Assembly (NCBI RefSeq): GCF_038025025.1
Contig: NW_027117350.1
Span: 496,001-560,000, forward strand
Direction of reading: 5' to 3'
DNA: 64,000 nucleotides
Source: Phyllosticta citribraziliensis
Taxonomy: Eukaryota
In this document: positions 1 to 64,000 of the stretch, piece after piece
Position numbering within the stretch: position 1 is the stretch's first letter
Layout of the letters: each line of letters begins with the position of its first letter
The notes under the pieces: model-generated
The model's input: the letters and a program-made list of their open reading frames with translations, nothing else
The model's database searches: none
What the model was told of the DNA's origin: nothing
Translations under genes and position numbers: made by a program

Positions 1-111
1 AATAGAATTGGGTGGGGGCGATGGCTTATTTGGCACTTGCTCAGTATGTCCTATTATTGTCACGGGCAGTCAATCATGGCCTGTACAAGAGATTGATTCG
101 TTTCGATGCAT

Positions 112-1683
112 CTAGACGCTGATTGTCTTGAAAACACTGTAGACTCGTTAGCAACTTGTCGTCGGAAAAGTGGTGTGCGCACGTACCCAAATCCGCTTCC
201 TCCAGTTGCCATGACGGTACCTGGGATTTGCGGGTGCCAATGACCCTCCTTGACCTGCTCCATGTAATGCACAAACAGCAGCTGGGGCGGCACATCTTGG
301 ACGCCGCCAGTGTCTTTGCTCTCCTCGTCATCCAACTCGACAGCCAAATCCCACAGCGTGAGGGTGTTGTCTCCCGCGGCGACGAGAACAATGCTGTCGT
401 CGGTAGGATGCCACTCGACGGAGGTGATTTGCTCCTTGTGAAAGTCAAAGGATGCCACTGGGCTGGGCTTGGTCGTTGCGCCAGGCTTCCACTGGCGCAG
501 GTCCCACACGCCCCAACGTCCATCATCGGCACCCGAGGCCAGCAGGTGCGCAGTCTGGTGAGACCAGGACAAGACGTTGACGTCGGTGTTGCTGGCCTGG
601 ACCGTAATGACGGGCTTGCGAGACTTGGAGCGAACATCCCAGATGCGGACTGTACCGTCGTTGCCGGCAGACGCAAAGACGTTGCGCTCCGTCGGCGACC
701 ATTGCAGCTCCTCGACCGTCTCGGCGTGGCCAGTGTAGGGGGTCGTGTCGGTCACAAAACCTCCACCCTGGGTCCGGGTCGTGGCAAAGATTTTTCCGCT
801 AATGTCGCCAGTCAGCACCTTGCCCTCGGCCACCAGCGGTGACCAGTCAACAGCGTAACCCTCATTCTTGCCGTGGGCGCGAATGGTGCAAGCAGGCTTG
901 GATTGCTGCGGGGTAAGAGTAGCGCCTGGCGTGTCAAAGCTGGCGAGGTGGGGCGTAATGTCGTGGATAAAGACTTGGCCAGACTCGGTCATTGTGGCCG
1001 TCAGTGTTGTCGGCGGCTGGGCAGACGTGACTTGTGGGGACTGGTGGGCCCGTATGCGGTTCGTCGTCGAGGACAGCGGGATGTTCTTGGTCTCCAGGAT
1101 GGGGTCGGCCGACTCTTCGTCGTCGCTCTCGTCGTCCTCCTCGGGCTCCTTTTCCATTCGGCTCAGACTGCTCATCTTCATGACCATGAGCTGGTTTTCC
1201 TTTTCGCGACCATATTCGGCTTGGGTTCCGGCCACTGAGTAAACGGTTGCGGGGTATGATGTGCGGTTGTCGCCGAGCTGGTCGCGGATGATGTCAAAGG
1301 AAAGGCAGGGCCAGGGGGCGTCGAGAGTGTGCAGCATTTCGTATGTGGACAGATCGGGAGAGAGTGTCTCGCCGGCACTCAATTTGTGGCGTCCGGGTAT
1401 AAAAGTGCTCTGGTCCACGTCCATGGCGTCTTGGAGAATGATTAGCAATCTGGACGGAGAGATGGGACAGCAGCGACTTACTCTCACGCTCCTCAGCTTC
1501 GCGCTCCTCGTCTGGCCTGCCATCTACACCAGCCTCGAGTATTTCGTCTTCGCTTTCGAATTCATCCTCAAACTCGTCCTCAAAGTCGCCGGCGTCGTCG
1601 AGGTTCTGGGGGTCGACAGGACGCTCGCCCTGCTTGAGGGTCTCGCGCTCGTCGTCGGCGGGCTCTGCGGGGCGTTTGCTCAT
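112..1683 (-). CDS. RRB1: Ribosome assembly protein RRB1 (GRWD1-like WD40 protein), 3 exons
   Basis: Acidic N-terminus MSKRPAE...EFESEDE, then YEMLHTLDAPWPCLSFD, WD repeats (VEELQWSP, WDVR, WDLR) and PPQLLFVH. Introns ~1481-1430 and ~186-137; spliced end GVFKTISV*. Confidence 0.93.
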
Positions 1684-2632
1684 GGCGAATGTGGATGTTA
1701 CCTAGGTACAGTGGGCGAGCAACAGCCCTGCGTCGCAACTTTTTTGTCGGCGGTCATGGATCCAAGCTCCGACGGGAGAAGTGCCGAGGAGAGGCCGAGA
1801 CCTGGAGCGTGTCGCGGAGGCCAGGCCAGGCCAGGGTGCAGTGTCAGGACTCAGGGCACGTCCAGGGGACTTGACGGAAGACGAGTGCGGGGTCCGGATT
1901 CACGTCTCCACGTCGCCAGGTGCGGGCAGCAGAGGTCCAAGAAAGCTTGACAGAAGCCTCGGGCTCGAATTGACTTTGCTCATTTCAACCTTGCCATCGG
2001 TGGGTCGGAGCAGTTGAAGCTGTTGTGACGGTTGACGGGTTGTTTACATGTATGTACCTGTACAGCGTCAGGCACAGGAGAGTGGTGGTTGGGCCGTCGT
2101 GTCGGTTGGGGATTGGCCTGCCGGGAGGGAGTGGTGTAGTGTGGTATGGGTGTGGGTGTGCCTGAGGCTGGCGTTTGTTGCTCTGCTCCTGGCATGGTTG
2201 TGATGATATGATGGCTGAGGGTCCCACTCTTCGACCTTCTGCCTGCCGCTCACCTCGCAGCCTCACAATTGCATCGCCTCTTCGTTGCTGACTCTTGACT
2301 ACATGTACTGACCTGCATCTACTTCTCTGCTTCATCCTCCATCGCCGCCATCCCCTCTTCCACGCGCCCTCAACGCGTTGCTGGCCCGTTTCCCCCCCCG
2401 TCGCAACGCGCGCGCCTACATCCCTCCACCCACCAAACAACCTTCTCTCCCGCCCCGGGCAAATCCCGCACATCCGCACATCACCTCTCCCCATCGCACC
2501 GCTGCACGACTCATCCGCTGCCCGCTCGTTGCCTTGCCGCCGCCGCCAGCTTGGGCCTGTTTGCCCATCGTCAGCCCGGCTGATTCACTCTAGTCTCGCT
2601 CTGTCCACCAGACGATCCCATCGCCCAACAGC

Positions 2633-3872
2633 ATGGACGCCCCAGCAGAGTCCGCCCACGAGCACCACGACCCACCCGCCAATCCTCCGTCAGCTCCAGC
2701 GATCGATGCCGCCGACGACAGTGCGAACAGCACCACCATCACCGCGTCAACCTTCAACCAGATGCCAGACTTCCACCAACCCTCCAACGCCTTTGGTGCT
2801 ACCTACGGTCCCTCATCTCCCGAGCATCACCGCCCCTCGACTTCTCATTCGGACACGGCCTACAGCCGTCCCTCGTACCTGTCTGACAACAACACCCCCG
2901 TGCACGGCTACCACCAGTACTCGTCCACCTCGGACCAAGACACTCCTCCACGCTACCAAAACCACAACAACAACAACGGCTACAACAACCCTCGCCCCTC
3001 GTCGCGGCCTCCGTCGAGACCCTCCTCGGGTCTCGCCTACCAACAATCCGACGGCGGTCGCTCCACAACCTATCAGGACCAGAACCACAGAGGTTCCGGC
3101 CAGGCCATGGCCGACCGCCAGAATACCAGCGTCGTCATAAAGGTGGGCATGGTTGGCGATGCGCAAATCGGCAAGACGAGCTTGATGGTCAAATACGTCG
3201 AGGGCAGCTGGGACGAGGACTACATTCAAACATTGGGTACGTGGCACTCTTTTATCTGGCCACACTCCGGTTCTAACATGCCGCAGGTGTAAATTTCATG
3301 GAAAAGACCATATCCATCCGCAACACTGAAATCACCTTTTCGATATGGGATCTAGGCGGCCAGCGCGAATTCGTCAACATGCTCCCGCTGGTCTGCAATG
3401 ACGCCGTTGCCATACTCTTCATGTTCGACCTCACGCGGAAAAGCACACTCAACTCCATCAAGGAGTGGTACAGGCAGGGTCGGGGCTTCAACAAGACGGC
3501 CATACCCTTCCTCGTTGGCACAAAGTACGACCACTTTGTCAATTTCCCGCGCGAAGAGCAAGAGGAGATCTCCAACCAGGTTAGTGACTCACTGGAATTT
3601 GCCAAGATTGGTTTCTAAACAATCTCGTATTTACTAACACGACGCAGGCCAAGCGCTTTGCAAAGGCAATGAAGGCAAGTCTGATCTTCAGCAGCACCAG
3701 CCACAGCATCAATGTCCAAAAGGTAATTCGCCTTCTTTCGCTCAAATCATCCAAGCTAACCTGTCTTTAGATTTTCAAAATCGTTCTCTCAAAAGCCTTC
3801 GATCTCAGATGTACGATTCCGGAAATCGAGAACGTGGGAGAGCCTCTCCTTCTCTACCAATCCGTCGGCTAA
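2633..3872 (+). CDS. spg1: Septation/mitotic-exit small GTPase Spg1/Tem1 with low-complexity N-terminal extension, 4 exons
   Basis: [52 protein letters not shown], end [24 protein letters not shown]. Introns ~3237-3287, 3580-3647, 3723-3770. Confidence 0.95.
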
Positions 3873-6652
3873 ACGGCCAATTCACGACACCAACAACTTT
3901 TTCCTTGCCACAAACGAAGCCCTCCCCGTCGAATGAGATTTTTCCATGCATGCAGTTCGGTGCACTCGGTAGTCCTTTTGTCAATTCCTTCACTTCTTGA
4001 TTCCCCTCCTTGTCTCTTGGGCGAGTGTTATGATGCATCCCCGGAATTTTCTTTTCCTTCCTCGTTTTGAAACAATTTTTGGCCAAACGATTGGACGCTC
4101 CCAACGCAAACAGCGCAGACGGCTTTCCTAGTAGTGACAGGAGACGGCGGTGGCGGCGTGGATTTGTCTACAGTAGCAGAGGAGGAAGAACGTCTTTGAG
4201 CAGAAGAAGAAGAAGAAGCAAAAGAAATCTGTCGTCATCATCCACCCCTTGTAATCCCTCCCTTTCCAGCTGTTTCTTTACTTCTCTCAAATCTCACAAT
4301 ACCATCCGACCGAGACTCTCTCGCCCCCTTTTTTCCTTTCTCCTTGCCACAAACAGCCATATTGTCCACTTTTCCTTTTCCGCTCGCTACATGTTTTGAT
4401 CAAGGGTTAATGTCGTTGTTTTGATGATTGCGCCAGGCCGGCGTTCGGATGAGTGCCGCCCGCGGATACGATGGGATAGACGGTCAGGTCAGTCAGTATT
4501 GGGGATTCAGGGGGCTGTGCCATTGGCGATAGACGTTGATTGGGGCTGAAGGGGCCGACTAGACTGTGAGCGGCGCAGGCGTAGGCGCAGCGCAGGCTGG
4601 CTGAGGCGGAGCTACTGGTGGAAATGGAGTATTATGTCGTCGTCCACGACGATCAAGTCAAATCGAATTGAACTGAATCAGACCTAGTGGATTGGTTTGG
4701 GCGGAGCTGAGGCGAGGCATCTATCTGACTTGTCAATGCCTGTTTACGGCTGTTGAAGTGCTTAAACCTGCCTGATTCTGCCCCCGCCGCCGTGGGTTAC
4801 ATGGGTACGTATCGACGTCTGCTCACCTCCCGGTCCGTCATCTCACCAGTCCCCCGTCGTCGAGATATGCGACTTGGTCCGTTAACCAGCTAATCAGTAA
4901 TTCCCGTCTCTTACTTGGCTTTCCCGCAAACTAATCATGCTTCCTGGATATTGCGGACCAATGGTAGCTTCGAAGTGCCTCTAAGAGGAGCGTGGTGGAG
5001 AGATCGACTTCAAAGTGCTGGGACAGAGAGGCTTGTAAGAGGATCGATTGATGGCAGGTGTCGAACGGCTCTATGCGCTGGACATCGTCTCATAGCTCGC
5101 CGGTTGTGGGGTTTAAGATCTGACTGGTTGTGGCTGTCCGGAATGCAATTTTGGATCGGCTCCTCATTGTTAAGGAACTCTGAACACCAAGGGCGGGCAG
5201 CAGGAAGGCTGTTTGTAGTGCCAGCTTTGTCGAAAAAGGTGCCGCAGGACATGCGATCTGCGCACTCAGACCTGGAAAAGGTCAGCCTAACTTCAATACC
5301 AGAGGAGAGGATGATTGGCGGGGCCCAGCACGACACTTCCAGAGTCGCTCGTCAAAGAGAAGGAAGGCACTTCGTAATCCGCGCCTCAAGGTCGTCTACG
5401 GAAGCTTCTCACGGCGCCGGATGGTAGACGAGCCCCAACTCGGACCAAAAAAGAAGACGCAGAAGGCAGGTCTGAACAAGCTGGAGGCCACAACAGACGA
5501 ACTCGAGTCCGCAACCAGGTCGAGCCATGAATCCGACTCTAGTCGTCTTGAGCTCCCCCGATTATCGTCGAGCGCGGGCGTCCAGACCAGATGCAACAGA
5601 CCGACAAAGACACCAACTCCACTCACTCCATCAACTTGGGCCGCCGCCTCCAAACCCCCTCCGAACAAGTTTTCGTTTCACCACGCCATCACCATGGCAT
5701 CCCGAGGCCGTCGATCGTGGGATCATCGCGTCATCTCGCAACCGGCCGCGACGGCTTGGAAGGCGTACCCACAGTCGCTCGTTGCGTCTGGCGGTGAGTT
5801 TTCGAGGCAGAGGGACATCTGGAGCGCTTTATAAAGCGGCTTGATGAGGACGCCGATGAGCAGCAGCAGCAGATGACAGCATAAGGATGTGATAGCATTG
5901 GGGCCGTTGAGGCGGGACTTGGTTCCACGCGGAGTCAGGGTGTTGTTGTCTCGATCTTTTGCGATTTCGGTGCTAGATACCTAACTTCGCATTTCAGCTT
6001 AACGAATAACGTCAGCGTAGGAATCTTGTTTTTCAATTCGCATGCGTGAAATGAGGGCGAAGAGCGGGGAAAGAGGCCATCAATTCAAGCGGCGCATTTC
6101 CATATTCAGTTTCCAACACAGCACTCTGCTACCGCTACCGCTACCGCTATCGCCATCACACCGACCGACCTACCTGCCGTGCTCGCTTCAAGGAGAACAT
6201 AGAGAAAAAGAAGGAAGGGCGGCACACTCCAACAATGCCATTTTAGCTCAGCACCAACAGAGCGGGGGGCTCTACACCAAGAAAGTCAAAGGGGAGGGAG
6301 AGAGAGAGGAGAGAGAGTAGAGAGAGGAGGAAGACGTTACAGTTTATTCGAACAGGGAGAAGAAGCGGAGGGTCAGAAAGAAGTTAGAGGGAGGGAAGGA
6401 GCTAGTGTAAGTAGGAAAACCAAAAACAACGTATTTTTGTGCTTGCCTGCCTTGTCTGCCTGTCTCCATCAATGCCGTCCATCCATCCTGGTCTCGCCTA
6501 CCAACGTATCATACCCACCGCGCCCAGTCACCACCCAGCCAATCGCCGTCCGCCCTAAACCTAAACCCTACAGAGCGACACCCTGCTCCCAAGGGGGGAG
6601 AAAAAAGAAAAGGAAAAGAAAGGTAAACCAAGATGAAGAATCGGATGCTGCT

Positions 6653-6676
6653 GCTTGCTTGCTTGCTTGCTTGCTT
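6653..6676. repeat. (GCTT)6 microsatellite
   Basis: Read directly from sequence. Confidence 0.9.
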
Positions 6677-6965
6677 CTGGAAAGCTGTTGGTGCGGACAG
6701 GGTATTCGGTTCGGGTGCCACTCGCGGGTCGAAAAGGAGAATTACGGGAATGCAAAACAAGAAGAGAGAAACAACGTAACGACAAAAGAGAAATCGCCAG
6801 TCGCTGGACGGATGGATGAATGGGGATCCACGGATCAATGGATGAAAACGAGGAGGAAGAAGAGAAAAAAACCGGCGTAGGTCAACAAAAGGCGCTGCGC
6901 GGACGCAGCTCCAAACAAAGCGCCCGACATGCTCCTTCATTCTTTTTTTGCTGCTCTCCCTCAGT

Positions 6966-9900
6966 CTACTTCTGCGTCCACGCCGCATGTGCCGTCCTCA
7001 ATAGGCCCAGCACCTGCACCTGCCCCGCCGCGCTCTCGCATGCGCATTGCAGCGTCCGGCCGTCGTGAAAGTCGAGGAGCACGCTGTTGGGCATCTCTTG
7101 GCGTTCGGCGTCGGGGGCGAACGGCGCGAGGAATTCGCCAAGATGATAGCGCTTGACGAGACCCTTGGTCTGCAGAGTAGATGTTAGAACAAAGTTGGAC
7201 TGTGGGGACAGGGGTCTGCCGCTAAGCGGAATGCAAGGATGCACGGGACCAAGTTCTGGGGATGCTTACGTCGTTGGCCTTGGATGGCGACAAGACTATG
7301 TTTCCTTGGGCATCGATTTCGACGTGTCGGCGCTTCCAGAGCTGCATGCCGTTAGCAACCATGCGCTGAATCAAGGATCATAATTCGTACAAGAGTGTCT
7401 GGGAATTGGACGTTCAAATCGCCAATCTCCAATCCTGCCGGGACTGGCGTCGGCTTTGGAGTTGGGAGCTCCTCTTCAGGAACCTCTTCCTGCACTGTTG
7501 GATTACCATTAACCATCTGATTCAGGCTCTTCCTGCTTGTGGCGGAGAAGCCGGTGCTCATCCGCTTCAGTAACCTACTCGTCCGTGATCCCTTCCTCTC
7601 GTCTCTCGTCTCCGAGCTTTCCGCTACACTGTCAAAACTGGCGACAGACTGGCTGCGAGGCATCGACTGCGGAGGCGACGAAATTTCACTACGCCTGCGT
7701 CCGAGCGAGCGCCAGCTACTCTCCGATGATGATCGTGGGAGAGCCTCCCGTTGTGGCGAGAATGTGACGGGAGAAGCGGTTGCGGAATGCGGCGAAGTGA
7801 CTTCTTTCGAAGGCGAGGGTTGGATGACGGGCGAGGGCTGGACCTCTGGCTTTGTGGTCTCGATTGTAATGGGGCTCGGCTGCAAGTCCAGCGGCGGCGT
7901 CTCGTGTTCTTGCTGGGGTGTCCGGGGGCCTGGAGCCGGAGTCCGGACTATTCGCGCCGTGACTGTCACAGACTCAGTCTTGCTGTCTGCGCCCTTGTTG
8001 TATACGGCCTGAACGGGTTCGTTGGAGGTGGAGCCGCGCGACGTGGGGCGGTCGGACGGAGCTACAGAGATGAAGGAAGATTTACTGAGACGCCGCGAAT
8101 TCTTCAGGTAGGCATCCGCAGACGACGCGCGGAGGGAGTTTTGCCGCTGGGCGATGAGGGAGTTGGAGCCGGGGTGGTCGTTACCTATCCGACGGGGGAC
8201 CATGTGAATGGCCTCGCGGTTCGACTTTTCTGCGAGAGCCTTCATGCGCTGTGCAATGCCAGACGACACGCCAGTCTTTCTTGTCGCAGGGGCGTTCTCC
8301 TTGGAACCCACGTACGAAGCCGACAGGGACCGCTGGGACGCCGCATCATCGGGCGACAGGCGCTGGCTGTTGCCCCTGCTGCTGGAGAGAGGATTCGAGT
8401 TAACCCGCTGCTCGATGGATATGGTCGAGGTGCTGGATCCTTTGCGCCTGGGAAAGATGGACGTAATGGGTGACTTGGACACGGATACAGACATTGGCTT
8501 GGCCTCCTCGACGGTGGCGCTCTGGAGCTCCTCCATGAACGAGTCGTCCGACATGTAGTCCTCGTCGGAAATTTCCGCACTGGGGTCACCGACACGGATG
8601 GGGTCGACGTTGCGACTGCGGCGCTTTTGCGTGGAACGGCGTTTGGGGTTGGGACTTGGAGAAGCGGCAGCAGCAGGCAAGGCCGTGGTATTATCGTCAC
8701 TCGGGCGCGGTCCCTGGGTGGGTTCCGTTTGATGGTCTCCCGAAGAATCCCTGTCAGGAGATGAAACATCCTGATTCGTCGACGGATCGTCGACCGATGG
8801 AACACCGAGCGAAGAACCGTCGAAGCCCCCGTCCACACGTCGCCGTCTCTCTGCCCCGTCGACCGCGTCCTTGTGCTCGCCGCCTTCAGAAACCGACGAC
8901 GGCCGCGTCGACAGCGTCTTGGACGACTCTTGGATGGAAATGGGGGACGAAGAGACAATAGGAGTTGGAGGCCGTGCTTCTTCTTCTTCATCTCCGGCTC
9001 CACTGATCAGCACTTCGACGCCAGAGTCCGCTTTTGTATGATCGAGACCCGAGGCAGCATTTAAAGTCGCCGCCGAATCCGTGCTAGGCGTCTGCTCTCG
9101 CGGCACTTCGACCCCTTCTCCGCTAGCCCCCTTGGCCTCCGCACCAGCCGTTGCATCAGCTGCTCTCTCTGGATCAGCACTGGCAGCCTCTTTTGGCCCC
9201 GTCTTCTTCTCCTTTGCCGCTTGAGCGGCCATCATTTGCCTCTTGCGCAGCTCAACCGCCCTCAAGAGCCGCTGTTTCTCCGGCGTTATGCCTGTCGACC
9301 TGGCAGAGCTGGCGCTGCTCGACCTCAGCCCGGGGCTGGAAGTGGGTCGGTCTGGCGCTGATGACGGCATGTCGAGCATCTGGGGAACGGGCGGAGGGAC
9401 CGCGATGCTGGGCACAGTGCTTGACTCGCGCGATTTTGGCCGTGTCAAGTTGGCCTTGTTGCGCACTGCAGCCTTGAGGCTCGCCGGCAACTTGGCGCTC
9501 TTTCCATCGCCTGCCGTGTGAGGGCGAGAATCCATGGGCCGGGGGCCAAGCTTGACCTTGGGTTTGTACAGGTACGAAAAGTCGTACTCTGGGCGGGCGG
9601 TTTGCGACGAGGCGCGGCGATGCGGGTCGTCGTTGGATAAATAGTCGTAGGCATTGAGCGACCTGACCGACTGTGCGTAGGCCCTGGGGCTTCCAATTTT
9701 GGAGTCGATGGTAGCTGCTCCCGGCGATTGCGGCATCGTGTCTGCATGCCCCGTGGGTGAAAAGGGACGCGCGTTGGTCGGGGCTTCCTCCTTGGTTTGC
9801 TCCCGTTGTAATGAAGATAGTCCCGTGTCTGTCCTTGCCAATGGTGCCTCTGCGCCCGCTCCATCATCTGTGACGTCCTCGACATCTTCGCTAATACCAT

Positions 9901-10451
9901 CCAACTTTTTCGACTTTGAACCCGTCGACGCATTCGACGGCGCTTCGGTGTGGAGGGAGGATGATGTCGCGGCCAGGGCATTTTCGGTCAGCTCCTGTGG
10001 CGAAGAAAAGGAAAATATCGTATCGTGTGAGAATCGCTCCTCGATTTCTTGAAAGTGGACGGTGACGCGCGCTGCAGAAGTCAGTGTCGGATTCCCTGGT
10101 CGATTTAAGGTGAGACGCGTACCTTGCAACAGGCGCGAGGTGCCCTCCGGGATGTACTTGAGAAGAAGTTTACGTCGGCGGTGGTGCAACAGGCCGTAGA
10201 GCGGCGAGTTTTCTTCGTGTTGGAGCAGGGCGGCGCGGGCCTCGTTGACTCCGGCGGTTCCTAGGCTGAGGACGTCGAGGGCATCTCTGGACGCGTACTT
10301 GAGGAGAAACCTGTGCGGCGTAACAGTCAGCCTTACCCCTGCCAACTTGATCAGCCACTTGGGCCTGGTGAGCTTACCATGCTCCCGCGTCGGCCAGGGC
10401 GGCTTGGTAGGCTTCCTGGACAGGGCCCTGATCAAGGCCATTCAACGACAT
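6966..10451 (-). CDS. Large conserved fungal protein: N-terminal ADF-H/cofilin-like domain, long S/P-rich disordered middle, C-terminal PH-like domain
   Basis: Spliced start MSLNGLDQGPVQEAYQAALADAGAW|FLLKYASRD...SPLYGLLHHRRRKLLLKYIPEGTSRLLQ|ARVTVHF. C-terminal exons GDLNVQFPDTL|LWKRRHVEIDAQG...KRYHLGEF...LQCACES. Domain assignment is from motif resemblance. Confidence 0.75.
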
Positions 10452-11345
10452 TGCGCCGCCGTGCGCGTGAGGGCGATGGCTTGTGCGACGGGATGGGAGA
10501 GGGGAGGGAGGTGGTTTCTTTTTGGACTTTTAGGCGGCGTACCGCTGCTTCAGGCAAGGGCGCGCTATATCGGGGCCCTCAGGGGTTCAGGCACAATAAG
10601 GCTGAGCATTGAAGCTTGACGGGCGCGCGGCGTCGATTGGGCGTGGTCATGCGTGGGCGGGAGCGGTCAGCGGCTTGTTGTCAGAGAATGGACGGGACCG
10701 GGGCTTGGAGGACGATTGATTGATTGGGGGACTGGAGGGCGCGGGCGAGTCGAGGTGGTTGAGCGTTGGAGCGAGCGAGTAGCTAGGCCGAGTCGCAGGC
10801 TGTCTCTCTTTTGCAAGAGGATGCGGGCGGCACGGCGGGAGCGGCGTCGAGTGTCAGCGCGTCGCCGATCATGGGCAGCAGATGCAAGGGAATCGAGGCG
10901 TTTGGCGGTCAGGCAGGAAGCGGAGCCGTCTGGTCTGGTGTGTGGAGAGATGGAAAATAAGTTCAACGACTGGACTGGCTGGAGTCGAGTGGAGAGCACT
11001 GGCGGGCCGCTTTTGCTTTTGTTTTGGAGAAGCTGAGCGAGTCGTCGCCGTCTGGGCATGCAGCTGCGGGACTGTACAGGTCGATAATACATACATACAT
11101 ACATGTGCGTACCCATCCAATGCAGACAAGAAATGATGATAATAATTCCCGTCGCGTTGCCCAGGGTGCCGCCGCCACATCACGCTGGACATGGACGAAG
11201 CCAGACCAGCCAGCCAAACCGACGGCGCACGCCCATGTCAGACCATACCGTCAGCCGCACCGTGTCTGCATCCTTGTCTGCCCATCCATCATCCATCCGT
11301 CCATGACATCAATCTACTCTGTCCCATCCGCAACAACAACCCGCC

Positions 11346-12640
11346 ATGAACCCCTCCTTACCCCCACCTTCGGCCCTCAGTGACCCCTCGCTGACCCCTT
11401 CCGACATCACAAACGCACTCGACCTGCTATTCGAGCCGTCGCCTATCCTCCATGCTCTAACCCTGCCCATCATCCAAGGCGCCTCACCTCCCTTTGCCAC
11501 ATATGCCGACTTGATTGGGGCCGTCGAGACACAGCTCAAGGCCCTGGCGGCCAATGGCGACACGCAGCAATTGGACACCATTCTAGGCTCGCATCCACGC
11601 CTAGGAGAAAAAAAGGTCGATAGCGCTTTGAGTCGCAAAGAGCAGGCCGCCATGGGCCAAGACGCTGACCAAGCCAACGACTTTGCCGCGCTAAATGCCA
11701 TGTACGAGCAGAGGTTTCCCGGCTTGAGATTTGTGTGAGTTTCATCTTTTTACATTTGCCTCTTTTTTTTCTTTCTTTTTTCTTCTTTTTCTCTCTCTTG
11801 CCCTTACAAATACTCGCATGCTGCGCGTCGTGTCTGCGGCCTGCACTACGGCCTCCAATTTCCTTTTCCAGCGCATTGCATAGCCTCTCTCGTCGTCCCC
11901 TTCACCAGGACCACAACTCCCCTCCATCTCACATCGCACCTAAAAAAAGCAACACCCCCAAAAGAACCCCTTAGCTTTCTTACCTACCTACCTTTCCCCA
12001 CAAGCCACTTCCGCCTTCCCGTCCACCTCCCCCCGCGCCGATCAAACACACCCCCTTCCCAGCTCCCCTGCCATCCCCCGTCCGGCAATGCTTCGCTCCC
12101 GTTTTTCTTGCTTCTTCTTCCCTGTTTCCCTTTGCTCCCATCTGCCAGATCCTGCATGCATCCTCCATGCGCCATGGCTTTCCTCTCCGGCCGCATATCA
12201 GGTCTCCCTCCCGTTCGTCCCATCGGGCCGTGGTGCCCGATTGACGACCTACCTAGCGTACCCATTACCTACATACCTTCCCGTCCGGCACATACACGTA
12301 CCACCACCTCATCTCATCCATCTGCCTGAATGACTGACTGACTGACGCAACCTCTCCGCCTTCACACAGCACCTTCGTCAACGCCCGTCCGCGCAGCGTC
12401 ATTGCCGTCGAACTGAAAAGCCGCGTTGAGCGGGGCGACATTGCCGCCGAGCGCATCGCCGCCATCGAGGTCGGTTTCACCCGCCGCCGGTCTGCCTAGG
12501 TACCGCGTTCAATGGGACGACGGACGGGGAAACGCGGTCATTTTGCTGCGTCCCTTGGCTGACATGTGATGCATCGACAGGCCATGTGCGCCATTGCCAA
12601 CGACCGCGCGAGCAAGCTGGCTGGCTCGGCCCTGAGCTAG
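11346..12640 (+). CDS. OHCU decarboxylase (urate degradation), 3 exons
   Basis: LDLLFEPS, ILGSHPRLG, SALSRKEQ, LNAMYEQRFPGLRFV|TFVNARPR...AAIE|AMCAIANDRASKL. Exons 11346-11734, 12370-12469, 12581-12640. Confidence 0.88.
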
Positions 12641-12976
12641 AGAGAAAGAAGGAAACAGAGGAAAAAAGAAACGAGGACGACCTAGCTACCCTCGCGCCAC
12701 GCCCGCACTAGACGCATCGGTGCTTGGAGATGACGGAGCGGACCATGTGCCGATACGACCGAGCCCTCCTCTTCCGCTTCTTGTTAATAGGGTGTGGATA
12801 CATGACGTGCATAGGTTGGGGTAGGCAGGTAGGAAGTTATACAGACATTGCCGCTGCTGGGGGCAAGACCTTGGTCAGAAAACGAGTCAACGATGAAGAC
12901 TGCACTGGGCCATATGCACACATGTCTGTCTCAGATGATTTACTTTCTTTGCCCCTCGTGTTGGAGACGTCGACTC

Positions 12977-13008
12977 GTCCGTCCGTCCGTCCGTCCGTCC
13001 GTCCGTCC
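12977..13008. repeat. (GTCC)8 microsatellite
   Basis: Read directly; a shorter run of the same unit lies near 33630-33650. Confidence 0.9.
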
Positions 13009-13362
13009 GACGACGTGGCTACATAGGAAGCCGACCTTGGAGACTGGCGAAGCAACAATGCCCTCACCACCAACAAGTCGAGACAGACATCGAGCAAGGC
13101 AAGTCGAGTCCAACTGAATCGCTTACACGCCCCAATGCACCTTTGGAGAGTGGTGAGGCATTGCGCGATTGCGTCAACACCTCGCATACCCCACAGTTTT
13201 GAGAGAGGGATAGAGAGCAGATTGTGTTTTATTTGCTTTCCTCCCTTCTAGAAGAGAGCGAGCAGACTACCTGGCCCCATTTTTCCATTACACAGCTCAC
13301 TCCTTTTTTGTTTCCGTCTCCCTCGTCATCTCGTCCTTGATTCGCAGCCATTCCAACCCCTC

Positions 13363-15079
13363 TCAACGGACGACCTGAAATTGGACAACGCTGAGATCCA
13401 TGTTGTGCATCTCGACCGGAAACTTGCATTCGTCGAAAAAGTGGCAGTTCTTGCCTCCAGCAGCGCCGCCACCAGACTTGCCAGCCTTGGGGTGCGGGCA
13501 GCGGTGACCATAGATGCACTTTGCGTCGTTGCAGCCGGTGCCGTGGATGCAGGGCTGGCTGCGTGCGACGAGCCTGAGCGTGTCGAGCTCCGCCTTGCTC
13601 GGCTTGTAGTCGTGGACGTGGGTGCAGGCCTTGCCGTAGGGGCACTCGTTGCGCAAAAAGTGGACGTTGCACATCTTCATGCGCTTGACCCGCGTCACCT
13701 CGTCGATGCCTGAGTTGGACGTGGGTGGGTCGATTCGCTGACCTTTGCGGTTGCGCGGGATGCCGCTCGTGTCGCGCATCGGAGGCGTCTGGTTGATGGG
13801 GGCAGGCAGCCTTGCTGCTTTGGCGGCGACGTTGGCCCATCCAGTGCTGGCGGCTGTTGGCGATGCGACGCTAGACGGAGACATGTTGTGATTGTCGTTG
13901 ACTGTCATAATGCTGCTGGTCGAAATGGGCGACTGCATCCGGTTCTGGAAAGGGCCCAAGCCAGGCGGAAAAGGCGTCGGAAATCCCTGATCATACAAGT
14001 TGATCTTTTGCGGGCGGAAGAGATCGCCAAATTTGTGGACTCTGAAAGGGAGCGCGCCATATTCTCTGGCAAACGGGACGCCCTCGATCAGGGTGATTTT
14101 TTGGACTGCCTGCTCATAGTTGACGACCTCGCCGAGGATGCGGGTATATCCATTATCGTGGGAGCCACCCAGCAGGATTTGACGGCAATGGCGGTTGCGA
14201 AGGTTCAATTTAAGTTGCTCTGTGCCACGTTAGTGCTACCGTGGTTGTGGTCAGCGCAGGGGACACTGACCAACCACCTTTTGGTCAGCCCTATCCTTGC
14301 CAGCGCCGACGTCGACAAAGTCCATGAGGAATTTGCCCTGGCTAAATCCAATGACGAACTCGCGGAGGTCCGATGTCTTTGAGGTGATGCTCGCGCGGCG
14401 GCACGTTTCGCTCAAGCCCTTGACGTTTGCGTAGACACGGGCAGTGATTTTGACGGCGGAAGAGATTTCGGGGTGCTCGGCGCGCACATAGTCGTAAACG
14501 AACTGCTCGAGGAGGCCTGCGGCGCGTTGGCCGCCGGGGGTGCCGTCCAAGAGCAGGCTGTCGTTGAACTGTCGAGCAAACAAAAGTTAGGTCTTGGGCG
14601 CCGGCGCACAGTGGCCGAGTACATACAATCAAGCCGTCCCCGTCTATGAGGACCAAAACATAAGACTCGAGGTCCTGCAGAGTGTGAGCCTGATTGGCGG
14701 CAGAGGGCGAGGAGTGAGTCTGCACCAAATCGCCCTCGTAGCGGTGCACAAGGCTGCCCAGCTCCTTGAGTTTACGCTGGCAGCGGCGATTGAATTCACG
14801 TTCACGCTCATGATCCTCACACTCTTGTTTAAAGACGTCGTTGAGGCTGTCATAGCGATGCAACAGTTCCTGAGAAGGTTGAAAGGTTAGAAGGTTGAGC
14901 AGGCGGCGAGGGAGTGAGAGGTTTACCTCGACGAGATCATTTTTAGCGTTGTCGACGCGTTTGAGCTCGAGATGGCGTTTCCACAAGTGCGCCGAGGCGC
15001 TCTCGCCTACGCCGTCGCCAGCAATACTGGGAATGCTGGCGTGGTCAGACATTTGGCTCGGCGCAGGAAGCTTTGGCAT
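13363..15079 (-). CDS. Tandem CCCH zinc-finger protein with N-terminal coiled coil and central NYN/PIN-like domain, 5 exons
   Basis: Zinc fingers CNVHFLRNECPYGKACTHVH and CIHGTGCNDAKCIYGH. Central motifs VLVLIDGDGLI|F, FVDVGAGKDRAD, ILLGGSHDNGY. Four GT-AG introns with branch sites. Start could be the second ATG (~15052). Confidence 0.82.
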
Positions 15080-15576
15080 GAGTGCAGTGTGGAGGTGGAG
15101 GGTTGTGGTGCAGCGCGGCGGAGAGGTGAGGAGCAGAACGAAGGAAGGGACGAATATTCGCTCCGAGCGTGAATCAAGTCACGGCTTGGAGGAAATGGTG
15201 GTAGGAAAGCTGCGTCTCCAAAGTCACACAGGCGGCGGAAGGCATACAATGTGGGTGGTCACTGGGATCGCGGCTTCCTGTTTGAGCCAGACCGCTCCAG
15301 CTCCAGCTCCAGGTCCAACTCCAGCGCCGGCCTACGTCCTGAGCGACTCGCAGCGGGGACATGCATCTGCAGTGAATTCATGATGGATGGATGCGTCTCT
15401 TGGTCTGTTGATGTTTGCAACCCTCCGCTCGTCGTCTGCTTGCTCCCTCCCGCTAGCTCCATCGGGTAGTCCGCCCGCTGATCGCCTGGGCCCTGAAGCC
15501 ACGATTCAACTTTCCTTCGCAGCTCCAGCTCCAGCAATCCCCACCCACTCTCCATCTCCATCCCCGTTCCGTCACC

Positions 15577-16516
15577 ATGAGGTTTGCCCAGCTCGCCGCC
15601 TCCTTCCTCGTGTCGCTGTTGGCCTCCAATGCCTGGGCCGATGACTCTGTAAGCTCCCGAAACATTCATCTCAATAGCCCCCGCCAACCCTGCATCCACC
15701 AAACGACACCCGCTAATACCCTGACCAGGTCAAGGCAGATGCTGAGGCCCAAGTCGAGGAACAGCCCACCCTCGATGTTTCCATCAGCGCCTCGTTCCCG
15801 GACGCCGAGGTCTTTGGTGTGAAGCTCGTCAACGGCCACCCCACTCGCGCCATCCTGGACTTCAAGAACGAGGAAGAGGACCCTGTCCACGTCCAATTCA
15901 TTGGCGGCGCCCTGTACACCCCCGACACGGGCATCAACGTCCGCAACCTCAGCGTTTCCAAGTACAATGTCGCCGTCGGCAGCCAGGGCAGCGTGAGCTT
16001 GACCTACAGCTTCCAGACCGAGATGCACCCCCAGGACCTGCGCCTGAGCCTCATTGCTGTCATCCGTGACACCAACGAGTCTTTCTACACTTTCCAGGCC
16101 TACAACGAGACGGTCAGCATCGTCGAAGCTCCCACCAGCATCTTTGACCCGCAAATGTAAGTTGCGCCTGTGCCACCTGCATCAGCATCCAATTGACACG
16201 CGCTAGCCTGTTCCTCTACTTCGTCCTCGCCTCGCTCTTCGCCGGTACCTGCTACTTCATCTACAACACCTGGATCACCACCCTCTTCCCCCAGAAGAAG
16301 CGCGGAGGCAAGGGCGGACAGCGCGCCAAGACGTCGACCTCGGGCACCAAGAGCGTCGACCCCAGCGACCAGATTGCCGTCACCGGTGCCGATGGCCCCG
16401 CCGTCACCTCTGGAGCCAAGGCCTACGACGAGAGCTGGATTCCCGTCCAGCATCTCCAGCGACCCGAAGCCAGGCGCGTCAAGAGCGGCACCCCCAAGAC
16501 CAAGAACCGCGGTTAA
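15577..16516 (+). CDS. Translocon-associated protein alpha (signal sequence receptor alpha / Irc22-like), 3 exons
   Basis: Signal peptide MRFAQLAASFL, FPDAEVFGVKLVNG, YSFQTEMHPQDLRL, AYNETVSIVEAPTSIFDPQ, TM segment, then YDESWIPVQHLQRP. Confidence 0.9.
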
Positions 16517-16945
16517 GCAGAAACGACTGTTTTCTCGCCAGCGCCACTTGCGAATTGGGCTTCCGAGGGAGCGACACATTGGGAAATTTTGTGTGCGCAG
16601 ATCCAGTTGCATTTCTAAGGGCTGGTTAGGTGGATCTGGACGTCCATGTACGATTCCAAAAAGTTTTGATAAAAGGAACGGATCATGAAGGACTGGAAGG
16701 CGGCCACTGGGATTGACATGAGTGTACATTCATTGACAAAAATTCCGCATTTAATGGAGTTTGGATTGCAGTCACACTTTGGAGAAAAGGTGGCTCTTGT
16801 CATTGAACGATTTTGCCTCCTGAGGTATTCTGAGTCTACTCTAACGTGCCTCAGTTGAGAGAACAAGTAACGCTCCTACTGGTGTAGCCCCAGATGAGAC
16901 ACGGGAGCCTCCCCTGATCTTTTGTAGTCGACTCACTACCACTGC

Positions 16946-19468
16946 TCACAGCTTTAGACACCAAATGACGCCCATGGCGCAGAGATACAGAGCCTATATC
17001 AAAACCCCCGTCAGCAACCAGTCTCGCAACTAGCCAGCCAGCCAAACACCCGCCAATCCGTCCCGTCCCAACCAAGCAAAACAAGAGCCAGTGAAACACC
17101 AAAAGACGGCAACTACTCAAAAGACGAAGCAAGAAGGGGAAAAGGGAAAAACTCACTGCAGAAACCCAAAACGGCATGCCCAACCCGGCGCCCCCGACGC
17201 CAATGCCCGCCACCCAGACGGCCGTCATGAGCGGCGCGCCCACCAGCGACCCGACCGTCTTGACCACCATGACGACCGTGTAGACGCGCGCTGTGGCACT
17301 GCTGCTGCTGCTGCTGTGGTTGTTGTTATGAGATACTCTGCGGGTCGGCGACGCGGATGACGCTGCGTCCTGCTCGCCGCCGGCGGCCGCACCTCGTGGC
17401 CGACCACATCGCCGCTCACGCGGAGCCGTTCCGTCGTCGTCGTCGTCGTCGTCGTCGTCATGGTCAACGGCGTCGACCAGCGCCATGGTGAAGACGGGCA
17501 GCGCGGAGCCGAGGGCGTACAGCAGCAGGGCGGCGACGAGGAACGGCACGGTCGGCGCGGCGGCGATGCACAGCGCGCCGAAGACGGAGATGAGGAGGGA
17601 CAGGAGCGCGGCGTCGATGTTGAGGGCGATGGTTTGGGATGTGTGGGTGTGGGTGTGGGTGTTGGCTTTGGCTCTGCCACTGCCACCGTCCCTGTCTTCA
17701 CTCTCATCTCGGTCTCGACGGTCAAGTTCTGGAACGGCAGCACAGCGTCGTCGTCGTCGTTGTCGTCTCTCCCGCCGCCGCAACAACACACGCATCCCAA
17801 CGGGGACGACGAGCGTCAGCAAGACGATGTTCGTCGCCGCTTTGAGCGACAGCAGCGGGCCGACGCTGGCGAAGGACCGCTGGTACCGCGCCGACATGTA
17901 TTGCGGCAGCAGGTGCGTGTTGGACGACGCGAGCGAGGTGAGCAGGAAGGAGGCGAGCAGCAGGAGGAAGCGGGGACGCTGTTGGATGAGCTGGGTGAGG
18001 CGGGCTTTCAGGGGTAGGGGTAGGGAGGGGGGAGATGAGGAGGACGCGGTGCGCAGGAGGGGCGCGGCTTCGATGTCGTCGTCGTCCTCGTCGTCGCGAT
18101 TTGCCGCTGTTGATGAGGACGAGGCCTTGTTCGCCGACGAAGCGTGCGATTGCCCATTGTCCAGCGGCAGGAAGTAGACGACGGGCAGCGCGGCAATGAG
18201 GAACGCGATGCTGAGGTAAAAGGGCAGCCATAGGTTGACCGTCATGGCGGCCGATGCGAGCGAGGGCCCGAAGAGGGAGACGACGTAGTTTACTGACGTG
18301 ACGTAGGCGATGTAGGACGTCCTGTGAGGATGGATTGGGTCAGCGAGCCAGTGAAGGATGGAGACTCGGTCTGTGAATGCTACCATGAGGTGATAAAAGT
18401 CGTGGCATGTACTTGTGAGTTGTCCCCCTTTGAGATTGTTGGATACTCTTGAAAGCTTCCAGGGACTCTGGCTTAGGGCTATGTTGAATTCCCTTTTGAA
18501 AGCGACGAATGGTCTCCATCTGCTCGCCTGATTCACGTCTTCCGTGCCACGGTGACTTTTACCAAGCCTCGAAGTGTGAAAGCAATAGTGTTTGGTGGGT
18601 GATGCAACTTACCGCTGTACCAAGTCATCAGTCAGGTCCGTCACAATGGCGAAGACGGCCGAGTTGAGCACACAGTCATGGCCGCCGATGAGAGCAAAGA
18701 AGGGGGCGGCGGCCATGGCCGAGACAGGGAGGACGCCGTCGAGATGGCCTGTCGCATTAGATTCGGCGTTAGAACTTATGAGACGTAGGAAAGCCACGGA
18801 CGAACGCTTTTCATCCATCTCGTACTTCTTCTCCTCACCCCATAGACTCGTACTCATTCATCCAACAAGTCGAAGCAAATGGCAATGCAAAGTATCCACT
18901 TACCAACAATCACAACCCACAGCACCACACCCGCCCACCCGAGCAAATTCGCCGCCAAAACGACCCTCCTGCCCCTGCCCCTCTCCTTCCATCTATCCCC
19001 GACCCAAGCCGCGGGCACCGCAACGCCCAAATCGACTCCAATCACGGCCGTCTCGATGACGCCCTGCAGCCACGCCAGCCGACGCTGCACCCAGTCGATC
19101 TTGCACTGCTCCTCGGGCGGGGGTGGCTGTGAAGGCGAGGAGTGGTAGTAAGCAGCGCAGTAACGCGACTCGATGACGCGGTTCAGGGGAAGCGAGAAGA
19201 GGCGTGTCGACAGTGTTGCGAGGGCCAGGAGGAGGAGAAGGGGGGTGATGGATTTGGTGGTGGATTTGGTGGATTTGGTGCCGCGGTTACTGCTGCGAGC
19301 GCCAGAAAACGCGTTTCTCCACGAAGATGCAAACTTTGGTCGCCAGTGAGGTTGTTTCCGTGCTCTTGCTCCGCTGCTACTTGCTCGTCCGCTGCCTGTG
19401 CTGTGGCCAGTCTCTCGCAATTCTCCCTCTGCTCCGTCGACTGCGCTGGGCAGCGAGTCATTGTACAT
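16946..19468 (-). CDS. Major facilitator superfamily transporter, 4 exons, loops expanded by simple repeats
   Basis: PLNRVIESRYC...EEQCKIDWVQRRLAWLQG, GDRWKERGRGRRVVL, IGGHDCVLNSAVFAIVTD, LLPQYMSARY, ARVYTVVMVVKTVGSLVGAPL; many TM helices. Last exon inferred as ALYLCAMGVIWCLKL*. Confidence 0.78.
17433..17459. repeat. (GTC)9 coding microsatellite (poly-Asp in the MFS transporter)
   Basis: Read directly from sequence. Confidence 0.9.
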
Positions 19469-21170
19469 GGTGGCTCCCCTCGCCGCGCAGTACGTACTAC
19501 TACCTTATCCACCGTCCCGGCGCTCTTGACTTTTCAGATGACTGCAGTGTACCAGATGCCGGAGGAAAAGTTAAAGGAAATACAAAGGAGCGGAAAAGGC
19601 AGCTCAAGGAGGCTAGACCACGCACACATACACAAGCTCTGCCGTGCAGACGATGAAACCCGGCCCAGCTATGTGTGTGTGTGGGCTTTGAAGTGGACGG
19701 AGAAACTGCCGTAAGGAGGCAAGGTAGACGCCCTCCTACCTATCAATCCACCCACCTACCTAACTACCCAGGCAAGCGACAATCCACGCGTCCAATGAAC
19801 CAACCCAACCCTTCAGCCGCAGAGTCAAGCGGTCCGAACGTCTGATGCGCGATGCCGTGCAGACAGATCAACAGACAAGCCTCCGGAGCGTTGACGAGGC
19901 GAGGCGATGCGGCGACACGGCGGGAGGCTGCGGCGGCAACGCAATTATTGCTTTACTCAATCAGTCCGTCAGTCGTGAGTCAGGTCGTTGACCCCGACGA
20001 TGCTTGAGAGAAGGGCTGAGTGCCGTTCGGAATGGGCGCTGACGCGTTGGAAGAAATGTCGAGAGGGAGTGGGTGTGGTGCACAAGTCATGCAGGTAGGC
20101 GTCTTGTCTTTGACCTGGTTGTGAGTGATGAGCAGTCATCGGACGCTAGAGCGAACTGACCTGACGGGCAGCTAGCGAATGGGGGCATGTGACCGGTGCT
20201 TTCTCACAGCAATACTGAAAGTTCATCCAAGCTCGGCTGAGAGATGAAACTAGACAAGATAGCCATCTCGTCAGGGTCTATGTAGCGACAGCAGTAGCCT
20301 GTCAACGATAAGAGACTTGGCAGAGACACCTGCCGGCTAGATGCATCTCAACCCAACCATCTCAACCAATGAGCTGCATTGCACATGTCACAGCGGCACA
20401 TACAAGATACCTAGGCATGTCAAAAAAGCAACAATGCCATACGGATATACGCAAGTTTACCTCAAGTCTATCATGATCAACAAGCACCCAACCGCCTGTA
20501 CTGTACTCGAGCGAGACATACTACAATACCCGCCCCAGCAGCCATGTGAAGCTGCTGCCGCTTCCTCCCATCGTCCCACCAATCACAAAAGAAAAGAAGT
20601 AGAAAGAGAGCCGAAGCATTAACACGAATAGACGGACCCTGGTGTTCCTCTCCAGAGTCGGTCGCCCGGCCGGTAAAGAAAACCCCTCCTCGACATCAAC
20701 ATAAGAAACAAAGGGTGAAAAGAACAAAAGGGATAAAAAGAAAGAGACCAAGCAAAGAAAACAGCTTTACACATCCCTACTACAGTCCTACTACAGCCCG
20801 TGATCCTCCGATTTTTTCTTCTTCCTTCTCTTGCTCATCCGCAAGCCCCCAAATGCCAATGAAGGGTGTACCGGTTCGTGCGCATCAATGTGGTATAATG
20901 AGACCTGCCAAACTAAGCAACTAACACGACAGTACTGGGAATGGGAAAAAGAAAAGAAAAGTTCAAAATTAGCATCCTTGCTCCACCCATGCTCGCTTTG
21001 GAAAAAAGGAAATGGTAAGGGTAGAAGTCGCGGAGCACTGCGGCTCCGTCGGCTGGGGAAAAATACCCAGCCCTCGCGCTGGTCGTGTTTTGGAGGAAAG
21101 AGTAGAGACCTAATCATCGCGCTAAACGGATATTGTACCAAGATTGCTTCGTGTCGACTGGCGGGTGATT

Positions 21171-23198
21171 TCAACCCTCCATCAAGGTCTTGGGGTTCTT
21201 TCCAAGAAGTTCAAGACATCGCCGCGCCAGGCTGACGACTTCGCCTTCGCCATCCTCATTGTCCTCGTCGTCTGATTCGATGTTGCGTTCCGATATGCTC
21301 TTGACCATGTTGACAATCTCGTTTGACTTGCCGATGAGGTTTAGGAGGCGCGAGTCGTCGGATTCGAGCAGTTGGAGCAAGGTCCAAATCGCAATGTGTT
21401 GGAAGGTCGGATCGCCGCTGTCCAGGAAGCGCTGAAGGTAGCCATGGATGCCGCCGTTGGGCTCGTTCCAGTTTTGCAAGAAGATGGAATAGTCGCCAAC
21501 TGCATTTGTTAGCCATGAAATTTCTCCAGAATGATTTGACGTACCTTTGGACGAAAGGTTGCCAAGGGCAGCCGCGCTGTTGCCTTGCACCTCGATGCTC
21601 TCGGATTCGGTTAGGGGAATAAGCACGTCAAACACGCCCAAGTTCAAAAGGTGGGGTTTCAGCTCATCGCTGAGGGCCAAGACCGCGATTGCGGCAGTCA
21701 TCTCCGACTGCACCGTCAGAGGAACATTGAGCACCAACTGCTTGCATTTTTGTACGGCGCCAGCCTCGAGGACGAGCTGCTTGTTGCGATCCGAACTTGC
21801 GGCCAGGTTGCGAAGTGTAGAAATGGCATGACACTGAATCTCTTCGTTTTCCGTTGAGCCGAGGAGATGTACCAGGGGGCCGAGGAAGCCAGCGTCGATA
21901 ATGGGAGACTCGTTCGAAGGATGGATCGAAATGTTACGAATGCATGCGACGGCCGAGAGGATCAATGGGAGATAGGAGGACTGGAGGAGACGCAGCAGCG
22001 AGGGCAGACCGCGGGCGCGAACAATCTCGAGCTGGTAGCGCTCGTCCGACGCAAGATTACGCAGAGCCAGAGCCGCCTGGCACTGGACCTTGGGTGAAGA
22101 CGAGTCCATCAAATGTACCAGCGATTGGACCAGCCTGCCTTCTGTCTGCGCCAGCCTCTTGCGATTGTTCGAGTCCACGGCAATGTTGCTTAGGGCTGTG
22201 GTGCAGTAGTATTGTACGTCGACGTCCGGCGAGGAAAGCAGCTGCACGAGCACAGGGATCGCCCCAGCGTTGACAAGCTGCTGGCGGTTGTCGTCTGGGC
22301 CATGTCAGTAAGCCGACAGGGTATATAGTACCTGCAGCGTGGGGGGGATTGGCTCACCCGAGTGGGTCATGTTGAGGAGGGCACCAGTGGCATTGCGCTG
22401 CACACGCATGTCCCTCGACTTGGCCAGCCTCGTCAGCGGAGGAAGGGCGCCCGAACGTGCTATCTTGGCCTTGTTGTCTTCATGCGTGGCAAGATTTGTA
22501 ATGCAACCAACGGCGTTGCACTGGACCTCGACGTTGGGCGAGTTCATTTGCTTGATGAGGGGGCCCAGGCCGCCGAGCTGGACGATGCGGACCTTGTTCT
22601 CGGCTGCGAGACATTAGCACGTGTAGTAGGAGTAAGGTCGAGGGAGGGGGGCATACTGTTGACGGCGAGGTTACCCAGTGCCGCGCTAGCCGCCCTTTGT
22701 ACCTCGATGTCGCTGTTCTGGAGGAGGAAGAGGATGGGCTCGAGAGTGTCTCTGTCGACTTCTCTGACGTCTGGATGACAGCTGTCAGTCGAGGCGCGCT
22801 CGGCGGCGGGCAGAAGCAAGCTCAATGACACACCTCTCTCTGTTATCTCGGCAAAGGTCAAGCTCGCGGAGCGTTGAAGGTCGATGTTGTCCGAGTAGAC
22901 GAGGGTACTCAGGGCACGGAGGGGGTCGCCGGAGAAGAAGTCGGTCTCGGCTCTCTGCGAAGAAGAAGGGTATAAGCAGGAGGTAGCATGATGGAGCGAG
23001 GTTGGGCGGGTACATTTTCGAGATAGCCCAAGAGCTCGGCGACGGCCTCGCGTTCGCTGTCGGCCAGTACAGGGTCGTAGAGGCCATCTTTGGAGCGACC
23101 TGTCGAGCGAGTCAGCGTTGTCGGGTCGGGTGGAGCTTTGTCGACGCACCGCCGCAGCAAGAGCTGAAGAGCTTGGAGCAGTAGGTCGACAGACCCAT
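21171..23198 (-). CDS. VAC8: Vacuolar protein 8 (armadillo repeats), multi-exon
   Basis: N-terminal [16 protein letters not shown] (Gly2 and Cys acylation pattern), [75 protein letters not shown]. Confidence 0.95.
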
Positions 23199-23435
23199 CC
23201 TCGCCAGTCTGGGGCGTCAGGCAGGGCGTGTCGGGTCGCAGGAGTCGGGGGTGATGGCGGCGAGGGAAGTTGGACGAGTCGAGGGAGCAGAGTTTTGGAC
23301 GGGGCGGAAGAGATGGGAGGGTGCAGATAGGGCGGTGAGATTGGGTGGAGGATGGGGATAGCTAGAGGGCGTTGAGGCTTGCGATCGATGGCTGGAGGCC
23401 GCCAAGTGCCCAGATGAGGAATAGGCGGTTTGGCG

Positions 23436-23460
23436 GCAGCAGCAGCAGCAGCAGCAGCAG
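23436..23460. repeat. (GCA)8 microsatellite upstream of VAC8
   Basis: Read directly from sequence. Confidence 0.9.
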
Positions 23461-24562
23461 GCGACGGGACGCACGCAGAGCAGAGCGAGAGAGAGAGCAC
23501 GCACACAGGCGCGAGGGCAGCAGTCGACTTTTTTTATTTTATTTTTATTTTGGATGCTGGATGGATGGATGTAGCACATGCAGTGCAGTTGATTCGTGTC
23601 TACCGTGGCTCTCTCGGTCGGATCGTATCGTATTCCATCCCATTGTATCTCAGTGGTGACGTCGCGCAGGCCACGTGAAGCCACAACTGACGACGGGACC
23701 CGACGGCCAGCACGGGCTGTCAGTTATTGTGCTGTATGTAATTGCTTTTTGGCGCCCGTTTGTTCGCCTCAGCTCGTGCCCGCCGGCCGTGCTGGAGTTT
23801 GCTGTCCTTCGGGCGGCCAGGGTCCTTTGGAATCGGTCCTTGCTTTGAGGATCTGCTGCAGGGCTGACGTCGAGGATCTGCTTGGTTGGTTTCGCGGACT
23901 CTCGAGCATGACGCTCGACTGACTGGCTGACGACCGTCGGTGGCCACTCGCTCGGCGGCGTGCTTCTGTTCTGTTCTGGTACAAGGCACAGGCACTTCAC
24001 CGTTGACAGCCTGCTGACCTCGACGTTGGGCCTCCCGGGAGCCGCCGCAGGCCGGGTCAATCTCGACGGACAGCACCACTACCACTCGCACAGGCACAGA
24101 CGCTTGGTCTCGCCCGCTCCTCCCTAGAAAATTTCCCCAGGCGCCTCCCCCACAAAGACAGGTCCAAGTCCTCCCTCCACTCTCCTCGACCTCCTCGACA
24201 ACGCATCGTCACCGCATCCCGCCCCTCCGCCTCACCTCGCCCTTCGCCAGCGCCATCGCCATCGCCATCGCCGTCGTCCTCGCAGCTCGCCTGGTCCCCG
24301 TCCATGCAGCCGCAATAGAGCGGCCCGCCAATCGCACCGCACCCCGCTCGACCGCCTGACAGACGGAGCTTGCTGGCCTGCAGCGCCAAGCAGGCCCTGC
24401 CTTGACGACTTGGGTGACTCCTCCAGCGCCACTCACTCCTCTTGCCGTCTGCCTCCACCGACCTGTGGGCTTCCAGTGCCCTCTTATAGCCCTGTGAAAT
24501 CAATTCCGTCGGCCTTCTCCACCACAAACACCACATCCCGGATTCCAGCTCTGCGCGGTCGA

Positions 24563-26530
24563 ATGGCCCCCGCGGAGCGCTCTCCCTCTTTCCAAAAGCT
24601 CCGCCTCAATACGCGCGCGTCGAAGCCTATACCTTCGACCTTCGCCTCCATCAGACGGCATGATGGAGGCGACTCTCCCGGCAGTCCATTTCCAGAGCTG
24701 GGCGACGACCTGTGGCATCACAACCGCGCCTCTTCCACCTTGACCAGCGCCGACTTGATCCGGTCTGCCCTCGACCGTGTTGCTCCAGATGTTCATGTTG
24801 CCGGAATCCGGGCCCACTCGCAGAGTCCAGCCAACGGCCACCGTCGGCCTTATCTCCAAGAAAATTCGTCTCTTGAGCAATCCTTTCGCAACCGTCAAAC
24901 CTCAATCAGCTTTGCCCCCCAAGTCATGCTTGAGACGGGCAACTCGCTGCCCATGGACGCCCCGCTTCCTCGTGCTGATTCCCAACAAGACGCGAGCCGG
25001 CCACACTATGATGGCGCAAACATCGTCGTTGACCAGGAATATGGCCAGGACCACGAAATCCACCACTTTCGGACCCACAGCGAATCAGACAAGGCCCGCT
25101 ACGACTTGCAGACGGGCGAGCTGGTCGAGGAGCGCAGACGCCGGCTAGAGATGACTCCCTACAGGACTGGCGAGTCACGGCATCCTCTTTTGCAAGAAAC
25201 GGTTGACGATTTGGCTCAAGTTGCGCAACTGGAAGAGAGTGACAGGATAGCCTCGTTGACGTCTGGAACCACGCTGTCGACCAACGATGGCACGTTTACG
25301 CCTCTGGACTCTTCCATCGAATACCTACAGTCGCCTCTTGCTGCCTCGTCACCCATTGAATTCCCACCAGGGCGTTCGCGGCAAAACAGCAGCGTCAAGT
25401 CAAAGAGCATCTACTCGGACAGAGCGAGTCAGCCGAGCAGTCTTCGCAGAAGCGCTAGACGCACGTCTACCCGCTCAGGAATTTCCATGTCGCCCGCGAG
25501 CGCATTCCTCTCGCAGTGGGGACGAGACGAGTCGGCAATCGAGCCCGACGAGGAGGGCCAAGAGATCCCCGATCACAGCGGCTACTTTATCGGAAAGCAG
25601 ATTGGGTTCGGGGGCTTCAGCGTCGTCAAAGAGGTGTCGACCATGGAAGACGGCGTCAAGATTGTTCGCGCTGTGAAGATTGTGCGAAAACAAGTGACGG
25701 GCAAGAACGAAGCTGAAAACGAAAAGCTCCAAACGCAGTTTGAGCACGAGGTGGAAATCTGGAGATATCTCAAACACCCGTACATTCTTCCGCTGCTGGC
25801 CGTGTACGACACTCCTTTTGCAACCTTTTGTATCACCGAATTGAACCTTGGCGGCACGCTTTTCGACTTGATCCGCGTCAACCGTAGGCTCAAGAAGCAG
25901 GGCATCCCCTCGCGCCTCGCTAAGCGATATCTCTATCAATTGGCCTCGGCGCTGCGGTACCTGCACGAGGACGTTCATGTGGTACATCGGGACGTCAAGT
26001 TGGAAAACTGCCTGCTCGACATGTCGGACCCGGCAGCAGAGACCGAAGGCGGCAATGTCTTGCTTTGCGATTTTGGCATGGCCGATTTCATCACAAACGA
26101 AAACCGCTCGCTTCCATCGCCCATGGAAGAACCAAGCCCGAGCATGGGGCCCTCGGAGACTAGCACATGCCCTGCAGGGAGCATGGAGTACGCCGCGCCA
26201 GAGCTGCTCCACTCGCGATCACCACTGTACAGCACGTCTGTTGATATCTGGGCATACGGTGTTGTCGCATACACGCTTCTCACGGGCCACCGTCCCTTCA
26301 GCCACAGTTTCCAGCCCGCTCTTGTGATGCTCATCACCAAGGGCGAGTGGGACGAGGAAGCACTGCGCGACGTCGGCGCTGATGAAGACGCCATTGAGCT
26401 CATCCGCGGCTGCTTGGAAATGGATTCAGATTTGCGCTGGTCCATTGCAGATGTACTCGAGAGTCGATGGTTCGAGGGCTGCCGCGAGCTGTACGAGGAT
26501 GTCCAGCGGCATTGGATCGATTCGGCTTGA
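24563..26530 (+). CDS. Ser/Thr protein kinase (CAMK-like, possibly Nnk1-related), intronless
   Basis: IGFGGFSVV, AVKIVRK, HRDVKLEN, DFG, GSMEYAAPE, DIWAYGV. First ATG is at 24563; the ORF track starts at an upstream TTG. Confidence 0.9.
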   Translation: MAPAERSPSFQKLRLNTRASKPIPSTFASIRRHDGGDSPGSPFPELGDDLWHHNRASSTLTSADLIRSALDRVAPDVHVAGIRAHSQSPANGHRRPYLQENSSLEQSFRNRQTSISFAPQVMLETGNSLPMDAPLPRADSQQDASRPHYDGANIVVDQEYGQDHEIHHFRTHSESDKARYDLQTGELVEERRRRLEMTPYRTGESRHPLLQETVDDLAQVAQLEESDRIASLTSGTTLSTNDGTFTPLDSSIEYLQSPLAASSPIEFPPGRSRQNSSVKSKSIYSDRASQPSSLRRSARRTSTRSGISMSPASAFLSQWGRDESAIEPDEEGQEIPDHSGYFIGKQIGFGGFSVVKEVSTMEDGVKIVRAVKIVRKQVTGKNEAENEKLQTQFEHEVEIWRYLKHPYILPLLAVYDTPFATFCITELNLGGTLFDLIRVNRRLKKQGIPSRLAKRYLYQLASALRYLHEDVHVVHRDVKLENCLLDMSDPAAETEGGNVLLCDFGMADFITNENRSLPSPMEEPSPSMGPSETSTCPAGSMEYAAPELLHSRSPLYSTSVDIWAYGVVAYTLLTGHRPFSHSFQPALVMLITKGEWDEEALRDVGADEDAIELIRGCLEMDSDLRWSIADVLESRWFEGCRELYEDVQRHWIDSA

Positions 26531-27062
26531 ATGCTGTTGGAGCATCATCGACTCATCTCCTTTCCTTTTCTTTCCATCTTTTTTCACCTTTGTGTCTTGT
26601 TCATTGTTGCAAAATCTTGGAGTCAGCATCGGAGGGCAAAAAATATCGATACCCACGCTCGCACGCACGCCTAGCCAGTCAGATACCCTCTTCGTCGTTC
26701 TTCGTCTTGTGGGTTGTTGTTCCCCAGCGACTTGCACTTCGATACCCACCTTACCTAGCTACCTTTTGATCCACCCAACAATTCCTCCATCTTTCTGCTT
26801 GGCACTTTTCCCACCTCAAACCACATCTTGCCTTTTTTTGTTCTCGATATTGACACGCACGGGTCATGAAATTCTCGTCTTCTCCGCTGCCTGTTCTACT
26901 GTCGCTGCTGGCCGGAATTTGTCATGCTTCAGGAGTCTTCGGGGATGCGGGCGAAATGTGGTTATAAGTGTCTTCTCTTCATCTTTTTGTTCCTATTTTG
27001 ACGAATGACTGACAAGCGGAAATCGCTGCCCAACTCTACTGCCGACACGTTTCGGGTGGAAG

Positions 27063-27085
27063 TTTTTTTTTTTTTTTTTTTTTTT
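27063..27085. repeat. Poly-T homopolymer (23 nt)
   Basis: Read directly from sequence. Confidence 0.9.
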
Positions 27086-28837
27086 CCTTTCTCTCTGTCC
27101 ATCAAGGTTTTGTTGTACCTTCCCTTCTTGCGCTCTTTTTGTGTTATTTTCTCTATCGTCCTGGATGTTTTGTTTTTTATTTTCTCTCATCTGCGACATT
27201 ACCTGTATCGCTTGCTTTGGGCATCACAGTTCTGGGGGGTTGTATAAGGCATTCACCCACCTTGTCTCTAGCCGTGCCGGACTTCTGGCACATACATACA
27301 ACCTACATACATATCAACCATGTATTGAATCATGAGCATGCGTCTGTCAACTGTACTATGCTTGCTCGATACACCTACGCCGCAAACGACCTATACAATT
27401 CAGGTCGGCATTACTGGCGACTAGGACCACCGCTGGCTTCATTACATCTGATCAACATCTCAACACACATTCACACCAAAATCCTACGAATTCGTTGAAG
27501 CGCGTCTGCTCCCACACAGCCTTGTCCCAGGAGCGCCGTGTGATTGGGAGGGGAATGCTGCGGGTGAGAAAGTAGACCGGGGGTGGGGGCAGCGGGGTCA
27601 AGGATGGGGTGAGCGGACCAAATCGACCAATGGATGCGTCGCCATGACTCGAGCGCGGGTTTCGAAGATGGGTTGGCGGACCGAACGTTGGCAGGATGTG
27701 AACAGTCAGTGTCTTTGCTTGTTTGCTTGCCTATGTACTTGTCGGCAAAGCGATGGTCAGTGAGGACGACGCGGGCGTCGCGCGGTCTAGCCGCATCCGG
27801 CCATCTTGTTTGTCTGCTCTGCCAAAGGAACCAAGGGAAGCGACAGCCAGCAGCAAGACGGCGGCCAAAATGTCAACGCCCCAGGCAGGCAGGCAGCCCG
27901 CCAAACGTTCCGGTCTGGGGTAAATTACATAGGCACGCACGGCAGCAGCACCGCACACGGCGTCCGCAGTCTCTCTGCCTGCGTTTCGAATCGAAGCTGG
28001 GCTGCTCCACGCTCTGGCTCTCTCCCGCCTTTCCCCGCAAACACCCCATACGCCCATGCGCCCATTGGCCGGGGTCCGTGTATTTTGCCGGCGGCGAATT
28101 GAAGCTTACTTTTGCGACTGACCGACAAAACTGACTTGTGGAGTGCCTTGGCTGATGATGGGCTGCTGCTGCTGCTGCTGCTCTGCCCGCTGTGTTTCGT
28201 TGACTCGTTCTCGCTCACTGGCTCTTGCTGGCTCGCTGTCCGCCGCCGCCGTCATCTGTGGTCGGATGGCTTGCTTGCCTGAACCGCGTCCATGCCGCAT
28301 GCGTGCGCGCTCGGATTAAATACCTGGCCTGGGGCCCCGTCGTGGCCGTTGATATACAGCCTTGGCTTTGGCTTGTCGATTCTTGTCGTCTTGCCCTAGA
28401 TTCCGTCTGTCGACCTGTTCGCCTACCTTTGCTCTCGTCATACTCCTACTCACAGTGCTACCAAGTATCCGCCCATCCCACTCGTGCGTTGAGTGAGCAT
28501 CGTAAGTTTACACATCTTCGTTTGTGGAGCTTCGTTCTTGCGACGGCGGCTGCGCTGTGTGCGAATGGTCTTCCAGCCCTGTCGCCTTCTCGTCGCGTGC
28601 CAGCTCGCGATGCTTGTCGCTGTCAAGACGGGACGAGCGATGCTGAGCGACTTGGCCGTCCGCTGGCAGACTGCCCGTCAGCTCAGCCTCGTCTACCCAT
28701 CTCAATCCCTTCCCTTCTGCTTCCCGCTCTGTCGCTTGTGCGGCGACGATGGCGTTAACTCTTGACTGACTGTCCAATGGAAATTCGTCCACAACTGCGG
28801 CGAATTCCCCCGACTCCACCAGTAAAACGCTTTAAAA

Positions 28838-29337
28838 ATGGGCGAATGCACTTCGGACGACAAGAGCCTCTGCTACGTGCCCGCGCCGAGCACGAGGCAT
28901 GAGCTTGGTATCTTGTTTGGCTTCCTAGGTGAGTTGTCCATCTAACCCACTGTTTGCCGCACCCTCGTCTTCGCCTCTCAAGAGCCAGGCTGGTCGCCTG
29001 GAGCGCCGCAAAGCTTGTCCGCTGGCGATCGTCCTTGGGAATTCTTGGACGCAGAGCGCCCGTCTTGGCTTGGTGTTGGCTCTTGATTCGAGGCTTGGAT
29101 TCCAGATATGATCGGAACCCGTCCTATCAGCACCTACTTCCTCTTTCTTGTTCGGTCCTGTCTGACCGTAATATCACAGGCCTCATGATTGTCTGCATGT
29201 CCGTCTACGCCGTCGCCTGGAACGTCGGCAACAGACGCAGCCTCCAGAAGGAAGCCGACCGCGTCGCGGCGCTGCGCGCTTCCGGGCACTTGGACGAGAT
29301 CGAGAAGAGCCGCCTCGGCACCGGCGAGGGCGCTTAG
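28838..29337 (+). CDS. Small single-pass membrane protein (82 aa), 2 exons
   Basis: AAAAATGG start; exon 28838-28928, GTGAGT donor, CTGAC branch and CACAG acceptor, exon 29180-29337. Splicing joins one continuous hydrophobic helix (LGILFGFLGLMIVCMSVYAVAW). Strong C/G third-position bias. Confidence 0.68.
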
Positions 29338-32300
29338 ATTCGGAACAAGACGCCGTTATGGGGGGTTTAGACGGAAGAGGCCTGCGTGCTGGTAATGCCG
29401 AGCTGAGGGATTCAAGAGCGGAGGGGATTCATGAGATACCAATTTGGAGGCCAGAGTTTGTCGTTTTGCGCGCCGCACGCACTCACCCGGCGGTCTTCAC
29501 GTCGACGGCTCGACGGGAATAAGGTCGTCTCGTTTTGCTGCGGTGGTCCGGAGGTACACGTCCAGACCATCTCCGGCATGCCGGGTCGGTCCTTCGCTCT
29601 CGGGCAGAGCTCTGGCACTGGCGGCCATATGGGTCTGGCGGTCTGCGGGTGATGAGCTTTCAATTGATTCTGTTTAATCGAGATGATGAAATTGACGTCC
29701 TTGACTTGCTGCAGAGGGTCGCACGGCCGGACATTGCTGCTTGGCGCAATCACGATGGTTGACTTAGGCTCCTGCTGGCAGAGAGCGAGCTGCGCAGGGC
29801 GGGAAATTGGCGAGAGACAATCCGAGTGGTGTTTGATGTGGCGGGAGGTCGCGTGGTTGCAGGGACTCCACTCTGTGTGGCGGGCAGCGAAAGGCTGCTG
29901 GTGGAGTTTCTCTCTCTCCCTGCCTCACATCGCTTCCCCAACGCCGCCACTATCTCGTTGCTAACCTGCCTCTCACAGCCTCCATTCCATTTCGCCATGA
30001 CGGCTCACTTGTAATTGTGACATCCATTCCTCTTCCCCTTCAGTCTCCACTCCACAACTCTATGCCTCCACAAACTTCTCACCTTGATGACAGACTGGGC
30101 GCCGCACGCACACGCGCCATGCGCTCAACTTCTCCCAGGAGCGCACCTCTCCACCTCTGACCGGTCAAGCAAGCATCGGACCCTCTCGCGACGGACCCAG
30201 CAGCTTGTCCGTCCGCTCCCTCGGCCGTTTCACCTGCTCCCCAAAACATGACACCCCACAATTCGATGCGCAACGGCGCCTCCCACAGACGCACATCACC
30301 ACTCCATCCGCCGTCACGCATGTCCTGCTTCACTCTCTGTATCACATCTCGCCTGGGCTCGTAGCTCATGGCAGCTGTGAGCGAGCAGCCCACCTTGCCC
30401 GCAACCAACTCCGACCAACGACGCTGCGCGAGCCCGTGCTCATGTCCGCCGTGGATGCCAAAGCTCAGGTCTTTAACGTCGCCCCCATCCGCACCGTTTG
30501 CTGGACAGCCCCCTGGCCCCGCCCTCTCCAGCAGGTGGTCCGCACGCTGTTTCAAGCACGCCGCCCGGGGGAACTTGAGCCACTCCTGCTGAGAAGGTGT
30601 GTGGTTTTAATTGTGTGGATGGATTCTATTTCTGGGCTTACGTAGCCGCTCGACGCGTGCTCCGCCGGGACTGCGCCGCAGGTGTGATGCGTCGAGTGCT
30701 GGCAACCTGGAGCACGCGCGTGGTGGAGGACTCGTCTGTCTTGCTGCACGCAAGGCCTTTTGGTAAGCTAAGGGCTTGGATCAATTCCTTCCAAAGTCCT
30801 TTTCAGCATGCGGGCCAATTCTATTCAACACCATGTTGAGCATCAGGTCTGCAAGGTAACGTTCGTGAATTATTCCTCGGTGGGCCATGGAAGAGTCTAA
30901 CTTCCTCTTGTCGACTTTTGGGGATACCATGCTCAGCCGCCTATTTGCTACCGGCTTCTATTTGGAACACCTTGTCGCCAACTTACAGTGGCCAGTAGTG
31001 GTGGCACTTTTGCATACGTCATTCGACGCCGCCGTCCCTCAGCCACAGTACCTGGCTGCATCACCATAGCCTGTATCCAACCGTCCTAGCCCGGCCTCCT
31101 ACTCAATCTACAACGGCCCTCTGCCTAACGGCGGCACGTTCCGCGCTGCCGTGGCCCGCTTTATTGTGTACTCCACGGCATCTCCGCATCCTATATATAT
31201 CCGACTCGTGGACCCTGGTATTGAAAGGGTCTTGGAGAGAAGCGAGCGAGCCAGACATGGTGGCGCAGCTTTCTTCTTAACTGGGGCATTTGATATCAAT
31301 GGAAAAGGGTCTCACGGGCAGCTCCAGCGCTTCCACATTGAGACCTTCTGAAAGTCGCTACAAGGCGCCAACAGACTGCCTAACACCGGATTATGACACC
31401 ATCTCTCAACGCCCAGCGGTGTCGTCTCTCTACTATAGAGAGAATTCGGAGTCAAAGCACACCGCCTCTTTCTAACGCGTCATGCCCTCGTACAGAGCAC
31501 AGCCAATGTACTCACTCCCAAACACCGTACCGCCGCGCCGTTTGCGATTGTCCTTCCTTCACTTGGACAGAAAATGCACAAGCGAGATCGCCTCTCTAGC
31601 CCTTAGCTTTCTGCCCCTTTCATGAATCAACCCACGGCTCGCAGATACATCCAGACCTCACTTTCTCCCACGCATCGACCAGGCTAACCAGATATGTTTA
31701 CGAAGCGGCGCAACACCAAAAACTTACCCAGGCCAACCCCTGTTCGGCGCCCATGAAGCAAGTGGCTCGGCGTTTCTGCTGCTAGGTACGGTAGGGAAGT
31801 GAAGAGAGTAGCTAGGTTTGGTGCTAACAGTTAAGCTCGCATCCGCCTTGCTTTTGCGCTCGCTCGTTCGCGTCGACCTCGAAACATGGTCTACCCATCC
31901 TCTCTCCTCCGCCAAAATGCCGTCTTCAGAAAGACAGGCGGACAGCCATCATCATCAGCGCTGGTCTCAAGTCTTCCTCAGCTCATTGCGCATCCTCTCT
32001 CCGTAATGAGCCGCAGCCACATCGCTGGTCAGTCGCGTCGTCGTATTGAGCTGCTGTCTGATCGACGCTTCCCTGCCTCCCCTGCATTCGTAAAACAAAC
32101 CTTGTTTTTTTGTTTGGTCGTACGGCGGCACGGTGCCGGCAGCGCGGTCTACGTATCTACCTACCTTCGCAATCAGAATGTCCATCATCCACACATAGCC
32201 GGCTCTGGTTTGCGGTTTGACTCACGCTTGTGCAGTTTGGCTCCTCGGAGGCCGGTCGGATGGCCAGTACCGTGGTCAACAATGGAACCGGAGCGGATGA

Positions 32301-35164
32301 GCTGGAATCCGAATGATGAGGTGGGTGCTGTGGCTCTGCTCGTGCGTGAGTGCGTGCGTGCGTGCATACGAGGAGAGTCGGTCCTGGAGTCATCAGCATG
32401 CGCTGGTTGCTGGTTGCTTCTCGGTTGGAGATGACGCTCGCTGGCTGGCGAAGCTTAGCTTTACGACGTTTCGATGCCCGTCGGCTTGCTCTGCTCTGCT
32501 TTGTCTCTGGAAGTAAGCGCAGCACTGTAGACAGCTGTGAGTGGAGCCCCGTCATCTTTCTTCAGCCTCTCTTACTGCGTTAGTCAGTCCGCCCCATCAC
32601 GCGTAGCAGTGGTGCGGTGGGCTTCACAACTTTCCCTGCCCTCCGTCGACCAGATTGGCCTTACAAGTGCCGACTCTTCACCCATCCAACCATCCTCAAG
32701 CCAGCGACAAGTCAAAAAACGCAACCACAAAACGCAAACGAGGTGGTCGTCGATCACTCCAAACGCAAAAGCAACGCACAGACATCGTCCACCACACATG
32801 GTGAGCTGTCTCTCCCACCCCAGTCTGGCCAACGCGCGCATGGATGCACCATTGTCCCCAGCGCGTCAGGCATCCCGTCCACCACGTGCGGCGGCGGCGG
32901 CAGCGTCGCGTGGGTGCTCGCGACTCGTGTCGCATTCAGGGTGCTGCTCTTCTCGTACTACACTGACTAGCAAGGGACCGTGGTACTGCCTGTAGTGATG
33001 ATTGTTGTCGTTGATGGGAAAGATTGACTGGCTGGGCGCGCTAGCTGGCGGCGTTACGCTGCGTGGCCAACAGGGTGTACCTATGTCTGAGGACGATGGG
33101 GCGCGTGAACAGGGGAGCGCGGTCGGAGACGTGGATGTCCGTTGATGGACTCCCTGGCGAGTTTGCTGCTAGACATGTTCCCACGAGTAATCTGGGTATT
33201 GATGGCGCGGTTCGGTCATTGATATGGTTGCTATGGGGAGATGGTGACGGGCAGTGGAGCGTGAGGGATGGATGCGGCGGGATCAATAACAAAGGAAAGA
33301 GAAAAAGGAACAAGAAGCCGCTGAGCGCAAGCGCCGCACTCTGTGGACGTCAAACGAGACGGCTCCTAGCTGACCCTGCGGCTACGTACCGTGATGAAGC
33401 TACGAGCGGGTACCTGTACACACAGACAGATACCAAAATCAGGAAGGAGAGAGAGAGTGACACAAAGGGCTCTCTCTACAGCTCCGCGTCTCGTCAACGC
33501 TGCACGCGAAATCGTAGACAGTCAACACACAGTCCCAGCGACTCTCTTGCTCTCTCTGTCTCCCTCTCGCGAGCCGCAGCATGGCCACCCCATCTCCAAG
33601 CCCAAGTCGCGCCCGTTCCAGCAGACCATCCGTCCGTCCGTCCGTCCGTCCGGAGATTATATCAAATCATCAGCACCACGGGCACTCAAAGGGACTTCGA
33701 GAAAAAGAAGAGAGAGACAGAGAAGGGCCGGCCGCGCGGACGCAGGACGCTCTCCAGAACCCGTGCGTCTCCACCACGCACCATGCCACGTGGGAACGTG
33801 CGGAGAGAGACAGAGGGGAGACAATCACAAGGCCGGACCGACCGCACCGCACCGGTTGCTTGGGTCGCTTGCGGCCGGTGGCGGTTTATCATTTAGCATG
33901 TTATTGCAGGGAGGGAGATGGGGAGGGAGGGGCGAGCGCAGTGAGGAAGTGAGGGTTGCGAAACGGACCGACCGAGTGGCCGGCCGGCCGGCCGATTGAC
34001 TGATTTGATTGTTTGAATGCGTGAGTGAGTGGCCGGTTGACTGACCGGTCAAGGTGCATGGGCTGGAGGGTGTGGTCTGTGGTTTTTTCTTTTGATGTCG
34101 CTGATTGTGATGACGGCGGTGACGTCGTGGTGTTGGAGGATGGGTGCGTCGTGTAGGTGCGAGCGTTCCTTGGGGACCTGAACGGAGCTGCTGGCTGTAG
34201 TAGACGTTAGGTGCAGAGCAGGATAGGACATTGACCGCGTTTGTTCAACTGCAGTTAGCATCCATACGTCAACACAGCAAGCATTGCAGTGGTAGTTGCA
34301 GTTGTACAATACAATGTACAATACAATGTATATCTTTCGCAGACAAACCGTCTGATAAGGAACCCAAGTACTCCAATCCGATCCGACGCGCCTAAAATCG
34401 TAATCCGTATAGTGTTTAGATAACTGAGGGAAGCCGAACGGCTTGCTCGCCATTGCCTCCCTTCTTTGAAACTCTTAGAGGATGGCCGTCGCATCACGCC
34501 AGACGCCACGCAACAACACCCATGATAGGAAACAGTTCCACCCGCCACGACCAACGCCAACAACTATGCGTGGATAAAGGAGACGGGACGCGAGACGCGC
34601 GAGGAAGCCTTTGGAGTGGAGACAGGGCTCCAACTGAATCAATGCTTGCGAGTGCCACACGGCACAGCGGGTAGCAGACGTGATGCTCAACAGCGGCAGT
34701 CAAGACAGCCAAAAATACGCCACTGACCTGCCATCCCTGATTCCTGGCAGTGCTATTTTCGAAGGATTTGGATGGAAAGACGGAAAGTGGATAGATGTCT
34801 CGGATGGAAGAGCATGAGCCAGTAGAGTGGATAATGCGGAACAGGGAGAAGGACGGGATAGGCCCGCGGCCGGTAACAGGTCAGTGGTGTAACAGCAAGT
34901 GTGACGGGAGGTCGAAACACGCGCGTGGCCAAGGCGTGCGTGGGCGTCGTGCCGTTGGGGGTCCAGCATAGGGGGCGCAGCGCAGCGCCGCCCATGACAT
35001 CAAAAAAGGTTGCGGGGCGCAGCAAACCGGCGGGCGTGGAGGCGGCTGCGAGAGAGGGAGAGAGAGGTGTGAGGTTCAAGGGCCAGGATGACGGGTTGGC
35101 GCTCCTTTTTTTGGTAGAGGGTCGGTGTGGCCCGTTTCAGAAAACGCTGGGATGCCGCCCTTCC

Positions 35165-36113
35165 CTAAAAGACGATTTGGTACCTGCTCCCACGCTAAGA
35201 GTCAGCCGCAGTCGAATCTCTGACAGAGTTGGATGTTCAAACTGACTTTTTGAGTGCCACCTCCAGACTGATGTCGCTTAACTCAGCATCGTCCGGGATC
35301 TCGTCGGTTACTGGAACCAGTCCAGCAAACTTGTCTCCACCTCTGTATGCGAGAATGGCGGGTATGCCGGCCTCGTTCATCTCTGCGTCTTCGTAGTGGA
35401 ACTTGATAAACTTGACCATGCCGTGGCGCCTTGCGAGTGTGGCCAGGCATTCCTCGACCATGTTGCTGATTTCAGACTGCGTTGGTTGCGTATGTCAGCA
35501 TGTAGTAATGGTGGCACGGCAGGGCAAAGCTTACCTGGTCGTCGTAGATGAAGACGACGACGGTGGTGGCCGAGGGGCTCTTCTCAATGGCTTCGAGATA
35601 GCCGTCAGAATCCACAGCTACCAGCCGCCCATAGGATCGTGCGCTTGGGCTGCCCGTCGTCGACCGGGACCGCGACCTTATGCGCTTGGGGCCGTTCTGC
35701 AGCTCCCGTAGACGGTTTTCGCGCCATCTTGCCATGAAGTCGTCCTCGCTCCCGCTCTTTTCGCTGTCGCTTTTGGCGCCACCATTCTTACCCCGCGTGA
35801 ATAGGGAGAAGCGCTGCGACTTTTTGGCCTGTTCGTATGCTTGGGCGTCTGCAATGACACCCTTGGGGCCGGTGTTTGCGTCGGACCGGACTTGGGGGAT
35901 TGTGTAGCGGGAGCGCATGTTGAAATCCTGGTCAGGGTCGTCGTCGTCTAGGAAGTCGTCCTCGTCGTCGGCGTAGTCGTCCTTCTCGAAGAATTGCTCG
36001 CGGGTCGACTCTTTGTCCGAGTCGAGGTCAGAGTCGTCGCGGTCCTCGGGGTGTCTGCTGGAGCGGGACTTGTCGCCAAAGAGCTGGTTGAATTCTTCCT
36101 GGGCGGGGTTCAT
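35165..36113 (-). CDS. phnA: Phosducin-like protein, class I (PhLP1 / PhnA / BDM-1 type), 3 exons
   Basis: ANTGPKGVIADAQ (G-beta-gamma-binding helix motif), FMARWRENRLRELQ, thioredoxin-like VVVFIYDD...VKFIK...IPAILAYRGGDKFA. Spliced end LKKYQIVF*. Confidence 0.9.
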
Positions 36114-37185
36114 GGCGAAAGAGAGGAAACCGACTGCTGGAGCGTGTGGGCTTGGAGCTTATGTAGTAGAATGGCAGCGCTACGAGAAGGAGCGGGCCCG
36201 GGGGAGCAGGGTTCAGAGGTGACAGCACGAGGATCAGTGTGTGGAAGTCGAAGGGCAGCGTGTCGCGCCGACGGCCGGGATCCCCACGTGCCAGTTAAGG
36301 CTGAGCGCCGCAGCTGTGACCAAAGCGCCAAAGCAACAATAGGGGCGTTTCAACCAAGTCGCCCTACGCGCGTCCCAACTCGCTCTACGAGAGGCTCGTG
36401 TTGCATCATACCATGCCGCATTTGAAACTCGGCGTCTTGGTTCACTTGGTCCGCCCGTTGGCTCTCTTATGCCCTGGCCGCCCTCTTCTGCTGCCCCCCT
36501 GCCGCCCATGTCCAGTGCAATGCGCGAGACGTCACTTGCTTGGATCCCGGCACCCCTACATGACCTCAGTCCTCGTGTGCAAGTGTCCGTGTCAATTGGA
36601 ATCGGGCAATTAAATATTCAACACCGTAACCCACTATCTGACGAACACTCGAGCGAACAAGACGAAAAACTAAGAAAAAAACGCGGCCGCTGCTATCCGC
36701 TACTACCGCTAAACACACCCCCCAAGAAACAAACTCGCCGAGCATCATGCTCGTGGCCCAGCGGCTGGCGCCGGTCACCCTTCCATGGCCAGGGCCGCGG
36801 TGCAAGTTACAGGGAATCAGCTTTTTTTATTCCAAAGCAGACGACAAGAGAAGAGGAAGAGGAAAAAAAGAACTTGGCCGCTCGGCTGTGTAGACTTCTG
36901 AAAGACAAACCAATGACCCGGCCAGACCTGCCACCATCTTGAGGAAACGAAAATATTAGGAGCCGTGTGTGAGTGTACAAGCGGAAACCACCCTCCTCGC
37001 CGGGTTACTCTGCTGTATATCATGCGTAGTCGAGGACGATGCCCGCGCTGACTAGACAAAGCCCATGCCAGCCGAGCTGGGTTTCATGGGAGACGCCCGG
37101 TGGACCTGGCGACGCTGTGAAATTGCGCGCCGCCGTCCGGGGTATTTGGCGTCTATTTGGATCTTCTCTTTCCAGGCCGATCATC

Positions 37186-38456
37186 TCAAGCCCAGATGCG
37201 GAGCTGCAGCAAATCACGTTAGCGACAAAAAACATTTTCGACGAGTAATGCCGATGCTCACCATCGAATCCCACGAGCCCGTGCAAAGACTCATGGCATC
37301 ATTGCTCACGCCCAAGCAGGACACACGGTTGTCATGGCCCTGCAAAGTCCCGACCTTTTCGCCGCGGAGCGTGTCCCAGACCTAATTTGGTTAGCAATAC
37401 TCAAGTCATCCGGGCTTGCTCAACTAACCTTGCACTCGAAGTCGTCATAACCAGCAAACAAAAGGCGACCAGATACGGAGAAAGCGACGGAAGTGATGCC
37501 GCAGACGGGCTCTCCAATCTACAGCTTGTCAGCAGGGGCTCGTTTGGTCAAATCGGGTCTTCTTACAGTGTAGCTTTGGAGCTCCCTGTCGGCGCGAATA
37601 TCGAATAGACGGCAAGACGCGTCGTCCGAGCCAGTACCAAAGGCATTTCCGTTGGGGAAGTATTGGATGGCGTTGATGTCCGAGTCGTGTGCGGCAAAGG
37701 TCTGCACACACTTTTGCTGACGAATGTCCCAAAGCTTGGCAAACGCGTCGCATGCACCAGACACAAATTGATTGTTGTCGAGTGGGTTGATGGACAAGCT
37801 CATAACATCGCCCAAATGGTCTGCAAACTCGTGGATTTTGGAGCCAGTTTCGAGATCCCACAAAACACAAGTCATGTCACCAGAGGAAGTAAGGATTCTG
37901 CGGTCGCTGATGAAGCGACAGCAACTGAGGTAACCGGAGTGGCCCGACAATTCGCGAGCCACGCGAGTAGGACCTTCACGCGCCGAGAGGTTGTAAATGG
38001 AGCAAATGTTGTCGAGACCACCGCAGGCAACAAAGTTGCCGCTGGGAGAGTAGGCGCAAGTCATGACCCATGACGAACGGAGGGGGATTGCGTGGACCTT
38101 GTTTGTGGTGTAGGCGTCCCAGATGATGAGTTTCCCGTCTTGTGAAGCCGAGACGAGGTGTCTGCGGTCCGTCGACCAGTGCATGGCGTAAATCTTGGCC
38201 AGATGGCCCTTCAGAGTGCGCTTGGTCTTCATGGTCAGCCTCGGCAGCTGCTCGACCCTCTGTTTGGCGACATCGCGCACTGCAAATCTATCAGCAGGGG
38301 AGGACTCGGAAAGACAATGGCGTGTGTGGGATTGGGCATACAGGTCGTGTCGGCCAACTCGTCCTTCTTCCGCTTTATCCGGTCCTTGAGGGCTTCGGCA
38401 TCCCGTCTCGCAATCTGGATTTTTTGCTGAATGCTCTCGGCATTCAAGTCGGCCAT
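37186..38456 (-). CDS. sfaD: Heterotrimeric G-protein beta subunit (SfaD/GNB-1/Gpb1 orthologue), 5 exons
   Basis: [92 protein letters not shown], end LRIWA*. Confidence 0.97.
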
Positions 38457-39269
38457 GGTGAGGGAGTGTCGTCGTCGAGCGGTGTCGTCGGTGTGGGAAG
38501 GGGGAGGCGTGGACGCGACGAGAGGTTGCGACAGGCAGGAGGATCCAGGGGTCTGCGGCGGGCTTGCCGCGGTGAGGCCGGAACGAGTGAATGAGTGACT
38601 GCTGAGGAGACGTCCGCGGACCCGGCGACGAGCGCAAAGCAGATGTGAGAGGACTGGGGATGGGGTGGATTGAGTCGAGCCGAGCTGGTGGTGAAGGGGC
38701 TAGAGGTGTGGTCGCGGAGGAGAGGTGGATGAAGTTCACTAACAGCTCCCAGCCCTCGGCCGCAACCCGAACGGAGACTGGCGCACGGCCCTGGCGCTAT
38801 GGCTTGAGATGGTGGTTCGGGCCTGCAATGGCTGCGATTGGCGAATGGCGGAGCGGCGCGCGAAAAGCAGACGACTGGACGGCTAGGACACGACAGGCTG
38901 ACGTGCAGACGGAGACGGAGACGGGGCGACAGACGAGACGAGAGGGGAGCTGAGGGCTGGAGTGGAGTGGAGGTGCGGTGCGGTGATGTCGGGACAAGTG
39001 CAGGCAGTGGAGCGCAGGGAAGGGAAGGGGAAGGGAAGTAGCAGGAGTACAGGGCAAGACTCCAGTACTGTAGTGGCAGTGGCAGTGGCAGCAGCCGTGG
39101 CTCTGGAAATGAGGCCCCCGAAACGGGCAAGCGCCGTCGGGGCTTCGGCTACCTTGCGCTCTAGCCCGTGCTCAGTCAGGTCCATTCGTTCGCCTCTCCA
39201 ACAAACACCACCACCCGACCTCACCTGCACCCGCTCCCGTCCTCCGTCTTGCATCACCGCCGCTCCGCC

Positions 39270-40871
39270 ATGGCCCGCCGGCCCTCCTCTACCTTTGCCC
39301 TCCGCCTGCCCAAGGTCGAGGTACTTCCAATGCCCCCTCGCCAAATCCACTCCGTCATCGTCCCAGGAAACCACCCGCTCAAAAGCCTTGCCGCATCCGG
39401 CTCATTAGACTCTGCGCTAACCCCTCCCTCAGCTCCATGCCCACCTCAGTGGCTCCATCAATCGCGCCATCCTCCACGACATCTGGCTCCAGAAAAAGAC
39501 TGCGCTGCCCTCCTTTGATCTGCAAGACCCTCTGTTGGCCATTCCCCCAAACAAAGTCGACTACGACCTCGAGACGTGAGTCCATCTTCGATTCGCACTC
39601 CGCAGACCCGAACCGTCCATCGTGTCTTGTTTCTTGCTGTCTTGCCGCTTGTTCCTTTGATAAGAGTCCTTGCTCGTCCAGCTTGATCAGGGGCCATCAT
39701 TCCTCGTTCCGGTGCTCCAGGGCCATTTTGACGCTGAAGTTGCCGCATCGACCCGTCTCGGGGTTCACGTCAAATACGTCTCACGCCACCAGTTCGATCC
39801 CGTCTGGCTGTTTTGATGTCGTTGCATCGAGCCATGTCTAACTTTTTCCTTTTCTCAATTCTCTTGGCTGATGAAACCCAAGCTTCTTCCCTCTGTTCTC
39901 ATCGTACATCTACAAGCTGTGCAGCGATCTGGAAAGCATCAAGTACGCTGGGCATCCTGACCCGCACGGACCATTGATCTAATGCGGCAGACATTCGACT
40001 TTTGCTGTGCTCGAGTCTTTCCGCGAGGACAATGTCGTGCATCTGGAACTCCGCACTACTCCAAGGGCCATTCCAAGTGAATCCATTTCCAAATCGCAAT
40101 ATGTGGAAACTGTGCTCGCCTGCATTGATGAGCATCACGCGCGGCCGGGGAACCAAATGCGCACTGGTCTTATATTGTCTGTGGACCGCCGCAACACTCT
40201 GATCGAAGCCGAGCAAGTCGTCAGTCTGGCGCTCAAGTTTCGCTCCAAAGGCGTGCTTGGGGTTGATCTTTGCGGTGACCCTGCCAAAGGCGATATAAGA
40301 ATCTTTTCCGGAGCATTCGCGCGGGCCAAAGCTTCTGGCCTGAAAATCACCCTCCACTTTGCGGAGGCTCCTGTGTCATCTTCGGACGAAGAGCTGTGGA
40401 CGTTGCTCAGCTGGAAACCTGACAGAATCGGCCATGTCATCCACGTAAATGATGATGTGAAAGAAGAGATTGTGAGGCAGAACATTGGTGTCGAGCTCTG
40501 TCTCTCTTGCAATGTACATGCCAAGATGATTACCGGATCCTTTGAGGACCACCACTTTGGCATGTGGAGAACGTCTGGTGTCGGAGTCGCTCTTTCGGTG
40601 GGTCTGCCTTTGCTGTGTCATTGCCAGACTGACGCCCATGCAGACCGACGACGTCGGTGTTTTTTGCAGTACCTTGTCCCAAGAGTATATGCTGGCCATA
40701 AAGCACTTTGGACTCAGCGTGGAAGATGTCTGCGAACTTTGTCTAGGCGCTGCGCGTATTTCGTTTGGAGAGGAGGAGGAGAAAGAGCGCCTGCGTAAGC
40801 TATATCTCGAGTGGGATGGATGGCAAGGGGATCACGACAGTCCCAAGTATGGAACTACTGAAAGATATTGA
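39270..40871 (+). CDS. Adenosine deaminase-like protein (ADAL / N6-methyl-AMP deaminase family), 5 exons
   Basis: LPKVE|LHAHLSGSI, HLELRTTPR, GVDLCGDP, ITLHFAE, PDRIGHVI, ELCLSCN, S|TDDVGVF. Confidence 0.88.
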
Positions 40872-41329
40872 GCATACCCAATGGGCTTGTCATGAGTAAA
40901 CCCACCGTCTTCTTGTTTTTACGCCCGGCAGTCAGTTTGTAGAGAACGAGCCAGACCCTTCATTTGCATTCAAACGGCAAGCAAACATGACGTTTCAAAA
41001 TTCTAGCCATGTGACAACCACAGGATAGCTCATGGAGGTCATCGTCTGCACTGAATTCCCCATATACTACGTGGTCGAGGTCGACGATGAATATCTTGCC
41101 TTACATTGCCGGATTTGGAATCATCACGTGACACCGCGATGTCGGATTTCTGACGATCGCGAGTCTCTGATGGCAACCACTTACCACACCACCACCCCGC
41201 ACAACCCTGCGCTTGACCCAACAACGTCTCTCCGTCCTCATTCTCTGCCCGTATTCTTTACTTAAGACCGCCACGTCAGACTCCGAGCTCAACCGTAACG
41301 ATCCGCCCTTCCGGAGGCTGGCCAACGCA

Positions 41330-43808
41330 ATGTCACTCCGCCCGCCTCGTCGAACGCGACAAAGTCGCCTCGACTTCACGCCGGTCCCGTCTTCGTCCCC
41401 GGCTGCTGCACAGCTGTCTCCCGACGCCCGCCACCGAGCTGCTTTGGTGGACTTTGACGAATCGCCACGCAAAAAGCAAAGGACGAGGCAAGGCCAAGAC
41501 CTGGCTGGAATAAGTATGTTTCCACATCACTCGCGCTTCGAATGACCGGATGGCCACATGGCTTTGGGCAAACGCAAGTTGCACGTGGCTGTGGGTCTAC
41601 AGTCTCCACAACGCTCAAGTTCCAAGAGACGAGGCTTTGCAGTCTTGGAATGCTTCGAGCCTTTTCGACTACCGTGCCAACACCATGCTCCTGCCCTCTA
41701 CAAATCGCTTTCATTAGCGGCGCATTGCTGATTTATGGAAATAGATAATTTTGGCCCGCTCACGCCCAGGTCCTCGCTTCCAAAAGGTTGGTCTGACTAG
41801 ACCGTCTTCCCCGCAATCGTCATGTGTGCTAACGTGATTTAGTCTTCGGGTCCACCACGAAAGCCAACTCAGGTCTCCCGATCCACTCAGATCAGGGCGA
41901 AGTCATCGATACCTCAGATAGCAGCGAAGACGAGCCTCTGCCTACGAGCCAGCGGCGAAGCAAGACCTTCTTCAACAGTAGCGCTCAAAAGACACAAAGC
42001 AGATTGAACCGGGCAGGACCTCAGAATAAAGCTTCTCCCTCGCAAGCTGCAGATGAGAGCTCTTCAGAAGATGAGATGCCGACATCAGCGGCTCGACGGC
42101 GCCAAACTCCTGCACAAAAGCAAGGCACGAGGATGGCACGAGCAAGGGCCCAGGGAAATTCGAATGGCTCACCGCGGTCGCAACGCCATCAACCGAGACT
42201 TTCACGGCTATCAAGAGGCTCCAAAAGCAAACCAATGGTCATATCAGATGACGAGGACCAAAGTGACGCTTCACCTCGTGCCGAGGCCGTAGATTATGAT
42301 CTTGGTGAAGCTGAGTCCAGTGGTGACGAGGTTATGGAGAGCTCACCTGGTATTCGTACAAGGAAAGGCAAAGGAAGAATGGCAGTCGAGGTCTACAGCG
42401 AAGAGGAAGAAAGCGAAGAAAGCCAACAGGCGCACAGGAGGCGGCTGCGTCGAGAACCCCAGGAAGCTTCGTCTTCAGAAACGGACGAGGATGACCCGCC
42501 AGCTAGCCGAAGGCGGCTGAGCAAGAGAAAGCACGCTGCTTCTGACAGCGAAGAGGAAGACGAGTCGAACAGGCACCGACGGAACCAGCAAGAACAGGAG
42601 GATCTTGAAGAAGATCTCGAGTTCCTTGGAACACCAACGAAAAAGGCGCGCTCCCGGAGAAGCCCTCCCCGGGAAAAGACTGCACGCGAGCTGGCCCTGG
42701 AGAGGCTCAAGCGCAGTCGCGCTGGCCAGAATGTTGATCCTGTTCAAGAGGAACAGCCGCAGCTGAGCAGAAGACGGGCGTTGTATGACACGGAATCAGA
42801 GTCGGAATCAGAAACGGTTCAAGAGTTGGACGACGAGGAAGAAGAAGATGACGGAGAGGACATTGATCAAAACGAAACCCGCCCTGCCATCTACCAGGCA
42901 TCGTCCATGGCAATGTTCCAGGAGGACGATGATGACCAGGACTTTCTCGTCGAAGACGAAGACGAACCCCTCGGAGTCCCGGACGAGGAAGTTAGTCTTC
43001 CTTTGCAATTCAGCAGCACCAGCCGCATGAAGGCCAAGGACCTATTCAAATATGCCGTCGAGTGGATGGTGCAAAAGAAGCTCAATCCGGCTTTCTCAAT
43101 GCAAGACGAGATCTACACTCTGACTTTCCACAAGCTCGATGATGAAGTCCGCGCCTTGTCCGGCTCAAAGTTCACGTCATCTGCGTGGACCAGGGATTTC
43201 CACCACGCGCTCCACGCTCGGCCTTTCATCGAGGTGACGGAAATCACGGGCATCAACAGGAGCCTCCTTTCCGCCCATTGCGGCGCGTGCAACAGGACCA
43301 ATCACCCTGCCACCTGGGACATTCGTTTCACGGGCAAACCGTATCATCGAGAGACTCTCGAGGAGATTGACGACGATGACGACGAAGAGGATGAGGAGGA
43401 CGACGACGACAAATCATACAACAGCCAGGGCCACACGATTCCCTCGGCCGATCACGTTTTCCACACGGGCGTCCACTGCAAGACCAATGCCCAGACAGCC
43501 CACGCTCTCGCGCATTGGCGCTACCACCTGAACGAGTGGGTCGTCGACTGGCTCAAGGTCGAAGGCCACGTCACGGCCGAGAAGATTGTCGAGCGCGACA
43601 ACATGTCGACAAAGCAGCGGAGGCGCTACGCCAACGACGTGGTCGACGACATGGCTGAAAGGGGCGAAATCAAGCTTCTCTACCATCACTTCCGGCTCGA
43701 GATTGACAGCGCGAGGAATGCCAAGGTTAGTGTCTGCGTGTTTGAGGCGTTTGATCGTCGTGCTAATACTGTGCGCAGCAAGCTGGATGGGGCAGGTACA
43801 ATCGCTGA
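41330..43808 (+). CDS. Conserved acidic nuclear-type protein with DUF4211-like C-terminal domain, 4 exons
   Basis: MSLRPPRRTRQSRLDFTP start, long D/E/R-rich region, then FKYAVEWMVQKKLNPAF, SKFTSSAW, CGACNRTNHPAT, HALAHWRYHLNEWV. Introns ~41514-41745, 41788-41841, 43726-43778. Confidence 0.8.
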
Positions 43809-44248
43809 GCTTGCGGTCATGATTTCACGACGAAGGGTCAGCGGGGATGGTGTTGGGGTCGTTTGGATTCTATTCTTCTATGCTTGGAAAGCCTCTCTTT
43901 TCGATGACGATCCGCTGGGTCTATGGAATCTCCCAGTCCAGCATCAAGCTGATGGACCTGGGAGAATGGGTTAATCTGCCTTTGAGTGAATGGCCAGCTC
44001 TTATGAAGCTGACGAGACTGCGAGATTTACGAGCTTGCTCGAAGAATTTTTAGATAGTCGGGCTATCTCCAGTCTTTTTGCGATGAATGGGGACCGTGAA
44101 AAGGACATGGTCCTAACTTGCGCCTGTTGCCTTTCTTCTTGCAGTCCTGGTTCAAAGCCTTTCTTCACCGACTGACATTTTGTCGAAAAAATGTGCGCCG
44201 TTCCCGAGATTCCCGGTCTTCCTTCATCGTGAACATGTCCCCGCTCAT

Positions 44249-44721
44249 TCACCTCGGCAGCCCGCTGCCCGCCCCAGCACTCGCCACGGCTGCTCCCCCT
44301 CCAGCAGCAGCCGCACCACCACCACCAGCAACAGCAGCCCTCTTCCTCGCCTCGCCGCCCCTCAAACTCGGTCCCACAGCCGCCGGCTCAGCGGGGCCCC
44401 TCGCGAGCAGGTCCTCGAGGCCCAAATCTCGCCAGGCGGGGTGGCGCTGCTTCTGGGTGGCGCGCTGGATGCCGAAGGCGGCGTGCTGGTCGGGGACGAC
44501 GTCGTCCTCGTCTTCCGGGTTGACGGGCTGGTGCTGCGGCTGCACGTAGATGTCTTCGGGGAGGAGTGGCGTGCGGGTGAAGTCTTCGAAGAGGTCGGCG
44601 TAGCGCGGCGCGGCGAGGTGGATGTAGGTGCGGGAGGAGTCGCGGGACTGCGCGTGGGTGGGTGTGTTAGTGGGGTTGGTTGGTGGGTGGGGTGTGTGTG
44701 TGGGGAGGGGCGGCGTACCAT
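44249..44721 (-). CDS. APC13: Anaphase-promoting complex subunit 13 (Apc13/Swm1); first exon is the ATG alone
   Basis: ATG|GTACGC intron (44718-44648) then SRDSSRTYIHLAAPRYADLFEDF...PEDIYVQPQHQPVNPEDEDDVVPDQHAAFGIQRATQ...PAWRDLGL, matching the Pezizomycotina Apc13 pattern as I recall it. Confidence 0.85.
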
Positions 44722-44838
44722 TGTGGAGGTATGTTTTGTTGATGTTGTTGGTGTTGTTGGGTTGGTGTTTGGTTTAATGAAGATGGATGGTGTTTGTTCT
44801 CGCTAGTGGTGGACGCGGTCGACGGAGTGGATGATAGA

Positions 44839-45018
44839 TCAATGGGCGTGCTGGCGACGGCCGAAGCAACTGCGCTTAGCAATGTCGTCCTTCCGCTTCT
44901 TGCGGTTGTCGAGGTATGCGCGCAGGCGCAGCTTGATGGCCCACGGCGGCTGCAATTGAATGAGCATGACGATCCAGATGTAGGCGCCAATGAGGCCGTT
45001 TCGGATGCTCAAGCCCAT
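44839..45018 (-). CDS. 59-aa small ORF with N-terminal hydrophobic helix and basic tail, directly upstream of APC13
   Basis: GCCGCCGCCATGG start context; MGLSIRNGLIGAYIWIVMLIQLQPPWAIKLRLRAYLDNRKKRKDDIAKRSCFGRRQHAH*; third positions mostly C/G as in neighbouring genes. Confidence 0.6.
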   Translation of the reverse strand: MGLSIRNGLIGAYIWIVMLIQLQPPWAIKLRLRAYLDNRKKRKDDIAKRSCFGRRQHAH

Positions 45019-45930
45019 GGCGGCGGCGGCGGCGGCGGACCAACAACGACAAAAGAAAAACAAAGCGGAGTTGGGCTTGTGAGATGAGCTGAGCTGAGCT
45101 GAGCTGCTGGGTAGGTGGGTTCTTGTATTATATGTACAGGCAGCAATTGAGCTAGTCTTGTGCTGGCTGTGTGCTGTGGATGCTGCGCGAGATACGTAAT
45201 ACTGGTCACAGCCACTGAGCGGCCGGTCGAAGCACAGGAGCGATAGCGCGAAGAAGACCTGTTTCCGAGGCGCAGCCTCGTGACGAAGACTCTTGTCTTG
45301 TACATGTACTTACGCGGCTGGGATACCCACGGCGAGCAGGCACGAACTGGCAGAGGCGGACCTGATCCGACGGCTAGACGGCAGGGCAGGCAGGCAGGCA
45401 GGCAGGCAGCAATTGCGAGTCCTCCCTGAGGGGCAGGCAGTTGATGGCGACGACGACGAGGCCGAGCCGACGCTATTATGACTCGGCGCAGGGTGGCTGT
45501 CGTCGTTTGGGCGACAAGCAAATGAGGCCAGCCACTGGACTCACCTGCGCTTGTGGCAGCCCCGACGGCCCTACTCGGATCCATCGGGTGCGTCGGAGGC
45601 GGAGGCGAGGCGGAGGCTGCGCGTTCGGTCTGCCGCGCCTGCCGTACCGCCGCGGAGAGCGGGCGCGCCAAGCCGCGGGCCGACCTCGCTTAGATTTTCG
45701 CACTGTGGATAGCGCGGGCGATTTCCCAAGGCCTGAGAGCGACTGACCGCGACTACGACAACCGAGACGACCCAACGACGGTACAGCCACCCCCCCGGAC
45801 GAGCTTCTTGCAGACTGTGAGGCGCGCCCTCTGTGTTTTTGCAGTCCTGCTCTTCTTGCGACGCCCAGGCTGACTGTTTTCCCCCCGTCGCTGCAGACTC
45901 CGCCGTCCTACGACACCCTCAACCGCAATC

Positions 45931-46351
45931 ATGGCCCACGAGAACCTCTACTTCTCCCGCCCCCGTACCTACGGCAAGGGCTCCCGCGGCTGGTACGTTT
46001 GACCGTCTCATCAAGGAAGCGAGGGGAGGACAAGGAAACGGCGTAGATGGGAAACACGACACATGGGGCGCGAGATGGAGAGCTGGATTTCAAGAGGCGT
46101 CTCGAACATTTGCTAACGGGGTTTCTCCAGCCGCGTCTGCACCCACAAGGCCGGTCTCATCCGCAAGTACGGCCTCAACATCTGCCGTCAGTGCTTCCGT
46201 GAGAAGTCCACCGACATTGGCTTCGTCAAGGTACGAATCACCCCTTCCACGTTGGACCTGCCAAACACGCGAGAGCCGAGCATCTGCGCATACGAATCAT
46301 GGAGAGGAAGCTATGAATGGACAACGCTGACGTCTGTCACAGCACCGGTAA
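45931..46351 (+). CDS. RPS29: 40S ribosomal protein S29 (uS14), 3 exons; absent from the ORF track
   Basis: Exons 45931-45992, 46131-46230, 46343-46351 give [56 protein letters not shown]. Confidence 0.97.
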
Positions 46352-47270
46352 ATTCGTCGTCGAAAAGGAGGGGAGTTCTTCAACCGAGGGTTTCTTTTTG
46401 GGCCGGTCATGAGCGGTCGAGGACTTTGAGACATACGCCAAATGCTATGCCGAGTGCATCTCTTCACAATGGAGCTTGCTTGACGACCTACGAGGTGACG
46501 CCGTGCCCGAGTGAGGTAGATGAACCAAAAGCTGAATCGGAACCTCGAATCTCGCTTGCCAGACAAGCATGAAGGATATTGGCTGTCTTCGTGTCCAAGT
46601 ATTCTGGGGGTGAAGCATTCAATGCGCCCAATTGAAGAGCTCAAGTCTTCATCCACCAAGCTTCCACAATTCGATTGCCGCAATAACATGCCACGAGCGC
46701 TTTTCTCGACCATCCACCGGCCTGTCTCAATCTGGGAAGCTTTGCAACCAAATCAATGGTCGAAAATCAAGCGAAAGAAACCAGAAATCCGATATAGCCG
46801 ACACCTTGCATCTCTGCCCCGGCATGCCTCTATTGATGTGAACCTCGCGTCTTCCACCTGCTGGCAGGCAGTATCTACACAACTCGCCATCCCATGAGCC
46901 CTGTAGATCATCTGCCTCAAGAACGCGCTCCTCGAAACACTAATCTAACATTGACGTAGACACTAACCCAAGGGCGCGACCAACTCTCTTACAAACCTTC
47001 CCTAGTATGCGGCTCATCTTCTTGAATGCTGTGTGGATACATTCGAGATCCATATTCGTGCTCATATCGTGGCAGACGTATGTACAAGCACTGCCCGCAG
47101 ACGGCTCTTATTTACACCCTTGGGACTACAGCTCCAAGGCACACTTTTTGCATCCCTTCCCCAGTAAGCCTTGCAAACAAAACGAGCCTAACCGTATGGC
47201 TGATCCATGAGCTCACAAGACAGCTGCGGTGTCGATAGTCCTTGTCACTCGCGCGGGACTTGGGCTTGCG

Positions 47271-48661
47271 TTATGCCGTGATCCAACCTTGCGTGCAAGG
47301 TTCGACCTGCCTGACGTACTTGGCAACACGATCCAACATCCACCCGGACACGTTTTCGACAGGCGCCGCCGACGACTCATTCGCACCAAGCTTGATGACA
47401 TTTCCAGTCTTGCAGCTGGCTGGGTTGTAGTGCCACTGCACGCAGTCGGCGCGCGACTGGCACGCCTGCCGACAGCTGTCCGGCCCGCCCTGGTACACGA
47501 CCACCTCCTCGTTGTCGCCCGAGAGGTTGTCCCAGTCCGACTTGGCTTGCACAAGCTGCGGCGCCACGACGTGATTGAAGACGTCGCGGTGGCGCAGGAT
47601 GGCCGATTTGCCCTGCTCGCAACACGCGTGGTGAGCATTCGCTTCGTTTGCGCTGATTGTTGGCAGCGTGTACTTACCGCCTGAGAAAACCAAATCTGCT
47701 CAAACTTCCACATGGCCCGCACCCAGTCGGGCGGCATGTGGTGATATGTGACGACGGGGTAGCATAGATGGCGCGAGGTGTAGTCGAGCGAAAAGGGCGT
47801 CTCCCCCTGCGTGATCGGCCACGTCTCCGTGAGGCCGATGCCAACGCTGTTGAACAGCTTCGCGAGGAGGCAGTCCCCAGCCGCCTCCGACGCCGTCTGC
47901 TCATCCCACCGCTCGCGCGACTTGGTGTACTCGTCGACCGCCATGCGCAGGGCCTTGCGCGAGACAATATACCCAGTGCCGCCATGCGCAAACTTGGTGT
48001 CGCCCATCCAATTCTGGCCGCCGATGTACAGCGGCTTTTCCGGGTCGAATTGCTCGAGCCAGCGCAACAGGTTGGACCAGACGAGGTACGTGTCAGCCTC
48101 GATGAAGACGAACCACTTCGCCTGCGGGCTGTGCGCCAGCGCCTTCTCCAGCAGCGGCAAAAACTTCCACTTGTCCAGATTCCACGCGCGGTCGCGGCCA
48201 GCCGTCGTCGCCACCAGGTCCGACACGTTCTGGCCCTCGGCGCGGTACTTGCGCTGCTTGTAGTAGAAGTGGAAGTCCTGGTTCGTCGCCTTGATGGGCT
48301 CCGAGAAGTTGGCCAGCGCGTCGTGGATCGCCACGTTGTTGATGCTCTCCTCCAGGTCCGAGTAGATGACGTAGTTGGGGATGCACCGGAACGTCGTGTC
48401 GAAGTGGACGGGCACCTTTTTTCGCGCTTCCGTCGCCCCCGTCTTCATGATGACGAGCACGTCTTTGCCTGCGCCGCGCGCGGCCGTTCCGGAGTGGCAT
48501 TCAACGTCGCGGTCCGTCGATTCGAGAAACAGTGATTCGCGCTGGACGCCATAGCGGCCGACGAGATGCGGAAACGCCAAATTGTAGAGAATGTAGACAA
48601 ACGACACAAGAGAAAGGCACACGAGAACCGTCGCGCCCCGCTGTTGTCGCTGCATAAGCAT
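47271..48661 (-). CDS. Glycosyltransferase family 31 (Fringe-like), type II membrane protein, 2 exons
   Basis: N-terminal TM anchor, VIMKTGATE, WNLDKWKFLP, WFVFIEADTY, FAHGGTGYIVS, AGDCLL, PVVTYHH, Cys-rich C-terminal module. Confidence 0.88.
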
Positions 48662-49966
48662 GTTGACCACGGGGACGACGCACTGAACAACAGTGGACAA
48701 CTTGGGAAGAAAGGAACCAGCACGACAAGAAGACGTCAATACAAGAAATTGATGGATCTAGAAGAAACAAGCGGGCCAAACATAGCCTCGAGCGGGAGTG
48801 AGTTGGCGGCGTAGCTCTGGCTGACTGGCAGCGCACTACACCATGTAGGCCAGCGAACGGCGTCTTCCCTCGACGCGTGCGAGGCAGTCCAGCAGCGGCG
48901 CTCCCGGGGGCGCCCGCCCGGCTGACGACTGCGGAGGAGGATTAGACGGCGAGGATCCAGCGGCCGCTCAACGGACCCAACCTGGCTGAAACAATGTGTG
49001 TTCGCGGGCGGCGGACGAAGTTCGCGCTTTTGGCCGCAGTCACTTGTCGATCTGCAATTCCAACGGCAGTAGTGAGATGTAGCGGCGAAGGGAGATGTGA
49101 CGAATACGTCGCCCGTCCAGCGGGTCAATGACGTGTCAAGAGCGCCCTCTTCCATTGTTGCGATCAACGTTTGGGGAACGAAGTTTATCGGACGCGCGGA
49201 TGGCGTTTTGAACGGCGAGCCCCGCCGTGCCGCCGCTCGCTGCATTCCAGGGACTGCAGGAAACAAACGGCTCGCGTTGCCGTCACTGGTCACGTCGGTC
49301 GTTCTCTGCCAGAATATACTTTGCTCGCTGCCGTTGGTCCTGAAGCTTGTATCATCGCCATTGAGATTCTTCGTTCTCTGCTGCGAAGTCGAGGGGCATG
49401 GTGGCGGGAACGTTTGCGAATGGTGGAGCTCGTGTTGCTAGACCCTGACGTTGTCGTCTTTTTCCCCTTGCTTGTACTAATTGAGCTTGGTGCTGTTCCC
49501 TCGACGTGAGCTAGCGAAAGTAGTCGGCGGGCGCAAGAGACTGCATTCTCCAATCAGGTTAGCGTGGTCAGGGGAACAAGCATTGTGCTGGGATTGCGCT
49601 CGCGGCGCCGCGTTCTATGTTTGGAAAAAGTCGGCATTGTTGTATTTCAAAACTTTTTGTCACTCATGACGCCAGGGTGTGTGGGTAGACTGCTGCTGCT
49701 TATATGTGAGTACAAGCGACCGTATCATCTCGAGGGGAAGAAAGACTTGGGAGCTTTGACAAGAAAACGTATGTCAAGAGAAAAGGCAGCCCCTAAGCTG
49801 CACTCATACTGGTGTGGTAGTGGTCATTTCTCTTGACACTCACTGTGACAGGAAAGAACCCAACGGACAGATCAACTAGCAAGATACAAAATGGACCATA
49901 GTAGAGCATACTAGAGCATATATAATCCGACTGCGCCGCAAGCTGGAATCCGTGGCTCTCTCGAGT

Positions 49967-51864
49967 TTATAATTCGTCGTGCTGCTCCTCATCTTCCGGA
50001 ACCCGAACCTAAGCCAAGTCAGCGGATATCTTACATGCTCGTGACGAAAATGATGCGCTACCTTTGACAGCTTGAATCCACCGGGCACCATGGTCTGGAA
50101 GACTCTGTCGGGATCATACTTTGCCGCAGCCGCCCGCATCTTCTGAATGTTGGCATGGCCGTATGTTGAGAGGGGATCTTGTGTGGGATCCGCGTAGTCC
50201 AAGTAGACAAACAGGTTGCTCTTTCCAATGCTCTTGGCGTATGAGTCGAGGTCCTCGACGTACTGTTCAGAGAGCTTGTGGAACAGCTCATCATTTTCCT
50301 CGCTCATCCATCCAACGTCGTAAAGAAACACTACACCAAAGTTTTAGATAAGGAGATTCTTATCTTGGTTTTTGGGAGCTTACAGATGTTGTTCTCGGTG
50401 AATCGATCGAGGCCCAAGATGTTGCCTCCGTTGGCTGCGGAATGCTTCGCAAAGCTTGCTGGCATTGGTTGGAACATGGGCGAAAAGTACCACTCGTCGG
50501 CATCGCCGATGCTTTCAATCATCTTGTGGAAGAGTTCGGTCGCTTTCTTGATAATACGTTCATCGTTTTGGAACGTGAGCGCCATGAATTTCCACCTGGA
50601 CGTGTCAGCATCCAAACACAGACAAGGATAACAGTCTGTGGCAGGGAAAATGGCAAGTCCTGGCGCCAAATTTAGACGTAGTCAGACTGCCGGTGAGCCC
50701 GGGAAGCGGCCATTTCTTTTGAAAGCTGTGATATGACAATTTCAAAACTCTTACCTGAACCCCACTGGCTGCTCCAGCTCTTCAGTAATATCGGTCATGT
50801 TGGTGATTCTCATCGTGCTCGAAAAGTTCCCTGGGATTGCCATAAACTCGTCGAAGATTGGAGGTCGTTCCACTGGCTTCGTGTACTCGTAGGCGTTTGC
50901 AATGAAAGGAAACCCTCGGGCAGAATGATACAGAAGAATCATGATGGTAGACGCGTAAGGGTCATCTGCAAGCTTTTCGCCAAAGTTCACGAGGGCCTTC
51001 GAATGCAAGCCGGCGGTGCTGATTGGGTAGCCCACGATTCCTCCCCAGACGTTTTCGCGGTCGAAGGTCTGCAAGTCGATTCGGGTAACGATGCCAAAGT
51101 TGTTCGAGCCGCCTTTCAATACTTGGAAGAGATCGGCGTTTGTCTCCCTGTTTGCAAAGACAACTTCGCCATTTGCGAGGACGACCTAGAACCTGTTGAG
51201 CGATTGGTATCCTAGGAAAGACTTTTTGTTTACCTCAAAGTTGGCGACATTGTCGCATACAAGACCTTTGCGTGCCGAGTAGAACGAATTGCCGCCGCCG
51301 AGGACGAGACCAGCTACACCGACTGAAGCTGCACGTCCTCCGGCGGATGCGACACCTGCGTTGTCGAGGGTTCTGAAAACTGAGCCCCACCTCGCTCCGG
51401 GTTGGATAGCTGCAGTCTGATTGTTGGCAAAGTACGTCGTCGAGTTCATGAATCCCAGATCTAGCGTCACTCCGCCGTCGATATTCGCGGCGCCTCCATA
51501 CGTCGTGTGTCCTCCGCTACGCACGGCAAACTGGCAAGGCTGGGTCTTGTTTGCCAGGACCAGCGTTTTCACAATCGTGGAGACTTCTTCGGCACGTCCT
51601 GGCTGGATGATGCATCCTGGTTGTAGTCGGGCCAGTGGACTCCAGTAGGCTTGTTGTCTTGCCTCGTACGCATCTCCACCTGGGTAGTGGATTATTTCTC
51701 CAAATCCGGCGCTCTCAAGAGCATCGCACTTGGCGCGTGTCAGTCTTGTTGATTGTGCACCCCGATCCACTTACGCAGAAGGACGGTTCAGTCTCCGCCG
51801 CTCGTGCTCCTTGCGCAGCAAATGCGCTCAATGCAGCTTGAGCCAGTAGTGTGCCTGGTTTCAT
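49967..51864 (-). CDS. FAD-linked oxidoreductase (berberine-bridge-enzyme/VAO family) with signal peptide and C-terminal HDEL
   Basis: FAVRSGGH, GVAGLVLGGG, LKGGSNNFGIVTR, YLDYAD, KYDPDRVFQ..PGGFKL. Terminal exon VRVPEDEEQHDEL* after GTAGCG...GCTGAC...TTAG intron. Confidence 0.85.
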
Positions 51865-54800
51865 ATTTCTGACAAGAAAAAACAAATTTCAGAGCGAGAA
51901 AGAAAGTCTCCCATGCCTGGGGTACTTGGGGGCCATCCTTTAAGTACCTTGTTCAGAAGTCGTACTTGAACATCTTCACCGTACCTGGGCTTTTGGCCCC
52001 ATTCTCTTGGCGACAAAGCTGTCTGGAGGGTTCCTCTTTGAGTGGGACTGGACTGTTGAATGAAAGCTCATCACGCGCTGGGTTGAGGAGTTCGAGTCGT
52101 CGTCAAAGACTGCCTTTTCACCGAAGACACCATCTTCTTTGATCGCACTCGGCCTATCCTCGCATCACCGGGGGCCTGGCAGAAGCTTCGAAGGCTCGAG
52201 GCTCGAACGCGATCTTTTTGTGTGGCGAGTCGTGAGGTGGAGTTGTGGCTGCTTGTGGTCGGTGACCCGAGCGGCAACCAATTCCCCGCGAACCCCAGGC
52301 GGCGCTCTGTCCAAAAGGAGGCTAGTCGTTTGCGTTGGCCTTGCGTCGGCAGCTTCTTCGTCCGTTCCACTGCAAATCATCAACAGCAAGACGTCCTGCT
52401 GTGCCTGCGTTCAAGACTTGTCCACGGAAAGTGTCTCTCAACCCTCCAATCCTCGAGCCGAGAAAGACCTTTGGTGTTTGCTGCCAACGCCCACGTCCGA
52501 CGCCCTGTTAATCAACCCTCTCGCGATTTGGCCCTCAATATTCGTCTTGAGACTTTGAAGGCGGCTACGACGAGTTGAACAGAACGAAAGGGCTCTCTGG
52601 TCCGTCTCTTTTGCTTTCGAAGAGGTTCTCGCTCCAGCGCTCGCATCTGCTGCTTTGAATGTTCTGTGCTGGTAGCCCCTCTACTCACCTTGCGCAACCA
52701 TGCGGCTCTTCCACTTAAGTTCTTGTCGCCAAAGTCTCCAGATGCTTGGCCTGCGATGGCGTTGTTTGAGCAGGCAGGAGTCAGTCCTGCTGACATCGTT
52801 GACATCTCTCAACATCTCTGCAAGATCAGACTATGCTCGGAGGACTCTTGACCCAGGTCCGGAGGCTGGTAGAATTGGACCGACGGCCGCATTCGAACGA
52901 GACGCAGTGGTGTTTATCACGAATCCACCGCAGGCAGGAAGCTCCAGCCATCTCAAGTTGCACCACGCGGTCAGACCTGAAACGACGCCCTCAAATGAAT
53001 CGCAGAGCCACGTTGTTCGAGAGTACGAAATCCAAATCGATGTCGCCCCGCCTCTTGCACGTTGGTCGATCGCAATGTCCGCAGGCGGATTTGCAGCCGG
53101 CCACGGACAGCGGCCACACCCGCAGATGCTCGCTTACGCTCACAATACTCGAATCAGTTGGACACCCGCAGCACTTGGAAGTCTTTCTTGTCGGCACACC
53201 GCTATTGATTAGATGACAAAGCAGCCTTTTGACAAGTGAGTTTGGGCCTTTACGAAAGCGAGGTCGAGGAAGGGCCCGGAAAAGACGAAGAGGAGATCTC
53301 GGAGACAAGACGGGCAGGTGCTCGTCTTGACGACGGCGACGAATCTCGTTCGCCAAAAGCTACATCAATCCTATGCTGGTTCCAGTCACTCCGGATCTTC
53401 GAGACTTGTGAGAGTGACCTTCTATTCTCAGAAGGAAGGTAGCACCATTCCCAGACGTTCGAGCTGTTGGCACACAGCATATTGAAGATGATCTCTTCCC
53501 AACATCGCAGCTGCTTTGCCTGCCGATCCAAGATCCCTCCTTTGAGGCATCTATCCTGATCAAGGTTGACTACATGAGTGGTTCAAGTCGTTGATCAACC
53601 CGTTTTGTCTTGCGGCGACTCGAAAATGGGGGAAGAGGACGCAAAGAGTCATGGTCGATAGCTTGGACTTCTCCCCCACGTGTAAGTGGATCGCCCATTC
53701 AGGTAAGCTGCTAAGCCCAGAATGGCAGCTCAAAAGTCCTGGTCGGAGATTCCCTGCACGGATCTTGACATCGGATTTGAGACGGATTCGCGGGCCGATT
53801 GCCAACTTTCTTGCTGTCGCCGGCACTCTGGTCTTCCGTGAATCACAATCGAGAGTGATTGGCCAGAAAGACTTCGATTACAAGCGCTCACTGCGATGGT
53901 CCCTGAAAATACACAACTTTTGTGCGGTTGAAATCGAGGATCGCCTCCGAGACTTTGCGGGACTTGACGAGACGAGCAGGTGCGGTCAGCAATGCGAAAG
54001 TCTCGCATCAAAGACATGCGGAAATTCAGGGCGTGTAGGAGTCGTCAGCGCATGCGCGGAAACAGTCTCCTTGATATTGCACGCGTCTTTTGGCTGGACA
54101 ACTGACACCGACGTGGGAGACAAGGAGTCTCCATAACCTCAGTGACAAGCTCTCTTGGTACTTCTTGGCATAAAACCAAGCTTCTTGCTTGCGTGGACGG
54201 GCGGAGCGATGGCTTGGCCAGAATGCTTGATGGATCTTGGCATGTTACAGCTATATGGCAAACTGGACCGTGTGTGCGCTGGGCTGACGACGTCCCGCTA
54301 TCAGTTTCCTCGTTGCACCGCGAAAGATTTTGGAGTCTCCCGTTCTATCCGAGAGCCTTCTGTTTTACAATGGGAGAGAAGACGAGACCATGGTGAGCGT
54401 CTGTAGGACTATTCTCCCACCTACTTACCTTGCCACTATAGGCGAAGCCTCGGCTTAGATATCGGACCATATTCGGGTCGAAGGACTTTTATCGAGCTTT
54501 GAGCTGGCAAATCCGATCAGGAGAGCATGAACCGGCCTTGTCAAAAGAAGCCACCAACTGGCGCCTGCCAACAAAAGAAAAGGCGACCGGTGATGCGGGT
54601 TCACCGCAGCGACGACCCATGGAAGCTTGCGAGGCAGTCGGTACTTTGGCCAAGTCTCCCTGAATCATTCAAACCACAACAAGGGATGAGGCAGTACGGA
54701 CCGAACCGCCTGTAATGTCCAGGCAATGCTGTTTGTTCTGCGAGCATCTCTTGCGGCGGATCGAAGTGCCGTTGACTTTGCGGATAATTCCAGACCGGGG

Positions 54801-55880
54801 GTTCCATGAAACAGGTAATGATGGGCATTGGTGTAGCGCCATCGTGACAAGAGCCTCCTTGACCAGATTTGACGCTGGGTATCCAGTAAGCTCGAGTTGC
54901 GCAAAACTCCTTTTTTCCATTCCTGGTCGGACAGTGGCATTTTCGCGAAAAGACAATGCCATCCTCTACAGTCCGCAATCTGGAAAACATCAACTGCAGC
55001 TGTCAACAACCACTCGCGAACGACGCTCGAAGCCAACGCATCAATGTTTGACAAGGCTGGCTGACAAGGATTGGTATCCAGGGGCTGTTTGATTCATGCA
55101 GCAGGTGGCAGAACATGGCGGACAGGGAATCGCGTTGGCGAAAGTGATGTGGAGTCTAGCCGCGGAGGATTGTCCCGTGTCGACCCCCCAAAAGACACGG
55201 ACGGCAAAGAAGCGGCACCACAACCACGGACGATACCGGTGCCTACCCTGTCCCTGTTGCAAAATCCAGATTCTAGACGTTGCGTCAACTCCGACAAGTC
55301 TGACGAAGGATTTTTTCATAAAGGCAATTTCCTCTCTAACATCGGCGCAGGTCGACCACTCAGCTGTCCCACGCAGACTCGGTCGATTGAAAGAAGTCAG
55401 GGCGACTTTGGTCGTGTATAGCATGCAAAGTAATGAAGCAGCTGTACCGGCGTAAGAGTGTGCGATGTACGCGTCAGCTGCCCAAAGAGAAGGCGGAGAG
55501 ATATTCCATGTGCTCAAACAGGGGCTGCCGTCCTTTCTGCGCTTTCGGCTGCGCGGTTGAAACCGACCTGAGCATTTCGGAGGTGGGCCGAGAGCGGATC
55601 TTCCCAGGCCTGTGGCCGAATTCCCACCAACCACTGCTCTTTTGCTCCATCAACACCACTTTGTGAATCCTAAATCGCTGCCAACTCGGTCCGCCTCCCG
55701 CTCAATGTGGATTGACGCCCCGAAACACATCTTTACCTCCTTTCATCACTTTGCTATTCCAGTCCAACACCGATCGCGCCAGTCCCGCCATCCAGACAAC
55801 CTGGTCACGGTCCCACATCCGTCTGCCCTTGCCCGGCAACAGGTGTGGGACCGAGTAGTCGGCTCTGTTATTGAAGCCTT

Positions 55881-55890
55881 GTATATATAT
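55881..55890 (+). promoter_or_regulatory. Probable TATA element of the GH28 gene
   Basis: GTATATATAT about 140 nt upstream of the ATG at 56031. Confidence 0.45.
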
Positions 55891-56030
55891 CGGTGGCCTT
55901 GGCCAAGGAAGACACTTTTCGACGGCAGGCACTCCTCACCAACAAACTCCACCATCATTCATTCCCTAATCTGGCATTAGCGTTACTCTACATTCTTTGA
56001 ATCCAAACACCACATCCTCTACCTGCCAAA

Positions 56031-57311
56031 ATGGTTTACCTCAGCAACAAGAAGGCCATCGCTGGTCTTCTCCTGGGCGCTGGCGCCCACATGGCTGCCG
56101 CTGCTCCTGCTGCCCCGGCCGTCACTGCTGCTCCTTCCCTCAAGGACGCCCAGATCAACAAGCGTGGCGACTCTTGCACCTTCAGCGACGCCAGTGCTGC
56201 CTCCGAGTCCAAGGCCAGCTGCGCTACCATCATCCTGAGCGACATCACTGTTCCCGCTGGCGAGACCCTTGACCTGTCTGACCTCAATGACAACACCTAC
56301 GTATGTTTTCACTCGTCGAATTTCAAATGCCGGATGGAAGATTGCTAACACAAAGCAGGTCGAGTTCCAGGGTACTACCACTTTCGAGTACGATGAGTGG
56401 AAGGGTCCCCTTGTCCGCTTCTCTGGTAGCGGTCTTACCATCACCGGTGCTGACGGCCACTCGCTCGACGGCAATGGTGCCAAGTGGTGGGACGGCGAGG
56501 GCTCCAACGGTGGCGTCACCAAGCCCAAGTTCTTCTACGCCCACGACTTGACCGACTCGACCATCTCCGGTCTCAACATCAAGAATACCCCTGTCCAGTG
56601 CTTCTCGGTCAACGGCGCCGAGAACTTGGTCATTGAGAACGTCACCATTGACAACACCGACGGTGACGAGACCAACTCTGACGGCGATGCTCTCGGCCAC
56701 AACACCGACGCTTTCGATGTCGGTTCCTCTACCGGAGTTACCATCAAGGGTGCTACCGTCTACAACCAGGATGACTGCCTGGCTGTCAACTCTGGTGAAA
56801 ACATCATCTTCACTGGCGGCAGTAAGTTCTCCAGAAAGTCCGCTTCCTGTTGCAAATAATTAACAAATTCGCAGCTTGCAGCGGTGGCCACGGTCTCTCC
56901 ATCGGCTCCGTCGGTGGCCGTGACGACAACACGGTTTCCAACGTGACCATCTCCGACACGACCGTCAAGGACTCGCAGAACGGCGTCCGCATCAAGACCG
57001 TCTACGACGCCACGGGCGAGGTCAGCGACATCACCTACTCGGGCATCACGCTCTCCGGAATCACCAAGTACGGCATCGTCATCGAGCAGGACTACGAGAA
57101 CGGCTCGCCCACCGGCGACCCCACCACCGGCGTCCCCATCACCGGCCTGAGCGTCTCCGACGTCACCGGCTCCGTCTCCGACGATGCTACCCAGGTCTAC
57201 ATCCTCTGCGGCGACGGCTCTTGCTCCGACTGGACCTGGAGCGGCGTTTCCATCACCGGTGGTGAAGCCAGCGATGAGTGCTCTGGCATCCCCGACGGCG
57301 CTTCTTGCTAA
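56031..57311 (+). CDS. Secreted endopolygalacturonase (GH28), 3 exons
   Basis: Signal/propeptide ending KR, catalytic motifs [26 protein letters not shown]-terminal CSDWTW. Confidence 0.96.
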
Positions 57312-58160
57312 GTGCGCTCATGCCTTGGGGTGATGGTGCTTTGGACGAGGTGGACGCGACGATGTTGTGGTTCACGACTTTGACCTTCTTTGTAGATATA
57401 TTCTGACAGCCTGTCCGATGAATGCAATCTTTGGTGGAAATGCGCTTCTCTTCATGCGCTTGAAGTTGTGAAAGCTGCTCATGTCAAATCGACCACATTG
57501 ATCCAAACCTTCGTCAGCTCTTGGAAAAGCCTGATCGGTCTCTCACCGCATTGGTTCCTCTTGCAACCCATCCCAAACCTCATCTCCGCTCGTCGGCCGC
57601 CGATCTCGGAGCGCACTCCCTCAATTCCGCTCGCCTTGATCTGGTGAAAGCGTCGGGAATGATTCGGAATGTCCAGTTCTTGTGTACGCGCGTCAAAAAA
57701 TTGAGAGCGTAATTTTTCCTGTCATTGTAGATGGCGGGTTGGTCCTATCGCACCAGGACGAGATGGTACGGGACAGTGACGTTCTTGCTGGCGATGCAAA
57801 GCCTTTAGCGACAGGAGTATGGACGATGATATGTTATCAACAGAGACGGTGGAAGCATGTCGTAGAGGGACGGAGAGAATGGGTTGCGGGACGTTGACGT
57901 ATCATGGCGTGGTAGACAGAGCGGGGATGGTGCCAGTGGAAATAGCTTCCGAAGCTTAAATTTAAGCTTAAGATCAAGCTCTAACGCGCCGTCGCAAGAG
58001 ACAAGGAAGCAAGACAAAAAGCCCGGTCCTCATGTTTATCGAATCGGATTATTTTGTCGTAGCAATCATTGCGTGCTCAGCGCAGCGCGGGGCGTCTTGG
58101 CTGGCCTGACTCTTGGATGCCGCAGCCTAATTTACACACATGCCCTTTTTGGCTTCTCGC

Positions 58161-59931
58161 TCACCCCAAGACCGAACGAACCACAGAAGCGCCGCTGACC
58201 GCTGACGTCGAAGAAATCTTGCCCTGGCTGATGAGTTGCTTGAAGACCTGTAGGGCGGCCTCGGGCTCTGCGGAAAGCAAAATCAGCACATTTGTTCGCG
58301 AGATACCTTTGCTGCGGGAAGGACTTACGGTAGTAAGGCACTTCGTGGCCTGCCTCATAGACGCGCAGAAACGAGAAGTTGTCGACGGTCTTGAAAGTGC
58401 CCTTTTCCACGCCGTCGACCGTGTAGGGTTCGAGCGAAGCGTTGCGGTAGGTGCTCGCGCCGGAAAAGTCGAGTGTTTGCGCGACGTCGTAGTTGCCCAC
58501 CCAGTTGCAAATCCAGTCGGCGTCCTGTTGTCCGATATGTCAATCATGTATTCTATGCTCGCTTTACTGATGCCCCGTGAGATGAGGGCCACGATTGAAA
58601 ATTTGACTTACACCTGCCCAGACAATCGTGCTGATTCCAGCTTGAATAACAGCTTCCAGCTCCGAAACAAAGGAACGAGGGTCTAGCGCAGTCAGTGAAA
58701 TTCTCCCCCAATACAAGGGGAAGCGGGAACGCACTATCTCCTGTGCTAGAGAACTTATAGTACGCAGCATCAGGGCATTCGGAGTAATTCGACTTGGCGC
58801 CAATCGCCTTCTTGACGTCAGAGCGAGCCAAGTAATCCACGTAGGTCTCGGGAGGATCAACGGCATTGGCAGATAGACGGACGTCGTAGACATTGAAGTC
58901 GGCAGCTCCGCTGATTGGGCCCTCGATGGAGTCGTAGCACACATTGTCGGCGTTTATGCATGCGTTGTTGGTGCCGGAGCTTTCGCACTGCTTGACGGCG
59001 GGCAAGCACTCGTCGTTGTAGGCACTGTAGTACGACTGTGCATCACTGGAGCTGAGGATCTGCTTGTAAGTGTTGTTGACGGCAAAGTCAATGTACGCCT
59101 TTTCTTGGATGCCGGCGTCGATCCAGCCGTTGTTGATTCCAAGGGCAACAAGGTTGATTGCGTCTCCCGTGACGGATCCGTTGGCAACGCCCTTGTTCTG
59201 GTCCAAAATGTAGGACGCAAATTCGGGACCGTAATGACCGCCGTAGGATTCGGTGAAAATGGCAAAATCTCTGCTCTCGTATTGCGGGAACTGGTCGAAG
59301 AAGGCCTGGAGCAGCTTCCATACGTACGGAGCAGCCGTATACGTAGAAGTCACCTGGTCATCACCATACGAAAAGCCGACGCCGATGGGCTGGTCAATGT
59401 AGATGACTTCATAAATTTAGTGAATTTTCGTCTGCTTTTTGCCGCGACGAACATACCGTTGGCATACTCGTTAAAGCTGTACTCATTTAGAGAGGGCTCG
59501 GTGCTGCCATTCACAAAGTGACAAGGGCCATTTTCTTGGAACAGCCCAATCATGCTGCTACAACCAGGACCTCCGTTGAACCTGGAAAATTGTGAGTCAA
59601 TCACCGGGGACGATTTTGGATCGTAATACCATGCTGCAAGTGGCGCAGTGGAAGCATTTTGCCGTGCTTCAAAGAACCAGAACCACATGTTCATATTTTC
59701 GCCGACGCTGAGGTAACCAGAGTACTGGTTGACGCCCGGAGTCGTTTCGCAAATGCCCGAGTTGTTGACATATTCCAGCTTAGCGCCAGTTGCAGCGTGC
59801 TCAAAGACATTGTATTCGACGCCCTCTTTAAGCACTGTGGAGCGCTTGTTTTGAAGGTGAGGGGAGGGCGCGACCAAAGCCAGTGCGCAAGGGACGAGGA
59901 ACAAGGCCGAAGCAGCAACGTTGAACCTCAT
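58161..59931 (-). CDS. Secreted serine carboxypeptidase (peptidase S10, carboxypeptidase S1-like), multi-exon
   Basis: Signal peptide MRFNVAAS, ICETTPGVNQYSGY, FNGGPGCSSM, FTESYGGHYGP (Ser), WAG|DADWICN (Asp), AGHEVPYY (His). Confidence 0.94.
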
Positions 59932-62640
59932 GGTGGCTTGCTCCAGAGATGTCGAACTTGAGTGGTTGCACTGGGACAACGAGAGACGTCAAAGCACACG
60001 ATTAAATAGGACGACGTTAGGTCTTTTTGAACGCTGGGCCCGTCAGGCGTATGATCTGCAGGACGGATGTGCTATGCCATGAGAAGCAGGTGAGGATAAA
60101 TGAAAGCAAGGAGAACGCATGTAACGGGAAGGCCCATCTTTGCCCCGACAGCACGAGAGGACATGTTGTGGGGGTTTCAACGGCCTTAGCGGCCAAGCAA
60201 CGAATGAACGGTCCATTTGGAGGACTGTAGCGGACTGTGGGCCGCGATCCTGGGCGGCACCAAGTCCAATCATGCGGAGCTGATCAGACGTTGGCAGCTA
60301 TGATGAGCGAATGGCAGATGGAGGCCTAGATTCAGGGGCGCAAGGTGATCCAACGCCGTCGACTTGTGGAGCGCGATGCGATAAGAGGTGGCAGGTGGCA
60401 GCCGTTAGGCTAGCTTCGTTGACAGGCGACCTGCCTCATCCGCCTTGGCCTCCGGACGACACGCCGTCCACGTGCGGACCGATCCTAAACCCATCGTCCA
60501 TGAGCACCTGCAGAAAAGGCACGCAAATGTCGCGAAATCAAACGTGATTTAGCAGAGAAGCAAGCGCGGACGCGACGGGTGATGCCCGCCGTGGGTGCCG
60601 TCTGGCAACGGGATGACTTTTCTTGCGCTCAAGGTGCATCCACCATAGGCAGAGAAACAAAAGGACTGCTTGCTAGACTGCTTTGCAAGATTTGTTTTCA
60701 TCTTCCAAGTCTGGTCGTTTTTTGCGACATTTCCGTTCGCGCCAAATGCAGTGCTCTCAGTTTGAACTAAGGCCTGGCCGCTGGACTGGCTCAAGAAAAC
60801 GTCCGCATCGTTCCAGTCGTTTCGGTCGTGGGCACGCGCTATGGAGGGCTTGGTTTGAAGTTGCGTTTGCAACACGTTGAAGGGACTGCGAATCCAAGCC
60901 AAGCGTGCGTCGTGTACACGGCAAGCCTACCTCCCATACTCATCAGTCGACTCCTGAAAATAGGTGGCTCGCTTGCGTTTCCTCCCCTGAATCCGGCCTT
61001 CCGGTACCTCGATACATTTCGGCTGCAGCTGCTGAACACATCCCAGAGTATTGGAATGCAAACAGCAAACGCCTTTGCTGAGTCCAAACTTTCACTGGCC
61101 ACCTTTCAAATGCTTTTCATCGGATTCATGTGACAGGCCGCCCAAGACGATGAACATCTGCTTCTGGCTGTGCTGCTGACATGACTGTTGCTCTGCACCG
61201 ACCACGTCACTGCCGAAGCCAAACAATCTCAGATTTCCTGAAGGTCCAAGACAAGCAGTCATCCGATGATGAGAAAAACATATTCGAGCCCGTCGGCAAG
61301 TTCCTCAATGGCCGTTCCTGGACCACTCAAAAGAAAAAAGGTTGTGGCTGGCCAAAAGGGTCAAATGTCCTAAACAGCGATTGGTAGCTTGAAAGAAAAG
61401 AGCTTGGAACCAAGGCAGTGTGACGAGAAAAGGGTGGGACAGCCGTGGTGAGTTGGATTGGCTTACGCTCTGAAGGAATGCTGCTTGTGGAGAGATGACC
61501 AACGACGGACCCCTGGGATTCGGATGACTTTGTGTGTCGGACCAAGTCTCCATGCGTCAAAGTGGCTGGCGAAACAGACCAACCACCTGGAAATTTGGAG
61601 CCGCATTTACTAGATGTGCTACGGGCTGCAGCAGCCAAGTGTGCCTTGTGCGCGGCAACACATGGGCATCGGACGCGCTTTGAATTGCAACCACCCAGAT
61701 GCGCCGACAGAACTGGCGGTGAAAGCATGAGACAAGGAGCCCATTCGATGGAAAACGATACGTCGGAGGATATACAAATCCCTGCAGCGAGGCTGTGAGG
61801 ATGAAAGAAGAAAAATCCGAGAGGGTGGAAATGGAGTAAATGTTTGGGCCACACAGCGCAGGTTAATTTTTCTAGCGGTCGGCCAAGAGGCGAGCGCTAC
61901 CGTCTGTGGCACCCACAATCGATGGAGCATGTGCGGCTGCTTCATGTCTCACACAAGTGACACGGCACCAAGGTATTTGTGATTAGTATAGGTAGGAAAC
62001 CGGGTCAGCGAGATCTGGTGACGGCAGTTTGCATGTTGCGACTTTCCACCACGTCTAGTTTGGGCCATCGGGACCCTTGGGGAGCGTACGAGCTGTCGCA
62101 AGTAACACGGACGACCGTGGCCCGCCGTGATTGGACGCCGACGAGGTAATTTCATACCACTTGGAATGGTGAGTCCGGATGGCTGCAGGGCAGTGTCGGG
62201 AAAGAGAAAGGCCTCAAGTGTCGTTGCCAGAGGCATGACCGATCAAGCGGAACCGCGCGGGCGAAGGAATCAGTGCGACTGTTGAGACCCGGGACTTGTG
62301 GCCCAAGCAAGGACGGACATGGGGGAATGAAATGAAGGCGACGTGAACCGGGATATGTGGAAAAGACAAACGACGACTTTGAAGCAAGGCAAAGAAGCAG
62401 TGAGTGGTGTTGAACACGGGCTTGACCGCATGTTGATGGAGCCGAGTAGAGTGCCCGCCCGCGCAAGGAGCAACGAACGAACGGTGGACCAGACCTGACG
62501 GACCCTGGCGGACCGGACGTCATCCGCTCACAGCACACGCGGGGCAGCTGCACCACCGACACCGCCCACCAAACTTCTCCCCCTCTACCACCAGAAACCT
62601 ATCCAACCACCAGACAAGACCCCCAGCGCCCCTGTCCATC

Positions 62641-63620
62641 ATGTCTGCCGCCGACGCAAAGATCATCAAGGAGGAGCCTCTTGTACGTGCACCACCACCA
62701 CGCCGACCCACGGACCGAGGAAAGAGAATCATGACCACCAGACCACAACGCTGATTCGGCACAGGATCCCCGGGAAGCGCGCTGGACGCGCCTCGTCAAG
62801 TAAGCTCCTTCTCACCGCCTGCTCTGCCTCTCTCCAGTACTTTGCTACCTCACACATTGCCGGCTGGAAAACGAGACAGCGCCCACCGCCATTCCGCCTC
62901 TCTCCCCGAATACTGCTCGAAACACGCCCTCGTCCACTCCACCTCGCCTCCACTCCATCCGCTCACCTCGCCCCGCCTCGCCGCTAACCGCATCCTCTCT
63001 GCCCCAGAACAACCTACACCGACCCTCTGAACCAAACCCGCGATTGGGAGTCCGCACAGCGTACAACACGTCCAGAGGGCGCCGCCATCGACGGCGTCGG
63101 CATCCTCGCCTTCCTCGTAGACCCCAAGTCGCCAACGGCGCCGCCGCGACTGCTCATGCAAAAGCAGTTCCGCCCGCCCGTCGCCAAGGTCTGCATCGAG
63201 GTGCCGGCCGGCCTCATCGACGCGGGCGAGAGCGCCGAGACGTGCGCCCTGCGCGAGCTGCGCGAAGAGACGGGCTACATAGGCCGCGCCATTGCGTCGC
63301 CCGGCTCGTCTGCCCACGCCACCGTCTCGCCCATCATGTACAACGATCCGGGCTTCTGCAACTGCAATCTGCAAATGGTGCACGTCGAGATTGACGTCAC
63401 GGCCCCCGAGAATGCCGATGGCGTCAGGCAAACGCAGCTCGAGGAGAATGAATTCATCGAGTGCTTTAGCGTCGAGTTGGGCAACCTATACGCCGAGTGT
63501 GTGCGCTTGGAGAAGGAGGGCTATGCCATTGATGCCAGGGTGGGTACGCTGGCTGAGGGCATCGAGGCTGCCAAGAAATGGGCTGGTGTCCTCAACACGA
63601 GCGAGCCCTTTTCGGCTTAG
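62641..63620 (+). CDS. YSA1: NUDIX hydrolase, ADP-ribose pyrophosphatase (Ysa1/NUDT5-like), 3 exons
   Basis: MSAADAKIIKEEPL|DPREARWTRLV|..TYTDP..RDWESAQRTTRP, QKQFRPP, Nudix box IEVPAGLIDAGESAETCALRELREETGY, QLEENEFIE, IDARV. Confidence 0.9.
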
Positions 63621-64000
63621 AGGTAGGTGAGAAGAGATGGAGACGACGGGAGCTTGGTGCTTGTTTGACGTCTGTCAAGAGGATAGGTTTGGCAGCTAAC
63701 CACTCTCGCGCCATCCCATATTGCTTTCACGATTGTGACAGGATGAGACAGAACTCGTCCTGTTCGGGCACACGTCCATAGACACACATGGACCATTAGA
63801 TCCAAGACCTAGACTTTCAATTCATATCATCAAGAACCCATTCAGTTTCCTGCCAATGGTAGTGCTCCCCCTGTTCGCCCGTCCCATCCTCAACGCCAAA
63901 AGAAAGCCCCGCAAAAGCGAAAGGTTTACATCCGCCTGGTGAGATGTAGCCGTGTCCCAACCGTCCCCCCATCTTTTTTTAATTTAATGTCATCACTCAG

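What the first reader, a model, noticed from the sequence alone, without database searches (positions are those of the whole stretch)
44249..45135. Candidate dicistronic unit: 59-aa membrane microprotein directly upstream of APC13
Seen: on the minus strand a TATA-like TATAATA (~45126-45132) is followed by an ATG in ideal context (GCCGCCGCCATGG, 45018) opening a 59-codon ORF with gene-like C/G third positions, one hydrophobic helix (GLIGAYIWIVMLIQL), QPPW and a basic tail. Its stop (44839) is only 117 nt from the APC13 ATG (44721). The spacer is C/A-rich, AUG-free and apparently unstructured (CAACAACACCAACAACATCAACAAAAC). The ORFs are in frame but separated by two stops, so a readthrough fusion is unlikely. 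Inference: there is little room for a terminator plus promoter, so an APC/C subunit may be made by reinitiation or internal entry from a shared mRNA, coupled to an unannotated small membrane protein.
Basis: partly seen in the sequence, partly recalled or inferred. Interest (0 to 1): 0.72.

Follow-up and report, generated by a model that had tools for sequence, protein, structure and literature searches.

The report
Conserved small ORF upstream of APC13
In a group of plant-associated fungi, an overlooked 59-amino-acid gene sits just in front of the cell-division gene APC13, appears to have been kept for roughly 80 million years and probably shares its messenger RNA, but what the small protein does is untested.

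Summary
The window is a Phyllosticta (Botryosphaeriales). The 59-codon ORF (45018-44839) ends 117 nt before the APC13 ATG, which is a 3-nt first exon. The ORF is under protein-level selection. Homologues sit on the N-termini of public APC13 models from P. citricarpa, P. citriasiana, Diplodia, Botryosphaeria and Saccharata, joined at four different points. Two free 59-aa homologues (97%, 52%) also exist. A close relative shows 5 synonymous against 2 non-synonymous changes while the spacer diverges. Spliced RNA contigs from two studies carry the ORF and APC13 in one piece, and a third bridges the spacer. No ORF-to-APC13 splice was seen, and the in-frame relation is not conserved. Contigs cannot prove one transcript, its strand or its start. 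No homologue was found at 80 metagenomic fungal APC13 loci, none identified as Botryosphaeriales. 'Membrane' is weak: hydrophobicity is marginal and Botryosphaeriaceae carry Arg in the helix. Best reading: a lineage-restricted conserved upstream microprotein on a bicistronic mRNA, with APC13 made mainly by leaky scanning. Small APC/C subunits occur in bicistronic mRNAs in flies, plants and nematodes, always as the first ORF. This scan had not noted this locus before. Function is untested.

The parts
44839..45018 (-). Conserved 59-codon upstream ORF (microprotein); predicted helix 3-21, QPPW kink, helix 25-56; basic C-terminal half
   Evidence: ORF; homologues; RNA cover, 5 synonymous / 2 non-synonymous changes; model, pLDDT 67
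44722..44838 (-). 117-nt intercistronic spacer, C/A-rich, AUG-free, unstructured; contains ATTAAA (44778-44773); poorly conserved in sequence and length
   Evidence: (44771-44810 does not align in the X11 relative; spacer 143 nt there by record coordinates)
44719..44721 (-). APC13 start codon = whole coding part of exon 1, context CCACAATG (A at -3)
   Evidence: spliced joint 44647/44719 in X1 and X2, same context in X11 (tables 5 and 5c)
44648..44718 (-). APC13 intron, 71 nt, GT..AG
   Evidence: joint skips 71 (X1 depth 4550, X2 depth 258.5); intron-retaining contig at depth 55 in X1
44249..44647 (-). APC13 exon 2 (132 codons + stop); Apc13/Swm1 subunit of the APC/C
   Evidence: (PF05839 E 2.7e-28)
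45126..45132 (-). TATA-like element TATAATA, 45-68 nt upstream of the inferred contig ends; role inferred
   Evidence: 1 of 3 in window, chance-level count; for contig ends
45058..45081 (-). Zone where RNA contigs of three runs appear to end (X12 ~45058, X11 ~45060, X2 ~45081); weak hint of the main 5' end
   Evidence: inferred from record lengths table 8; this stretch was skipped as repeat in the laying and no DNA run was laid as control
45116..45481 (.). Further RNA cover upstream in the deepest run X1 (unspliced to ~45408, then a contig at depth 586); possible longer leader, strand unknown
   Evidence: X1 records 5 and 6; no cover 45520-45681
45931..46230 (+). RPS29 (first coding exons), divergent neighbour; defines the ~1.2 kb interval into which the small ORF fits
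   Evidence: sequence; gene name recalled from the translation; spliced joints

Best explanation
The ORF is a real, lineage-restricted microprotein gene that became the first cistron of the APC13 mRNA in an ancestor of Botryosphaeriales. A capped transcript starts about 40-70 nt upstream of its ATG, behind the TATA-like box, and runs through the spacer and the spliced APC13. Most ribosomes translate the 59-aa protein. A fraction scans past its AUG (G at -3) and the one internal in-frame AUG, crosses the AUG-free unstructured spacer and starts at the APC13 AUG (A at -3). The ORF therefore dampens APC13 output and also supplies a small helix-kink-helix, basic protein that acts in trans, most likely on a membrane surface or as a binding partner, with no necessary link to the APC/C. 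SHOWN: ORF, intron, conservation, position upstream of APC13 in five named species, RNA cover, contigs across both ORFs. INFERRED: single transcript and strand, start site, translation, leaky scanning, action in trans. Component odds: ORF under protein selection 0.92; substantial co-transcription 0.8; leaky scanning the main route if shared 0.65; integral membrane protein 0.35.
For: Protein-level conservation: 56% identity and 85% positives over 41 aa to the B. dothidea model (E 7e-17); 52% to free-standing P0141 of the same length (E 2.1e-9 in 1.84 billion proteins); P0141 against the Saccharata model 48% over 31 aa (pairwise E 9e-7). Family stem ages are 72-81 Mya (PMC9961722 Table 3). In run X11, 5 of 7 listed changes in the ORF are synonymous (hand assignment; binomial p about 0.01-0.04 by hand) while part of the spacer does not align. 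X2 record 22 and X11 record 8 each hold ORF + spacer + spliced APC13; X1 record 5 runs unbroken from the APC13 ATG exon through the ORF. X11 record 8 (1022 nt) matches the contig length and substitutions of P0001 (ORF) and P0125 (spliced APC13). Only one AUG lies between the two starts, in frame (M18), and it is Leu in Botryosphaeriaceae. Reinitiation-permissive uORFs are usually under 10 codons in yeast (PMC5972666, passage). Leaky scanning explains algal bicistrons (PMC11892635, abstract) and is extensive in Neurospora (PMC7049704, passages). Conservation peaks at residues 9-39 and the C-terminal 15 residues vary, which suits a folded product better than a stalling peptide (recalled rule).
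Against: Contigs do not show a single transcript, strand, start or level (tool caveat). X2 record 22 also runs more than 1 kb into the convergent neighbour, so contigs here do merge separate transcripts. In X1 the APC13 junction contig (depth 4550) is about twice as deep as the contig holding the ORF (2303), which allows a share of shorter APC13-only mRNA. The ORF's AUG has a purine at -3; in algal bicistrons ORF1 contexts are weak, and strong uAUGs repress in fungi. There is no ribosome-profiling or peptide evidence. Pfam, PDB sequence, Atlas and fold searches give no function. The Saccharata homologue is seen only as 29 residues. The position of P0141 relative to APC13 was not seen.
Confidence: 0.55

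Rival explanations
1. Two tightly packed genes, or alternative starts: the microprotein is real, but APC13 is made mainly from its own mRNA starting in the C/A-rich spacer. The long two-ORF RNA makes only the microprotein (an undecoded long isoform for APC13).
For: APC13 junction depth 4550 against 2303 for the ORF-bearing contig in X1. At other fungal loci only 340-560 nt separate the RPS29 and APC13 starts (24 of the 32 syntenic loci), so APC13 normally has a short leader. The ORF's AUG context is fairly strong. An ATTAAA lies in the spacer.
Against: By rough hand arithmetic, a main start in the spacer with only the ~600 background upstream would give a mean near 1100 for that contig; a start near 45080 would give about 2600; 2303 was seen (weak, as the tool warns against ranking parts by depth). 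X2 has one unbranched contig across both ORFs. X12 has the ORF and APC13 at similar depth (2.8, 2.6). No poly(A)-like loose end is listed in the spacer (4 rows of table 7 not shown).
Confidence: 0.2
2. Cis-acting conserved-peptide uORF: the nascent peptide stalls ribosomes conditionally (like the fungal arginine attenuator peptide, recalled) and so regulates APC13; the released peptide has no role.
For: It is always directly upstream of the same gene, with no homologue elsewhere. Length and stop position are roughly kept. QPxW and basic residues are conserved.
Against: The C-terminal residues next to the stop are the least conserved. 59 codons with gene-like GC3 (83%) and a predicted two-helix form look more like a small protein.
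Confidence: 0.12
3. The ORF is an alternative first coding exon that is spliced onto APC13 exon 2, giving an N-terminally extended, possibly membrane-tethered Apc13, as five public gene models have it.
For: Fused models P0005, P0126, P0010, P0137, P0020; the two Phyllosticta models share one junction, after residue 46. Many human uORFs can be read as new exons (10.1101/2024.03.22.586333, abstract).
Against: Four different junctions across the five models, one of which deletes the conserved Apc13 N-terminus (P0010). The same species also have canonical or other models (P0004, P0128, P0129, P0138). No such joint in 4 of 4 runs laid, although X1 kept an intron-retaining contig at about 1% depth. 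The base pair after codon 46 here is GC, not GT. The ORF keeps its own stop. A 3-nt first exon is an obvious cause of mis-prediction (inference).
Confidence: 0.06
4. Shared mRNA, but APC13 is made by reinitiation after the ORF or by internal entry on the unstructured C/A-rich spacer.
For: Unstructured, AUG-free spacer of 82-143 nt; reinitiation on yeast bicistrons has been reported (PMC11952965, search listing only).
Against: The ORF is far longer than typical reinitiation-permissive uORFs. The spacer sequence is not conserved, and its lack of structure is what its composition predicts.
Confidence: 0.05
5. The conservation is non-coding or belongs to the opposite strand (RNA structure, promoter, or an antisense ORF).
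For: RNA strand is unknown. A plus-strand 42-aa ORF (44831-44959) shares third codon positions with the ORF.
Against: That plus-strand ORF loses its first two ATGs in the X11 relative (3-nt deletion at 44830, T>C at 44883). No Rfam match. Folding z 0.38. Substitutions across families are conservative amino-acid swaps in the minus frame.
Confidence: 0.02

Closest known systems
Bicistronic mRNAs with a small APC/C subunit: Drosophila lmgA(Apc11)-lmgB (PMC3372440), plant CDC26-TTM3 (PMC7943633, citing Lorenzo-Orts 2019), nematode APC13-sam-4 (PMC4199485)
   Same: A small APC/C subunit shares an mRNA with an unrelated ORF across a short, variable spacer (92-165 nt in flies; 6-34 nt in nematodes); the arrangement is lineage-specific; in flies the partner has no homologues outside the family.
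   Different: In all three the APC/C subunit is the first ORF. Here Apc13 is the second ORF and so depends on bypassing an upstream AUG. The partner peptide is unrelated to those partners. Co-transcription here rests on contigs only.
Conserved-peptide uORFs / uORF-encoded microproteins (human SLC35A4-STREMI, PMC13303939; conserved translated yeast uORFs, 10.64898/2026.03.05.709866)
   Same: A 5'-leader ORF under protein-level purifying selection encodes a small hydrophobic and basic protein and can both act in trans and tune the main ORF.
   Different: No sequence or fold relation was found; translation, localisation and regulation are not shown here; conservation is limited to one fungal order as far as seen.
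Green-algal bicistronic loci translated by leaky scanning (PMC11892635)
   Same: Two ORFs on one mRNA, with few AUGs before ORF2.
   Different: ORF1 contexts there are weak; here ORF1 has G at -3 and one internal in-frame AUG.
Read-through polycistronic transcripts of Fusarium graminearum (10.1101/2021.11.08.467853)
   Same: Filamentous ascomycete mRNAs spanning two ORFs are common (914 transcripts, 321 loci).
   Different: Those span annotated genes of 100 aa or more that are also transcribed independently; a 59-aa ORF would have been missed by that rule; APC13 is not mentioned in that text.

Membership tests
Conserved-peptide uORF / uORF microprotein | AUG-initiated ORF wholly upstream of the main ORF, same strand | tested here: met
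   45018-44839, stop 117 nt before the APC13 ATG
Conserved-peptide uORF / uORF microprotein | Peptide conserved at the orthologous position, with purifying selection | tested here: met
   five named species, three families; 5 synonymous, 2 non-synonymous; small numbers
Conserved-peptide uORF / uORF microprotein | Lies within the same mature mRNA as the main ORF | tested here: inconclusive
   contigs of X2 and X11 hold both ORFs with the intron removed, X1 bridges the spacer; contigs do not prove one molecule or strand
Conserved-peptide uORF / uORF microprotein | Translated in vivo | not testable with these tools
   no ribosome profiling or proteomics available
Bicistronic mRNA (both proteins from one transcript) | Downstream protein made from the long mRNA; no dominant internal start or poly(A) site | tested here: inconclusive
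   no branch or listed loose end in the spacer; depth pattern leans to an upstream start but cannot exclude an internal one
Single-pass membrane microprotein | Conserved hydrophobic helix of about 19 or more residues | tested here: inconclusive
   helix 3-21 predicted; hand hydropathy about 1.4 here and about 0.9 in P0141, where Gly11 is Arg
Alternative first exon of APC13 (fusion isoform) | Spliced junction from the ORF to APC13 exon 2 in RNA | tested here: not met
   absent from 4 of 4 runs laid; contigs drop rare variants
Stop-codon readthrough fusion | Single stop and conserved frame between the ORFs | tested here: not met
   two stops; spacer 117 nt here, 143 nt in X11, 82 nt inferred from P0129: three different frames
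Known small APC/C subunits (Cdc26, Apc9, Apc15/Mnd2, Apc16) | Sequence match to the family profile or to solved chains | tested here: inconclusive
   no such Pfam or PDB match for the ORF or its alignment; short divergent subunits can be missed
Apc13/Swm1 (downstream gene) | PF05839 above gathering score | tested here: met
   98.4 bits, cut-off 22

The most novel reading that the evidence does not exclude
The microprotein is a lineage-specific APC/C accessory or pseudosubstrate inhibitor. It carries RxxL followed by D/E, a D-box-like core (consensus recalled), in all Phyllosticta and Botryosphaeriaceae copies. It is co-translated with Apc13 from one mRNA to fix their ratio. That would make this a eukaryotic operon of two functionally linked cell-cycle proteins, and the first case in which an APC/C subunit is the downstream cistron throttled by its own regulator.
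Probability: 0.07. Interest if true: 0.82.

Novelty: new member of a known kind. Interest (0 to 1): 0.53.

Why it matters
It adds an unannotated protein family and shows why APC13 is mis-annotated across Botryosphaeriales (five fused models, four junctions). It would be a further lineage, after flies, plants and nematodes, in which a small APC/C subunit ended up in a two-ORF mRNA, and the only one seen with the subunit second. That offers a compact test of how an APC/C subunit tolerates a good-context upstream AUG in a filamentous fungus. Because other fungi keep RPS29-APC13 synteny without the ORF, the locus also brackets the gain of a new gene inside a bidirectional promoter region. The kind of arrangement is known, and the function is untested.

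Tried and rejected
Searches that gave no function for the peptide: Pfam (only ANP, E 0.078, below cut-off); PDB sequences (CHD8 domain E 0.069, rejected as chance); ESM Atlas twice; Foldseek PDB, 0 matches; VIA-align wide, best Z 5.8, generic long helices only. P0142 (E 3.5e-6) is a tandem-repeat translation and was rejected. Metagenome scan with the peptide: 0 of 454 candidate stretches confirmed. Among 80 APC13 loci (best 80 of 172): exact QxQPxW pattern 0 of 80; two looser patterns hit 15 and 16 loci, none on the APC13 strand within 600 nt upstream of the match; upstream ORF lists of 16 of the 80 loci showed no look-alike by eye. None of these loci was identified as Botryosphaeriales, many have short flanks, and a divergent homologue elsewhere in those genomes is not excluded. 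A profile search of those records could not be run. An upstream coding exon from ATG 45584 with GTGAGT/GTAAGT donors was considered: X1 is unspliced over 44719-45408 and has no cover at 45520-45681. Rfam: 0 matches. The bacterial promoter scan is irrelevant to a fungus and was ignored. No complex prediction was sent: Apc13 alone is not a fair partner and no TPR subunit of this organism was at hand. Literature searches naming APC13 with uORF/fungi/Botryosphaeriales terms and microprotein terms with these taxa listed no paper on this locus. The library omits most subscription papers, and no supplements were opened.

Full report
Setting. The downstream gene is APC13 (PF05839, E 2.7e-28). Its closest named homologue is from Phyllosticta citrichinensis (96%), then P. 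citricarpa and P. capitalensis (89% over the core) and Botryosphaeriaceae, so the window is a Phyllosticta, order Botryosphaeriales. RPS29 (name recalled from its translation) starts at 45931 on the other strand.

1. The observation. Every stated feature is present: the 59-aa ORF at 45018-44839, its GCCGCCGCCATGG context, TATAATA at 45132-45126, the 117-nt AUG-free C/A-rich spacer, two in-frame stops and an ATTAAA. The spacer is unstructured, but only as its composition predicts (z -0.11). GC at codon positions 1/2/3 is 57/41/83% by hand. The APC13 ATG is a 3-nt coding exon followed by a 71-nt intron. The hydrophobic stretch is short: best 19-residue hydropathy about 1.4 by hand.

2. Conservation. 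The peptide alone found 1 homologue among 1 candidate in the 5.8-billion collection (P0001, 97%) and 2 hits among 1.84 billion representatives. One of these, P0141, is a free-standing 59-aa protein with 52% identity, E 2.1e-9; the other is a repeat artefact. The decisive evidence came from APC13 models. I read 74 of the 120 listed APC13 homologues (of 968 hits) and 14 cluster members. Three of the 74 and two of the 14 begin with this peptide: P. citricarpa P0005, Diplodia seriata P0010, Saccharata proteae P0020, P. citriasiana P0126, Botryosphaeria dothidea P0137. All are Botryosphaeriales. Most other models start at the true Met, so their lack of an extension says nothing. The window peptide matches P0137 at 56% identity and 85% positives over 41 aa (E 7e-17); P0141 matches the Saccharata stretch at 48% over 31 aa (E 9e-7). 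V17, Q21, Q23, P24, W26, I28 and R31 are invariant in 7 of 7 rows, and swaps are mostly I/L/V/M, K/R, D/E. A sixth model, P0129, reads the same DNA in another frame up to the stop, implying a one-codon insertion and an 82-nt spacer in P. citricarpa (inference, assuming the model is unspliced there). Phyllostictaceae and Botryosphaeriaceae split about 81 Mya and Saccharataceae has a stem age of about 72 Mya (PMC9961722, passages and Table 3). A profile search with all seven rows returned only P0001 and P0141 (2 of 14 candidates). Outside the order I found nothing: 0 of 454 metagenome candidates, 0 of 80 APC13 loci with the exact motif, no well-placed looser match, no look-alike in the upstream ORFs of 16 of the 80. 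In 32 of the 80 loci an RPS29 motif lies divergently upstream; in 24 of these the two genes are only about 340-560 nt apart, against 1284 here. So the ORF looks like a gain within a conserved divergent pair.

3. RNA. Of 12 runs listed I laid 4; all show spliced joints and are therefore RNA, kept as contigs. X2 record 22 is one contig across APC13 exon 2, the spliced junction, the spacer and the ORF, ending near 45081. X11 record 8 (1022 nt, a related species) starts about 42 nt before the ORF's ATG and holds ORF, spacer, spliced APC13 and about 250 nt of 3' sequence; its length and substitutions match the contig behind P0001 and P0125. X1 record 5 runs unspliced from 44719 to about 45408. X12 has separate pieces on the ORF and on APC13 at depths 2.8 and 2.6. 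Of 7 listed changes in the ORF in X11, 5 are synonymous (44932, 44926, 44917, 44893, 44851) and 2 are I46V and S50N; an eighth difference in that piece is not shown. Part of the spacer does not align and it is 143 nt long there. Against the reading: the tool states that contigs show no single transcript, strand, start or level; X2 record 22 also runs over 1 kb into the convergent neighbour; the contig ends fall in a stretch skipped as repeat and are inferred from lengths; no DNA run was laid as control; and in X1 the junction contig (4550) is twice as deep as the ORF-bearing contig (2303). Rough arithmetic fits a main start near 45080 better than one in the spacer, but this is a weak hint.

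4. Mechanism. Readthrough is out: two stops, and spacers of 117, 143 and 82 nt give three frames. Splicing of the ORF onto APC13 is unlikely: four different junctions in five models, conflicting models within one species, and no such joint in 4 of 4 runs, although X1 kept a 1% intron-retention contig. If the mRNA is shared, APC13 needs leaky scanning, reinitiation or internal entry. Reinitiation-permissive uORFs are usually under 10 codons in yeast and 30 in mammals (PMC5972666, passages). Leaky scanning accounts for algal bicistrons (PMC11892635, abstract) and is extensive in Neurospora, where context matters (PMC7049704, passages). Here the ORF has G at -3, APC13 and RPS29 have A at -3, and only one AUG (in-frame M18, Leu in Botryosphaeriaceae) lies between the starts. 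That fits leaky scanning, although a purine at -3 should leak little, which keeps the internal-start rival alive. The product is predicted as helix 3-21, a QPPW kink and helix 25-56 (pLDDT 67, pTM 0.27). Its conserved core is central and its C-terminus varies, which I read as a protein acting in trans and not a stalling peptide. Membrane insertion is doubtful because Gly11 is Arg in Botryosphaeriaceae (hydropathy about 0.9 by hand). No family, solved-sequence, Atlas or fold match gives a function.

5. Comparison with what is known. Small APC/C subunits lie in two-ORF mRNAs in Drosophila (Apc11/lmgA-lmgB; PMC3372440, passages), plants (CDC26-TTM3; PMC7943633, passages) and nematodes (APC13-like ORF before sam-4; PMC4199485, passages). 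In each the subunit is first; in the fly the second ORF was not detectably translated. uORF microproteins with dual roles are known (PMC13303939, abstract; 10.64898/2026.03.05.709866, abstract), and polycistronic transcripts are common in Fusarium (10.1101/2021.11.08.467853, passages). It works like a conserved uORF microprotein on a bicistronic mRNA. Membership is met on position and conservation, inconclusive on shared mRNA, untested on translation. Searches listed no paper on this locus; subscription papers and supplements were not seen. The scan's index had no look-alike.

6. Verdict. A real, unannotated, order-restricted microprotein ORF directly upstream of APC13, probably co-transcribed. 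New member of a known kind; interest 0.53. The boldest reading not excluded is an APC/C regulator co-translated with Apc13 (0.07).

Noticed in passing
window 45780-45896 (+): RPS29 has a 5'-leader intron with two alternative donors (skips of 116 and 80 nt to one acceptor), both abundant in X1 (23714, 25009) and X2 (1883, 2944).
   Followed up: partly
32 of 80 loci, e.g. L001 2041-2788; window 44647-45931: RPS29 and APC13 are head-to-head across many fungi; distance about 340-560 nt in 24 loci, 780-1070 nt in 8, and 1284 nt here.
   Followed up: partly
public APC13 models P0004, P0005, P0010, P0020, P0124, P0126, P0129, P0130, P0135, P0137: APC13's 3-nt first coding exon leads to frequent mis-annotation: intron read-through N-termini or fusion to the upstream ORF.
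   Followed up: yes
window ~42844-44249: RNA contigs of X1 and X2 run continuously from the APC13 3' region into the convergent DUF4211 gene (42076-43974, +), suggesting overlapping 3' ends.
   Followed up: no
window 45116-45518: Extra RNA cover upstream of the presumed start in X1, strand unknown; on the minus strand it would include a poor-context ATG at 45305 whose frame ends at 45009, overlapping the small ORF's start.
   Followed up: no
window 45018-44839; P0141, P0137, P0010: The peptide contains a short internal repeat: IRAYL occurs twice in Botryosphaeriaceae copies (GAYI and RAYL in the window's).
   Followed up: no
window 47213-48661 (-): Fringe-like glycosyltransferase-family ORF (PF02434, E 9.2e-8) beyond RPS29; ordinary.
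   Followed up: no
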